The notes under the pieces were generated by a model. The model was not told where the DNA came from. It made no database searches and saw only the letters and a list, made by a program, of their open reading frames with translations. A stretch of 59,734 bases of DNA from a virus (Duplodnaviria; Caudoviricetes), in the IMG/VR virus record IMGVR_UViG_3300008267_000087, positions 1-59,734 of that record; one strand, written 5' to 3'. Positions 1-59,734 of the stretch are shown piece after piece. A program made the position numbers and the translations under genes. How positions within the stretch are numbered: position 1 is the first letter of the stretch; the number at the start of each line of letters is the position of its first letter.

Positions 1-228
1 GGAACATCAGGTAGCTCAGGTTCTTCAGGAACATCAGGTTCAAGTGGTTCATCAGGTAGCTCAGGTTCTTCAGGTTCAAGCGGTTCTTCGGGAACTTCAG
101 GCAGCTCAGGTTCTTCGGGAACTTCAGGCAGCTCAGGTTCTTCAGGAACATCAGGCTCAAGTGGTTCTTCAGGTTCATCTGGTAGCTCAGGTTCTTCAGG
201 TTCTTCAGGTTCTTCAGGTTCTTCAGGA
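1..228 (+). repeat. Coding tandem repeat, 9-nt period (GGT TCT TCA-like), encoding (G-S/T-S)n
   Basis: Directly visible ggttcttca/ggtagctca/ggaacatca units. Confidence 0.95.
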
Positions 229-711
229 ACAACAACAATTACAAACGCGACAGATAATAGAGTTATGACATCTGCGGGTGGTGTAACATTAAATGCTGAA
301 ACAAACTTTACATTTGATGGTACAACTGCATATATTGCTGGTGCATTGGGAGTGGGTACATCAACACCAACAACGGTTGGTTTGATTAGGGCAACAAATG
401 ATGTAATCGCGTACTATGGTTCGGATGAAAGATTAAAAGAAAATATCTTTACAATATCGGGTTCTTTAGATAAATTAATACAAATACGTGGAGTTGAATT
501 CGATTGGAGAACAATGCCAGGTATACATGAGAATGAAGGACATGACATTGGAGTAATAGCTCAAGAAATCCAAAAGGTTTTACCTGAAATTGTAACAACA
601 AGAGATAATGGTTACTTGGCGGTAAAATATGAAAAAATAGTTGCTTTATTGATAGAATCAAATAAAGAGTTATTAAAAAGAGTTGAGGCTTTAGAAGAAA
701 AAATAAAATAA
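1..711 (+). CDS. Tail fibre/spike C-terminal part (5'-partial): G-S-S/G-T-S triplet repeat followed by a peptidase S74 intramolecular chaperone domain
   Basis: Frame 1 is open from base 1 (GTSGSSGSSGTSGSS...) into the 265..711 ORF. SDERLKENI, GVEFDW, HDIGVIAQEIQKVLPEIV and YLAVKYEKIVALLIE are S74 hallmarks. Confidence 0.88.
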   Translation, partial: GTSGSSGSSGTSGSSGSSGSSGSSGSSGSSGTSGSSGSSGTSGSSGSSGTSGSSGSSGSSGSSGSSGSSGSSGSSGTTTITNATDNRVMTSAGGVTLNAETNFTFDGTTAYIAGALGVGTSTPTTVGLIRATNDVIAYYGSDERLKENIFTISGSLDKLIQIRGVEFDWRTMPGIHENEGHDIGVIAQEIQKVLPEIVTTRDNGYLAVKYEKIVALLIESNKELLKRVEALEEKIK

Positions 712-768
712 TTAAATTTAAAATACCCATTAAATAAAAATAATGGGTATTTATAAAAAAATACAAAT

Positions 769-1005
769 ATGGGTGTTTTACCGGGTACAGGAACCGAAAT
801 TAGCTTGGGAAGAATGGCGGCAGCTATAGGAGTCGTAGCAACTAGCACAACACAAGTTGCATTAAATGCACAAGTTGGTACCGCACGTAATAGAACCAGA
901 GGTGCTGGTGGGGACGCTCAAGGATTTCAAACAAGTATCGCATCAGGTTCGGCTACAAGAGAAGGTACGGATTTTGGTGGGTTAACAACTAACAACAACT
1001 ATTAA
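769..1005 (+). CDS. Small tail-fibre-associated protein (putative)
   Basis: N-terminal LPGTGTEISL resembles the 'LPxSGxISL' start of fibre-tip proteins; adjacent to the fibre; TATTTATA upstream. Confidence 0.5.
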   Translation: MGVLPGTGTEISLGRMAAAIGVVATSTTQVALNAQVGTARNRTRGAGGDAQGFQTSIASGSATREGTDFGGLTTNNNY

Positions 1006-1041
1006 TTTTACATTTTCACCTTTTTTTCTTATATTATACGT

Positions 1042-1485
1042 ATGAATCTTACGTATAAAAAATATCCTACAAAATACGAATTACAATACGTTAAATGGAA
1101 TGGTATTCAATTTGATAAGGAAAGACTTATTAAATTTATAAAACGTTTAAAATTCACCCGTTTTTTATCCTTTATCCCCTCTTTTAATCAAGAATATAAA
1201 ATTTTAAATGATATTTTAAATTCATATGATTTAGAAGTTATCAATGGATTATTAAATAATGATGAAACAATATCACGAATGTGTTTTATCGAAAAATGGG
1301 CAAGAATAGCATCGGTAGATATTTTACTTAATCAAATATTTTCAAGAACAACGTACACAACAATCAGTAATTTACCTTATAAAGATTTCCAATTAGTTAT
1401 GAGGAGGGCAGATGAGTTAATTAAAATGGGACAAAAAATTACGTATCAAAAAGATAACATAACCGACAACATTCCAGGAGTATGA
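1042..1485 (+). CDS. Hypothetical protein
   Basis: 147 aa ORF coupled (ATGA overlap) to the next gene. Confidence 0.7.
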   Translation: MNLTYKKYPTKYELQYVKWNGIQFDKERLIKFIKRLKFTRFLSFIPSFNQEYKILNDILNSYDLEVINGLLNNDETISRMCFIEKWARIASVDILLNQIFSRTTYTTISNLPYKDFQLVMRRADELIKMGQKITYQKDNITDNIPGV

Positions 1486-2117
1486 AAAATTCAATAAATA
1501 ATAGTTCCGTATGGGTAGCAAAACCAATAAAACTTGCCATCTTAGTACCAACGAGAGATATGGTACATACACATTTTGCATATTCATTAACACAATTAGT
1601 AAAAACAACTTCAGAGGTTGGAATTGATACGTATCTTTATTTCGATTCGAGTACAATTTTACTAAACCAAAGAGAAAAATTAATAGATGAAGCGATTAAA
1701 ATGGAGGCTGATTATGTGTTATGGTTAGATAGTGATATGATGTTCCCATCTAACGTTGTTTTAAAGCTACTGGCTCACAACAAAGATATTGTTGCGTGTA
1801 ATTACATGAAACGTTCATTACCCATGAAAACAGTTGCATATACCGATTTAAATGATTGGGATAGTTGGGTTCCTATGGAACCGCAAGAAGAACTTGTTAA
1901 GGTTAAGGGGATTGGAATGGGATGTATTCTAATGAAAACAGATGTGTTTAAAAAATTAGAAAAACCCTATTTTGAATTTAGATTTAAAGAAGACACCAAA
2001 GATTGGTTTGGCGAAGATTTTATCCTACAAGATAAGATTCAAAAAGTAGGTTACGAAATATTTGTCGATACCATGCTTAGTATGGAAATAAAACATGTTG
2101 GGATATACGCCTTTTAA
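1482..2117 (+). CDS. GT-A fold glycosyltransferase-like protein
   Basis: LWLDSDM (DxD), GMGCILMK and GEDF motifs. Confidence 0.8.
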   Translation: MKNSINNSSVWVAKPIKLAILVPTRDMVHTHFAYSLTQLVKTTSEVGIDTYLYFDSSTILLNQREKLIDEAIKMEADYVLWLDSDMMFPSNVVLKLLAHNKDIVACNYMKRSLPMKTVAYTDLNDWDSWVPMEPQEELVKVKGIGMGCILMKTDVFKKLEKPYFEFRFKEDTKDWFGEDFILQDKIQKVGYEIFVDTMLSMEIKHVGIYAF

Positions 2118-3220
2118 AATTTGTTCTTAACCTCAACCGTCCAGTTACCTATTCGGTGTATACCAATTTCATATTTAGGTAAATTCATTCTAATTACTTT
2201 AATATAATTTAAATCTTCAATTGTTAACACATCTCCGTAAGTAAGAACAACATCAACATTATCAACATCTTCAAATTTAGATTTTAAATCAAATCTAGTG
2301 GTTAATTGTTCACTCTCTATATAATCGTCAACTAACTCTGTTGTCGATATTTTATCAACAAATGGTTCAATAGATAAAAAGATGTTTTTATGATTAGATA
2401 TTAAACCTATTTTATAGTAATTATATTTAAAATCTTCAACCGATTGATATTTTATTACATTAATAAAAGTACTCAATTCCATTCCCCATTTTCTAACAAA
2501 ATTTCTATTAGAGCACAATTCAATCTCATCTCTTTTGTCTTTTATATCTTCACTGTATCTTGATGTCTGAGAAACAAAATGATATGTAATCGCAGAACCA
2601 CAAGTTTTTAATTCATACCCCATTAATTTTGCACGAATTAAAAAATCATCGTCTTCACAAAAACAAGGAAAGAAATTTAAACCATCAAATCCATTTAAAT
2701 TTAAGAATGTTTTTTTATATGCACTCATAAAGAATACCGCACCATCATGTAATGTGTCATCGTTTTTATATTTCTGAACGTATTCATTAAATTCTAATGT
2801 TTTAAAATTATCAAACCCGCTACCTAAATCCAACAATACTTTACCAGAACGTTTATGATCGACAAAAATTGGAGGTTCAATTGTGGTATAAGACAAAATC
2901 ATATTCTCAGTCAATAAACGTTCTAAAGCTTCTAAGAATCCTTCTCCGATAACCATATCGTTATGAATAAGAACTAATTTTTCGGTATCAACCAAATCAA
3001 TTCCCGCGTTATATGTTTGTGAGAATGTTAATCTATCATCATCGTGAAAGAATGATAAATTCTCATCTTCTAACGATTCTAACCATTCTTTTGTTCCGTC
3101 ACTTGAACCACCGCTACTAATAACCAATGGCGCATTTGGATACACTTCACGAAGTTTTTTGTAACATCCCTGTGTTAAATTTAATTTATTGTAAGCTGCT
3201 AATACAAATGTAATATCCAT
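2114..3220 (-). CDS. Glycosyltransferase family 2
   Basis: VLAAYN, GSSDGT, IHNDM, GFD..F..CEDDDF, YHFVS. Confidence 0.88.
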   Translation of the reverse strand: MDITFVLAAYNKLNLTQGCYKKLREVYPNAPLVISSGGSSDGTKEWLESLEDENLSFFHDDDRLTFSQTYNAGIDLVDTEKLVLIHNDMVIGEGFLEALERLLTENMILSYTTIEPPIFVDHKRSGKVLLDLGSGFDNFKTLEFNEYVQKYKNDDTLHDGAVFFMSAYKKTFLNLNGFDGLNFFPCFCEDDDFLIRAKLMGYELKTCGSAITYHFVSQTSRYSEDIKDKRDEIELCSNRNFVRKWGMELSTFINVIKYQSVEDFKYNYYKIGLISNHKNIFLSIEPFVDKISTTELVDDYIESEQLTTRFDLKSKFEDVDNVDVVLTYGDVLTIEDLNYIKVIRMNLPKYEIGIHRIGNWTVEVKNKF

Positions 3221-3226
3221 TTATTT

Positions 3227-3970
3227 TTATTTTTTTTCCATGTCGTTAGTAATAAACATTTTTTCGGTTCTATCTTTATATACTAAATTATCTTCATTAT
3301 TTGATTTAACTTGTCCGATTAAACCGCTATACTCTGCTGCGCCCCATTTGTCAAACATTTGTTGAAATGAAGCAGCATCCAATCCTGAAGTTTGTGGATG
3401 AGGATAAGATATATTGTCTTCCACAAACTTCTTTCTGTTAAAAGTTACTTGAGAACCATCAACCCTACAAACACAATTTATTGGTACCTTCCATTGATTT
3501 GTAAAATAACTTAAATCTTTTCTTTCAGCACCAGCTAAATAAGATTCTCGCAAACCATCGTATAATACCATGTTATGATAAAAATAATGCTTGTCCTTAT
3601 TTTGTTCTTTATTTAAAAATACATTTAATTTAGTTAAAAAATGCGGATAAATTGCATCATCGTCACAAAGAATAATTACATGATCAGCATCACTTTGTCT
3701 AATTGCTTCGGTTAAATATTTACCATGTATACTTCCACCCTGTTCTTTTTTTTGTTCAACTGTATTGTCAATGTAATCAAATTTAAATTTATCAATAATA
3801 CTTGAACAAACATCCCTAACAATAGGTTCTGCTCTGTTTTTTGAGCCGTCATCAATTAAATGAACTTCAAATTCTGGATAAGCAATGTCTAAAATAGATT
3901 TCAATGCGTTTGAGATAACTTTAGGTCTTTCATAATAAACTAAAGCAATTAAAAATTTATTAATTTTCAT
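3227..3970 (-). CDS. Glycosyltransferase family 2
   Basis: YERP, LIDDGS, LCDDD. Start placed at MKINKF (3970). Confidence 0.82.
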   Translation of the reverse strand: MKINKFLIALVYYERPKVISNALKSILDIAYPEFEVHLIDDGSKNRAEPIVRDVCSSIIDKFKFDYIDNTVEQKKEQGGSIHGKYLTEAIRQSDADHVIILCDDDAIYPHFLTKLNVFLNKEQNKDKHYFYHNMVLYDGLRESYLAGAERKDLSYFTNQWKVPINCVCRVDGSQVTFNRKKFVEDNISYPHPQTSGLDAASFQQMFDKWGAAEYSGLIGQVKSNNEDNLVYKDRTEKMFITNDMEKK

Positions 3971-3971
3971 A

Positions 3972-4550
3972 TTATAAATCGTTTTTTGGTGTATACGATA
4001 CGTTACAAATGCCACCGTAATTTTTTATTCTATCTAAATTAATCCAGTCCTCTTTTAGTATTCCAATATAGATACTATCAAGATATTGCCCACACTTATG
4101 AATTGATTTTCTTCTTATACCCTCATGTTTAAAACCAGCATATTCTGCGGACTTAATACTAGCTAAATTATTTTCGAGTATTTCACCATCAATCCTATTC
4201 ATATTTAAAACTTCAAACGCAAAGTCAGTACCCGCACAAAGAACGGGTTTTGAAAATCCCTTACCTCTATGTTCTTTAAAAACATCATGAGAAGAATCAT
4301 AGGTTCTATTATACCAATCAATATTTTGTATTTTATATAACCCAACTTCGTTTTGTGTGGTAGTGTCGATAGCAATTAAAATTAAATGGGTATGCCTATT
4401 CAAAGATTCAAACCATTTTTCTTGTTCATTATCGTTTAATAAAGTGATGTTGTGTGTACCAAACCAAGATTCATTTTTCAAATCTTTTAATTTTGGTAAG
4501 TCGCTTTTTTCTAATTTGCGTAACGCAATTCCGTTTTTGTGTATGTACAT
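3972..4550 (-). CDS. GNAT N-acyltransferase (RimJ/RimL/PseH-like)
   Basis: LRKLEKSDL, HRGKGFS, NLASIK..E..GFKHEG..R. Confidence 0.85.
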   Translation of the reverse strand: MYIHKNGIALRKLEKSDLPKLKDLKNESWFGTHNITLLNDNEQEKWFESLNRHTHLILIAIDTTTQNEVGLYKIQNIDWYNRTYDSSHDVFKEHRGKGFSKPVLCAGTDFAFEVLNMNRIDGEILENNLASIKSAEYAGFKHEGIRRKSIHKCGQYLDSIYIGILKEDWINLDRIKNYGGICNVSYTPKNDL

Positions 4551-4559
4551 AAAATTGAT

Positions 4560-5204
4560 TTATAATCCCCCGTCTATTCTTAAATTTGTACCAGAAACAT
4601 ACTCATTTTCTACGATATAATCAATAGTGTTATAAAGTTCTTCAAGTCTTCCGAATCTTTTTAATCCAATCTTTTCTTTAGCCATCTCTTGATACTTCTC
4701 ATCTACTCTATAACACATACCACCATCCCAATAACCTAATTGAATTGAATTACAGGTGACACCAAACTTCACATTTTCTTTATTGGCATTACTTATAAAT
4801 CTATCAACAAATGCTTTTGATGCGCAGTAAATTGAATTTTTTGGAACATTAAGTTCAGAAAATACAGAAGATATTGAAATAATTCTACCATATCCTTTTT
4901 CAATCATTTTAGGTAAGCAAGAAGACACAATATTAATGTTTCCTCTTATATTAACATCAATCATTTTATTTATACCCTCTTGATCATCTTGATTAATTTT
5001 ACTTAAAAACGCGTCGTATTTACTTCCACTCATGTTCAATACAACATCAAATTCATTCTCACTAAAGTACTCGTGAACATCACTAAATGACGTTACATCA
5101 ACGTCTTTACTACCAACTGCTGTAACTATGTACTTCTTTTCCAAAAATGGAATTAGTTTACTACCTAATCCACCAGTACCACCAAATACGATTATTTTTT
5201 TCAT
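4560..5204 (-). CDS. Short-chain dehydrogenase/reductase (FabG-like)
   Basis: GGTGGLG, YCASK (YxxxK), GRIISISS, C-terminal YVSGTNLRIDGGL. Confidence 0.88.
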   Translation of the reverse strand: MKKIIVFGGTGGLGSKLIPFLEKKYIVTAVGSKDVDVTSFSDVHEYFSENEFDVVLNMSGSKYDAFLSKINQDDQEGINKMIDVNIRGNINIVSSCLPKMIEKGYGRIISISSVFSELNVPKNSIYCASKAFVDRFISNANKENVKFGVTCNSIQLGYWDGGMCYRVDEKYQEMAKEKIGLKRFGRLEELYNTIDYIVENEYVSGTNLRIDGGL

Positions 5205-6136
5205 TTAATATATTTTAATACACAAACACCATACGTCCAACCCGAACCAATTGCGGGCATGACAAGTATATCGCCATTTTTAATTTTATCTTGTTTATGT
5301 AAACTATCTAACGCCATGGGTATCGACGCACCCGCCGTGTTAGCAAATTTAGTCATATTAAACACTATTTTCTCAACAGGGAAATCAAGCAATTCAGCAG
5401 TTTTTAATAGAACTCGATGTCCAGGTTGATGCGGTACAATCCACGCAACGTCTTCTTTAGGTATATTTAATTTTTCTAACGAACTTTTAATAGTTGAAGG
5501 TAAAACACTTGTACCAAAATCATAAACAGCTTTACCATCCATTTTAAATGTACCCGAATGATGACAAGTGAACGCTTCCTTACCATTAGCATCACCATAT
5601 AAATCAGTACTCATCCATCCGTCTTTTACTTCAGATAAAATAACCGCACCTGCACCATCACCAAAGAAAACACAATCCCTTCTTTTCCAATCAGTTATTC
5701 TTGAATAAGCATCGGCACCAATTACTAAAATATTTTTATATTGTTTGGTACTAATTAAACTTGAAGCCATTTGTAAACCATATACAAATCCAGTACAAAC
5801 TGCATTCACATCAAATGCAGGTTTCTTAATGTCTAATCTCTTAGCCATAATAATCGCAGTAGATGGTGAAATTCTATCAGGACTTGAGGTTGCAACAATA
5901 ATTAAATCAATTTCTTCTTTATCAATACCAGCATCTTTAATCGCAGCAACAGCAGCATGATAAGCCAAATCAGAAGGCAGTTCATTTTCAACAACTCTTC
6001 TTTCCACAATTCCTAATTTTTCTTTAGTCCATTCAGCATCGGTGTCACCACCCATTAAATCAATATCTTCATTTGTTAATATTTTTTCAGGAGCGTAAGA
6101 ACCAATACCAATTATACCAATATTTTCTATTTTCAT
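5201..6136 (-). CDS. fabH: 3-oxoacyl-ACP synthase III
   Basis: AVCTGF (catalytic C), FGDGAGA, VPHQP (H) and ANTAGASIP (N) triad. Confidence 0.93.
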   Translation of the reverse strand: MKIENIGIIGIGSYAPEKILTNEDIDLMGGDTDAEWTKEKLGIVERRVVENELPSDLAYHAAVAAIKDAGIDKEEIDLIIVATSSPDRISPSTAIIMAKRLDIKKPAFDVNAVCTGFVYGLQMASSLISTKQYKNILVIGADAYSRITDWKRRDCVFFGDGAGAVILSEVKDGWMSTDLYGDANGKEAFTCHHSGTFKMDGKAVYDFGTSVLPSTIKSSLEKLNIPKEDVAWIVPHQPGHRVLLKTAELLDFPVEKIVFNMTKFANTAGASIPMALDSLHKQDKIKNGDILVMPAIGSGWTYGVCVLKYIK

Positions 6137-6138
6137 AG

Positions 6139-7023
6139 TTAACCTTTTACTATTTTATGTTCTCTTATATTTTTATTCGTTAAATCTTTTTCCGCAAATT
6201 TACCTTTCCACACTTCCGAAAACATCGGCGAATAGTAAACATCACAATCGTCATAATAATAGTGTGTAACTTGTGAGTATCTTGTGCTATTTGGATCTCT
6301 AATGATGTCACCACCATGTATTAAATTAGCTGACCATATTAAAGCCTGTCCCTTTTTACAAATTAATGGCTTAGTTTCTAATTTACCAATAGCAACTAAT
6401 TGCCTAATAAATTCTTCATATTCCGCATAAGATTCAAATTGATCGTCAAAGTTTGCACATTTTAATTTTAAATCATAGAAATCAAAAATTGGCATTTTAT
6501 GTGAACCAGGTACGTAGATTAACGAACCGTTATCCATCGTCATATCTTCTAACGCTACCCAAACAGCACTTAACCATCTGTGTGGCATTGAATCAAAATG
6601 TATAGTGTCGCTATGTAGCGGCTGATTAGAACCATAATTAAACGTAATCGTTTGAAATGGATATGGTTCTCTTTTATATAACATTTTTAAAGTTTCAGTA
6701 ACTTTCGGATGAACAGCTAATGATAACAAAGATTCACATTCCTTCCACGCTTCAAATACTCTTTTCCCTTGGGAATAATGATATCTTGGGTTTTGTATAT
6801 TAGCATCATCTTTATTGTTTAAAAAATTAACATCAGTTTTACATTGTTCAATTTCTTCATCAGTTAAATTTAAATCTATTACAACATAACCATCCTTATT
6901 ATATTTTATTGCTAATTCTTTTTGTTCATCCGTTAATTCTTGATGTTTAATCAACTCATTAAAAAATGGCGATTCCACCCACGGCCAGTTCATTTCTTCG
7001 GAATTTTCTTTATAGTTTTTCAT
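6139..7023 (-). CDS. Phytanoyl-CoA dioxygenase (PhyH)-family Fe(II)/2OG oxygenase
   Basis: LHSD (HxD), WVALED..NGSL.YVPGSHK, LIHGG, TRYS. Confidence 0.88.
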   Translation of the reverse strand: MKNYKENSEEMNWPWVESPFFNELIKHQELTDEQKELAIKYNKDGYVVIDLNLTDEEIEQCKTDVNFLNNKDDANIQNPRYHYSQGKRVFEAWKECESLLSLAVHPKVTETLKMLYKREPYPFQTITFNYGSNQPLHSDTIHFDSMPHRWLSAVWVALEDMTMDNGSLIYVPGSHKMPIFDFYDLKLKCANFDDQFESYAEYEEFIRQLVAIGKLETKPLICKKGQALIWSANLIHGGDIIRDPNSTRYSQVTHYYYDDCDVYYSPMFSEVWKGKFAEKDLTNKNIREHKIVKG

Positions 7024-7026
7024 ATT

Positions 7027-7923
7027 TTAATATTCAACAAATTTAGGGTTGTGTGGTTTATATTTTTTTCTAAATAAATTACCCACATTGCTTTTAGAAA
7101 CAATGTCTTCCACCTCTTCCTCATCAACCATATCACCATCTTCTAATATAATGGCATCATTAATTTCACCAACAATATAGATAAATTCTTTTTTTAAATT
7201 TTCACTACTAAAAAATTTCTGATAATTTTCATGTAAATTTTTATTTTTACAATTAGCAGGTAGTTCCGAATAATCAGGATGATTAGTCAATTCTAAACCC
7301 CCGTAAACTAAAAAATTAGAATTAAATAATGTTTCATATAGTTGAAGTTCACCATATGCGGCATTCTCACTCATTTTTCCTCTAAAATTACATTTAGAAT
7401 TTTTACCATATATTTTTTTAAAGTGTTCAGTCGATGTTAAACCAATACTACCACCAGAATGCTTAGGGAAAGAACCATTATGTGTTGTAATTGGTGCCAA
7501 GCAAACATACCCCAATGATTTATCACTGTCTAAATGATTGACAAAGTCGTTCATATAACCTTCTTTATAAATTATATGATCATCTTCAGAAAAAAACCAA
7601 TAATCATATTCATCGGAAAACTTTTCAAACGCATCAAAATATGCACCAAACGAACCTCCGATGTTTTTTCTGTGATTAACGATGATTTTTCCGTTTCTGG
7701 TTAATACCCCGTTAAATCTATCAATTTTTTTATCTATTTTTGGGTTTCCGCAATCGTTGTTAATAATAATTAAATCCGTATCTATCTTATTGTCAATAAC
7801 AATTTCGTTTAAAATATTCCTTTCCAAATATGACATCATGTTTATTGGGTTATTAAATAAACCGCTCCTTCTTGGACCTAAGTAAGTACAAATAACCTTA
7901 GCAACTTTTTTAACCTTCTTCAT
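7027..7923 (-). CDS. Putative glycosyltransferase-like protein
   Basis: NIGGSFGAY and YWFFSEDD (GT-A-like acidic motif); located in the glycosylation operon. Confidence 0.55.
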   Translation of the reverse strand: MKKVKKVAKVICTYLGPRRSGLFNNPINMMSYLERNILNEIVIDNKIDTDLIIINNDCGNPKIDKKIDRFNGVLTRNGKIIVNHRKNIGGSFGAYFDAFEKFSDEYDYWFFSEDDHIIYKEGYMNDFVNHLDSDKSLGYVCLAPITTHNGSFPKHSGGSIGLTSTEHFKKIYGKNSKCNFRGKMSENAAYGELQLYETLFNSNFLVYGGLELTNHPDYSELPANCKNKNLHENYQKFFSSENLKKEFIYIVGEINDAIILEDGDMVDEEEVEDIVSKSNVGNLFRKKYKPHNPKFVEY

Positions 7924-7943
7924 ATTTTATAAATATCCTAAAA

Positions 7944-9125
7944 CTACCATCCCTTTTTAATACAGTCCACAATATATTCTCTATCTTCTTCACTTAACCA
8001 CCAACCAACGGGAATTGAAATAACTTTACCAATAGTCTTATCTAAATTAGGCAATAAAGAACGGAATTCTTTAACACAAGTATGTATATCATTTCTTTCA
8101 TGTACTTGAGATACTGCAATACCGCATTCCTTCATATACTTCATAAAATCACCCTTTCTTTCAACAAGTAAGGAGTATATCCAAAACGCACTTTCCATGT
8201 CAGGATTACGCTCTAATAGGGTTACACCAGGTACATTATTTAGATTATCATCATAATACTTAGCATTTGATTTGTGTTTACCGACAATCTCATCAAGATG
8301 TTTAAAGTTCTCAATACCAATTGCGGCGTTTACATCGTTCATGTGAAATTTAAAACCCCATTCTTCAATATCCGCTTCACATCTAAAATCTTTTCTTGGA
8401 CTATCCCTATCAATACCATACCATCTTAATAAACGCGCTCTTCTATTAAGTTCTTCGTGAGGTAAAAATAATAACCCACCATCCACAGATGTGATATGTT
8501 TAATCGCTTGTAATGAGAAAGTACAAATGTTACCATGTGTACCAATTAACTTACCTTTATACTTACTTCCCATGGAATGAGCACAATCTTCGATTACCGC
8601 AGGTTTAAACCCATACAAACGCATAGATTTTTCTTGTATTTCTCTTAGTCTATCTAAATCATTTGGATAGCCACCCCAATGTACCACCATGATAGCTTTT
8701 GTATTTTTGGTAATTTTTCTTTCCAAATCATCCATGTCCATGTTTAGAGTCTTCGGATCGATATCAACCCACTTGATTTTGAAATTATTAGCCAATATAG
8801 GCCAATTCGTTGCGGTGCAAGTTAATGCTGTGGTTAAAACCTCATCACCATCATTCATCCCAACCCAAACGTTATCTCTAACACCATAACCATCGGCTTT
8901 GGTAAATGATCTAGGTTTCTTGATTAAATGAAAGGCTAAATGTTCGCAAGATGTTGCTGAATTCAATGTGGAAATGTAGGGATGTTGGAAATAATTTGCC
9001 AATGTGTTCTCAAACTCATCAACAACCGGACCTTGTCCGATGAATCCACTGTTTAATACTTTAGATACCTTTTCAGCTGCGGTATCAGCCATAAAAACTT
9101 TAAATAAGGGTATTTCTTTTTTCAT
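7944..9125 (-). CDS. DegT/DnrJ/EryC1/StrS sugar aminotransferase
   Basis: VHWGG, IEDCAH, FSLQAIKHITSVDGG (PLP lysine), GFKFHMNDVNAAIG. Confidence 0.93.
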   Translation of the reverse strand: MKKEIPLFKVFMADTAAEKVSKVLNSGFIGQGPVVDEFENTLANYFQHPYISTLNSATSCEHLAFHLIKKPRSFTKADGYGVRDNVWVGMNDGDEVLTTALTCTATNWPILANNFKIKWVDIDPKTLNMDMDDLERKITKNTKAIMVVHWGGYPNDLDRLREIQEKSMRLYGFKPAVIEDCAHSMGSKYKGKLIGTHGNICTFSLQAIKHITSVDGGLLFLPHEELNRRARLLRWYGIDRDSPRKDFRCEADIEEWGFKFHMNDVNAAIGIENFKHLDEIVGKHKSNAKYYDDNLNNVPGVTLLERNPDMESAFWIYSLLVERKGDFMKYMKECGIAVSQVHERNDIHTCVKEFRSLLPNLDKTIGKVISIPVGWWLSEEDREYIVDCIKKGW

Positions 9126-9147
9126 AGTATAATATAATTAATTTTTT

Positions 9148-9759
9148 TTATAATTTATAATAATTTGCAACAAAATCCAAATTATTTTCATAATTTATTT
9201 TTTGTATTATTACTTGGTATCCAATAAAGATGACTTGAATATGTTTTTCATAAGAAGCTATAAATGAATCTACAGCAGTTTTTACTTGAAGGTGCTTCTC
9301 TTGTTCCCAACCACCGCCGTAATCGTCAAAAACCATTATTCCGTGATTTTTTAAACAATAGAATGAATTAACGGCATCTTCTAAAACATATCTTGACATG
9401 TGATTACCATCAATATAGACAAAATCTAAAAATTCTTTTGTTTTCCCATAGTGATTAAATGTTTTAAAACTATTATTAGATTCACCATTAATCAGAGTAA
9501 CCCTATCACCATAAGGTTGTATGTTATTTTCAATATATTCATTTGTATTGATGTCCATAATGTAATGGTGAGAATTTGGATTTTTACAAAATTCTTCAAG
9601 TATATAAACTGAAGAACCACCATAAAGAGCACCAATCTCTAAACAGGTATTGGTTCGTTCTTTAAAGTAACCAAAAAAGCTTTCCCATAAATCTATGTTA
9701 TCACTAAAAAAGATTCTTTCATCGGGATATTTGAAATGACATGGATAAGTGTAACTCAT
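9148..9759 (-). CDS. Class I SAM-dependent methyltransferase (Methyltransf_24-like)
   Basis: LEIGALYGGS, DFVYIDGNH, VFDDY. Confidence 0.85.
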   Translation of the reverse strand: MSYTYPCHFKYPDERIFFSDNIDLWESFFGYFKERTNTCLEIGALYGGSSVYILEEFCKNPNSHHYIMDINTNEYIENNIQPYGDRVTLINGESNNSFKTFNHYGKTKEFLDFVYIDGNHMSRYVLEDAVNSFYCLKNHGIMVFDDYGGGWEQEKHLQVKTAVDSFIASYEKHIQVIFIGYQVIIQKINYENNLDFVANYYKL

Positions 9760-10376
9760 ATTTTACTATAAAAATTGTTTTGTATTCTTTGTCGCTCAAT
9801 ATTTTTATGATGTGCTATGCAATATTCTTCATCGAGAGGTAAGGATGAGAATACACTACCACCAATAATTCTTTCGTGTACTCTTCCATACCATCCCATG
9901 CTTTTACGGTATATACGTCCTTGAAAATCGGGGAAGTTAACCCAACCCTTTTCGTTTAATTTCCATCCCCATTTTTGAATATCATCTTCTGTAATATCAC
10001 TAACAGTGTTAATTCTAGGAACAAAGTATAAATCAACCTTAGGATTTACTTCTAAAATGCTGTGTAAATTTTCAACCATATACTGACTTATCATTTCATC
10101 GGCGTCTATTTGGAATATGTAATCACCTTTACAATAGCTATTCAATAGATTCTTCCAGTCCGCAAAATTTTTATCAAAATCAAAACTTCGCCAAGTTTGA
10201 ACATTCGGTAATTTATTATAAGGTAATAAAAAATCTAATACTCCAGAGTCTCCATTATTTTCATCATATAAAATTACAATCTCATCTTGTAATCTCTTGT
10301 ACTCCAGTATGAATGGTACTAATTTTTTTATCTCCGTCAATTCGTTGCAAACTGTTATCGCGTAACTGATTTTCAT
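9756..10376 (-). CDS. Glycosyltransferase family 2
   Basis: ISYAITVCNE, FQIDADE, VPRIN, FPDFQGR, VHE. Confidence 0.87.
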   Translation of the reverse strand: MKISYAITVCNELTEIKKLVPFILEYKRLQDEIVILYDENNGDSGVLDFLLPYNKLPNVQTWRSFDFDKNFADWKNLLNSYCKGDYIFQIDADEMISQYMVENLHSILEVNPKVDLYFVPRINTVSDITEDDIQKWGWKLNEKGWVNFPDFQGRIYRKSMGWYGRVHERIIGGSVFSSLPLDEEYCIAHHKNIERQRIQNNFYSKI

Positions 10377-10463
10377 ATGTTTTTTTAATTTCGTTTATTG
10401 TTAATTCTTCACATTGCCAACACCACTCTTTATCTTCGGTGTCCCATTCATGTCTATTACATT

Positions 10464-10802
10464 TCATGCTCTATTACCTCCATTCCAATTTCTTGTTAAT
10501 CTTTCCACTCCTCTAATCACTTCTTCATCCGTTTCAATTATTGTATCACTTGTTAATATATCTAAAAGAGTTTGTTCTGAATTTACTTCTTCATTTGCAA
10601 TATCTCTCATTTGTCTTAATATGTCGGCATCAATTTCCTCCGCAAGTATTCTTGTTAATTCAGCTTCAGCGTCAATCGTATATACGGTATTCAAATTATC
10701 AATCAACTCAGGTCTCCATTGAGCACGTAGTGTTCTAACGATATTTTGAATACCTTCAGATTGAATTGTTATACCATGAAAAAATTTAAACTCTCTAATC
10801 AT
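10464..10802 (-). CDS. FKFF-motif protein carrying a major capsid protein (gp23)-like fragment
   Basis: Start MIREFKFFHG at 10802. RTLRAQWRPELIDNL..YTIDAEAELTRILAEEIDADILRQM resembles the gp23 'RKLKAxWxPELAQDL...DAEAEL..IL..EI..EI' segment. Confidence 0.7.
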   Translation of the reverse strand: MIREFKFFHGITIQSEGIQNIVRTLRAQWRPELIDNLNTVYTIDAEAELTRILAEEIDADILRQMRDIANEEVNSEQTLLDILTSDTIIETDEEVIRGVERLTRNWNGGNRA

Positions 10803-11037
10803 TTTGTCTTTCTCTTGCGAATAATTTAAATACTTTACCATTATCGTTGAATGTCATTTCAGCATTGCTTGTTGGGCTTAAACGAATGTTACAATCATTT
10901 GGACCTGTAGCAAATACAACAGGTTCCTCATCACCAAATTGAAAACAAAACTCAACATTATCCGGTATAAATGTTGGGTAAGGCTGAAGAAAAAGTAACG
11001 TGGGTGTTTCATCACCTTTAAAAAATTTGAAATCCAT
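10795..11037 (-). CDS. FKFF-motif small hypothetical protein
   Basis: Starts MDFKFFKG; overlaps both neighbouring genes. Confidence 0.7.
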   Translation of the reverse strand: MDFKFFKGDETPTLLFLQPYPTFIPDNVEFCFQFGDEEPVVFATGPNDCNIRLSPTSNAEMTFNDNGKVFKLFARERQND

Positions 11038-12302
11038 TACTTAGTTTTATTTATTTTAGGTAGTATTAATTCATTATATGTAGATGGTGGTTTAGGTACA
11101 TCAATGTATGGAGTTAGTATTTTCTTAAACTCATCTTTCATTTTTTCCAATGTAAATTTTTCAGAATTTATTTTTCTTAAAGATTCTGATTTTTTTAAAA
11201 ATGAATCATATTTTTCTCTAACAATTTTAAGTGCTTGACAAGCCTGATTATAATCAACAGTAAACCATTTAGAACCTTTAATTATGAACGAATCAACTGC
11301 ACTTTCATCCACATCGGTTAAATTTCCACCAAGTAAAATGGAATCAGTTATTGATAAGAAATCTTTATGTCCAGACCAATTAGAAGCAACAACTGGTTTT
11401 CCCGTCATTGTAAATTCTAAAAGAGGTCTACCAAATCCCTCACCTTTTGTGAAGGATACCATAGTTTTAATTTTGGGATGATTATATAAATTATTCATTT
11501 CATTGTCAGTAAGCTCACCGAATAAAAGATAAACAGGAGGTGGAGACGGAACATCGGAAACAATATCTTTTATTTTTTTTCTAAACGATTCTCTTTCTTT
11601 AACAGAAAAATTAGCTGATGACGTTTTTAAGACTAATGCAGGTTGGTTAGTTTCATTTTTAAATGTTTCTGCGAAACATCTAATTAACATACCAATATCT
11701 TTTCTATCCTGCCCTAACTTACCTTTCAACCAGTGCCCAACAAAAAGATATGCAAAATCTTCTTTTATGTCTAAATTAAAACCTTCATTAACATTATTGT
11801 TGTATATTGAAGTGTCGGCACCCTCAAAAAGAACGTGAATTTTTTTATCAACTTTATGTTTCTTAATTAATGTATTTGTTTGTTTATCAATTTCATCATA
11901 CATCGTTGAAACTAAAACGTCTCTTGAAAAGTTAGATGTTGTAATCACCATATCCATTCTATTACAACCATCAACCCATTCTTTTGGTGCAACAGTTGTT
12001 TCGATTCCCGCGGTTATCCCGATATTAAATTTACCAAACCTTTGGAATTCACTCGGGATAGTCACCTGAACATAAAAATCTGGTAAACCACTAAAATTAA
12101 CAACTATGTTATCTTCAATCCATTTATGAAATTGATTGTTATTATCTAACGCTGTCATTGGTGTATTCCCCCACATACAACTATCTATTTTTATATCAAA
12201 CATATTCATTTGATATAAAGCTTCTAAAAGATCTCTGGAATGTGCACCATAACCGCTTCTGGTTTTGACTGCACCTCTAAAAAGTAATGTTGGTTTACTC
12301 AT
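11037..12302 (-). CDS. Glycosyltransferase family 4 (GT-B)
   Basis: TRSGYG, LFVGHWL, GEGFGRPLLEF, SNWSGHKDF. Confidence 0.9.
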   Translation of the reverse strand: MSKPTLLFRGAVKTRSGYGAHSRDLLEALYQMNMFDIKIDSCMWGNTPMTALDNNNQFHKWIEDNIVVNFSGLPDFYVQVTIPSEFQRFGKFNIGITAGIETTVAPKEWVDGCNRMDMVITTSNFSRDVLVSTMYDEIDKQTNTLIKKHKVDKKIHVLFEGADTSIYNNNVNEGFNLDIKEDFAYLFVGHWLKGKLGQDRKDIGMLIRCFAETFKNETNQPALVLKTSSANFSVKERESFRKKIKDIVSDVPSPPPVYLLFGELTDNEMNNLYNHPKIKTMVSFTKGEGFGRPLLEFTMTGKPVVASNWSGHKDFLSITDSILLGGNLTDVDESAVDSFIIKGSKWFTVDYNQACQALKIVREKYDSFLKKSESLRKINSEKFTLEKMKDEFKKILTPYIDVPKPPSTYNELILPKINKTK

Positions 12303-13669
12303 ATTATTTTGTATAAATTATATTTTTCTCTTGGTTTAAAATTATTTAATGCACTTTCAATTCCATTAATCATTTTATGACACATAACACCAGAAGATAC
12401 ATTATCAATCGCCCACTCTCTACCTTTCAACCCTCTTGCTTTTCTTTCTTCCTTAGTCCAATTATACACTTTTAAAATTGCATCTGCAACTTCATTGTCA
12501 TTTACTCTGTCGTCAAAAATATAAGGAGTTAATGGTGAACCATTTATATTAATTGCAGCAGGCCATACAGGTACAACCCAATCACCATGTGGCGTTTCTT
12601 TTTTATCATGCAACGAACCAAACCTTATGTAATCTTTTTCAGCAAAGTCAAATCCACATTGATCTTGTAAGCCACCAGTTACGTTAACTATAATAGGGGT
12701 TCCTGCCATAATACTTTCTGCCGTAGTTAAACCAAACCCTTCGTTACTTGCGATGTTAATAGTACAATCAACCAAATTATAAAATTCATTTAAAGTTTCT
12801 TGTTCCATTTTGTTATTTAAAAATAATACATCATAGTCAGGACAAATTTTATTTACAACAGCATATAAGTCAGTACCATTCTCATCAATAGGTTGTGTTT
12901 TCATTAACAGCAAGCATTTTGAAGATTTTTCTTTAGGTAGTTTGTCGCAAAATAATTTATATGACATAACCACATCAGATGTTTGTTTTCTCCTAATGTT
13001 TCTGTTATTATAAAAAAGAACAAAATCAACATCCATTTTATTTTTATAAATAAAATCTTTAGTTTCTTGTGAAATTTCATCAATAGGTTTGAATACACTC
13101 GGATTTATTCCGTGAGGAACATAACTAATTTGCCAATCTTCTAATGGTTTACGAACACCATCTTCCATTTTACCAACACGGTTAACAATACCATATGTTA
13201 ATTTAGATATACAACCTAACCAATCACAACTTTCATAATAATCTTTGTTGTACATAGGCTCAGGTAAATTATCCCATATATGGTAGTATAAAATTGGAAC
13301 GTGCTGTCTAATTTCATGTTCAGCATCATATAACCATTGCCAATAATGTGGATCGGTAAAATGTAAAATAGCATCAATTTTTTCTTCCTTAATCATTTTT
13401 CTGATAATACCAATATCACCATAGCTATTGTAAGGAATTATTTTTAAATTAGCATCTTTTATACCGGTTCTTTTTCTCACATCATCATTAATATCAACCA
13501 CCTTTCCTAATTCTAAATGATTCGGTGCAGCACCAATTTGAATCCAATCGTATTTGTGTAGTGTACCAATAACAAATTCTTTAGACATCGTAGCAATCCC
13601 GCTTGTAGTTCTTAAATCATCAGAAAGTAATAATATTTTCTTTTTCAATCTTTTAATATTTTGAGCCAC
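12299..13669 (-). CDS. Glycosyltransferase family 4 (GT-B)
   Basis: VPHGI, NNRNIRRK, NEGFGLTTAESIMAGTP, TGGLQDQ. Confidence 0.9.
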   Translation of the reverse strand: MAQNIKRLKKKILLLSDDLRTTSGIATMSKEFVIGTLHKYDWIQIGAAPNHLELGKVVDINDDVRKRTGIKDANLKIIPYNSYGDIGIIRKMIKEEKIDAILHFTDPHYWQWLYDAEHEIRQHVPILYYHIWDNLPEPMYNKDYYESCDWLGCISKLTYGIVNRVGKMEDGVRKPLEDWQISYVPHGINPSVFKPIDEISQETKDFIYKNKMDVDFVLFYNNRNIRRKQTSDVVMSYKLFCDKLPKEKSSKCLLLMKTQPIDENGTDLYAVVNKICPDYDVLFLNNKMEQETLNEFYNLVDCTINIASNEGFGLTTAESIMAGTPIIVNVTGGLQDQCGFDFAEKDYIRFGSLHDKKETPHGDWVVPVWPAAININGSPLTPYIFDDRVNDNEVADAILKVYNWTKEERKARGLKGREWAIDNVSSGVMCHKMINGIESALNNFKPREKYNLYKII

Positions 13670-13850
13670 TAACCGATAATTCAGTATAGTTGTTTATTTT
13701 TTCTCTAAAAACTTCATCTTTAATGTATAAGTCTATAGATCTGTTAACTAATTTTTGTAAATTAATGTTTCCATCAATCGCAGTAACTTTGAATTTTTTA
13801 TACACATCACCCAATAAATTGACGCTTGTGAGTTTTCTTTCTATTTTCAT
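13653..13850 (-). CDS. Small ribbon-helix-helix-like DNA-binding protein (putative)
   Basis: KLTSVNL strand followed by two predicted helices; first gene of the GT operon. Confidence 0.5.
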   Translation of the reverse strand: MKIERKLTSVNLLGDVYKKFKVTAIDGNINLQKLVNRSIDLYIKDEVFREKINNYTELSVSGSKY

Positions 13851-13931
13851 ATTTTATTATATATATTTTTATATACGGATTATTTAAAAAAATATCGTTA
13901 GTATTAACGATATCTTAATTTATCACGTATA

Positions 13932-14060
13932 TTATTGATTATTCGTTTGCGCCGGCGGTTGGGTAACTGTTGGGGTTTGTACTTCGGTTAATCTTATGTT
14001 TGAAGGTGGCGGTTGTACCGGTTGCTCCACTGTTTTATTTTTTTTACATCCACATGCCAT
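13932..14060 (-). CDS. 42-aa peptide MACGCKKNK... (not in ORF track)
   Basis: Read by hand; N-terminal CGC then Pro/Gln-rich; TATTTATA 14 nt upstream. Confidence 0.6.
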   Translation of the reverse strand: MACGCKKNKTVEQPVQPPPSNIRLTEVQTPTVTQPPAQTNNQ

Positions 14061-14144
14061 AGTAATAGTTTTTTATAAATATTTTGGTTTATTGATTTTT
14101 ATTTCTTATATTTTATAATATACAAAAAAAATATATAAAGTCAA

Positions 14145-14981
14145 ATGGAAATTAACAAAATTTACAACGGAGATTGTTTAGAGTTATTCAAAGAATTAGA
14201 AAATAACATGGTGGATTTAGTAGTGACATCCCCACCATATAATGTTGGTATTGATTATGATGTCCATGTTGACAATGTACCGATGGATGAGTACTTTGTA
14301 TGGGTAAAAACTTGGTTAACGGAAGTTTATCGTACTTTAAAAGACGATGGTAGAATAGCAATTAACATACCATATGAGGTAAACGTTAGAGATAGAGGTG
14401 GACGTGTGTTTATGGTGTCCGAGTATTGGCAAATTATGAAAGAAATTGGCTTTGGTTTCTTCGGTGTTGTGGATTTAGAAGAAGCGTCGCCACATAGACA
14501 TAAAACAACAGCATGGGGCTCTTGGATGTCCCCATCGGCGCCTTACATCTACAATCCAAAAGAGGCTGTCATATTAGCTTATAAGAAGGATTATATTAAA
14601 AAGGTTAAAGGTGTGCCAGAATGGGCTTATAGTGATGTTGAGATTGAAAATGAGGATGGTACGAAGAAAATGAAGAGAATGTACGACGATCAAGATAAAA
14701 CTGAATTTATGGAGCTTGTATTCGGTCAGTGGAAGTACTTTGCAGATACTAAGTCATTAACTAAAGCAACCTTCTCAATGGACATCCCAATGAAAGCAAT
14801 TAAGATTTTAAGTTATAAAGGAGATATTATATTGGATCCGTTCTCAGGTTCAGGAACTACAGCGTTGGCTGCCAAGAGGTTAGAGAGAAATTATATAGGA
14901 TTTGAACTATCGGAAAAATATGCCAATATCTCTAAACACCGCGTGGGGTTACAGGATTCTGTGGAGATCCCAAGTACATAG
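14145..14981 (+). CDS. Site-specific DNA methyltransferase (N4-cytosine/N6-adenine, beta class)
   Basis: GDCLE, VTSPPYN catalytic motif preceding the LDPFSGSGTT SAM-binding motif. Confidence 0.92.
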   Translation: MEINKIYNGDCLELFKELENNMVDLVVTSPPYNVGIDYDVHVDNVPMDEYFVWVKTWLTEVYRTLKDDGRIAINIPYEVNVRDRGGRVFMVSEYWQIMKEIGFGFFGVVDLEEASPHRHKTTAWGSWMSPSAPYIYNPKEAVILAYKKDYIKKVKGVPEWAYSDVEIENEDGTKKMKRMYDDQDKTEFMELVFGQWKYFADTKSLTKATFSMDIPMKAIKILSYKGDIILDPFSGSGTTALAAKRLERNYIGFELSEKYANISKHRVGLQDSVEIPST

Positions 14982-15306
14982 CAACTCTATCACCTGTCTT
15001 CCATCCACCACAAGTACCCGCAGGAAATTCGATAACATGATCACCAATTCCAGTGTATTTCGGTGGGTTCATGCGATGCGAATCTTCAACCTGACAATTT
15101 TGGTGTATATGACTTATTCTATTGTTTAATACGAATATAATATCCAAAGGGATTAGGCAATTTTTCATCCAAAAGGAATGGTGTCCTTTACCCATTTTAA
15201 AAACCATACAGCCGTCCAATTCTTCCCTACCCATCATACCGGTTTCAATATCTTTCGGTGTGGAAAGGTATTCTGCGGGAAATAATTTACCATTAATATG
15301 TACCAT
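14932..15306 (-). CDS. DUF192 family protein
   Basis: GMMGR, FWMKNCLIPLDIIF, VIEFPAG. Start placed at MVHING. Confidence 0.85.
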   Translation of the reverse strand: MVHINGKLFPAEYLSTPKDIETGMMGREELDGCMVFKMGKGHHSFWMKNCLIPLDIIFVLNNRISHIHQNCQVEDSHRMNPPKYTGIGDHVIEFPAGTCGGWKTGDRVAMYLGSPQNPVTPRGV

Positions 15307-15537
15307 ATCTATAACTATTTGGTATTTTAATATTTTTTCTCTATATTTTATATAAATCAAAGTTATGCAAATAAAAATAAAAGAAATCTGTTATATTATG
15401 ATGATAATAACAGGGATAATGATTGAAAAATATGGCTTACAAACCAATAACCCACATTTAGAACAGATGTTTGGGTGGGGGGCTATAAGTTTAGGAAGTA
15501 TTAATTTAGTTATGAGTTATTTCAATTCACCAAAAAA

Positions 15538-15741
15538 ATGAGTAAAAAAATATACGATAAGGATTTTTTTATAATAAAAAAGAAACACCATTGGTTCATT
15601 ATTCCAACAGTTGTTTTTTTCTATAACAAAGAGACATTTTTGGAAACGGGCGTTTATACGCCATCTTGGGGGCTAACAATAAGATGGTTAACATACATGA
15701 TTGGAATACAAATACAAGAAGGATATGAAACTAATAAATAA
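15538..15741 (+). CDS. Hypothetical protein
   Basis: ORF in a co-oriented run. Confidence 0.55.
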   Translation: MSKKIYDKDFFIIKKKHHWFIIPTVVFFYNKETFLETGVYTPSWGLTIRWLTYMIGIQIQEGYETNK

Positions 15742-15952
15742 AATCTTCAGAAGCATTGTGAGGTTATTCATAAGAAAACCTAAGGAAAGTTTAAATTGGA
15801 CGGCAAGCGATTTTAAAAAAGCTAAGAGGTATTGTAAATACGAAAATCATCCTGTTTCAAAGGATTTAACCTTGTGGGATTATATCCATAATGAACAGGA
15901 TGATTCTGTGTGGACGATACATAAATTAAACGTCCATTTGGGTTTACGTTAA
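15701..15952 (+). CDS. Hypothetical protein (likely start 15725)
   Basis: ORF in a co-oriented run. Confidence 0.55.
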   Translation: MEYKYKKDMKLINKIFRSIVRLFIRKPKESLNWTASDFKKAKRYCKYENHPVSKDLTLWDYIHNEQDDSVWTIHKLNVHLGLR

Positions 15953-16086
15953 CGACCTTGTCCGCGATAGTTCTTTTCGGTTCTATCGTGTTTGTTATGG
16001 GTTTTAGACGAACTACCTCTTTTTCTTTTACCAAAGCTGATTTTATTACCAGCATTTTTAGCTCCTTTACCTACTGCTTTTGCCAT
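15949..16086 (-). CDS. 45-aa basic peptide ending YRGQGR (not in ORF track)
   Basis: MAKAVGKGAKNAGNKISFGKRKRG...KNYRGQGR read by hand; C-terminal YRGQG seen in small T4-like phage proteins; TACTTATA upstream. Confidence 0.7.
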   Translation of the reverse strand: MAKAVGKGAKNAGNKISFGKRKRGSSSKTHNKHDRTEKNYRGQGR

Positions 16087-16128
16087 ATAATTTATTTTAT
16101 TATAAGTACATAGAAATAACATTTTAGC

Positions 16129-17967
16129 ATGGAAATATTACTACACCAACGATATTCTTACGCAAGGATTACCCCATTTAAGAACTATTCCAAATTCCCA
16201 AGGGTGATTTCGCCTTATAACGGTTTAAATAATCAGGTAACTTATGAAGATAGGGGTGGATTTGTCACTGAATATTATGATGGGGATGGTGGGATTCCTA
16301 TGTCATTAATTCCCGATGAAATTAAAAAGAGAAAAACAAAATACTTTTATTGGGATGATGAGTATAAAAATGTACCAATTATTAGATATGCATCCACCCA
16401 TAAATTAAACGGAACACCAGGGGAATTTTACACAACTAAGGATAGACATATTAAGAGACACTACAAGGAACCGTTTAGCGACATATTAGTTGTTATTCTT
16501 GAGAGGACAATTACAAGAAAGGGAGATAAGGTGACTATAAAAACAAATAAATTTATAAAATCTAGAGGGTTTAACTGTAAGTATTTTAGATCAAATAAAT
16601 ACGCAACATCAGTTACTTTTGATATGGCAAAAGGGGATTTTTTATTAGTTGACACCGGTAGAAAAGGTAAAACTAAAAGTTGCCCTAGATTTAGAAAGAA
16701 CGGGTTTCAACAACTTCGCAATTTTATTGAGAGCAGCGATGGACCATTTAAGTTTTTACAAAATCATTTATCTAAAAATAACCCACTTTATAATGAATTA
16801 AAAAATAACATTAAAGATAAAGAATTTAATCAAGTTTTAAGTAAGGTATTTAACATTAAATTTCCAACAGATGGTTTGTTATTTAAAACCATGTTTTATG
16901 ACGAGATTATGAGGTGGTTTATTGAAAGAAAAAAAATAAAAATACCTAACGACTACAAAAGATTGTTAGAACATTATTACCCAACAGAAAAGTACTTAAA
17001 GAAAAATGATAGAAAATTAGTTGCTTCGATATTGGATGTTTTTCAAATAAAATCTAAAGTGACTATTAAACTAGTACATGAGAAACCTAATATTGATTTA
17101 AGTTCTTTATATATGTTATGTTATCTGTTTGGCGATAACTATCAAAAATACATTGGTTCAATAAATAAAGATTTATTTGGTACAACATCTGATATGGGGC
17201 ATTTGTTAGGTGCATCATCATTAAAAAATATGGAAAATATTTCCAATAAATTAAAAAATCACGGTTGGGATTTAACAGATACGGAAAAAGAAAATTTATT
17301 ATCAGTGTTAACAAGTGAAGCGGAAAGAGGGGTATCTGTTAACGAAAACTTTATCAGTTTAGTTAATGATCATTTTGTAATGTTAGATAAAATTAGAGAG
17401 TATGATCCCAACATTAGAATGAGAGCAAATAATAGAATTAAGTTTCATACTGAACATAACGAGTTGTCTACAATAATATCGGCAATTAAAAAAGGATGGG
17501 TAATGCAATATTTTTATCCAGAGAAAACAATAAAGGAAATTGAAGAACCAATTGAAATTGAGGGAATAGAAAAAATAATTCCACATGTGCTGACAAGAGA
17601 GGAGGAATATATTGAAGAAGGAAAGTTCATGCATCATTGCGTGGCGTCCTATGCAGAAAAAGATACATCAATGATAGTTTCATTAAGGACTGAAGATAAA
17701 ATAGAAAGAGTCACATGCGAATTTAAAATTCAAAATGGTAACTTAGTTCAGTCTAGATATTTTTCAAATGCACAACCGCCACCAAATTTCGTTGATGCAA
17801 TTGATTACGTAAGTCACATCATAAGAACGCATGCAAGGTTTGGAACATTAAATTGGAATAAAAAAGAAAAGGTACCAATTAAAATAAATGGAATAGAAAT
17901 ACCACCAGAAAAAAGAGAACCAGTAAAATTTTTAGGGTTTGACTTCAACGACGGACTTCAATTTTAA
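16129..17967 (+). CDS. PcfJ-domain protein
   Basis: C-terminal EEGKFMHHCVASY...SLR...RVTCE...VQSR..SN. Confidence 0.75.
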   Translation: MEILLHQRYSYARITPFKNYSKFPRVISPYNGLNNQVTYEDRGGFVTEYYDGDGGIPMSLIPDEIKKRKTKYFYWDDEYKNVPIIRYASTHKLNGTPGEFYTTKDRHIKRHYKEPFSDILVVILERTITRKGDKVTIKTNKFIKSRGFNCKYFRSNKYATSVTFDMAKGDFLLVDTGRKGKTKSCPRFRKNGFQQLRNFIESSDGPFKFLQNHLSKNNPLYNELKNNIKDKEFNQVLSKVFNIKFPTDGLLFKTMFYDEIMRWFIERKKIKIPNDYKRLLEHYYPTEKYLKKNDRKLVASILDVFQIKSKVTIKLVHEKPNIDLSSLYMLCYLFGDNYQKYIGSINKDLFGTTSDMGHLLGASSLKNMENISNKLKNHGWDLTDTEKENLLSVLTSEAERGVSVNENFISLVNDHFVMLDKIREYDPNIRMRANNRIKFHTEHNELSTIISAIKKGWVMQYFYPEKTIKEIEEPIEIEGIEKIIPHVLTREEEYIEEGKFMHHCVASYAEKDTSMIVSLRTEDKIERVTCEFKIQNGNLVQSRYFSNAQPPPNFVDAIDYVSHIIRTHARFGTLNWNKKEKVPIKINGIEIPPEKREPVKFLGFDFNDGLQF

Positions 17968-18003
17968 CTACACATTTCAATTAAATCCATATATATTTTA
18001 TAT

Positions 18004-19404
18004 ATGGATTTATTATTTAGTTACCATCAACAAAAAAAAGATAGGAATAGAAAAATTGAGGACAATGTAGCCCAGTGTTTACTTCGACTATATATCGATA
18101 ACGATAATATTTGTTATGAGGGAATGTTTGATTTTGATTATGACAGGTATGGTTCAAAAATACACGTCACCTTTGAGCATGGCTTGTCTATCGACACCAT
18201 AACTGGTGACATTTCTACATCTTATAAAATATCTAACACCGGTTTACCGAAAGAAAAAGCATATAAAAATGTTATAAAGAAAAAGAAAAATGATTTTAAA
18301 CTTGTTTTTGATTTAGTTGAAAATGGAATTGCAAGAGGTGAAAAGAGAAAAGGGTTTTGGGGTGTTAAATATGACAGAGCCGTTAATACAATTGTCAATT
18401 ATTTGGTAGAGTACTTACAGCCAAAATTAACATCAAATCATTTTATAGGTAAAAATTACATGTCAAACCATTTTTACAATTCAATATACGATATTATTGT
18501 TGACTTTCATTTAGATATGAAAGGTATTAAAGCTCATGATAATATCTACTACGATATTCAAAATGAATACCCAAAGAAAAAGTGGTTAGAAAAAAATGAT
18601 TACAAATACCTACCTGCAATTTTAGATTCGTATGCTATTAAATCAAAATATTTAATAGCCATTTTAAATAAGTCTAATGTTAATGTTTCAATATCTGCTT
18701 TAAATTATATATGTAAATTATTTGGGAGCAATTATGTTGAGTATCTGAAAAAAATAAATTGGGAAACCCATTGTTATGAGGTACCACCAAATAAAAAAAC
18801 ACATGAATTAAGAAATGAATCCGAAAAAGACTTTATGATTAATGTGATTAACACATGGGAAAAAGATTCATTAAGAACGGACTCGTTAATTTATAGCGTA
18901 AATAAACTATTAACAATTAGAGAGCAATTAGAAAGTAGAGGGTTGAATTTAAAATTTAAAGCTAAAAATGATTTTGAATTTGATAATTTATTAGATTCAT
19001 GGCAAGGATTGAAATTGTATTTCGGAAGAGGATATAGAGTTAGATATGTCATTCCAGATGAAATAAGAGATGAAATTGAAAAAGATATTATAATTGATGA
19101 CTTAATATTCAAACCAAAATTAATTTTAAGTGAAGATGAATTTCGAATTGAGGGGTATCTTATGAAAAATTGCATGGCTAAACAATTTTTACATGGCTCA
19201 ATATATCTCTTTGTTTCATTACAGCACAAAAGAAAAAGAATAAATTTACAATACAGAAAAGGTAACTTAGTACAATCGTATGGTAAAGCAAATACTGCCG
19301 TTATGCCACTTTTTGAATCGGCAACAAACACTCTAACAAGTAGGTTTAAAAAACATACAAATATACATTGGAATAAAGAAAAATACGACTTCATATGTAA
19401 TTGA
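18004..19404 (+). CDS. PcfJ-domain protein (tandem paralogue)
   Basis: IEGYLMKNCMA...VQSYGKAN; shares YP..K.L.KND.K...ILD...IKSK with the upstream gene. Confidence 0.7.
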   Translation: MDLLFSYHQQKKDRNRKIEDNVAQCLLRLYIDNDNICYEGMFDFDYDRYGSKIHVTFEHGLSIDTITGDISTSYKISNTGLPKEKAYKNVIKKKKNDFKLVFDLVENGIARGEKRKGFWGVKYDRAVNTIVNYLVEYLQPKLTSNHFIGKNYMSNHFYNSIYDIIVDFHLDMKGIKAHDNIYYDIQNEYPKKKWLEKNDYKYLPAILDSYAIKSKYLIAILNKSNVNVSISALNYICKLFGSNYVEYLKKINWETHCYEVPPNKKTHELRNESEKDFMINVINTWEKDSLRTDSLIYSVNKLLTIREQLESRGLNLKFKAKNDFEFDNLLDSWQGLKLYFGRGYRVRYVIPDEIRDEIEKDIIIDDLIFKPKLILSEDEFRIEGYLMKNCMAKQFLHGSIYLFVSLQHKRKRINLQYRKGNLVQSYGKANTAVMPLFESATNTLTSRFKKHTNIHWNKEKYDFICN

Positions 19405-19483
19405 TTATCAATACCATAAATTTTTTTTGGGTTTTATTTTTTAATACCAAAATATTTTTTTACATTTGTATAAATTGTTTAAT

Positions 19484-19648
19484 ATGCAAGAAAAAGAATC
19501 AAAAACAAACACACACTTTTGGATTAGTTTAGTCAAATCATTTTTTAGAATTTGTGCGGGCGTTGCTTTAGTCGATGGAAATTTTTTGTACGCGGGTGGT
19601 TTATTAATCATAGCTGAAGCTCTTGGTATTGCTGAAGAAATATTTTAA
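19484..19648 (+). CDS. Small membrane protein
   Basis: [11 protein letters not shown]...AEALGIAEE; two hydrophobic segments. Confidence 0.65.
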
Positions 19649-19650
19649 CT

Positions 19651-19965
19651 ATGAATCACATTTTAATCACGGCGTTTGCCAATAAAATTTACTACGAAAA
19701 CATGAAGGCGTTTAAAGACATTGAATTTAAAACAAACCCAATGGGTGAAGAATTCGGAATTACAAGTAGAACAAAATTTAAAAATGGGTATGAAGCATCT
19801 GTAGTTAAAAGCGAATATTCGTATGGTGGTAGAGATGGTTTATATGAATTAGCTGTTTTCAAAGATGGTGAAATAACATATGACACACCTATTACTGATG
19901 ACGTACTTGGTTATTTAACAGAAGAAGAGGTAAGTGAAACATTTATTAAAATTCAAGAATTATAA
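19651..19965 (+). CDS. Hypothetical phage protein
   Basis: [22 protein letters not shown] motif resembles a recurrent phage protein. Confidence 0.7.
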
Positions 19966-19966
19966 A

Positions 19967-20260
19967 ATGAAAAACGAAACATTATTAAGAGGCGGAGTGG
20001 CTATGTCACTTTTAACTTGTACAATATTAATGTTTTTCTTAGCTGAAAGTCAAAGAAAATTAGATGAAAGTCAAACAACATTAAAGTTAACACAAGACGC
20101 ATTATCCACAGTAAGAAATAGATCCGATAGTTTATATGAGGAGAATTTTATTAAAAGTGTTGAATTGGGTAGAGATGAGTTGACGTGGGAATATGTTAAA
20201 GAAAAATTTCCTAATGTATATAATGACGCAATGAAATATAAATCACATGAAACAGAATAA
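19967..20260 (+). CDS. Hypothetical protein with N-terminal TM helix and coiled coil
   Basis: Hydrophobic N-terminus; start placed at MKNETL. Confidence 0.6.
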   Translation: MKNETLLRGGVAMSLLTCTILMFFLAESQRKLDESQTTLKLTQDALSTVRNRSDSLYEENFIKSVELGRDELTWEYVKEKFPNVYNDAMKYKSHETE

Positions 20261-20543
20261 AGAACACGAAATATATTTAGGTGCGGGTAATAATATGTCA
20301 ATGAAATCATCAAGATTAGTTAGCACATATCAAACACTTTACCTAACAACACCTGAAGACGGAACGATATCAATGAACATTAAAATTGAAGCAGATTTTG
20401 ACACCATTCCCGAAGCGTACCAAGAAGTATTTATGAATATGATATCAGTAAAATACCTAAACAGGGTTTCATTTGGTGATAATCCATTCTCACAATGTTT
20501 ACCGGCACCTAAAAAACGTTGGTGGCAATTTTGGAAAAATTAA
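20247..20543 (+). CDS. Hypothetical protein
   Basis: Ends in the amphipathic KKRWWQFWK motif. Confidence 0.65.
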   Translation: MKQNKEHEIYLGAGNNMSMKSSRLVSTYQTLYLTTPEDGTISMNIKIEADFDTIPEAYQEVFMNMISVKYLNRVSFGDNPFSQCLPAPKKRWWQFWKN

Positions 20544-20718
20544 ACTATAGACACATGATTCATATTATTATCGGCATTATTGGAACAATCCTTTGGATGG
20601 CATACGAAATGTATACAGCGCCCATGATGGACGATAATGGTAATATAACCAAACCTGGTAATAAATTATCAGACTTATTTAAAAAGAAAAAATGATATTT
20701 ATCATATAAACAACTAAA

Positions 20719-21120
20719 ATGGCATATTCAGAAAAAGTTTTAGATCATTATTCTAACCCACAAAATGTAGGAACCTTAGATAAAACCAAATCAAACGTAG
20801 GTACTGGATTGGTTGGCGCGCCGGAGTGTGGTGATGTGATGAGATTGCAAATTGAAGTGGTAGATAATATCATTGTGGACGCCAAATTCAAAACTTTTGG
20901 ATGTGGCTCAGCAATCGCATCGTCGTCCGTTGCAACTGAATGGTTGAAAGGAAAGAGCGTTGATGAGGCATTAACAATTGATAATATGGATTTAGTCGAA
21001 GAATTAAATTTACCACCAGTTAAAATACATTGTAGTGTTTTAGCCGAGGATGCAATTAAATCAGCAATAAACGATTACCGTGTTAAAAATGGTATGGATG
21101 TCTTAGTATTCGAACATTAA
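20719..21120 (+). CDS. iscU: Fe-S cluster scaffold IscU
   Basis: MAYSEKVLDHY, GAPECGDVM, FKTFGCGSAIASSS, LPPVKIHCSVLAEDAI. Confidence 0.97.
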   Translation: MAYSEKVLDHYSNPQNVGTLDKTKSNVGTGLVGAPECGDVMRLQIEVVDNIIVDAKFKTFGCGSAIASSSVATEWLKGKSVDEALTIDNMDLVEELNLPPVKIHCSVLAEDAIKSAINDYRVKNGMDVLVFEH

Positions 21121-21121
21121 T

Positions 21122-21451
21122 ATGATTACAATAGGAGAAAAAGCACTTGAACATGTTGTTGAATTAATGATCCAACAAGGAATAACACCAGACACTCACT
21201 TTCTTCGCGTTGGAGTTAAAGGAGGTGGTTGTAGTGGTTTGTCATATGCGATGGATTTTGATGATAATATAACAGATATGGATGAGGTTATTGATTTAAA
21301 TGTTATGAAGGTAGTTGTGGATAAAAAATCAGTTTTATATTTATACGGAACTCAATTAGAATATTCTGATGGGTTAAATGGTAAGGGGTTTCATTGGATA
21401 AATCCCCAAGCAAGTCGCACTTGCGGTTGCGGAGAAAGTTTTGCTCTCTAA
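21122..21451 (+). CDS. iscA: A-type Fe-S carrier IscA/HesB
   Basis: LRVGVKGGGCSGLSY, NPQASRTCGCGESF. Confidence 0.95.
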   Translation: MITIGEKALEHVVELMIQQGITPDTHFLRVGVKGGGCSGLSYAMDFDDNITDMDEVIDLNVMKVVVDKKSVLYLYGTQLEYSDGLNGKGFHWINPQASRTCGCGESFAL

Positions 21452-21580
21452 TTTTTATTTTTCATTTATTTTAATTATATTTTATTATGGAAATGTTAAT
21501 CGTATTAGGTTTTGTGTCATTTGCGACACTCGCAGTTTTTTCACTCGTAGATATTATTAGACAAATTAATAGAATCGAAG

Positions 21581-22267
21581 ATGAAGAAAATTAAACACCC
21601 ACTAGTTAAGGGTATTGTAAAAGAAGTTGCACCTCGGATATATTGTGTCCAAGTTGACGATGATTACGATAGAGCAATGTTGTTTTGTCGTTATCAGGAG
21701 TTTTATGAATCACCATATAAAAGATTCAGAGGTAAACCATTCACATGGATGGAGTATATGAGATTCTATAAAGAAGCTTGGAAGAAAAGAGTGTTTACCT
21801 ATCCAGATGATTGGGCGGGTTACAACATCCCAAGTAATGTTATGCAAAGAGCCAACCACATATTTTGTAAAGAAACTGAATATGATGAGATAATGAATGA
21901 CATTTATTTTTATTGTGCAATTGATTCACAAAACAAAAATAATGGAACAAGATGTGATTGGTATTTAATTGGTGCGAGCAGTAAAGATTTAAAAACCATG
22001 GATCACGAAATTGCACATGGTTTATATTTTACTAATAAATCATATCAAATAAGAACAAAAGCCTTGTTACATCTTATACCGAAAAGAGTTAGGGATAATA
22101 TCAACAAGAAACTTATTAAAATGGGATATGTGAATGATAAGAAAATATTGGACGATGAAGCTCAAGCTTTTCTATCAACAGGTCTTTATAATGGGATGGA
22201 TACCAAAGAAATAAAAAAATACGAAAGGGATTTTAAAAACAATTTTAAAAAATTCAATGAGAGGTAA
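21581..22267 (+). CDS. Hypothetical protein with HExxH zinc-metallopeptidase-like motif
   Basis: DHEIAHG plus downstream DDEAQA. Confidence 0.6.
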   Translation: MKKIKHPLVKGIVKEVAPRIYCVQVDDDYDRAMLFCRYQEFYESPYKRFRGKPFTWMEYMRFYKEAWKKRVFTYPDDWAGYNIPSNVMQRANHIFCKETEYDEIMNDIYFYCAIDSQNKNNGTRCDWYLIGASSKDLKTMDHEIAHGLYFTNKSYQIRTKALLHLIPKRVRDNINKKLIKMGYVNDKKILDDEAQAFLSTGLYNGMDTKEIKKYERDFKNNFKKFNER

Positions 22268-22778
22268 AGCGATATTCATTGACATCGATGGTCCATTATC
22301 GGATGGAACATGGTACGATGGTAATGTAAAAATAATGGAAGGAACACCAACCGAGTTCACCATACCTTATGCATGGGTACAAGAAGATTGTGATGCGTTA
22401 TCTGAAATAATAAAACAAACAGACGCAAGATTGGTGGTGTCATCCGATTGGAGAAAACACTATGGTTTTAATCAGTTGATGATGGTATTTGAACATTATG
22501 GTATTGGTAGGTGGAATTTGTTAGATACCACGTCACATTTCAACCCGCGTAAGAAAATGAGTTCATCTTTAGAGTGGGACAGAGCGTGTGAAATTGAATC
22601 ATGGGTTAAGACTTTCAAACCAATAAATTGGATATCAATTGACGATATGCAGTTAAATTTTGGGTATAAATCATTAAAGATACCGCAATGGCATCATGTG
22701 CAAGTTGACGGTGATTGGGGTAAAGGTGGTAAGTTGAGAGATAAAGTTGACGAATGTGTTAAAAAATTAAATAAATAA
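22257..22778 (+). CDS. HAD-superfamily protein (Swiss Army Knife RNA-repair HAD-like)
   Basis: IFIDIDGPL, VVSSDWR, RACEI..W, ISIDD. Confidence 0.8.
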   Translation: MRGKAIFIDIDGPLSDGTWYDGNVKIMEGTPTEFTIPYAWVQEDCDALSEIIKQTDARLVVSSDWRKHYGFNQLMMVFEHYGIGRWNLLDTTSHFNPRKKMSSSLEWDRACEIESWVKTFKPINWISIDDMQLNFGYKSLKIPQWHHVQVDGDWGKGGKLRDKVDECVKKLNK

Positions 22779-22781
22779 GTT

Positions 22782-22943
22782 ATGGGACTATTAATTGGAA
22801 TTGGTGGTAGTTTTGTATTAGCGGCAATAGTTGCTTTCTTTTGGGTTAGAGGTATTGACTATATGAAGGAAAACCATCCCGATTATAAGGGGGATGATTT
22901 ATTTGGTAAATTTGACGACGAAGATGAAAAACATATAGGATAA
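22782..22943 (+). CDS. 53-aa membrane peptide (not in ORF track)
   Basis: TM helix followed by WVRGIDYMKENHPDYKGDDLF. Confidence 0.6.
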   Translation: MGLLIGIGGSFVLAAIVAFFWVRGIDYMKENHPDYKGDDLFGKFDDEDEKHIG

Positions 22944-22972
22944 AACAACAATTTGGGATATTTATTATTCGT

Positions 22973-24364
22973 ATGAAGAAAAGAACCTTAAAAGAAGAAT
23001 TGGAAAGAATACATATAATCACTTATGGTAAAAAAATACTATTAGAGGACGATTTTTTAGATAAGTTATTACAAGGAGATACCCCAAACGCAATTAAACC
23101 AATAGATCAACCCACTAAGGCGGATTTTGTCGATAACAATGTCACGAAATTTCTTGCCGATCTCAAATCGATTAAAGAACCTGTTAGTCAACAGAAGTTA
23201 GGAACCATGCAACACCAAAAAGAGGTGGAAACGGTTCAAATTGCATTAGTTTTATTGGGCTATGAATTACCAAGACATGGTATTGATGGGCTATTTGGTC
23301 CTGAAACTGCAGCCGCGGTTAAAGAATATAAGAAAGATAATAGTACTATAAGTGAAGCGTTTATACCAGGTATCGATGAAATGGTTTGGAACAAGATGCC
23401 GTGGGGAGTTGACGCAGGTAATAAAAAAGTTGGTATTAAATGGTCTAACCATGATACTCACATTCATTTTGGATTCACAAATGCCGAAGTTGCGGTTAAA
23501 GTGATTGAGAAGGCTAAACAATTAGGTTTACACGCAGGAGAAAATCCATATTCAGCTAAAGTTAATCCAGTACATGTAGATGACAGTTTTCACTATAAAA
23601 CGTTTAGTCAAACCGTAAATGGTAAAAAAGTAGGTGGAGGATTAGATGTTAGTGGTGATAGGAATAAAATGGAAGAATTGTTTAGTTGGGTGGCAACCGA
23701 ATTAGGTGGAGGCGACTCAGTTACCATGAGTGATTTTGACACAGACGAAAGTACGGTAGAATCGGTTACACCTGAGATGGCTCAATCTATGGCATCTAAA
23801 TTAGAACAAAAAGGTGTTACCAAAGAACAACTAAATCAATTAATTGATAAGGTTACAACAGGAGGAAGCGACGTCTTTACGGATTTAGATTTAACAACGG
23901 ATGAGGGTTACAAGATGTATAGTAAAATATGCGATACATTCATAAAAACAAAATCTTCTAATTTATTGAATATAACAGGTGATATGATGGCATCAAGTGC
24001 TAAAAAGGTATTTGAGAAACGTAATAAATACGTTCCACCTGAATTGGCATTAGGACAATTAGCAGCAGAAGGAGGCGTCGGAAATTCTGATTCAACTAGT
24101 ATAGCTATAAGAACCAAAAACCCGTTCAACGTTGGGAATATGGATGATGGAAGTACAATAGAACACAACTCAGTACAATCAGGAATTGACGCATATTACA
24201 ATTTGATTGCTAAGGATTATATAGGTAAAGGTAGAACAGCACAAGATTTAATTAAGAATTTCGTTAATCACGAAAATTTAAGATACGCAAAATCCACCAA
24301 ATACGAAGCTGTAGTTGGTTCAATTGCAAGGCAAGTAAATAAAATCGCCAAAAGCTTAGCGTAA
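22973..24364 (+). CDS. Multidomain peptidoglycan hydrolase (PG-binding + lysozyme/glucosaminidase-like), possibly virion-associated
   Basis: VQIALVLLGY...GIDGLFGPETAAAV (PG_binding_1); C-terminal LALGQLAAEGG...KNPFNVGN...RYA. Confidence 0.78.
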   Translation: MKKRTLKEELERIHIITYGKKILLEDDFLDKLLQGDTPNAIKPIDQPTKADFVDNNVTKFLADLKSIKEPVSQQKLGTMQHQKEVETVQIALVLLGYELPRHGIDGLFGPETAAAVKEYKKDNSTISEAFIPGIDEMVWNKMPWGVDAGNKKVGIKWSNHDTHIHFGFTNAEVAVKVIEKAKQLGLHAGENPYSAKVNPVHVDDSFHYKTFSQTVNGKKVGGGLDVSGDRNKMEELFSWVATELGGGDSVTMSDFDTDESTVESVTPEMAQSMASKLEQKGVTKEQLNQLIDKVTTGGSDVFTDLDLTTDEGYKMYSKICDTFIKTKSSNLLNITGDMMASSAKKVFEKRNKYVPPELALGQLAAEGGVGNSDSTSIAIRTKNPFNVGNMDDGSTIEHNSVQSGIDAYYNLIAKDYIGKGRTAQDLIKNFVNHENLRYAKSTKYEAVVGSIARQVNKIAKSLA

Positions 24365-24428
24365 AATTGTTAATATCTATTTGACAATTCAAATAATATT
24401 GGTATATTAATAATCTAAAGCTTAATAT

Positions 24429-24791
24429 ATGCCAAATGAAATTTGTATTCTTTGCGGTAAAGAAACCGACGTTAATATCAATACCCATGTTGATTTTAGA
24501 ACTGGGTACATCGAAGGTGCAGGACAATTATGTACCACTTGTTATTTAAAAGGTTCCCCGTCAAGCAGGGAAATGATTACAATCCCAAAAGATTTAGTTT
24601 TAAATACCCCTAACGACATGGAATTAGGTGGAAAGGTTCGTCAGTACTATTGGGATGAATATCACGATAGCGAACCCCCTATCACCAACCAATGGGTATG
24701 TGAATATTGCGGAAGGGATACGTCTGATGTTGATTCAGACTATTTAGTGAATACGAATCATCTTGAATGTGTATTAAAGATGAATCCGTAG
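24429..24791 (+). CDS. Zn-finger hypothetical protein
   Basis: CILCG...GQLCTTC and CEYCG...HLEC. Confidence 0.7.
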   Translation: MPNEICILCGKETDVNINTHVDFRTGYIEGAGQLCTTCYLKGSPSSREMITIPKDLVLNTPNDMELGGKVRQYYWDEYHDSEPPITNQWVCEYCGRDTSDVDSDYLVNTNHLECVLKMNP

Positions 24792-24815
24792 TATTTATAT
24801 ATAAATAATTTTTAG

Positions 24816-26111
24816 ATGAAACAGATATCAAAGAAAGATTTAATAAGTTTAATAACGGAATCCGCACATGACATGGATGAAATGTCATATAACAGAGCGA
24901 TGCCAAGTCCTTGGGACGATGGATATAATCCTGAAAAAGAAAGACAAGGTTCAAAATCAAAGGGTTTCTATTTAAACAAACCACCTTTGGATACACCGGA
25001 TAAAGAAAAAGGACCGAAAGAAGTTTGGATACTAAATGTTGAAGGTATTGACGAAAATGGTGAACCTAAAATGTATAAAGAAATTGTTTTAGGACCCGTT
25101 TCAAAAGAATATGTTCTACAATATGCTCCTAAGTTTTATGAGTGGGTTAAAAAAATGGAAGACAATGGATATCAATTTCATCATTTAGATAAAAAAAGCG
25201 TTTTAGCTAAGTACGACCCATTTGAATTAACGAAAGCAAGTGTATCAAATACCGCAATGGCATTAAGAGCCGCAATTGGCATGACATTGGATGAAAAGGA
25301 AGCGAAACCAATGGGGATACCGGAAAAAATCACAAGAACGGTAATTCGTAACGTTCGTAAAGTATTGGGAGATGAAAAAGTGCAAAGTTTTTTAAAAACA
25401 AATGGTGTACCTGAAATAAAAATTCCCGAACAATTAGTTAGTTGGCAAAAACAAGGGACTAACACATATGGTAAAAGACAAAATGAAAAAATTAAGTGGG
25501 AATCGCATAATGTTTTTAAATTTAACACAGTTGATGAATACGCAGCGCACATTGATAATTTGATTGAAAAACAGGACTCAGGTGCTAAATCATCACATTT
25601 AACTCGTCAATATCAACCAGGTAGTAAAAAGGGTACATTAAAAGGTATGGGTAGTGTTTATGTGAGAAATGATTTTTCTGTAAATGGTGAAGATACTGGG
25701 ACTGATTTTATTTGGAATATAAGCTTTAACGCATTTGTTGGGCAAAGTAACAATGTTGGTGGGTTAGTTCAATTTCTTGATATTTCAAGTACGAAAAATT
25801 CTGAAACATCGGGAGCAGGTCCAGATGGTACGGTTATGTCAAATAAACAAATACTTAACGCATATGCACAAGCGCTTCTTGATGTACGTAATAAAATAGC
25901 AAATATTGATTTAGGCAATTTAGTTGATAAATCATATATAGCAATAGGTTCCGATTTTGATGAAAAGGTAGCAGGCCCACAGCCAGAAGACGAACCGGAA
26001 GTAGAGCCACAGGCAACAGACGCAGAAAAACCAAAAAAAGCAAAGAAAATCACAAAAGAGGCAATTGAAAGCATGATTAAAAACATGTTACATGAAGCTA
26101 TAAATAAATAA
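24816..26111 (+). CDS. Hypothetical protein, possibly capsid-internal
   Basis: 431 aa; N-terminal KQISKKDLISLITE and C-terminal KITKEAIESMIKNMLHE; TATTTATA upstream. Confidence 0.6.
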   Translation: MKQISKKDLISLITESAHDMDEMSYNRAMPSPWDDGYNPEKERQGSKSKGFYLNKPPLDTPDKEKGPKEVWILNVEGIDENGEPKMYKEIVLGPVSKEYVLQYAPKFYEWVKKMEDNGYQFHHLDKKSVLAKYDPFELTKASVSNTAMALRAAIGMTLDEKEAKPMGIPEKITRTVIRNVRKVLGDEKVQSFLKTNGVPEIKIPEQLVSWQKQGTNTYGKRQNEKIKWESHNVFKFNTVDEYAAHIDNLIEKQDSGAKSSHLTRQYQPGSKKGTLKGMGSVYVRNDFSVNGEDTGTDFIWNISFNAFVGQSNNVGGLVQFLDISSTKNSETSGAGPDGTVMSNKQILNAYAQALLDVRNKIANIDLGNLVDKSYIAIGSDFDEKVAGPQPEDEPEVEPQATDAEKPKKAKKITKEAIESMIKNMLHEAINK

Positions 26112-26161
26112 CCTCTCCTTGGATAGTATCCCTGGACTGACCTACGTAGGGTTTCGTTATC

Positions 26162-26190
26162 TCCCCCAAAGAAATTTGGGGGATTTTTTT
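26162..26190 (+). terminator. Rho-independent terminator
   Basis: TCCCCCAAA-GAAA-TTTGGGGGA followed by a T7 run. Confidence 0.85.
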
Positions 26191-26225
26191 GTTATTACCA
26201 AATAAAATTTATATCTTTGTTCATT

Positions 26226-26645
26226 ATGAGTAATGAGTTAATTTTTGTTTTGGTATTTTTTTGGGTAGTATCTGCCGCGTATGTGATGTATACACACAAA
26301 AAAGAATACACATTAGGTTTTGATATGATAATAGGTGCAATATTATTAGGACCAATTTTGGCTTTGTTTGTTAAAGATGGTGGTGAACACGAAATAAAGA
26401 AACTTCATATAGAACAAGAAGAGAATAATAGACATAGAGCATGGTTTAGAACAATGGGGGAAATCAATAGACAAAGAACCCCTACTTGGTTTAGAACCAT
26501 CCCACCTCCACCACCGATATCACGAGTAGAACGCGCTATGACAGAAAGAGATGAAGCAATTAGAACAGCAATAGAAAGGATGGATAAAAATAAATTAAAA
26601 GACTTCAAATTTTTTCAAAGTAATGTTAAGGATACCGAACGATAG
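26226..26645 (+). CDS. Membrane protein with C-terminal FKFF motif
   Basis: Two N-terminal TM helices; KDFKFFQS near the C-terminus. Confidence 0.65.
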   Translation: MSNELIFVLVFFWVVSAAYVMYTHKKEYTLGFDMIIGAILLGPILALFVKDGGEHEIKKLHIEQEENNRHRAWFRTMGEINRQRTPTWFRTIPPPPPISRVERAMTERDEAIRTAIERMDKNKLKDFKFFQSNVKDTER

Positions 26646-27276
26646 AAAAGTATGGGTGACTTCGGACACACACTATTCACACACAAACATATGTCGTGGA
26701 ATAACTAATTGGAGAACGCCTAATGGTGATATACCAGAAAAACAAACACGTCCATTTGAAACATTGGATAAAATGAATGCTGCAATTGTTAATAACATTA
26801 ATGAGGTTGTTGGGCAGGATGATGTGTTGATACACTTTGGCGATTGGAGTTTCGGTGGGTTTGAAAACATTGAAGAGTTACGCAATCGAATATGGTGTAA
26901 GGAAATTCATTTGATTTATGGGAATCATGATCATCATCTCGTAAATAATAGAGATAATTGTCAGAAGTTATTTACATCAACACAATGGTTCTTACAATTG
27001 AATTATATGGGAGAAACTATGGAATGCATGCACTTCCCAATATTATCTTGGAATGGATTGGGTAAGGGTAGGATACATTTACATGGACATTCCCACCTTC
27101 CTAATGAAAAGAAAATAGCATTTAGAAGAATGGATGTTGGTATGGACGGACATCCCGAATTTAGACCTTATGATTTACATCGTGAGATAATGAACCCAAT
27201 GAAGAAACAACCAATAGGTTCCGAACTTGGAGCTGATGAACATCATGTTGATGGATTGAAAAATGTTATAGGATAA
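26623..27276 (+). CDS. Calcineurin-like metallophosphoesterase
   Basis: SDTH, GD, GNHD, HLHGHSH, DVGMD. Confidence 0.9.
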   Translation: MLRIPNDRKVWVTSDTHYSHTNICRGITNWRTPNGDIPEKQTRPFETLDKMNAAIVNNINEVVGQDDVLIHFGDWSFGGFENIEELRNRIWCKEIHLIYGNHDHHLVNNRDNCQKLFTSTQWFLQLNYMGETMECMHFPILSWNGLGKGRIHLHGHSHLPNEKKIAFRRMDVGMDGHPEFRPYDLHREIMNPMKKQPIGSELGADEHHVDGLKNVIG

Positions 27277-27312
27277 TTTTTTTATTTCAAAATATTTCTT
27301 TATATTTTGAAT

Positions 27313-27555
27313 ATGAATTTAGAAGAAATATTTGAAATGTTTCCTGATGAGGAGTTTCTAAAAGCAGAAGGATTTGATAGTGCAATTATTGGTGTTGAAC
27401 CAAATACAATGAAATTGGTATATAGCCGTGATAAGATGGTTGGAATACTAATTGAAGATGAAAAGATGGATGAGATTGATGCCATAGAGTATTTGGAATT
27501 TAACACTTGGAACGCACACGTTGGTGATAAAACACCAATCTATATTGAAATTTAA
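27313..27555 (+). CDS. Hypothetical phage protein
   Basis: AEGFDSAIIG...VYS..KM...AIEYLEFNT..A.VG..TP motif. Confidence 0.75.
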   Translation: MNLEEIFEMFPDEEFLKAEGFDSAIIGVEPNTMKLVYSRDKMVGILIEDEKMDEIDAIEYLEFNTWNAHVGDKTPIYIEI

Positions 27556-27566
27556 AATTATATTAT

Positions 27567-27905
27567 ATGATATTATTTGTTATTATTTTATTGGTTATCA
27601 TCATAGTTCCATGTGCTATTTTCATATGGACAGAAATGAGTATAACGAACGATAGAGTACGATGGTTAGAAGAAAGATTAACTAAGTTAGAAAAAGATGC
27701 TGTTAAGGTTACATTTAATGAACCATCACCATTTCATCGTAAACCAAAAACGCAAACGGATTACGCTAATGAACATAAGAAATCAAATCCAAAACAATTT
27801 GATGGAATTAAAAGTGAAGAACCATTTGTAAAAACGAGAACAAAACGTAAACCAACAACTTTATCTGACTGGGAAGAAAAATATGATTTAGGAGGAAATC
27901 AATAA
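27567..27905 (+). CDS. Hypothetical membrane-anchored protein
   Basis: N-terminal TM helix. Confidence 0.65.
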   Translation: MILFVIILLVIIIVPCAIFIWTEMSITNDRVRWLEERLTKLEKDAVKVTFNEPSPFHRKPKTQTDYANEHKKSNPKQFDGIKSEEPFVKTRTKRKPTTLSDWEEKYDLGGNQ

Positions 27906-28444
27906 TGAAATTTATTAAAACTGAAATAGTTGGATGTTTTATTGTTACGTTTGATACAATCGTAGACAACAGAGGCTATTTCTCCGTACCATACAATAAA
28001 GACGCCTTTAACGAGAATATAGGTGAAGATGTTAACTTTGTACAGGATAACATCTCATCGTCGCACTATGGGGTTATCAGAGGGCTACATTTCCAATCTG
28101 GTGAGTTTGAACAAGCTAAATTAGTTACATGTACTTGGGGTAAAGTGTTGGATGTTGCTGTCGACATGAGAAAGGATTCAAAAACATATGGAAACGTAGT
28201 TCAAGTCGAACTGGGTTATGGGTGGAATAGACACTTATTTGTACCTCGTGGCTGTGCACATGGCTTCTCAACGCTAAGTGACACCGCAATTTTTCAATAT
28301 AAAGTTGATAATCAATACAATAAACAATCCGAAGGCGGCATCATTTACAATGACACAACACTCAATATCAATTGGAATGTACCAACTCAAAAGGTAGTTG
28401 TATCAGAAAAGGACAAAGAGTTACCTACTTTTTTATCATTATAG
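27905..28444 (+). CDS. rfbC: dTDP-4-dehydrorhamnose 3,5-epimerase
   Basis: DNRGYF, FVQDN.S.S..GVIRGLHFQ, QAKLV, DVAVD.R..S.TYG, AHGF, SEKD. Confidence 0.95.
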   Translation: MKFIKTEIVGCFIVTFDTIVDNRGYFSVPYNKDAFNENIGEDVNFVQDNISSSHYGVIRGLHFQSGEFEQAKLVTCTWGKVLDVAVDMRKDSKTYGNVVQVELGYGWNRHLFVPRGCAHGFSTLSDTAIFQYKVDNQYNKQSEGGIIYNDTTLNINWNVPTQKVVVSEKDKELPTFLSL

Positions 28445-28468
28445 CACTATTTATATATAAAAATCAAG

Positions 28469-28894
28469 ATGGCTAAAATAGTTAAAATCAAACAATCTGA
28501 TATTGAGAATATTGTTCTTAATTTAGTAAAGGAGAATATGGAATCTGACGATTACGCACCAGACCCAGATTCAGCGTATGAAGATAGTACATACATAGAT
28601 GACGAACCTAACGATAATGGGTTTGAAGATGATAATAGTTTTGAAGATGATAGCGATGATATTTCTACAGATGCTGAAGGAGAACCATATTGGACAGGAG
28701 ATTATGTTAATGTAGACGGAAAAGCATATCAAATTGTTATTGGTGGGGATGGAAGAGTTAGGTTATATGATAAAACTACCGATAGTGCACTTTCAACTGA
28801 AGAGTCTATGGTAATGTTAAAACAAGGAAAAAGAATGTCTTCAAATGTAGAGGGTAATAGTAGTGATGAAGAAGAATTTATAGTGTCAGCATAG
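28469..28894 (+). CDS. Acidic hypothetical protein, possibly capsid-internal
   Basis: N-terminal KIVKIKQSDIENIVLNLVKE; TATTTATA upstream. Confidence 0.65.
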   Translation: MAKIVKIKQSDIENIVLNLVKENMESDDYAPDPDSAYEDSTYIDDEPNDNGFEDDNSFEDDSDDISTDAEGEPYWTGDYVNVDGKAYQIVIGGDGRVRLYDKTTDSALSTEESMVMLKQGKRMSSNVEGNSSDEEEFIVSA

Positions 28895-28919
28895 GTTAAT
28901 ACATAACATATTAGAAATC

Positions 28920-28944
28920 ACCCCACTAAATGTGGGGTTTTTTT
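28920..28944 (+). terminator. Rho-independent terminator
   Basis: ACCCCAC-TAAAT-GTGGGGT followed by a T run. Confidence 0.8.
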
Positions 28945-29019
28945 ATTATTTAATTTTTTTTAGAAATATTTTATAATACAAATAAATTTTAGTAGTTTTG
29001 TGGAACACATAATTAACAC

Positions 29020-29217
29020 ATGAAATTACTAACTTACTACAAAGGAAACCAAATCTTTTGGTTTAGGATCTGTGGATATGGACTATCCATAAGATCATTA
29101 AAACACGGCTATGTGCCATTTTCAATTCGATATGGGATTAGAAGTGGTTTAAAACTATTTGATTATCATTTTGAATTTTTAACCCGAGAAAAAAAGAAAC
29201 ACTATGGACGCAGATGA
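29020..29217 (+). CDS. Hypothetical protein
   Basis: Follows the Bacteroidota-type promoter TAGTTTTG. Confidence 0.55.
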   Translation: MKLLTYYKGNQIFWFRICGYGLSIRSLKHGYVPFSIRYGIRSGLKLFDYHFEFLTREKKKHYGRR

Positions 29218-29491
29218 ATTTAATCAGAAGTACAAAAATTACATACCCAATGGTTGGTATGGTTTAGGTTTTAGTATACCAGATGTGACAGATTACTTGG
29301 ATAAAGAAATGGAAGATTTAATTTTAATACCGGGTTTTGAGTTACATCAAGTTAAATTGAAATTTAACATGGCAAGATTTTATTTTCAAACCAATTGGAA
29401 AGATAAAGGTTTAGAAGCTGTGATTGAGAATAAAATAGAAAGTAAAATAAATGATTTAGTTAAACAATACCAAGAAAATAAAACATTATGA
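29204..29491 (+). CDS. Hypothetical protein
   Basis: QVKLKF..ARFY motif; coupled to neighbours. Confidence 0.65.
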   Translation: MDADEFNQKYKNYIPNGWYGLGFSIPDVTDYLDKEMEDLILIPGFELHQVKLKFNMARFYFQTNWKDKGLEAVIENKIESKINDLVKQYQENKTL

Positions 29492-30144
29492 TATACGTAA
29501 GCGTCGACATTGAAACCAGTGGTCTTGATTATGAGAAACACAAAGTATTATCCATCGGTGCAATCATCGAAGATACTGAAAAGAAATTACCATACGAAGA
29601 ATGTCCTAAGTTCAATGCGGTAGTTCTTCAAAATGAAATCACGGGTTCACCGAGAGCACTTACCATGAACAAAGGTATAATTGCCATGATTGGCGAATAC
29701 TTGGAAGGTACCGATGATGTTAGATTTAATATGGATACCATTCTTAATTATAGTTTTTATAGAGAAGATGATGTGATAAAAAAGTTTTATGAGTTCCTTT
29801 GGAACAATGGATTCGCAACTTTGGATTCACCATCCACTCACGTGAATGGAAAATTAACACCCATCATCGATGGGAAAACCAAACCAATCACGTTAAATGT
29901 TGCAGGTAAGAACTTTGGAACATTTGATAAACTATTCTTACAAGAATTACCTTGGTGGCAAAAGTTAATCCGTACTCGTCAAAGAGTATTGGATCCCGCA
30001 ATCTTATTGGTTGATTGGACGAATGATAAATCGTTACCAAACCTGACACAATGTAAAGAACGTGCAGGTATTGAGGGTATAGTGACGCACGACGCACTCG
30101 AAGATGCTTGGGACGTTATAGAAGTATTAAGAAAATTTTATTAA
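29488..30144 (+). CDS. DEDDh 3'-5' exonuclease
   Basis: VDIETSG, GKNFGTFD, THDALEDA. Confidence 0.88.
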   Translation: MIYVSVDIETSGLDYEKHKVLSIGAIIEDTEKKLPYEECPKFNAVVLQNEITGSPRALTMNKGIIAMIGEYLEGTDDVRFNMDTILNYSFYREDDVIKKFYEFLWNNGFATLDSPSTHVNGKLTPIIDGKTKPITLNVAGKNFGTFDKLFLQELPWWQKLIRTRQRVLDPAILLVDWTNDKSLPNLTQCKERAGIEGIVTHDALEDAWDVIEVLRKFY

Positions 30145-30145
30145 T

Positions 30146-30391
30146 ATGGCAACAGCAACATTAACATTTGATTTAAACGAACCGGATGATGTCTTGGCAC
30201 ATTTAAGGTGTGTCAAATCTACCGACATGGCTATTGCCATTTGGGAAATAATTCACAATACCAAAAAAGGGTTGGAGTGGTCTATGGAAGGGAAAGAAAT
30301 GGATAAGTATGATGCCCTTGAAATGGTATATGAAAAAATACACGAGATATTAGGGGAACATAATATTAGAACCGACGAATTAATAAATTAA
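30146..30391 (+). CDS. Hypothetical protein
   Basis: ATLTFDLNEPDD motif; operon context. Confidence 0.7.
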   Translation: MATATLTFDLNEPDDVLAHLRCVKSTDMAIAIWEIIHNTKKGLEWSMEGKEMDKYDALEMVYEKIHEILGEHNIRTDELIN

Positions 30392-30456
30392 AAATTTCTT
30401 TTCAAAAATTTCGTATTAAGGAATAAAATAATTATATTTTATAAAAACACCTTAAT

Positions 30457-31488
30457 ATGTCAAAAATTAGAGATTTAAAGTTTAATCAAGAGAACAACCT
30501 AAACATTATATCAGTTTTAGAGTTAATCAGTCCAGAGGGAAAATCTAAGTACACAGAAACATTACTTAGGCTAATGAAAAACACGCCGAATTTAAAAGAA
30601 CATGCAAAAGAAATTAGGGCGGTGTTGGCGGACAAACTTCCATTCATTGATAAAAAACAATTGGAGCAATATGGCGAAATCCAATTAATGTTAATCTACA
30701 GATTTATCGATGGATTTTTTAATTTCGAAGATTTACAAAAATTTAGAAAATTTTGTGATTATAATGAAAGAAGTTTAATTGCTGAAAATGATTTAACTAA
30801 ATATAAATCATTCGAACAGATTATTTCCGCAATGAGTATAGCTGAAATGAAAGCAGAAGAGAAAGATCTTGAAAACCAAGTTATAAAAATCTATGATAAC
30901 GATGAATGGTTATTGTTAAGACCTTTAACATTCAACGCCTCTAAAAAATATGGTGCCAATACAAAATGGTGCACTACTACAGAACACAACAATGAATACT
31001 TTCATAAGTACACAAAAAGAGGAGTATTAATATATTGTATCAATAAAAAGTCAGGTTATAAAGTTGCGTCGTTTTATTCATTGGATAAAAATGAACCTGA
31101 GTTTTCATATTGGAACGCTAAAGATTCAAGAATTGATTCTACTGAATCGGAGTTAACTAATGAATTAATTTTATTTATTCGTGAATACGTTAAAACTAAA
31201 GGTGTAAAAACAAATCACTTTATGTTAGATGACGAAACTAAAAAAAAGGAAAACTCCCCAACTACCAAAACATCAGCGAGAGCAAGAACTAGTGATAGAA
31301 TTGCAAGTGCGGTAAGAAGAGCGCAACAAGAAAATGAAGTTCAAGAAATACAAGAACCACAACCTGAATTACCATTTTACGATGAAAGAAGCGATGAAAC
31401 GCAGGAGGATGTAATGGAACAACCAGAAAGTCCGATTGATAGAATGCAATGGTCTTCATCTTCGTTTAGTGGTGGCACAAGAGATTAA
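30457..31488 (+). CDS. Hypothetical protein (PcfJ-related, P-L-T..AS..YG..TKWC motif)
   Basis: LLRPLTFNASKKYGANTKWCTT...YFHKY. Confidence 0.65.
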   Translation: MSKIRDLKFNQENNLNIISVLELISPEGKSKYTETLLRLMKNTPNLKEHAKEIRAVLADKLPFIDKKQLEQYGEIQLMLIYRFIDGFFNFEDLQKFRKFCDYNERSLIAENDLTKYKSFEQIISAMSIAEMKAEEKDLENQVIKIYDNDEWLLLRPLTFNASKKYGANTKWCTTTEHNNEYFHKYTKRGVLIYCINKKSGYKVASFYSLDKNEPEFSYWNAKDSRIDSTESELTNELILFIREYVKTKGVKTNHFMLDDETKKKENSPTTKTSARARTSDRIASAVRRAQQENEVQEIQEPQPELPFYDERSDETQEDVMEQPESPIDRMQWSSSSFSGGTRD

Positions 31489-32246
31489 GATATTTTAGAC
31501 ACATCTACCTTAAATGGCGTTGATACACCTCTTTTAGAGACTACTATCGACGCCATTTCATTTGCGTATATGATTGATTCTTCAATATTTTTAGTCTCCA
31601 AATACTTTATCGTAAATGATGCGGTAAAAGTATCTCCTGCACCACTAACGTCAATCGTTTCTTTAGGATCAGGTGAAGGAAAAACCTTATCCATATACTT
31701 TGCCCCCCTTGAACCCAATGTTATTAAAAGCTTATTGAGCCTTTTAAAATCATGTTTTAAAAATTCAGATTCATTTAGTTTAACAAAATTAAAACAAGAC
31801 AGCATAGCCGTTGTAATTTTTTTCTTAGTATCCATAATTGAAAAATGGGAATGATAAGTAATCTCCCTTAAAACATTTTCAGTTAGAAACCCTTTATTAT
31901 AATCACTAATAATAACGGCATCAGATTCTTTGATTTTTTCAATCATCTCATCAGTTAAAATCAAAGGTTGAATATCTTGTTCACCTTCATCTACTCTTAA
32001 AAACATATGATTAGATTTTTCATCAACAAATCTAGTTTTAGTAATTTCTTTATCTTGATGAATAAAAGTTATTCCAATTTTTGGATTTAATGATAATAAA
32101 TTTTCTACCACATTACCCGCCATTCCTGGATTAATTTCTGTGTGTAATGGATTAAATACCGGCACAGGTGCTTCAGGACTTAATCTTTTAGTTTCACCAT
32201 ATGTGAAAGTATCTTTACATAACTCACCTATTACCGTTATTCGCAT
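31485..32246 (-). CDS. hldA: D-glycero-D-manno-heptose-7-phosphate kinase (HldE/RfaE kinase domain, PfkB family)
   Basis: RLSPEAPVPV, GMAGNV, SDYNKG, DVSGAGDTF. Confidence 0.88.
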   Translation of the reverse strand: MRITVIGELCKDTFTYGETKRLSPEAPVPVFNPLHTEINPGMAGNVVENLLSLNPKIGITFIHQDKEITKTRFVDEKSNHMFLRVDEGEQDIQPLILTDEMIEKIKESDAVIISDYNKGFLTENVLREITYHSHFSIMDTKKKITTAMLSCFNFVKLNESEFLKHDFKRLNKLLITLGSRGAKYMDKVFPSPDPKETIDVSGAGDTFTASFTIKYLETKNIEESIIYANEMASIVVSKRGVSTPFKVDVSKIS

Positions 32247-32622
32247 GATTCAAAATTTTCGTTGTCGATTTATTTTCTATTTTATCGAAGAATGAGATCC
32301 TATCAACCAAGTGATTACCAATTATTTCGTGATATTTGTAATCATCACCAATCACCATAACATCAGCACCCCATTCATCTATTCTTTTTTCTAGTTCTTT
32401 GTCAGAACTAAAACTAACTACACTATCAACATACTTAATTGATTTCATAAAATCAATTCTATCCTGTAATGTGTTAACAGGTCTATCTGAACCTTTCTTT
32501 TCTTTTATTCTTTCGTCAGTATCTAAACCAACTCTAACAATACCTAAACTGCTTGCATGTTCAAGTAATTTGATGTGCCCTATATGCATCACATCAAATG
32601 TTCCGTTTACCCATATTTTCAT
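32224..32622 (-). CDS. hldC: Heptose-1-phosphate adenylyltransferase (HldE/RfaE nucleotidyltransferase domain)
   Basis: NGTFDVMHIGH, KKGSDRPVN, GDDY, STTKI. Confidence 0.88.
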   Translation of the reverse strand: MKIWVNGTFDVMHIGHIKLLEHASSLGIVRVGLDTDERIKEKKGSDRPVNTLQDRIDFMKSIKYVDSVVSFSSDKELEKRIDEWGADVMVIGDDYKYHEIIGNHLVDRISFFDKIENKSTTKILNHANNGNR

Positions 32623-33005
32623 TTTTGTGAGTCCCCCTTCCATACTCTATAAGAGTCGCTGTCAAAATGCTGTGATGAAACTTCAAATACTACACCGTCA
32701 GTTAACGCTTCTAATTGATGAGGTTGTCCAGGTCTTTGACGAACTGTGTCCCCAACTCTTAAATGCTGTTCAATAGTTTCTGCTGTTTCAGTGTCAATCC
32801 ATCTATAAATAAATTCACCATTATCAACATACCATGTTTCATCTTTAATTAAATGATAATGCATGGAGAATTTAGCTCCTTGTTTAAACCTTAAAAGTTT
32901 ACCACAATACATTTCATTGTTCTCAATAATTATTTCGTCGCCCCATCCTTTTGGAACACAACATCCTTCAGTTTCTAATGCATTAATTACAATTGGCTTT
33001 TCCAT
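32619..33005 (-). CDS. Cupin-domain protein (sugar isomerase-like)
   Basis: VPKGWG, SMHYHLIKDETW, PGQPHQL, EVSS..DSYR..KGD. Confidence 0.8.
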   Translation of the reverse strand: MEKPIVINALETEGCCVPKGWGDEIIIENNEMYCGKLLRFKQGAKFSMHYHLIKDETWYVDNGEFIYRWIDTETAETIEQHLRVGDTVRQRPGQPHQLEALTDGVVFEVSSQHFDSDSYRVWKGDSQK

Positions 33006-33008
33006 AAT

Positions 33009-33821
33009 TTATTTTAATTTTTCAATATAATCCTGTAAACCTAATTCTAAATTAAATTTAGGTTCCCAATTATTCATCCATTTATTTTTATTACTCTTTG
33101 TATAGAATTGATACCCAATTGGTACTTTATCTTCATCATGATACGTAAAATTAATGCCTAATATTTTTAACACATCCTCAAATGTTCTTGCTTCACCAGA
33201 ACCAACGTCATAATATTTTGAATGTAATTCTTCAAAGTTTTCAAATGCATGTATGTTAGCACTAACAATATCATTAACATAAACAAAATCTCTTCTCGGT
33301 TTACCAGGGAACAATAAAATATCTTCACCTTGTTTGTGTTTTTCCATCATTTGATATGCAACCGATGCCATCTTACCTTTTTGATTTTCTAATGGACCAT
33401 ACACATTAAAGTATCTTAAAGATATTCCACCCATTTTGTTTACATATTGTTCAGCAACATACTTACTCCAACCATATAGATTAGATGGATGTAAACTATT
33501 CGTACCATAGTTTGCTGCGGATGATGAATAAACTAATTTAGATTTCTTCCAATTACAATAATCCGCTAAAATACGAGTAAACTCATAGTTCCTTGTCATC
33601 ATATAGTTAGCATCTGTTTCTAATGTATCTGAACAAGCGCCAACGTGAAATATAACTGTCGGTGAAAAAGAATTTATAACATTATATAACTCAACACCCC
33701 AATCAGGATTGGTAAAGATGTCCTCATTAATTTCTAAAATATTTTGATGAGTCTCCTGTAGTTTACTAAGTAAGTTCCTTCCAATGAAACCATTCGTCCC
33801 TGTGATAATGATTCTTTCCAT
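33009..33821 (-). CDS. hldD: ADP-L-glycero-D-manno-heptose 6-epimerase-like NAD-dependent epimerase
   Basis: TGTNGFIG, HVGACSDT, SSSAANYG, NLYGWSK, LRYFNVYGP.E..KG.MASV, YQFYT. Confidence 0.85.
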   Translation of the reverse strand: MERIIITGTNGFIGRNLLSKLQETHQNILEINEDIFTNPDWGVELYNVINSFSPTVIFHVGACSDTLETDANYMMTRNYEFTRILADYCNWKKSKLVYSSSAANYGTNSLHPSNLYGWSKYVAEQYVNKMGGISLRYFNVYGPLENQKGKMASVAYQMMEKHKQGEDILLFPGKPRRDFVYVNDIVSANIHAFENFEELHSKYYDVGSGEARTFEDVLKILGINFTYHDEDKVPIGYQFYTKSNKNKWMNNWEPKFNLELGLQDYIEKLK

Positions 33822-33878
33822 AAAACAAATATAAAATATATTATTTACAAATGAAATGCTTTAGTTATATTTTATCAT

Positions 33879-34709
33879 ATGATAAACATTGATTACAGCA
33901 ACAAAGAAATTAAAGTAACGACTCAATTAGTTTCTAAATTATATGAACTACCATTGAGGATGGTTATAAAGAATCAAGTTAGTGGTAGAATCGTTTGGGA
34001 ATGTAATTTATTCGATAATGGATGGGCAACATTTCCAAATAATGAATTAAATGATACATACATCTACGATAAAAAAGAATTGGTTTATCTAAAAACATGG
34101 GACACCGATGATGACGGCGATATATTATATAAAACTTTAAATCTTTATTGTAAAAATCTTTTAAGATACAATATCAAACCACATGGTTTAGCGATTGGAA
34201 CACATGACGGTGAATTTGGTGAATGGGTACCATCTGTTTTAGAACACAAGACAAGCGCAACATTAGTAGAGGCATCAACGCCACAGTTTGAAAAAATCAA
34301 AGAAAATTTTAGAACATTAGCAAATGTCGCGTTGATTAATAAACTAGTTACAACTGACGGAAAACCAGTTGAATTTTTTGAAGGTGGTAGGGGCTATACA
34401 AATAGTGTCGTAGAAAGGGTTATTAAGTCATGGGAGACGGAAGAGATATCAAGCAGTATAAAACCCTCAATAGCGATAAATGAGCTTATTAAATCGACTC
34501 CTGATGGGCGTATTGATTGGTTACACCTTGATGTGGAAGGTTACGATCCACAATTAATAATGGCAATTCAAGATGACTTATTACCAAATTTCATCATATT
34601 TGAGAATAATAACCTAAAAAATGAAGAAAAGGAGGGCATTTTTAGTTATTTAGAGGCTAAGGGTTATACTCTATTTCACGAACCCGTATCGACTTTAGCT
34701 TTAAAGTAG
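33879..34709 (+). CDS. FkbM-like methyltransferase
   Basis: IGTHDG, LVEA, IDWLHLDVEGYD, IIFE. Confidence 0.75.
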   Translation: MINIDYSNKEIKVTTQLVSKLYELPLRMVIKNQVSGRIVWECNLFDNGWATFPNNELNDTYIYDKKELVYLKTWDTDDDGDILYKTLNLYCKNLLRYNIKPHGLAIGTHDGEFGEWVPSVLEHKTSATLVEASTPQFEKIKENFRTLANVALINKLVTTDGKPVEFFEGGRGYTNSVVERVIKSWETEEISSSIKPSIAINELIKSTPDGRIDWLHLDVEGYDPQLIMAIQDDLLPNFIIFENNNLKNEEKEGIFSYLEAKGYTLFHEPVSTLALK

Positions 34710-34724
34710 TGATATTTATTAACT

Positions 34725-34958
34725 ATGAAGTTGCTTATTAATGAAAATCAATACAAAAAGTTAATTATGGAGTACTATGATAGTGAAAAACTATATCATA
34801 GAGAGAAAATCATTAATAGATTAAAATCTGCCCCAAAGTATATCAAGGTATATATTAAAAAATTACAAGAAATACCCGTAGAAACTGAAAATGGTGAAAT
34901 TGTGGTGGCAACCAAAATTCCCGAGGTGCTGTACCAATTTTTATTTGGAAATTTTTAG
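34725..34958 (+). CDS. Small hypothetical protein, possibly capsid-internal
   Basis: N-terminal MKLLINENQYKKLIME; TATTTAT upstream. Confidence 0.65.
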   Translation: MKLLINENQYKKLIMEYYDSEKLYHREKIINRLKSAPKYIKVYIKKLQEIPVETENGEIVVATKIPEVLYQFLFGNF

Positions 34959-35019
34959 TTAAATTTTTTTTATTTAAATAATTTTTATTATATTTGTTTA
35001 ATAACTAAAATAAACTAAT

Positions 35020-35409
35020 ATGAATGAAAAAATTAGCTTTTACACTTTCCCTGGAATTAAAAAAGAACTTTTAGACAAAAAAAAGTACTCCTACTTATTT
35101 ACATCCAGAGAGTTAAAAATGACAAGACAACAAATATTAGAAATTATTGCAAATGAAACTGAAATTACAGTAGAAGCTATTCTCTCAAAGTGTAGAAAAA
35201 GAACAATCGTAGATGCGAGAAATAGATATTGTAAAATACTAAAAGAAAGTTTTAAAATGAATCTTGTTGAAATTGGTAAAGAGATGGGAAAAGATCATAC
35301 AACAATAATTAATAGCTTGAAAAGATTCGACGAAAGATATGAATACGAAGATGATTACAAAGAATTATCTGATAGGATTTTTAATAAAATGGGATTTAAA
35401 TTAAAATAG
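35020..35409 (+). CDS. Stand-alone DnaA C-terminal (domain IV) helix-turn-helix protein
   Basis: ILSKCRKRTIVDAR...MNLVEIGKEMGKDHTTIINSLK matches the DnaA signature (R..iv.AR...IG..F.rDHTTV). Confidence 0.85.
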   Translation: MNEKISFYTFPGIKKELLDKKKYSYLFTSRELKMTRQQILEIIANETEITVEAILSKCRKRTIVDARNRYCKILKESFKMNLVEIGKEMGKDHTTIINSLKRFDERYEYEDDYKELSDRIFNKMGFKLK

Positions 35410-35410
35410 A

Positions 35411-35956
35411 ATGAAAACATTGATAATACATCCGGAAGATGAAAGTACGTTTTTTTTGGACATAGTATATAAACCAATTGAAAATAAAACAGTCATCACT
35501 GGAGGTATTAGTAAAACCGAACTCATGACTTTAATTAGAGAACATGATAGGGTAATGATGATGGGGCACGGATCACCCGCAGGATTATTCTCAATTAACA
35601 AATTCACTAATTGCGGAGCGTATATCATCGATCAACAAATGGTTCCATTATTGAAAGAGAAAACAGACAATGTTTTTATATGGTGCAATGCTGATAAATT
35701 CGTTGAAGTTTTTGGATTGGAGGGCTTCTATTCCGGGATGTTCAGCAGTGAGGTTGGCGAAGCATATTATTGTGGGTTACCCGGTACTGAACAAGATCAG
35801 GTAGACGAGTCTAATTATGGATTTGTTAACATTATTGCAAAGTACATAAATGAGGATAAGAATGTAATTCATGAAAACGTTAAAAAAGAGTATGGTTTAA
35901 TTGCGGAAGAAAATCCAATAGCATTATACAATAACAATAGATTATATAAATCATAA
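35411..35956 (+). CDS. Hypothetical protein with caspase/CHAT-like His-Gly...Cys pattern
   Basis: VMMMGHGSP and VFIWCNAD. Confidence 0.55.
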   Translation: MKTLIIHPEDESTFFLDIVYKPIENKTVITGGISKTELMTLIREHDRVMMMGHGSPAGLFSINKFTNCGAYIIDQQMVPLLKEKTDNVFIWCNADKFVEVFGLEGFYSGMFSSEVGEAYYCGLPGTEQDQVDESNYGFVNIIAKYINEDKNVIHENVKKEYGLIAEENPIALYNNNRLYKS

Positions 35957-35964
35957 AAAACAAA

Positions 35965-36396
35965 ATGAGTCAAGTAAAAATTTCAACAGCAAAAGGTGAT
36001 ATGATTGTCGAACTATATGACAACGAAACACCGGTAACAACAGGTAATTTTAAAAAATTAATTAGTGAAGGATTCTATAATGGATTGAATTTCCATAGAG
36101 TAATTCCAAACTTTGTAATCCAAGGAGGTTGTCCAAATGGTAATGGTGCGGGTGGTCCAGGATATAATATTGAGTGTGAAGTAAATGCTGATAAACAATA
36201 CCACGATAGAGGTGTATTGTCAATGGCTCACGCAGGTAGAAACACCGGAGGTTCACAATTCTTTATTTGTCACAGTCGTGACAACACATCACATTTAGAT
36301 GGAAACCACACTTGTTTTGGTAAAGTGGTTGAAGGTTTAGATGTAATCGACGCTATCCAACAAGGAGATAAAATTACCGAAATTACAATGTTATAA
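35965..36396 (+). CDS. Cyclophilin-type peptidyl-prolyl isomerase
   Basis: FHRVIPNFVIQGG, LSMAHAGRNTGGSQFFI, HLDGNHTCFGKVVEG. Confidence 0.96.
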   Translation: MSQVKISTAKGDMIVELYDNETPVTTGNFKKLISEGFYNGLNFHRVIPNFVIQGGCPNGNGAGGPGYNIECEVNADKQYHDRGVLSMAHAGRNTGGSQFFICHSRDNTSHLDGNHTCFGKVVEGLDVIDAIQQGDKITEITML

Positions 36397-36397
36397 T

Positions 36398-36622
36398 ATG
36401 AAAAAATATTCAGGTTATCTTATTATCGGAGACAACACAAAAGTGATTGAAGTTTTTGCTGACACTGTACATCCCGATAGCACCTGTACCACTAGGTTTC
36501 ATAAACAAATCAGCACAATTGGTTTATATGGAACACCTGAAAAAGGATTCGAAATGGTAGCACAATATCCAACTGATAAGTTGGTTATAACATCAGTAGA
36601 AAATATAGAAGAAACCCCGTAA
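36398..36622 (+). CDS. Hypothetical protein
   Basis: Operon context; ends in a terminator. Confidence 0.6.
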   Translation: MKKYSGYLIIGDNTKVIEVFADTVHPDSTCTTRFHKQISTIGLYGTPEKGFEMVAQYPTDKLVITSVENIEETP

Positions 36623-36632
36623 GGGGTTTTTT
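36612..36632 (+). terminator. Rho-independent terminator
   Basis: AAACCCC-GTAA-GGGGTTT followed by a T run. Confidence 0.8.
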
Positions 36633-36661
36633 TATTTGCATTATTTTTCTTATATTATAAC

Positions 36662-37009
36662 ATGGATTATCAAAAAATTTTATACGGAATACTATTTGGT
36701 ATTTTAGGACAAACAGGAACATTTCTCCAATTACAAGGATCACACAAATACGGATGGTATGAAAAATACTTTTGGGTGATTTTATTAGCAAGCGTCCCGT
36801 TAGGTTATTTGTATATTAAATCGGTTCAATTTTTTATTGCAGGATTTGGGGGACAAATATGGCCTTCAAGACTTGTTGGCTTCGCTGTAGGGATAATTAT
36901 ATTTACTTTGATGAGCTATTTATTGTTTAAGGAACCTCTAAATTTAAAAAATAGTATTTGTTTAGGTTTAGGTTTTCTGATAATTTTAGTACAATTATTT
37001 GTAAAATAA
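36662..37009 (+). CDS. Four-TM small membrane protein (DMT/SMR-like)
   Basis: Four hydrophobic helices; LFKEPL before the last TM. Confidence 0.7.
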   Translation: MDYQKILYGILFGILGQTGTFLQLQGSHKYGWYEKYFWVILLASVPLGYLYIKSVQFFIAGFGGQIWPSRLVGFAVGIIIFTLMSYLLFKEPLNLKNSICLGLGFLIILVQLFVK

Positions 37010-37014
37010 AGCTC

Positions 37015-37407
37015 ATGAAAAGATTCATATTTTTCCACGGATACCAAGAACTACACCCATTATTGGATATTGATTGGGACGCAATTAATAGATTAAATAA
37101 TCTAAACACAATCATCACCCCAACATGGACAGGTACAACTTATACACCAACTTGGGTGGTAAATCCGGGTCTAGTAACTTACACACCTGGATATCATGGA
37201 ACAATAACAACAACTCCAAACTATTTTGGTGCGGGTTATGTGACAATTCCATACAATGGAACGATAAACACAACAGCAGGATTTAGTAGTTTAACGACAT
37301 CAAACACAAACGGAACAACAACATACACAACCAGTGGAATGGGCGGAACTTTAACAACAGGTACCGCAACATTTAGGAATGCTACATTTACCTCAAAATT
37401 TATGTAA
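37015..37407 (+). CDS. FKFF-variant protein (MKRFIFFHGY), Thr/Gly-rich
   Basis: Start placed at ATG 37015. Confidence 0.7.
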   Translation: MKRFIFFHGYQELHPLLDIDWDAINRLNNLNTIITPTWTGTTYTPTWVVNPGLVTYTPGYHGTITTTPNYFGAGYVTIPYNGTINTTAGFSSLTTSNTNGTTTYTTSGMGGTLTTGTATFRNATFTSKFM

Positions 37408-37874
37408 TGACTAAATTCAAATTTTTCAGGGGTTATGTGGGAACATTAGATTTAATTGATGGAGAAACGTATGCAACAGCATCAATATTTGATCCTGTTA
37501 CTTATTGGACATCAGAAGAAATTGAAATAGAACGTATCCGACGTATGCAATTGGCTAATGAGTTTGATGGGCGAATAGAACAAATGCGTAACGATGAAGT
37601 TATCTCTCATGAACAATATATGAGGAATAGAGATATATTAATTGAACAGGAGAGAATAAGAAGATTAGCAATGATAAATCACTCAAGGGAAACCGATAAT
37701 CAAATTAGATTGTATCAAGCAACAAGGGTAACAACCGTTAATCCAAAGTGGTGGATGAAGATTAAGATAGTACTTCAAGAAACTTGGTTATCGGATCCTG
37801 TTGGTATGGTTGTGATGACATTGTTGGTTTCGGTTGTTACATTTATCGGTATATTGAAATTATTTGGAGCATGA
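37407..37874 (+). CDS. FKFF-motif protein with C-terminal TM helix
   Basis: MTKFKFFRGY. Confidence 0.72.
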   Translation: MTKFKFFRGYVGTLDLIDGETYATASIFDPVTYWTSEEIEIERIRRMQLANEFDGRIEQMRNDEVISHEQYMRNRDILIEQERIRRLAMINHSRETDNQIRLYQATRVTTVNPKWWMKIKIVLQETWLSDPVGMVVMTLLVSVVTFIGILKLFGA

Positions 37875-38143
37875 TAAAATCATTCAAATTTTTAACCAAA
37901 TATGAATACCATAGGTTCAGTCCTTATTGTTGTTACGACAATGCAAAGTTTATCATCGAAACTTTAATATCGACAGACGAATGGGAAACAACCATATTCC
38001 CAAAAGAATACCCACACGAAAATGGTGTATGGAGAGTTCTTTACATACATCATAGAGACAATAGTTATCACTCCGTAGTTTGTCATGAACCAGCTAATTC
38101 AGCGCACATAGTTGAGAGATTTTTAATTAATATCGATTATTAA
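37871..38143 (+). CDS. FKFF-motif protein
   Basis: MIKSFKFLTK; ATGA overlap with the upstream gene. Confidence 0.72.
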   Translation: MIKSFKFLTKYEYHRFSPYCCYDNAKFIIETLISTDEWETTIFPKEYPHENGVWRVLYIHHRDNSYHSVVCHEPANSAHIVERFLINIDY

Positions 38144-38151
38144 AAAATATA

Positions 38152-38183
38152 TTTGGTTTTAAATATATTCTACCATATATTTG
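38152..38183 (+). promoter_or_regulatory. Bacteroidota-type housekeeping promoter
   Basis: TTTG-N20-TATATTTG just upstream of ATG 38188. Confidence 0.7.
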
Positions 38184-38187
38184 CTCT

Positions 38188-38373
38188 ATGAAAATGACAA
38201 TAAAATATCACATCGAGGCATTTGTAGATGCCCAAGAAGTAGTAATCGAATGCGATTCATTAGAACAGGCGGAGAAAAAGTTTAAAAATTATATTAGTTC
38301 AGGCTCCGAGGCTTATCTATTTAAAACAGTTAACACAGGTAAGTCCACGAAGGAAGTGTTCCTAATATCTTAA
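38188..38373 (+). CDS. Hypothetical protein
   Basis: Has its own promoter. Confidence 0.6.
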   Translation: MKMTIKYHIEAFVDAQEVVIECDSLEQAEKKFKNYISSGSEAYLFKTVNTGKSTKEVFLIS

Positions 38374-38402
38374 TAATCAGATATTTATATAAAATAACTA
38401 TT

Positions 38403-38525
38403 ATGTCGTCAAAATTTTTTAACAATCCACAACAGCCCAAGGTGGCTAAAGGAGAAAAAAAGCCTATTCCAACCAAACCGATTAAATCTAACACACAGAT
38501 TAAGAAAACGGGTAGAGGGAATTAA
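38403..38525 (+). CDS. 40-aa basic peptide MSSKFFNNPQQPK...KKTGRGN (not in ORF track)
   Basis: Read by hand; TATTTATA at 38382. Confidence 0.55.
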   Translation: MSSKFFNNPQQPKVAKGEKKPIPTKPIKSNTQIKKTGRGN

Positions 38526-38566
38526 ACCAATCTGTTTACTATTTACTATTAATAGTAAAGTAAATA

Positions 38567-38890
38567 ATGAATAGAAGAGAATATAGAAAATTACTGCAGG
38601 ATCCAAAATGGAAGATTAAGGCTTCGTTTATACGCAAACGGGACAACCATACGTGTTGTCGCTGCGGTAAAAAATCACATAGATTACAGGTTCACCATAA
38701 GAAGTACGAGGATGGTTTAATGCCGTGGGAATACGAAAATGATACGTTGGAGTCGTTGTGTTCTGGTTGTCATAAGAAGGAGCACAATATTAAACCAAAA
38801 AGGCGATTTAAGGCAAAGAAAAAACAAAAGTCTACGGAGACAACCGCAATAAAAAGCAGGGTTATTAAAATAAAAATAAACAAAGAATAA
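38567..38890 (+). CDS. HNH endonuclease
   Basis: RKRDNHTCCRCG...LQVHHKKY...LESLCSGCHKKEH. Confidence 0.88.
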   Translation: MNRREYRKLLQDPKWKIKASFIRKRDNHTCCRCGKKSHRLQVHHKKYEDGLMPWEYENDTLESLCSGCHKKEHNIKPKRRFKAKKKQKSTETTAIKSRVIKIKINKE

Positions 38891-38951
38891 TTTTTATTCT
38901 TAAATAAGTTTTATTATATTTGATAATAGAAACCCACCCAAAAATTAACCA

Positions 38952-39278
38952 ATGTTTAAATTCAAATTCCTGGTATCTAACACCAAAAAAGATAATCTTG
39001 TAGATATAATCTTTAAAGAATATCTCGATGATTTAAATGACATTGTTTATGAAATGATTGACTATAACGTCGACAATAGCGTGATAACTAACAGTGGTGA
39101 ATATTACATCACAAATGTTAGCTATCAGAATGATGTCGTTTACACCAGAGCAATATGTTATCCAAATGAATATCCCAACCTAATTATGAGGATGTCAACA
39201 TTCCCAAATGAAGTTTCAATTACAATGGGTGAAAGAGGTAACCCCTTAATCAACACTACTTTTCAAAAACACGCTTAA
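38952..39278 (+). CDS. FKFF-motif protein
   Basis: MFKFKFLVSN. Confidence 0.7.
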   Translation: MFKFKFLVSNTKKDNLVDIIFKEYLDDLNDIVYEMIDYNVDNSVITNSGEYYITNVSYQNDVVYTRAICYPNEYPNLIMRMSTFPNEVSITMGERGNPLINTTFQKHA

Positions 39279-39492
39279 TCACCATTCTTGCGGCAATCTT
39301 AAAGGTTTCACGCGTGTAACCATCATGCCCAACTTTCTCAACCAAATCAAAAGCTTGTGGGTTCTGTTCTTGACAATCCATGATTAAGATACTAGCGATG
39401 TTTTCTTCATGATCGTTACATTTAGAATCGGCATCAGCCATTTTATAAGATAGATTTACTAAGTACTTTTCGTACGCTGTTACATTTGTCAT
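39256..39492 (-). CDS. Hypothetical protein
   Basis: 78 aa ORF coupled with the gene at 39496. Confidence 0.6.
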   Translation of the reverse strand: MTNVTAYEKYLVNLSYKMADADSKCNDHEENIASILIMDCQEQNPQAFDLVEKVGHDGYTRETFKIAARMVIKRVFEK

Positions 39493-39495
39493 ATA

Positions 39496-39732
39496 TTATT
39501 GATTTTCGTTATCTCTTAAATTTAATTCAGTCATAAAAATTTCAACCCACTCTTCGTGACTTTTACCCATATATGGATCTGGAATGGTTTGTTCACCAAT
39601 TCCCGCTATGCAGTTTAAACAATTGAAAATGTGTTTATTCGTCATAAAAAATAGAGGTACATGTCTACCCCTATGGTTGCGCCAAACCACATTCCTGTCA
39701 TGTCTCTTTCCGTGAAAGAATTTATATTCCAT
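39496..39732 (-). CDS. FKFF-variant protein (MEYKFFHGK)
   Basis: Start placed at 39732; W....G....L..MTNKHIFNCLN motif. Confidence 0.7.
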   Translation of the reverse strand: MEYKFFHGKRHDRNVVWRNHRGRHVPLFFMTNKHIFNCLNCIAGIGEQTIPDPYMGKSHEEWVEIFMTELNLRDNENQ

Positions 39733-39948
39733 AAACAAATTTAGGAAATATTTTGATAATAACAAAAAAATTATTTATTTTTACAATACATATTACAAAC
39801 CCAAAATAATTAAAATGGCAAAAAGGATAATCCAAAAGAAAATTATCTATTTCAAAACCTTATTAACGGAAACAAAAGGTTTCTTTAGAAGATTACAAAT
39901 AAGGTATTTGATATGGAATGAAGAATGTAAACTAAAAAAATATAAATA

Positions 39949-47960: not shown

Positions 47961-48269
47961 TTATTTAATGATGTTTAAATCTTTTAGTTTATTTTCTAAT
48001 TGGCTCATAGATACAAAGTTTAAATCGAATAAGCGAGTAATATAATCCTCTATATTAGTGCTATGATTTAATCCTGTTTTATTCAAGTCAAATAACTTAT
48101 GAGTATGTTGAGATAAAATTATATTATTAGTTTCGGGATGCCAAACCAACAAATCAATCCATCCTTCTTTATCTGAAGGTTTATTAAAGGTATAATCGCT
48201 ATTAGTTTCTTCGTCTTTTAGTTTGAATGTAAAGCCTAACTTTTCTATGTTCTTTTTTGTGATTTTCAT
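47961..48269 (-). CDS. Hypothetical protein
   Basis: TATCTTTG promoter element upstream. Confidence 0.6.
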   Translation of the reverse strand: MKITKKNIEKLGFTFKLKDEETNSDYTFNKPSDKEGWIDLLVWHPETNNIILSQHTHKLFDLNKTGLNHSTNIEDYITRLFDLNFVSMSQLENKLKDLNIIK

Positions 48270-48322
48270 AGGTATAATTGTTTAGGATACAAAGATAAGG
48301 AATAATTTAATATATTGATTGT

Positions 48323-48640
48323 ATGGGTAGAAAACAATTTCAGAAGATGGTTAAGGAATGGAAGGAATGTGGTCCTAAGGAGGTATTTGAAGGTGTAAGG
48401 GATAACTTCATCTTCGGTTTCTTGGGAGCAACCATTGTCGTATTCATCTCCACCCATACAGACGTCATGGTTTTGGTTGGGTATCTTTGTTACTACTTCT
48501 TTATGGGAAGGATTGTTAATCGCCCTAAGTATGTGACGGACTTGGGTAAGCTGATTGTGTTCCCGATACCCTCCGCACTCGGAGCTTTTACAGGGTATAA
48601 ATTGTCCCTGATATTACAGGGTTTTCTACAGCATGTTTAG
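48323..48640 (+). CDS. Membrane protein
   Basis: Three hydrophobic helices; followed by a hairpin at 48653-48677. Confidence 0.65.
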   Translation: MGRKQFQKMVKEWKECGPKEVFEGVRDNFIFGFLGATIVVFISTHTDVMVLVGYLCYYFFMGRIVNRPKYVTDLGKLIVFPIPSALGAFTGYKLSLILQGFLQHV

Positions 48641-48684
48641 TACCCCATCCCTGAAGCGCCCCCGAAGGAGGCGCCTTAGTTTTT

Positions 48685-48993
48685 TTAGATAGCACATTTG
48701 GTATATTCTAACCATGCAATCTCGCAAGCGGTTTTCATAACATCATGGTAGTATCCTGTATGAGGCGCATTTCTTAATGATTCATTTAACCCCCATCGAA
48801 TAACCCATGAGCCACTATTTTCATGATCCCATCCGAATCTTTTAGCTAACTCTTTTTTCATCCATTGTGGAACTTTTTTGTCAGTTGGTTTACCGCCTAA
48901 CATGAAGAACTCTCTAAATACACTTATAGTATAAAGTGTTGGTTTTAAATCTTTACTGAATAACCCATGAGGTAATTTTTCTTTTTGTAACAT
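48685..48993 (-). CDS. Hypothetical protein
   Basis: Promoter-like site and DnaA box upstream. Confidence 0.6.
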   Translation of the reverse strand: MLQKEKLPHGLFSKDLKPTLYTISVFREFFMLGGKPTDKKVPQWMKKELAKRFGWDHENSGSWVIRWGLNESLRNAPHTGYYHDVMKTACEIAWLEYTKCAI

Positions 48994-49049
48994 AATATTA
49001 TGGTTTAGACACGAAGTTACGACTTATTTTTTACTAGAACAAAATAAAG

Positions 49050-49058
49050 TTATCCACA
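49050..49058 (+). promoter_or_regulatory. DnaA box (TTATCCACA)
   Basis: Perfect consensus match. Confidence 0.6.
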
Positions 49059-49576
49059 TAATTGGGGGACTAGTGATTGATTTTTTTAACCTGCAGCGAG
49101 GCGAAGCCGAGCGTATAATTAGTACAAAATTCCCACCTGCCTGTCATACAAATACACCCCTAATAAACTAGCGATTCTGATACTCCCAGCCCTACTTTAT
49201 TTGTACCTTTTTATCGTGGTATTATTTTGGGTAGAAATTCCCACTTACCACTGGTTTTTTTAGATAGCGTATATGATATCGCCATTTTGGGGATAAAGTG
49301 GGGAAAAGTGGGAGTTCGTGGGGATTGTCCCTCGCGTGAATCAAGGAGCATTCTCCGGAAATTTTATAAAGTTTATACTTGTATACAAAATATAAAGGTA
49401 TAATTGTAATACGCTCGCCCTCTACGAGGGCTCGCTTCATCCCTGAATATATGCGCCATGTCATACGCCACATGATGTCATACAATCGCCCCGAAGCGAG
49501 GCGGAGCCGAGCGAACTCACCAAATAAAATCGTATAAAGATATCCACATTATATCCCCATATGTAATACACGGGGC

Positions 49577-49755
49577 GTCCCAGTAAAGTCATACAATTAC
49601 TGGGATGAAGCGGCGCATCGCGCCGCGTAGTAAAGTATAATTGTAATACATGTATACAAAAATTACTGGGATGGGGCGGGGTAAATTTACTGGGATTGTC
49701 TTACGCGCCCCCTGTCGGTGGCGCTTCAGGTTCTGCCAGACAAATTTACTGGGAT
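49577..49755. repeat. TTACTGGGAT motif cluster (4 perfect direct copies + 1 inverted near-copy)
   Basis: 49597, 49663, 49687, 49746; inverted copy at 49577. Confidence 0.9.
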
Positions 49756-49781
49756 AGAAAATGGGATATTGTCTGGCAAAT

Positions 49782-49808
49782 AAAAAACCCCCGTCTTACG
49801 ACGAGGGC
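49782..49808 (-). terminator. Rho-independent terminator
   Basis: Minus strand GCCCTCGTC-GTAA-GACGGGGG followed by T6; near-identical copy at 55268. Confidence 0.8.
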
Positions 49809-49849
49809 TTCTCCCACACTGAAAAGGTGGCTTCAGTATGGATTTAAAT

Positions 49850-50047
49850 TTAAGCTTGCTTTAACAATTGATTGCGGTAGCTGATAGCGTTTCTCTTAGA
49901 ACCGAAATTCTTAGATACACGGCTGCCATCTAAAGTCATACGCACGCGGTATGATGAACCATCATAATATACGTTTGTAGATACAGGCACATAAATTGTC
50001 TTAGGTGTGGTGCGACGAGCGGCTTTGTTAGTTGTTTTCTTTGTCAT
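49850..50047 (-). CDS. Small basic AP2-like DNA-binding protein (putative)
   Basis: NVYYDGSSYRVRMTLDG.RVSKNFGSKRNAISYRN. Confidence 0.55.
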   Translation of the reverse strand: MTKKTTNKAARRTTPKTIYVPVSTNVYYDGSSYRVRMTLDGSRVSKNFGSKRNAISYRNQLLKQA

Positions 50048-50181
50048 TTTACTGATTTTTAAGATGATTATTTATTTCTTTAATAAAATATATCATTTAA
50101 ATTCCGTAAAAAAAAATAGTGGGCAAATTATTTTGTAATGTCCCTGCCCGCGTAATACAACCTGCAGCCCCGCAGGGGCGC

Positions 50182-50400
50182 TTACTCCTGTCTTACATAG
50201 TCCGCCGTGGGTTCCCCGTCATCGTCAATGCTGTTCCAATACTTATCGAACTCAGCTTCGCTGCAGTAGCGGGTACCGTACTTCTCATACATATACCTGT
50301 GATAATACGGGAACATGTCATGCTTTGTTGTTATGTAACCAATGGTGAAGTCGAACCAAAAGCTGTAGGATTTAGCCAGGTCCTTGAGGATTTTATTCAT
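50182..50400 (-). CDS. Hypothetical protein
   Basis: Member of the minus-strand run. Confidence 0.55.
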   Translation of the reverse strand: MNKILKDLAKSYSFWFDFTIGYITTKHDMFPYYHRYMYEKYGTRYCSEAEFDKYWNSIDDDGEPTADYVRQE

Positions 50401-50406
50401 ATGGGA

Positions 50407-50622
50407 TTAATTTTCTTGTGTATACTCTAAGTTGAAGTCGTCATACAACTGGTGAAGGACTTTTTCCTCCCCGCGCATTTCATGACACTTGTTGTAGAGA
50501 TTCTTACGTTCGTCTTGAGTGACGGACATGCCAAGGTCTATCAGGTTTTCAAACTCCTGTACCTTAGCTGACAGGTTCTCGAGTCTCTCAAGAACCCATC
50601 TCCTTAGGTTTTCTTTATCCAT
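50407..50622 (-). CDS. Hypothetical protein
   Basis: Member of the minus-strand run. Confidence 0.6.
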   Translation of the reverse strand: MDKENLRRWVLERLENLSAKVQEFENLIDLGMSVTQDERKNLYNKCHEMRGEEKVLHQLYDDFNLEYTQEN

Positions 50623-50636
50623 CTATATAAGGGGAT

Positions 50637-50846
50637 TTACTTTCTCTTGTCAATAATATCGTTCCATAGGCTGTAGTGCCCACGAATGGAGGTTGTCTCC
50701 TTTACGGCAGCATCCAATGTTAACCCTGTTTTATATGAACGGTAGTTGGTACCATCCATTGAAACCTGGACTTCATGCTTACCTGCCTCAGATAATTGAA
50801 TTCTTGTCTTTACCGCAGCTTTAGCGGTACTGATTCTCTTTCTCAT
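50637..50846 (-). CDS. Hypothetical protein
   Basis: Member of the minus-strand run. Confidence 0.6.
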   Translation of the reverse strand: MRKRISTAKAAVKTRIQLSEAGKHEVQVSMDGTNYRSYKTGLTLDAAVKETTSIRGHYSLWNDIIDKRK

Positions 50847-51092
50847 ATTTGTTTTTTATAGTTACTAATCAGAAGCATCAGATGCCCCCATTGTATTACG
50901 AAGCCCAAAGATAGGGGAATACGCGTTGTATTACGCATTGGCGTTTAATTAATCCTCCTTCTTAAGGTTCTCAATGAACTCACAAATGTTACAGGTTCCG
51001 TCGGATTCGAGCTTAGCTCCGCATTCCCTGCAGCAATCGCTTTTGTTATCTTCGTCCATTGTAATACGCATTTAAGTTTAAAGGTATACAAA

Positions 51093-51590
51093 CTATTTGT
51101 TCCTACCAAATTTATTTTTTACCTCCTGCATCAGGCGTTCGTTCTCCGCGATTTCGAAATCCATTGCATCCTGAAGCTTAATGGTTGCATCCTGTTGGAA
51201 TATCTTGTTCTTGGCGATATCCTTCAAGGTTTTCCCGTACATGTCAGAAAATCCAACCAGTACCCTGATATCCTTGGTGGAGGTATTGGTTCTATAGAAG
51301 CTCACGCGGGCGTAGATATACTCCCTTAAGATGCTAAGCTTGATGTCCTTAGGGTTCAGATTCTCACGTACGCGCTTCTGCAGGATTAGCTGCTCCAAAT
51401 CCGCCAACACTCTATACTGATCCTTCTGAGCGTCGATTAGTTTCTTATAGTCAGCTGTAATAGCTTTTAAAGACTTGGACGACTTCAGGTTCTTCCCGCT
51501 GTTGATAAACTCATCATACTTACTAATACGACTTGCACTTCCCACGATGTCGACGAATACTCCGCCGATAGTTTTGTTCACTCTTCCCAT
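51093..51590 (-). CDS. Hypothetical protein
   Basis: 165 aa ORF. Confidence 0.7.
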   Translation of the reverse strand: MGRVNKTIGGVFVDIVGSASRISKYDEFINSGKNLKSSKSLKAITADYKKLIDAQKDQYRVLADLEQLILQKRVRENLNPKDIKLSILREYIYARVSFYRTNTSTKDIRVLVGFSDMYGKTLKDIAKNKIFQQDATIKLQDAMDFEIAENERLMQEVKNKFGRNK

Positions 51591-51599
51591 TGTTTTATT

Positions 51600-51794
51600 T
51601 TAAAATTTAAATTGAAATTTAGCTTTACTCATATCAAAATGATGTCTCTCTGGTTTTGGGATGTGCTTGGGCAGCCTGCTGCCAATCTTCATCTCTCTGA
51701 ACCAATTAATGAATTCCTGTTTCGAGAATGTCTCACCTCTCTCGATTTCGATTTCTATAAGCCTCTCTGGCTTAATGTTGTTAAATTGCTGCAT
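51600..51794 (-). CDS. Hypothetical protein (ends KFQFKF)
   Basis: Coupled to the upstream gene. Confidence 0.6.
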   Translation of the reverse strand: MQQFNNIKPERLIEIEIERGETFSKQEFINWFREMKIGSRLPKHIPKPERHHFDMSKAKFQFKF

Positions 51795-52509
51795 CTTGTT
51801 TTATTTGGTTATATAATTCTTCCACATCCATAACAACTTCTTCGTTGATGAAGGGAATGATTTCCTCTATGAATTGTATTGCTCCTGCATCAGGATTCCG
51901 ATCTACATATGTTTCAATGGTAGACTCCAGACGACTCCAAAACATTTCCCTGTCCAACTTGTATTGTCCTCTGAGATAGTCATCACTCGCCCCTACTGAT
52001 CCGTCGTAACGTTCCTCTTCTATCATCTCACCATTATCGTACTCAACCCTGCCCACGATGGCGTTACCTGGTTCATCGTAATGTATGGACACACCTACAC
52101 CATATTTCTTGGACAGCATCTTGCAGAACTTGTCGCAGGGACCCCACGCCGTCATCGGAGCTATAATAATCTCCTGCTCTGTAATACTGTGGATGTTGGC
52201 TTGCTCAATACTATAATCCCATTTGGTACCGTAGAACGAACTCTGCGGGTGCAGCAGGTAATCGTGTTCATCAACTATCCTGTCATATTCCTCGTCACGA
52301 GGACACAGGGAATTCATAACTAAGTTATCAGGATATGGGTAGTCACGTAATACATCATCCAACGTGGAGGTTCCACTGGCGAGGATATCCTTCCTGACTA
52401 TATTCACCTCCTGTATTACACGTTCAGACTCGGTGAAGTACTTGTATATAGGAGCCATATTTTCCTTCTCGCCATATATAATAATATAATTGTCACACCA
52501 ATTTGGCAT
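51781..52509 (-). CDS. DUF1281/Api92-like ferredoxin-fold protein
   Basis: MPNWCDN, YGTKWD, TAWGP, YDEPG. Confidence 0.75.
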   Translation of the reverse strand: MPNWCDNYIIIYGEKENMAPIYKYFTESERVIQEVNIVRKDILASGTSTLDDVLRDYPYPDNLVMNSLCPRDEEYDRIVDEHDYLLHPQSSFYGTKWDYSIEQANIHSITEQEIIIAPMTAWGPCDKFCKMLSKKYGVGVSIHYDEPGNAIVGRVEYDNGEMIEEERYDGSVGASDDYLRGQYKLDREMFWSRLESTIETYVDRNPDAGAIQFIEEIIPFINEEVVMDVEELYNQIKQDAAI

Positions 52510-52529
52510 AGCTGTAAGTTTTAAAGATA

Positions 52530-52561
52530 CAAAGATAAGGGGAATATTATTATATTCCAAA
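52530..52561 (-). promoter_or_regulatory. Bacteroidota-type promoter
   Basis: Minus strand TTTG-N20-TATCTTTG. Confidence 0.75.
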
Positions 52562-52582
52562 TAATATCCCCTTTATATTTTT

Positions 52583-53128
52583 TTACCAAGAAGCTCGGTA
52601 ATAGAAATCACCACCTGGTTCTGATAATAAATTCTCTACCAGCTCCAATGTTTTTCCTACCTGTTCTAAATAATAATCACCATATTCAGTTCCACCAAAG
52701 AAGAACCCACTCGCTGATGGAAATAACTCATCCGCAACGGATGTATCAGAAAAGACTTGAATGTCTTCCATAATGTCACCATTTGCACCCCAACCAGCTT
52801 TAACCGAAATTGTTTTCTTTGGTGATGATAGTAAAGAAAGTTGAACCTTATGAAGAACTTCTAATAGCTCTTCCATTTTAGCCTCTGATACATATACATC
52901 TTTACAGTCATCCACGCCTTCTGCACATTCATTAACGAACCAATTATGAAGAGCGTTGAACTTTCGCCAGTAGCCAACCTGTTCTGTGACATAACAAATC
53001 AGTTTCGGATTAATCGCTTTATAAGCTTTTCCGCCACGCTTAACCGTTACTTTAAATTGATCTTCAGGCTTATTATGCTTCCATTGTTGAACATAAGTTT
53101 TCTTATACAAATACATATCTAATCCCAT
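52583..53128 (-). CDS. Hypothetical phage early-type protein
   Basis: MGLDMYL...GYWRKFNALHNWF...GFFFG...YYRASW. Confidence 0.8.
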   Translation of the reverse strand: MGLDMYLYKKTYVQQWKHNKPEDQFKVTVKRGGKAYKAINPKLICYVTEQVGYWRKFNALHNWFVNECAEGVDDCKDVYVSEAKMEELLEVLHKVQLSLLSSPKKTISVKAGWGANGDIMEDIQVFSDTSVADELFPSASGFFFGGTEYGDYYLEQVGKTLELVENLLSEPGGDFYYRASW

Positions 53129-53149
53129 AAAAAATAGATTTAATTTTGA

Positions 53150-53650
53150 TTATTGAAATACGACTTTACCTAATGAAAGTTTAACGACATTGTCTGTGAT
53201 GATAATCTTACCAATATCCTCTCTATCTTCACCCTGCCATTCAACTTCACCGCTTAATTTATATCCCCACGGTGCAAAAAAGTTTGTGATGTAATACTGT
53301 ATCCACTCCACATAATTGTAGAACTTCTCCGAACCATCCCATATGATGGTATCGTTATTCTCCACATTCCATTGACACCATAAACCAGGTTGAGTACTTG
53401 GAGCGTGATTGTAATTGGTGATGCTGTCATCGCCGTCCTGTCCTGCGAAACCTGCACCGCCGACAAAGAATTCACCTTCGACACCGTACTCGCCGTTTAA
53501 ACCGTGTTCACCATTAAACATCTCTTTTAATTTTTCCACATCGCGTTTCATCCTGCGAGTGTCTGCGAATTTGTTTACATAAATCGCTTGTTCATCCGTA
53601 AGTGGTTTGTCTAATTTGAACGAACCACTGAAATCTGTTGAATAGCCCAT
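53150..53650 (-). CDS. Hypothetical phage early-type protein
   Basis: MGYSTDF...QPGLWCQW...WDGSEKFYNYVEW...WQGE. Confidence 0.8.
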   Translation of the reverse strand: MGYSTDFSGSFKLDKPLTDEQAIYVNKFADTRRMKRDVEKLKEMFNGEHGLNGEYGVEGEFFVGGAGFAGQDGDDSITNYNHAPSTQPGLWCQWNVENNDTIIWDGSEKFYNYVEWIQYYITNFFAPWGYKLSGEVEWQGEDREDIGKIIITDNVVKLSLGKVVFQ

Positions 53651-53744
53651 TTTTTTAAAATTTAATTGTTAAAGAATAGAAAGCAAATATACAACTTATA
53701 TCATTACAATAATCATATCAGCCAAATATTTTTTTATTTTTTTA

Positions 53745-53847
53745 TTACTGGGATGAATTGCCACAGGGAATAAAACTTACTGGGATGTGCAGCTCCCTGT
53801 AATACACCCAGTAAACTTCCTGAATTATGCACAATTATTACTGGGAT
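53745..53847. repeat. TTACTGGGAT motif cluster with inverted copy
   Basis: 53745, 53777, 53838; inverted CCCAGTAA at 53807. Confidence 0.9.
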
Positions 53848-53890
53848 GGCGGCGGGAAAATAAAACAGGAACATTGCTGTTCCCGTCCTA

Positions 53891-54112
53891 TTAATCAAAA
53901 ACTACTATCGCACCCTCACGGATAATTCTTTGTTCACGCTGTTCTGCTGTGGTAAACCACTCAACTTCATAGATATCACCTTCACCCTCGAAGTCCATAT
54001 AGTTTAATCCATATATTAAACCTTCGTTGTTATCGTCATCAGGATACTTACAGTCCTGTTTAACTGTTTCCCACATAACGCGTTCCACATAAACTCTACT
54101 TTGCTGTTTCAT
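53891..54112 (-). CDS. Hypothetical protein
   Basis: Member of the minus-strand run. Confidence 0.6.
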   Translation of the reverse strand: MKQQSRVYVERVMWETVKQDCKYPDDDNNEGLIYGLNYMDFEGEGDIYEVEWFTTAEQREQRIIREGAIVVFD

Positions 54113-54332
54113 TTTCAGGATATAATTTAGCGTACTTAATATATTCGTAGATGTCCATCAGGGTATCCAAGCTCAAAGTATTCTCTGTGAATTCTTCTAC
54201 AGTTGAGTCCTCCGTATCGACAGCACTCACCATTAACAAACCTCCGTCGTAGAACTTCATCTTACCGATTGCTACCAGTTCAGCCATAATATCCTTACGG
54301 ATCTGTCTTAGGATTTCGTTATAATCTTTCAT
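54096..54332 (-). CDS. Hypothetical protein
   Basis: Member of the minus-strand run. Confidence 0.6.
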   Translation of the reverse strand: MKDYNEILRQIRKDIMAELVAIGKMKFYDGGLLMVSAVDTEDSTVEEFTENTLSLDTLMDIYEYIKYAKLYPENETAK

Positions 54333-54553
54333 TACTGATTTGTTGAGGTTGCAAAATATAAAACAGTTGCGGACTCGCTGTCATACGGAATGCTTAATTG
54401 CTCACATATATCCTCCCATACAGTGTTATTTTCGAAGTCCTCTGGAAACAGATTTAAATAAGCACCCTGCGGATTAATATTCTTCCATTTTAAATCCTGC
54501 AACTGCTTCACCTGCGTATCGTTTATAAACTTCTTTGTTGGTATCTGTGTCAT
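54332..54553 (-). CDS. Hypothetical protein
   Basis: Member of the minus-strand run. Confidence 0.6.
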   Translation of the reverse strand: MTQIPTKKFINDTQVKQLQDLKWKNINPQGAYLNLFPEDFENNTVWEDICEQLSIPYDSESATVLYFATSTNQ

Positions 54554-54557
54554 AGTA

Positions 54558-55124
54558 TTAAAGTTGAGCTTTCCAAAAATCTAAATCAATATCCTCGTCA
54601 ATTAAATAATCAAGGAAGAACCCTACAACTTTCTCATTATCATCAAGTAATACATATAAGTCATACGAACCATCACCAATTCCACTTGATGATACTACGC
54701 CGTAACCATACGCACCCCAACTATCATCACTCAAAGTTTTATCAGCCATATGAGCATACCACTTATCGCCGTCTTCTTTACCGCTATATTCAAACTTCGG
54801 TGCAATCTTAAAGATGCTATCATTGCGGTAACTATCTTTACTGAATACACCACATTGTCCGCTATCAACGCCGATTGTTCCTCCGTGTTCTGTCCATTGT
54901 AAATTTGATTTAATATCCGCGTGTTCTTGGTGAATAACACATAGGGCTGAAATTCTACTACCCCATCCGCTAAGATTACTATTTAAAACAAACGGAATGT
55001 AATCACCCTCCTTAACATCCTTAACAATAACTTGGCACCAAGTTGGTATCGTATAGCAGGGATCTGAAACCACAACTTCATTACCTAACTTAACGATTGT
55101 TTTAATTCTTTTTTTCGTTTTCAT
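54558..55124 (-). CDS. DUF4241-like protein
   Basis: VVSDPCY, IGVDSGQCG, SSSGIGDGSY. Confidence 0.7.
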   Translation of the reverse strand: MKTKKRIKTIVKLGNEVVVSDPCYTIPTWCQVIVKDVKEGDYIPFVLNSNLSGWGSRISALCVIHQEHADIKSNLQWTEHGGTIGVDSGQCGVFSKDSYRNDSIFKIAPKFEYSGKEDGDKWYAHMADKTLSDDSWGAYGYGVVSSSGIGDGSYDLYVLLDDNEKVVGFFLDYLIDEDIDLDFWKAQL

Positions 55125-55148
55125 ACTAATATTATTTTGATTAGAGAA

Positions 55149-55180
55149 CAAAGGTATACAAGTTATTTTATTATACCAAA
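55149..55180 (-). promoter_or_regulatory. Bacteroidota-type promoter
   Basis: Minus strand TTTG-N20-TACCTTTG. Confidence 0.78.
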
Positions 55181-55198
55181 TATTTTTTTAAAATTTAT

Positions 55199-55254
55199 TT
55201 ACTGGGATGTCCTGTGCTGTATTACACCCAGTAATATTTTAAATTTACTGGGAT
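55199..55254. repeat. TTACTGGGAT hairpin element
   Basis: TTACTGGGATGTCCTGTGCTGTATTACACCCAGTAA plus a copy at 55245; near-identical to 57049-57104. Confidence 0.9.
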
Positions 55255-55267
55255 GGACAGCCTAATG

Positions 55268-55293
55268 AAAAACCCCCGTCTTACGACAGGGGC
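55268..55293 (-). terminator. Rho-independent terminator
   Basis: Minus strand GCCCCTGTC-GTAA-GACGGGGG followed by T5. Confidence 0.8.
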
Positions 55294-55299
55294 TGTTCT

Positions 55300-55839
55300 C
55301 TATCCTTCAACTAAATCAAAAACTACTTCTTCATAGTTTAACGGTTTAACCGCTTCAACACTTATCACATCACGAGCCCACGAGCCGATTAAATGGTGCT
55401 CACCTTTAAAATCCCCGCCACCTCTACCGTTACCCTCACAGGTTAATAACGGTAAGGGGTGAATCTTTGCACCCTTCCAATCTGGAATAGATTTAATTTT
55501 AGTCTTATTAACAAACAGTCTCTTACTGTGATTAATAAGGTACTTATACGACTTATCAACTAATCCCGCAGGAGGCACAAATTTAGTACTCTCATCTGCT
55601 TTGTCATACAGATTAACATCTCCTTCGTCATTGTCCGCATAGTCACCAGCCCATACTATTTTAGATTTATACCAGCTCCCGTGCGGCGTTAATTGTTTTT
55701 CAATGGCACCCACAAATTCATTTTTAATATAACTGTGTTCCATTAATTTAAGCCCGTTATTATAGTCGTGAGAATTCGCCCAGGCTTTAATTGTTTTAGC
55801 GTCATCTTGCAATATGCAAGGCTTGTAATACTGTCCCAT
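55300..55839 (-). CDS. Hypothetical phage early-type protein
   Basis: MGQYY..GLKLMEHSY..WAGDYAD..IHPLPLLTCEGNGRGGGD..GSWA. Confidence 0.8.
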   Translation of the reverse strand: MGQYYKPCILQDDAKTIKAWANSHDYNNGLKLMEHSYIKNEFVGAIEKQLTPHGSWYKSKIVWAGDYADNDEGDVNLYDKADESTKFVPPAGLVDKSYKYLINHSKRLFVNKTKIKSIPDWKGAKIHPLPLLTCEGNGRGGGDFKGEHHLIGSWARDVISVEAVKPLNYEEVVFDLVEG

Positions 55840-55863
55840 AGATTTAAATTTAAATTGATTAGT

Positions 55864-56163
55864 TTATTTGATATCTTTATATGTGATACGAGTTATTTTA
55901 TAATTCCAACTTTCAAGGTAAGCAAAAAGGAATTCGTCATTTTCAATGATTTCCATTTTTGTATAATCTTGTTTTTCAGTATCGCCCATAATATCCTGCC
56001 AATAATCCCAAAGATACTCCGACACGTGAAATTTTAACGCCTTCAATGTAAAATACTCAGTTGGAATAGTTGCATCGTCTGCATCTTCCAATTTGTACAA
56101 AACAGATTTAGATAGTTCGGTTTTATCAAACCTCACTTTTTTACTTTCAATTACTTTTTTCAT
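55864..56163 (-). CDS. Hypothetical protein
   Basis: Has its own promoter. Confidence 0.65.
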   Translation of the reverse strand: MKKVIESKKVRFDKTELSKSVLYKLEDADDATIPTEYFTLKALKFHVSEYLWDYWQDIMGDTEKQDYTKMEIIENDEFLFAYLESWNYKITRITYKDIK

Positions 56164-56186
56164 TTTTTAGTTTTTTGATTAGAGAA

Positions 56187-56218
56187 CAAAGATATAAACT
56201 TTATATTTAAATAACAAA
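56187..56218 (-). promoter_or_regulatory. Bacteroidota-type promoter
   Basis: Minus strand TTTG-N20-TATCTTTG. Confidence 0.72.
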
Positions 56219-56959
56219 TTTATTTTTAGTTAATTTATTTCGTACACGCTTAAATTTAAGCCCTACAATAATATCCTTATCATCCCTATATCGCATATCA
56301 TATTTATCGCCGTCAATAACTTTACGCCCCCAAAATTCAGTAGGTACTTTGTTAAACACAACCGCCACGCGTATATTATTTTCTAACATATGTATACACT
56401 CATTATAATTGTGTCCGCTAAAACTAAAAGTAAGATCGTAGTTGTCATACTTTGTTAACAGCTTACTTCTGATTGCAACCTTTGTATAATCGTAAAATTG
56501 CACCGCAGGAAATAATTGTAAAATATTAATTGATTTTTTACCCTGCTTAACATAAAACATTTCAGGGCTAATATCTGATGTGTTATTAAGGCGTACGCTA
56601 AAACTATAATTTAGTCGCATAGCTTTAATGTGAGCCGTTGTAATTTCATCAATCATCCACGCCATAAAGAACTCGCGCTCTTCGAAAAACAATTTAGTTT
56701 TAGCGATACGTGACTTATTAATTTTATCATCGTTCATATTCATTGTGTTCATTCCTGATTCATTCAGGCACAACCTTGTACATTCAGCCGTTCGTTTGGG
56801 GCATACTTCATAACCGCTCATTTTTGCAGGTGCTAAATATAAGCTGTATGTTAGCTCATTAAAATTGAAAGCCTTCTGATGCTTTGTAGTTAGATTAACA
56901 GAACCTAAATAACCGATTCCCGTTTGACGCTTCGCGTCTGCTTTGTTTTTGTAAATCAT
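56207..56959 (-). CDS. GP88-family (radical-SAM-like) phage protein
   Basis: LYLAPA..SG..VCP....C...CL, VRLNNTSDI, QFYDYTK, YDLTFS, IDGD..D.R, IVGLKFK. Confidence 0.75.
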   Translation of the reverse strand: MIYKNKADAKRQTGIGYLGSVNLTTKHQKAFNFNELTYSLYLAPAKMSGYEVCPKRTAECTRLCLNESGMNTMNMNDDKINKSRIAKTKLFFEEREFFMAWMIDEITTAHIKAMRLNYSFSVRLNNTSDISPEMFYVKQGKKSINILQLFPAVQFYDYTKVAIRSKLLTKYDNYDLTFSFSGHNYNECIHMLENNIRVAVVFNKVPTEFWGRKVIDGDKYDMRYRDDKDIIVGLKFKRVRNKLTKNKFVI

Positions 56960-56978
56960 TTTTATGTGTTTTAGAATG

Positions 56979-57011
56979 CAAATATACAACTTATATTTTT
57001 ATATAAACAAA
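56979..57011 (-). promoter_or_regulatory. Bacteroidota-type promoter
   Basis: Minus strand TTTG-N21-TATATTTG. Confidence 0.75.
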
Positions 57012-57029
57012 TTTATTTTAAAGATTTAT

Positions 57030-57104
57030 TTACTGGGATAAAAATAATTTACTGGGATGTCCTGTGCTGTATTACGTCCAGTAACATTTTAAATTTACTG
57101 GGAT
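57030..57104. repeat. TTACTGGGAT motif cluster/hairpin element
   Basis: 57030, 57049, 57095; degenerate inverted copy at ~57077. Confidence 0.9.
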
Positions 57105-57132
57105 GGGACTGATAAAATAAAGGAGTTACCCT

Positions 57133-57414
57133 TTATTTGTCATACGCTAATATTCTACTTTCAATACCTTCATAAACCATCTGTCCGACAGCATCATCAT
57201 CCATCACATAATTCAATATATCATCCATATCGTTATCAGATAGTTCTATCTGGTTGTCATCGGATATTCCTAATCTATTTTCATTGATGTCATCTAATCT
57301 TAACTGTACATCTTCACGACCAAACAGTAACTGTGTTACGAAGCCCCTGTTTCTTAATTCCTGTATTAAATCCTGTGTGTCAAGATTTGATAGATCTGCA
57401 AAGCTCTTACTCAT
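57133..57414 (-). CDS. Hypothetical protein
   Basis: Member of the minus-strand run. Confidence 0.65.
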   Translation of the reverse strand: MSKSFADLSNLDTQDLIQELRNRGFVTQLLFGREDVQLRLDDINENRLGISDDNQIELSDNDMDDILNYVMDDDAVGQMVYEGIESRILAYDK

Positions 57415-57733
57415 ATACTTCTTTTAATTGTGATATATTATACTTACCTTCTTCCAGTTCATCCAAAGCCCACGCCAGTTCATACGGGTTTAACTCATCT
57501 AAATTAATTTCCATCTGTTCTTTGGCAATAACGAAACCATCATTGGTTAGATACTGTACAGTAATAAGCTCAATGCCCATATCATAATCTGTACCCATAT
57601 CATTGGCTTCAATTTGAACAACGAATAAGTTTTTAAATTCAATCTGTTCTAACTGTTTAGAATTCATAAAGTCCTTGATCTCATTTATGATATCAGCTCT
57701 TAACTCCGATACCCTTTGTGCGTTTCTTCTCAT
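57407..57733 (-). CDS. Hypothetical protein
   Basis: Member of the minus-strand run. Confidence 0.65.
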   Translation of the reverse strand: MRRNAQRVSELRADIINEIKDFMNSKQLEQIEFKNLFVVQIEANDMGTDYDMGIELITVQYLTNDGFVIAKEQMEINLDELNPYELAWALDELEEGKYNISQLKEVYE

Positions 57734-57751
57734 ATAGATTAGTTTTAATGA

Positions 57752-59734: not shown

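Follow-up and report, generated by a model that had tools for sequence, protein, structure and literature searches.

Capsid proteins normally are all-or-nothing folds. The known paralogue of the T4 major capsid protein gp23, the vertex protein gp24, has the full-length HK97 fold and forms pentamers. Unrelated internal proteins of T4 carry a short N-terminal peptide, the capsid targeting sequence, which ends in a prohead-protease site (Leu/Ile-x-Glu). Virion glycosylation systems of phages and other viruses include those for capsid and tail glycosylation in mycobacteriophages and for the capsid glycans of chloroviruses; to our knowledge, none of the known systems includes a gene for a capsid protein fragment. 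Glycosylation of the mycobacteriophage capsid has been suggested (PMC11256854). The T4 head is described as being clamped by the small protein Soc, which holds capsomers near the quasi-threefold axes (PMC9546572). According to the same source, a short acidic helix and a basic strand in the region of gp23 spanning residues 251-314 make intercapsomer charge contacts, and this charge contact fastens neighboring capsomers at the quasi-threefold axes; mutations affecting head length (A268V, A275T, D285V, and D287V/N) map to the same region, and the spine helix is the site of the gp31-bypass substitutions G292S, V306I, and V307I (PMC9546572).

The window analyzed here, a stretch of 59,734 nucleotides, comes from a giant uncultured freshwater phage. 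Its minus strand encodes, at 10464..10802, a protein of 112 aa plus a stop codon (10464-10466), hereafter the mini-protein, in which the ORF list and the sequence reveal an FKFF label followed by a capsid-protein-derived segment. An alternative frame starting from the ATG at 10841 (125 aa) overlaps the upstream gene; 10802 is the likely start because homologues without the upstream gene retain only M immediately before the label. The label itself (residues 1-10, MIREFKFFHG; 10773..10802, minus) is common to other small ORFs. The capsid-protein-like core (residues 11-57; 10632..10772, minus), delineated by Pfam, BLASTP, and hhalign matches, consists, in this order, of a basic strand (RTLRAQW), a short acidic helix (PELIDNL), a loop, and the start of the spine helix, the names of these elements being taken from the description of T4 gp23 (PMC9546572). 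Next comes a 34-residue insertion (residues 58-91; 10530..10631, minus) that is evident from alignment gaps in other members, is confined to the subfamily of the window and is missing from the core form of 79-80 aa. Possibly, the insertion repeats the helix in degenerate form: residues 67-112 align weakly with capsid residues 381-406 in hhalign (E = 0.11, probability 0.5%), and a BLASTP self-comparison of the window variant gave no match indicative of internal helix duplication. The remaining part, defined by the family alignment (residues 92-112; 10467..10529, minus), comprises the end of the helix and a tail, ...LTRNWNGGNRA, that is conserved family-wide; D92 is invariant.

Searched against the Pfam family Gp23 (PF07068), the mini-protein scored 30.4 bits (curated cutoff 24.4, E = 3.6e-7), with the match spanning protein residues 10-65 and positions 135-194 of the 376-position profile and a weak second stretch (E = 0.06) extending to position 209. 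In a six-frame search of the record, Gp23 was found at 29.9 bits, and relatives reach 75 bits; PHROG 138, "major head protein," was matched as well (E = 6.5e-6). The profile of the mini-protein family retrieved T4 gp23 chains with E values of 2e-9 to 3e-9 and aligned to residues 251-314 only. Comparison of the family with the capsid proteins of its own lineage using hhalign gave a probability of 99.3 (E = 6.9e-21), the family being colinear with residues 346-431 of a 591-aa capsid protein and the tail reaching approximately residue 431. BLASTP showed 45% identity over 58 aa to residues 349-406 of the capsid protein of a relative, and in the near-complete relative G001, the mini-protein and the capsid protein of the same phage are 51% identical over 57 aa. 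Among 50,697 phage records searched with tblastn, 544 contained a match, in one place per record and always with identity below 60%; the best 40 of these 544 records all matched capsid genes, in the syntenic place, and the 40 listed rows comprised 37 annotated major capsid or head proteins, 2 hypothetical proteins, and 1 unannotated record. A preliminary description of this DNA had likened the ORF to gp23, and the likeness is borne out by the Pfam score above the cutoff, which makes the outcome of the profile search significant, by the colinear alignment with the lineage's own major capsid protein, and by the profile matches to T4 gp23; that description was also right in holding 112 aa far too short for a capsid protein, for which 450-600 aa are needed.

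Both near-complete relatives searched (G001 and G002) possess a separate, full-length Gp23-family gene, one each; the relatives with such a separate capsid gene are 316-336 kb in size. In G001, the capsid gene is located at 125 kb and the mini-gene at 303 kb. The scaffold gene precedes that of the capsid protein in S-CRM01, Moon, S-N03, and P-HM1; the mini-protein has neither the full HK97 fold and length of a functional T4-type capsid protein nor the location of its gene in the head module, beside the scaffold and protease genes. In a tree built from 62 alignment columns, all 23 mini-proteins fell inside a clade (support 98/94) that also holds the capsid proteins of their own lineage, of phages immuto and Mel-JY01, and of two huge uncultured phages; the capsid proteins of the T4-type phage Moon and of cyanophages are outside this clade. 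The mini-protein and the capsid proteins of its own phage clade share derived residues. We conclude that the mini-gene arose as a partial copy of the T4-type major capsid protein of its own phage lineage and that the copy retains just the equivalent of T4 gp23 residues 251-314 and the loop behind them, that is, the basic strand and the short acidic helix of the P domain and the spine helix.

The mini-gene lies within a co-directional, overlapping run of genes for glycosyltransferases and sugar-modifying enzymes; the Pfam assignments of the neighbors and the gene order confirm the location inside a glycosyltransferase operon that had been proposed from the letters. At the head of the operon is a 65-aa ORF taken from the ORF list (13653..13850, minus), without any Pfam family at E values up to 1, that resembles, by eye, the small ORFs heading the same island in locus L045 and in Flavobacterium phage immuto. 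It is followed by two family-4 glycosyltransferases of 456 and 421 aa (11037..13669, minus; Pfam Glycos_transf_1 and GT4-conflict), which are directly upstream of the small genes and are approximately 63-74% identical between loci. An 80-aa ORF that also carries the label (MDFKFFKG...; 10795..11037, minus) overlaps the mini-gene by 8 bases, is present in 33 of the 45 syntenic loci, shows a weak PKD match (E = 0.15), and has no named Atlas neighbor. Downstream, a Cys-rich 61-aa ORF (10282..10467, minus) overlaps the mini-gene by 4 bases and also overlaps the start of the next gene, which encodes a family-2 glycosyltransferase (9756..10376, minus; Pfam Glycos_transf_2 at the cutoff). The Cys-rich ORF has tblastn matches in 22/45 syntenic loci, and the overlapping GT2 frame may explain part of this conservation; GT2 itself is found in 43 of these loci, the remaining two ending before its position. 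The order GT4a-GT4b-(FKFF80)-mini-(Cys61)-GT2 holds in 45 of the 51 loci. Judging from the overlapping frames, the mini-gene is translationally coupled to its neighbors in an operon for sugar building and glycosyl transfer. The T4 late promoter motif TATAAATA occurs at 13 sites, with 15 expected by chance, and therefore says nothing about when the operon is expressed.

The GT4-GT4-GT2 module occurs without the mini-gene in the nearest cultured relatives, Flavobacterium phage immuto and Microcystis phage Mel-JY01, the slot between GT4b and GT2 being occupied by an unrelated 152-aa Cys-rich protein in immuto and empty in Mel-JY01; thus, the transferases do not need the mini-protein. At L045, the island is still recognizable from a DNA methylase 77% identical to that of the window and from the same small leader ORFs, and the transferases differ (GT2_4/GT92 and GT2_5). 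Directly before them, with a 4-base overlap, is a capsid-derived mini-gene of another, rearranged build. A second type of mini-gene, detected on eight distinct contigs (L030, L043, L044, L091-L094, and L096), is located beside a Mom-family DNA-modification gene, not beside transferases; among these contigs, only L030 contains a GT2-like ORF, read by eye, approximately 2 kb away. In the rearranged piece of the L045 and L030 type, the spine helix is joined to an N-terminal VQP motif, and L044 encodes a C-terminal capsid piece of 81 aa. Because the 45 loci belong to one lineage and L045 represents the same genomic island, the truly independent associations of mini-genes with sugar genes are few.

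We identified 481 short homologues of the mini-protein. None of the 50 short viral loci has an interrupted frame, not even L006, where the core motifs are lost. In each of the 292 usable pairs (of 300), dN/dS is below 1 (median 0.41, maximum 0.82), and the nine closest pairs range from 0.03 to 0.46. The dN/dS of the flanking enzymes is 0.10-0.15, so that the mini-gene evolves about three to four times faster; it also tolerates many indels, in the hairpin and the loop. Among 17 closer members, R23, L25, D44, E48, L49, and R51 are invariant, and R26 and E32 are nearly so. At L053, the tail contains a Thr-rich insert of about 45 residues that, read by eye, could be an O-glycan site. A search for longer, fused forms gave one protein among 247 candidates (P0243, 215 aa, on a 1-kb contig), which looks like an upstream frame read into the mini-gene. 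The possibility of a decaying pseudogene, raised at the outset, is countered by the intact frames and by dN/dS values below 1: the mini-gene is real and under purifying selection. Near-identical DNA was present in runs from five freshwater, lake, and estuary studies, and together with the number of short homologues, this makes the family abundant, ecologically relevant, and easily sampled; no RNA run was listed among the 23 runs with near-identical DNA, and the searches made revealed no cultured member of the family.

The FKFF label is the best-conserved part of the mini-protein family: F5 is invariant across 36 members, in which F7, F8, and G10 reach a conservation of at least 90%. Of the 11 F[KR]FF sites in window ORFs of at least 60 aa, 9 are at most 5 residues after a Met, with 1.15 expected; these nine labels are N-terminal and the other two C-terminal, on heterogeneous small proteins. 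In G001, 13 proteins have the label at the N-terminus, and 11 of their genes are located at 5.8-17.2 kb, within an array of small, accessory-type genes. Thus, this lineage puts the same N-terminal label on about a dozen further small proteins. Synonymous variation in the four codons across the 11 copies rules out a DNA-level signal and shows that the motif is selected at the peptide level. A sliding-clamp-binding motif, suggested by the likeness of the label to the tail of the T4 polymerase, found no support: the G001 DNA polymerase ends differently, and no match to the gp45 family was found. Nor is homology to the capsid strand that precedes the copied segment apparent, the profile alignment beginning after the label. 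In the mini-protein, Glu precedes the label (M-I-R-E), and most labeled paralogues have no Glu at this place. Another labeled protein of G001 shows a weak, subthreshold similarity (18.9 bits) to the N-terminal part of Gp23, and none of the other seven labeled proteins of the window that were tested matches Gp23.

AF modeling of the mini-protein as a monomer (AlphaFold, mean pLDDT 62) predicted helices at residues 34-40, 45-84, and 92-106, with residues 1-17 below 50. The model of the capsid protein, built from a shallow alignment, had a mean pLDDT of 43.5, with residues 335-591 below 50, and is unusable for naming structural elements. Co-folding of an 80-aa mini-protein (27-sequence alignment) with the 591-aa capsid protein encoded in the same genome (22 sequences) scored 0.00 in two runs without controls and counts neither way. 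By our own count along the alignment of the mini-protein family with T4 gp23, the seven wild-type letters of the head-length and gp31-bypass substitutions all stand at the T4 positions given for them.

Our best reading, a tentative one, is that the mini-protein may be a mimic of the capsid edge that docks on the shell on behalf of the sugar island. A free protein with both the basic strand and the acidic helix would unite the two sides of the T4 charge contact and could therefore dock on the edge of a capsid subunit or capsomer by imitating the neighbor. Alone, it would be mostly unfolded except for the helix and would fold upon binding. As the capsid-docking part of the sugar island, it could bring the enzymes of the island to the shell or sit there as a glycan carrier. 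The genomic context appears to favor such an adaptor-like role, given the fixed place in the sugar island in 45/51 loci and the retention of a capsid-derived mini-gene where the transferases have been replaced. The GT4-GT4-GT2 modules of immuto and Mel-JY01 that lack the mini-gene, the small number of independent associations, the mini-genes of the second type next to Mom, the fast evolution, the indels, the motif loss at L006, and the stronger conservation of the label are observations that go against this reading. The island could instead act on DNA or on the host surface rather than on the virion; a DNA methylase adjoins it, and phage transferases that glycosylate DNA have been described (10.1101/2023.12.21.572611). 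On a broader scale, it seems rather unlikely that T4-related phages of aquatic habitats encode separate pieces of their own capsid proteins as a class of trans-acting lattice ligands, which would dock on the shell by posing as a neighboring subunit and so steer modification machinery, foremost that for sugars, or the glycan itself to the virion; if true, this would be a capsid-targeting principle made from the capsid protein itself. The pieces belonging to such a class are a middle one (the mini-protein of the window), a C-terminal one (L044), rearranged ones (L045 and the L030 type), and possibly an N-terminal one behind an FKFF label.

A rather unlikely alternative to capsid docking for the sugar island is that the fragment modulates head assembly or size by competing for, or tuning, the intercapsomer contact, either helping to build the large shell of this lineage or poisoning the assembly of related co-infecting phages while the own capsid is spared. 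The copied segment is the site of the head-length mutations and of capsomer fastening in T4 (PMC9546572). The mini-gene occurs in all three records searched from the lineage of ~330 kb and was not found in immuto and Mel-JY01, which are 160-190 kb (one tblastn place per record, with the listed rows all capsid genes). Evolution that is fast relative to the neighbors is what conflict would predict, and across the lineage, the own capsid protein is 78-93% identical while the mini-protein is 31-74% identical. However, modulation of assembly leaves the fixed position in the sugar operon unexplained, and making a dominant-negative fragment of its own capsid protein would come at a cost to the phage. 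Two huge uncultured phages of 484 and 595 kb with related capsid proteins are not double tblastn hits either, so that large size does not require the mini-protein.

Defense systems that sense the capsid, such as CapRel and Lit, exist, and the mini-protein could be a decoy or blocker that occupies a sensor of the major capsid protein without triggering it. We regard this as unlikely. The retained segment is among the best conserved in T4-type capsid proteins, as would be expected of a part read by a sensor, the mini-protein evolves fast, and most of its FKFF-labeled paralogues are encoded in the array of small accessory-kind genes. Yet a faithful copy of a trigger should activate the sensor, not silence it, and the context of the operon is sugar chemistry rather than an anti-defense island. 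Lit, one of the examples offered when capsid sensing was first suggested for this ORF, fits poorly: its trigger is the Gol peptide near residues 93-122 of gp23, whereas the family aligns to residues 251-314 only.

It is similarly improbable that the FKFF label defines the function, with the capsid-like part being just one cargo or scaffold among many. In that case, the label would bring small proteins to a common site or partner, for example, the interior of the prohead, a membrane site, a chaperone, or a protease. Because the label contains the most conserved positions of the family, it, rather than the capsid-like segment, may carry the main function; its presence on heterogeneous small proteins, the selection at the peptide level, and the second labeled protein of G001 with subthreshold similarity to Gp23 point in the same direction. 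Conversely, the labels share no residue resembling a cleavage site, the labeled window proteins tested besides the mini-protein are unrelated to Gp23 by profile, and the clamp-binding idea found no support.

We consider it very improbable that the mini-protein is a folding helper or chaperonin-related factor, the free spine helix of which would engage a GroEL/gp31-type folding route or serve as a folding template for the P domain. The fragment covers the gp31-bypass positions 292, 306, and 307 (PMC9546572), but this evidence is positional only, the operon context is unexplained, and relatives without the mini-gene fold a very similar capsid protein. A non-functional remnant or gene-calling artifact, which the short length, the motif loss at L006, the many indels, and a dN/dS above that of the neighbors would fit, is close to refuted by the 50 open frames, dN/dS below 1 in every usable pair, the 481 homologues, the strict synteny, and the coupling of both start and stop to the neighboring genes.

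Literature searches, mostly at the title and abstract level, found no published description of a stand-alone capsid-fragment gene; no title or abstract on fragments of gp23 or the major capsid protein and decoys dealt with one, and FKFF as a whole word gave nothing relevant among the matches listed. As far as these searches show, a conserved, selected gene for the capsomer-edge contact and the spine helix alone encodes an undescribed kind of phage protein. If the fragment docks on the capsid, it would provide a handle on the fastening and sizing of large T4-type heads, a first clue to the target of the widespread, ever-changing sugar islands of aquatic phages, and a natural minimal capsid-binding tag with which proteins could be displayed on T4-type heads. 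As a decoy or interference factor, it would instead add a new kind of molecular mimicry to the conflicts of phages with their hosts or with other phages.

Among the known systems, the T4 capsid targeting sequence resembles the FKFF label in being a short N-terminal peptide common to unrelated small proteins of one phage; unlike it, the FKFF labels do not share a Glu, and two of them are C-terminal. What the locus has in common with the virion glycosylation systems is a virus-encoded set of transferases and enzymes for sugar building that could have the virion as their target. The likeness to Soc concerns the proposed mode of action only, the capsid binding of the mini-protein being putative, and no relation is claimed. 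Like gp24, the mini-protein is the product of a capsid gene duplicate kept for a separate role; the family profile matches gp24 chains weakly (E = 0.02), and in contrast to this vertex paralogue, the mini-protein is a fragment unable to form the HK97 fold. The closest described protein is gp23 itself (PF07068, HK97 fold; PDB 6UZC, 5VF3, and 8GMO), to which the mini-protein is homologous over the basic strand, the acidic helix, and the spine helix. Compared with the 450-600 aa of gp23, the 112 aa of the mini-protein (79-80 in the core form) include no N-arm, insertion domain, A domain, or C-terminal strands, and its gene, far from the head module, adds an unrelated N-terminal label to the copied capsid segment.

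The 112-codon mini-gene in the window (10464-10802, minus strand) is an intact ORF beginning MIREFKFFHG, which the preliminary description had read as a gp23-like fragment behind an FKFF label. Profile searches confirmed this reading: residues 10-65 matched the Pfam Gp23 family (PF07068, positions 135-194 of 376) at 30.4 bits against a curated cut-off of 24.4, and the protein matched PHROG 138, "major head protein" (E = 6.5e-6). A tblastn search of 50,697 phage records matched 544, in one place each and always at less than 60% identity; among the matches listed, 40 of 40 fell on capsid genes (37 with a major capsid or head protein annotation, two labelled hypothetical, and one in an unannotated record). 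The profile of the mini-gene family matched T4 gp23 chains with E values of 2e-9 to 3e-9. The resemblance to the capsid protein is real.

No full capsid gene was found in the 59.7-kb window, a fragment whose virus record has a completeness rating of 18%; related records are up to 335 kb long. The two near-complete ones searched, G001 (335,630 bases, completeness rating 100%) and G002 (316,007 bases, 95%), each encode one full-length Gp23-family protein, with the mini-gene far off (in G001, a 591-aa capsid gene at 125 kb and the mini-gene at 303 kb), and the partial record G003 contains the mini-gene alone. Comparison with capsid proteins of the same lineage bore out the relationship: over 57 residues, the G001 mini-protein shares 51% identity with the capsid protein from its own genome (residues 349-405), and over 58 residues that of the window is 45% identical to a relative's capsid protein (residues 349-406). 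In profile-profile comparison, the mini family and capsid residues 346-431 align colinearly (probability 99.3, E = 6.9e-21), over a stretch that takes in the tail, with ...DYL..W..IG.N.A in the long forms. A maximum-likelihood tree was built from the 62 best-aligned columns, a number that the tool warns is small, and 39 rows, none of which was dropped. All 23 mini-proteins fell within one well-supported clade (98/94) together with the capsid proteins of their own lineage, Flavobacterium phage immuto, Microcystis phage Mel-JY01, and two huge uncultured phages; phage Moon, three cyanophages, and the viral-contig locus L046 fell outside. There was no resolution within the clade, where the mini-proteins lie on one side of a weakly supported branch (69/87). 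The mini-gene therefore arose long ago by partial copying of a capsid gene from its own phage clade and was not captured from a distant T4-type phage. The lineage capsid protein itself (G001 at 125 kb; L055; 573-594 aa and 78-93% identity across the best 120 database relatives) shows much stronger conservation than the mini-gene or the transferases, and its AlphaFold model is confident only in a beta-rich middle region (~160-335), presumably the insertion domain.

The mini-gene lies inside a glycosyltransferase operon, as originally described. It overlaps by 8 bases the stop of an upstream 80-aa ORF (MDFKFFKG..., 10795-11037) and by 4 bases the start of a downstream 61-aa Cys-rich ORF (10282-10467); two family-4 glycosyltransferase genes (11037-13669) precede these three small genes and a family-2 glycosyltransferase gene (9756-10376) follows them, all on the minus strand. 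Farther downstream are genes for a methyltransferase, a DegT-type aminotransferase, a PhyH dioxygenase, KAS III, a short-chain reductase, and a GNAT protein; all sugar-operon genes around the mini-gene are co-directional. The start at 10802 was preferred over 10841 because relatives without the 80-aa gene keep only the label-adjacent Met. Between a small CGCKK ORF and a 65-aa ORF, an inverted repeat (ATATCGTTA, 5 bases, TAACGATAT, then a T run; 13887-13925, minus strand) could be a terminator or operator heading the sugar operon.

Two scans of viral contigs together yielded 51 loci. In 45 of these, the order is GT4a, GT4b (the family-4 pair), the 80-aa gene (not always present), mini-gene, Cys-rich gene (likewise), and GT2, with the transferases ~63-79% and the mini-proteins 31-74% identical to those of the window. 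The six exceptions are L046, a true capsid gene (452 aa), and L030, L031, L043, L044, and L045, from other lineages. In the 50 loci other than L046, the match lies in a short, uninterrupted frame of 76-137 residues between stops; L006 has lost the core motifs and retained the label, and several other loci show hairpin or loop deletions. The protein database held 481 homologues of 61-196 aa (E <= 0.01), with a precomputed Gp23 match in 120 of 120 short homologues among the matches listed. Nei-Gojobori dN/dS was below 1 in all 292 usable pairs (of 300, from 25 distinct genes; the pairs are not independent), with a median of 0.41, a maximum of 0.82, and values of 0.03-0.46 in the nine closest pairs. 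The mini-gene is therefore under purifying selection, a point that the preliminary description had proposed to test. Flanking genes in the same loci had medians of 0.096 (GT2) and 0.151 (GT4b), so that the mini-gene evolves at three to four times the pace of these neighbors.

L045 carries an N6/N4 DNA methylase 77% identical to that of the window, likewise divergently placed and followed by the same two small leader ORFs, and is accordingly assigned to the same genomic island. This conserved head (window 13932-14981; L045:6513-7941) comprises, after the methylase, a small Pro/Gln/Thr-rich ORF starting M-x-CGCKK and a 65-67 aa ORF (...KLTSV...LQK.VNR.IDLY...), which is likewise found at the head of the glycosyltransferase module of immuto. 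The L045 transferases belong to other families (Glyco_tranf_2_4/GT92 and Glyco_tranf_2_5), and directly before them, with a 4-base overlap, is a 112-aa capsid-derived mini-gene (Pfam Gp23, 72.7 bits) of a different build: its spine helix continues straight into ...QDLVPVQPM.GP.G..YLDY, resembling the conserved N-terminal capsid-protein motif. The enzymes of the island are thus replaced, and a capsid mimic stays in place. A simple link between mini-genes and sugar islands is opposed by the cultured phages immuto and Mel-JY01, in which the GT4-GT4-GT2 module lacks a mini-type gene, and by a further type of 132-147 aa on eight distinct contigs (L030, L043, L044, L091-L094, and L096; L031 is the L030 protein on another contig, and L090 and L095 are the L044 and L030 contigs). 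These genes adjoin no transferases; upstream are a Mom-family DNA-modification gene (PF25680, 182 bits; L044:5987-6781 and counterparts, two genes upstream) and a gene for a 300-aa protein without a known family. Capsid-fragment genes adjoin DNA- or sugar-modification genes in three contexts. Directly upstream of this second mini type, an 81-aa ORF (L044:7700-7945, plus strand) is a stand-alone copy of the capsid C-terminus (Pfam Gp23 positions 303-366 of 376, 25.7 bits, cut-off 24.4), intact and 68-73% identical in four of the eight contigs (L043, L044, L092, and L093).

The mini-family profile gives a gap-free alignment with T4 gp23 residues 251-314 (chain 6uzc numbering). According to a study of the T4 head (PMC9546572), adjacent capsomers are joined near the quasi-threefold axes by charge contacts, in which a short P-domain helix of negative charge meets a positively charged region of the P-domain strands. 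The head-length mutations A268V, A275T, D285V, and D287V/N adjoin this short helix, and the gp31-bypass substitutions G292S, V306I, and V307I fall in the spine helix. Counted along the alignment, the wild-type letters at these four sites and at spine-helix positions 292, 306, and 307 all (7/7) sit at their T4 numbers, so the register is right. It places the basic strand at R23-T-L-R-A-Q-W29, the short acidic helix at P31-E-L-I-D-N-L37, and the beginning of the spine helix near residue 45. A low-confidence AlphaFold monomer (mean pLDDT 62; residues 1-17 below 50) has helices at 34-40, 45-84, and 92-106, agreeing with this register. The window subfamily has 34 extra residues (58-91) over the 79-80 aa core form; on a weak indication, the helix may recur there as a degenerate second copy.

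The analysis shows that the mini-gene is homologous to the capsid gene and derives from it, that it is under selection and coupled to the sugar operon, and that the copied segment is the T4 intercapsomer contact region; a mechanism can be inferred from there. A free protein with both partners of an inter-subunit contact, the basic strand and the acidic helix, would be expected to bind the matching surfaces of capsid subunits or the edges of capsomers. Given its retention in the sugar island, our preferred, though tentative, suggestion is that it could serve as the capsid-docking part of that island, as an enzyme adaptor or glycan carrier. In L053, a Thr-rich tail insert, read by eye, would suit O-glycosylation. 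The same contact segment, which includes the T4 head-length sites, could instead let the protein modulate head assembly or size, or interfere with related phages, a reading that we consider rather doubtful, placed as the gene is among sugar enzymes. A decoy for capsid-sensing defenses, proposed in the preliminary description, would likewise draw on the capsid likeness and seems unlikely; the observation made there stands, and its interpretation is supported in part. Of the roles suggested there, the context favors the adaptor-like one.

The FKFF label is a feature of many genes. In ORFs of at least 60 aa, 9 of the 11 F[KR]FF sites in the window lie within 5 residues after Met (1.15 expected if position were irrelevant) and two are C-terminal; in G001, 13 of 14 follow just after Met (1.29 expected). 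Two membrane-type proteins carry FKFF at the C-terminus instead. Tandem small genes, all starting M-x(1-3)-FKFF, occupy window 37407-46402 (plus strand) and G001 5.8-17.2 kb; the latter array holds 11 of the 13 labelled genes, the other two being the sugar-operon pair, and in it the upstream stop falls within the Phe-Lys codons of the next gene (...NETI-stop over MKPFKFF). One array protein of 157 aa (L062:1465-1938; G001 12980-13453) contains ...IAQDLVPVQPL... and weakly matches the Gp23 N-terminus (profile 8-89; 18.9 bits, below cut-off); a 133-aa labelled ORF in the window (40989-41390) has ...RTIAQDL... and no Pfam match. In L051 and L052 (7929-8261), the 80-aa neighbor is almost wholly deleted and its label fused in frame to the mini-protein, which thereby carries two (MDFKFF... 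and ...NDFKFFHG...). Phe and Lys codons differ synonymously between label copies, and the motif is therefore selected as a peptide; a DNA-level signal is unsupported, and checks for a clamp-binding motif and a protease-site leader gave no support. Across 36 family members, F5 is invariant and F7, F8, and G10 are at least 90% conserved, at least equal to W29, E48, L49, R51, and I57 of the capsid-like part. That the label, rather than the capsid-like part, sets the function is nonetheless improbable. A folding helper is very hard to favor, and a remnant, for a gene under purifying selection, is scarcely credible.

A literature search outside subscription journals found no account of free-standing capsid-protein fragments or of the FKFF label. 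Although it belongs to Pfam Gp23 by sequence, the mini-protein lacks the length, domains, and gene module that define the capsid protein, for which it had rightly been called too short, and equally those that define the vertex paralogue gp24. It would resemble Soc at most in action, as a small capsid-binding protein. The mini-protein represents a familiar kind of protein in a new and abundant form, and the mechanism proposed for it now lends itself to sharp tests.
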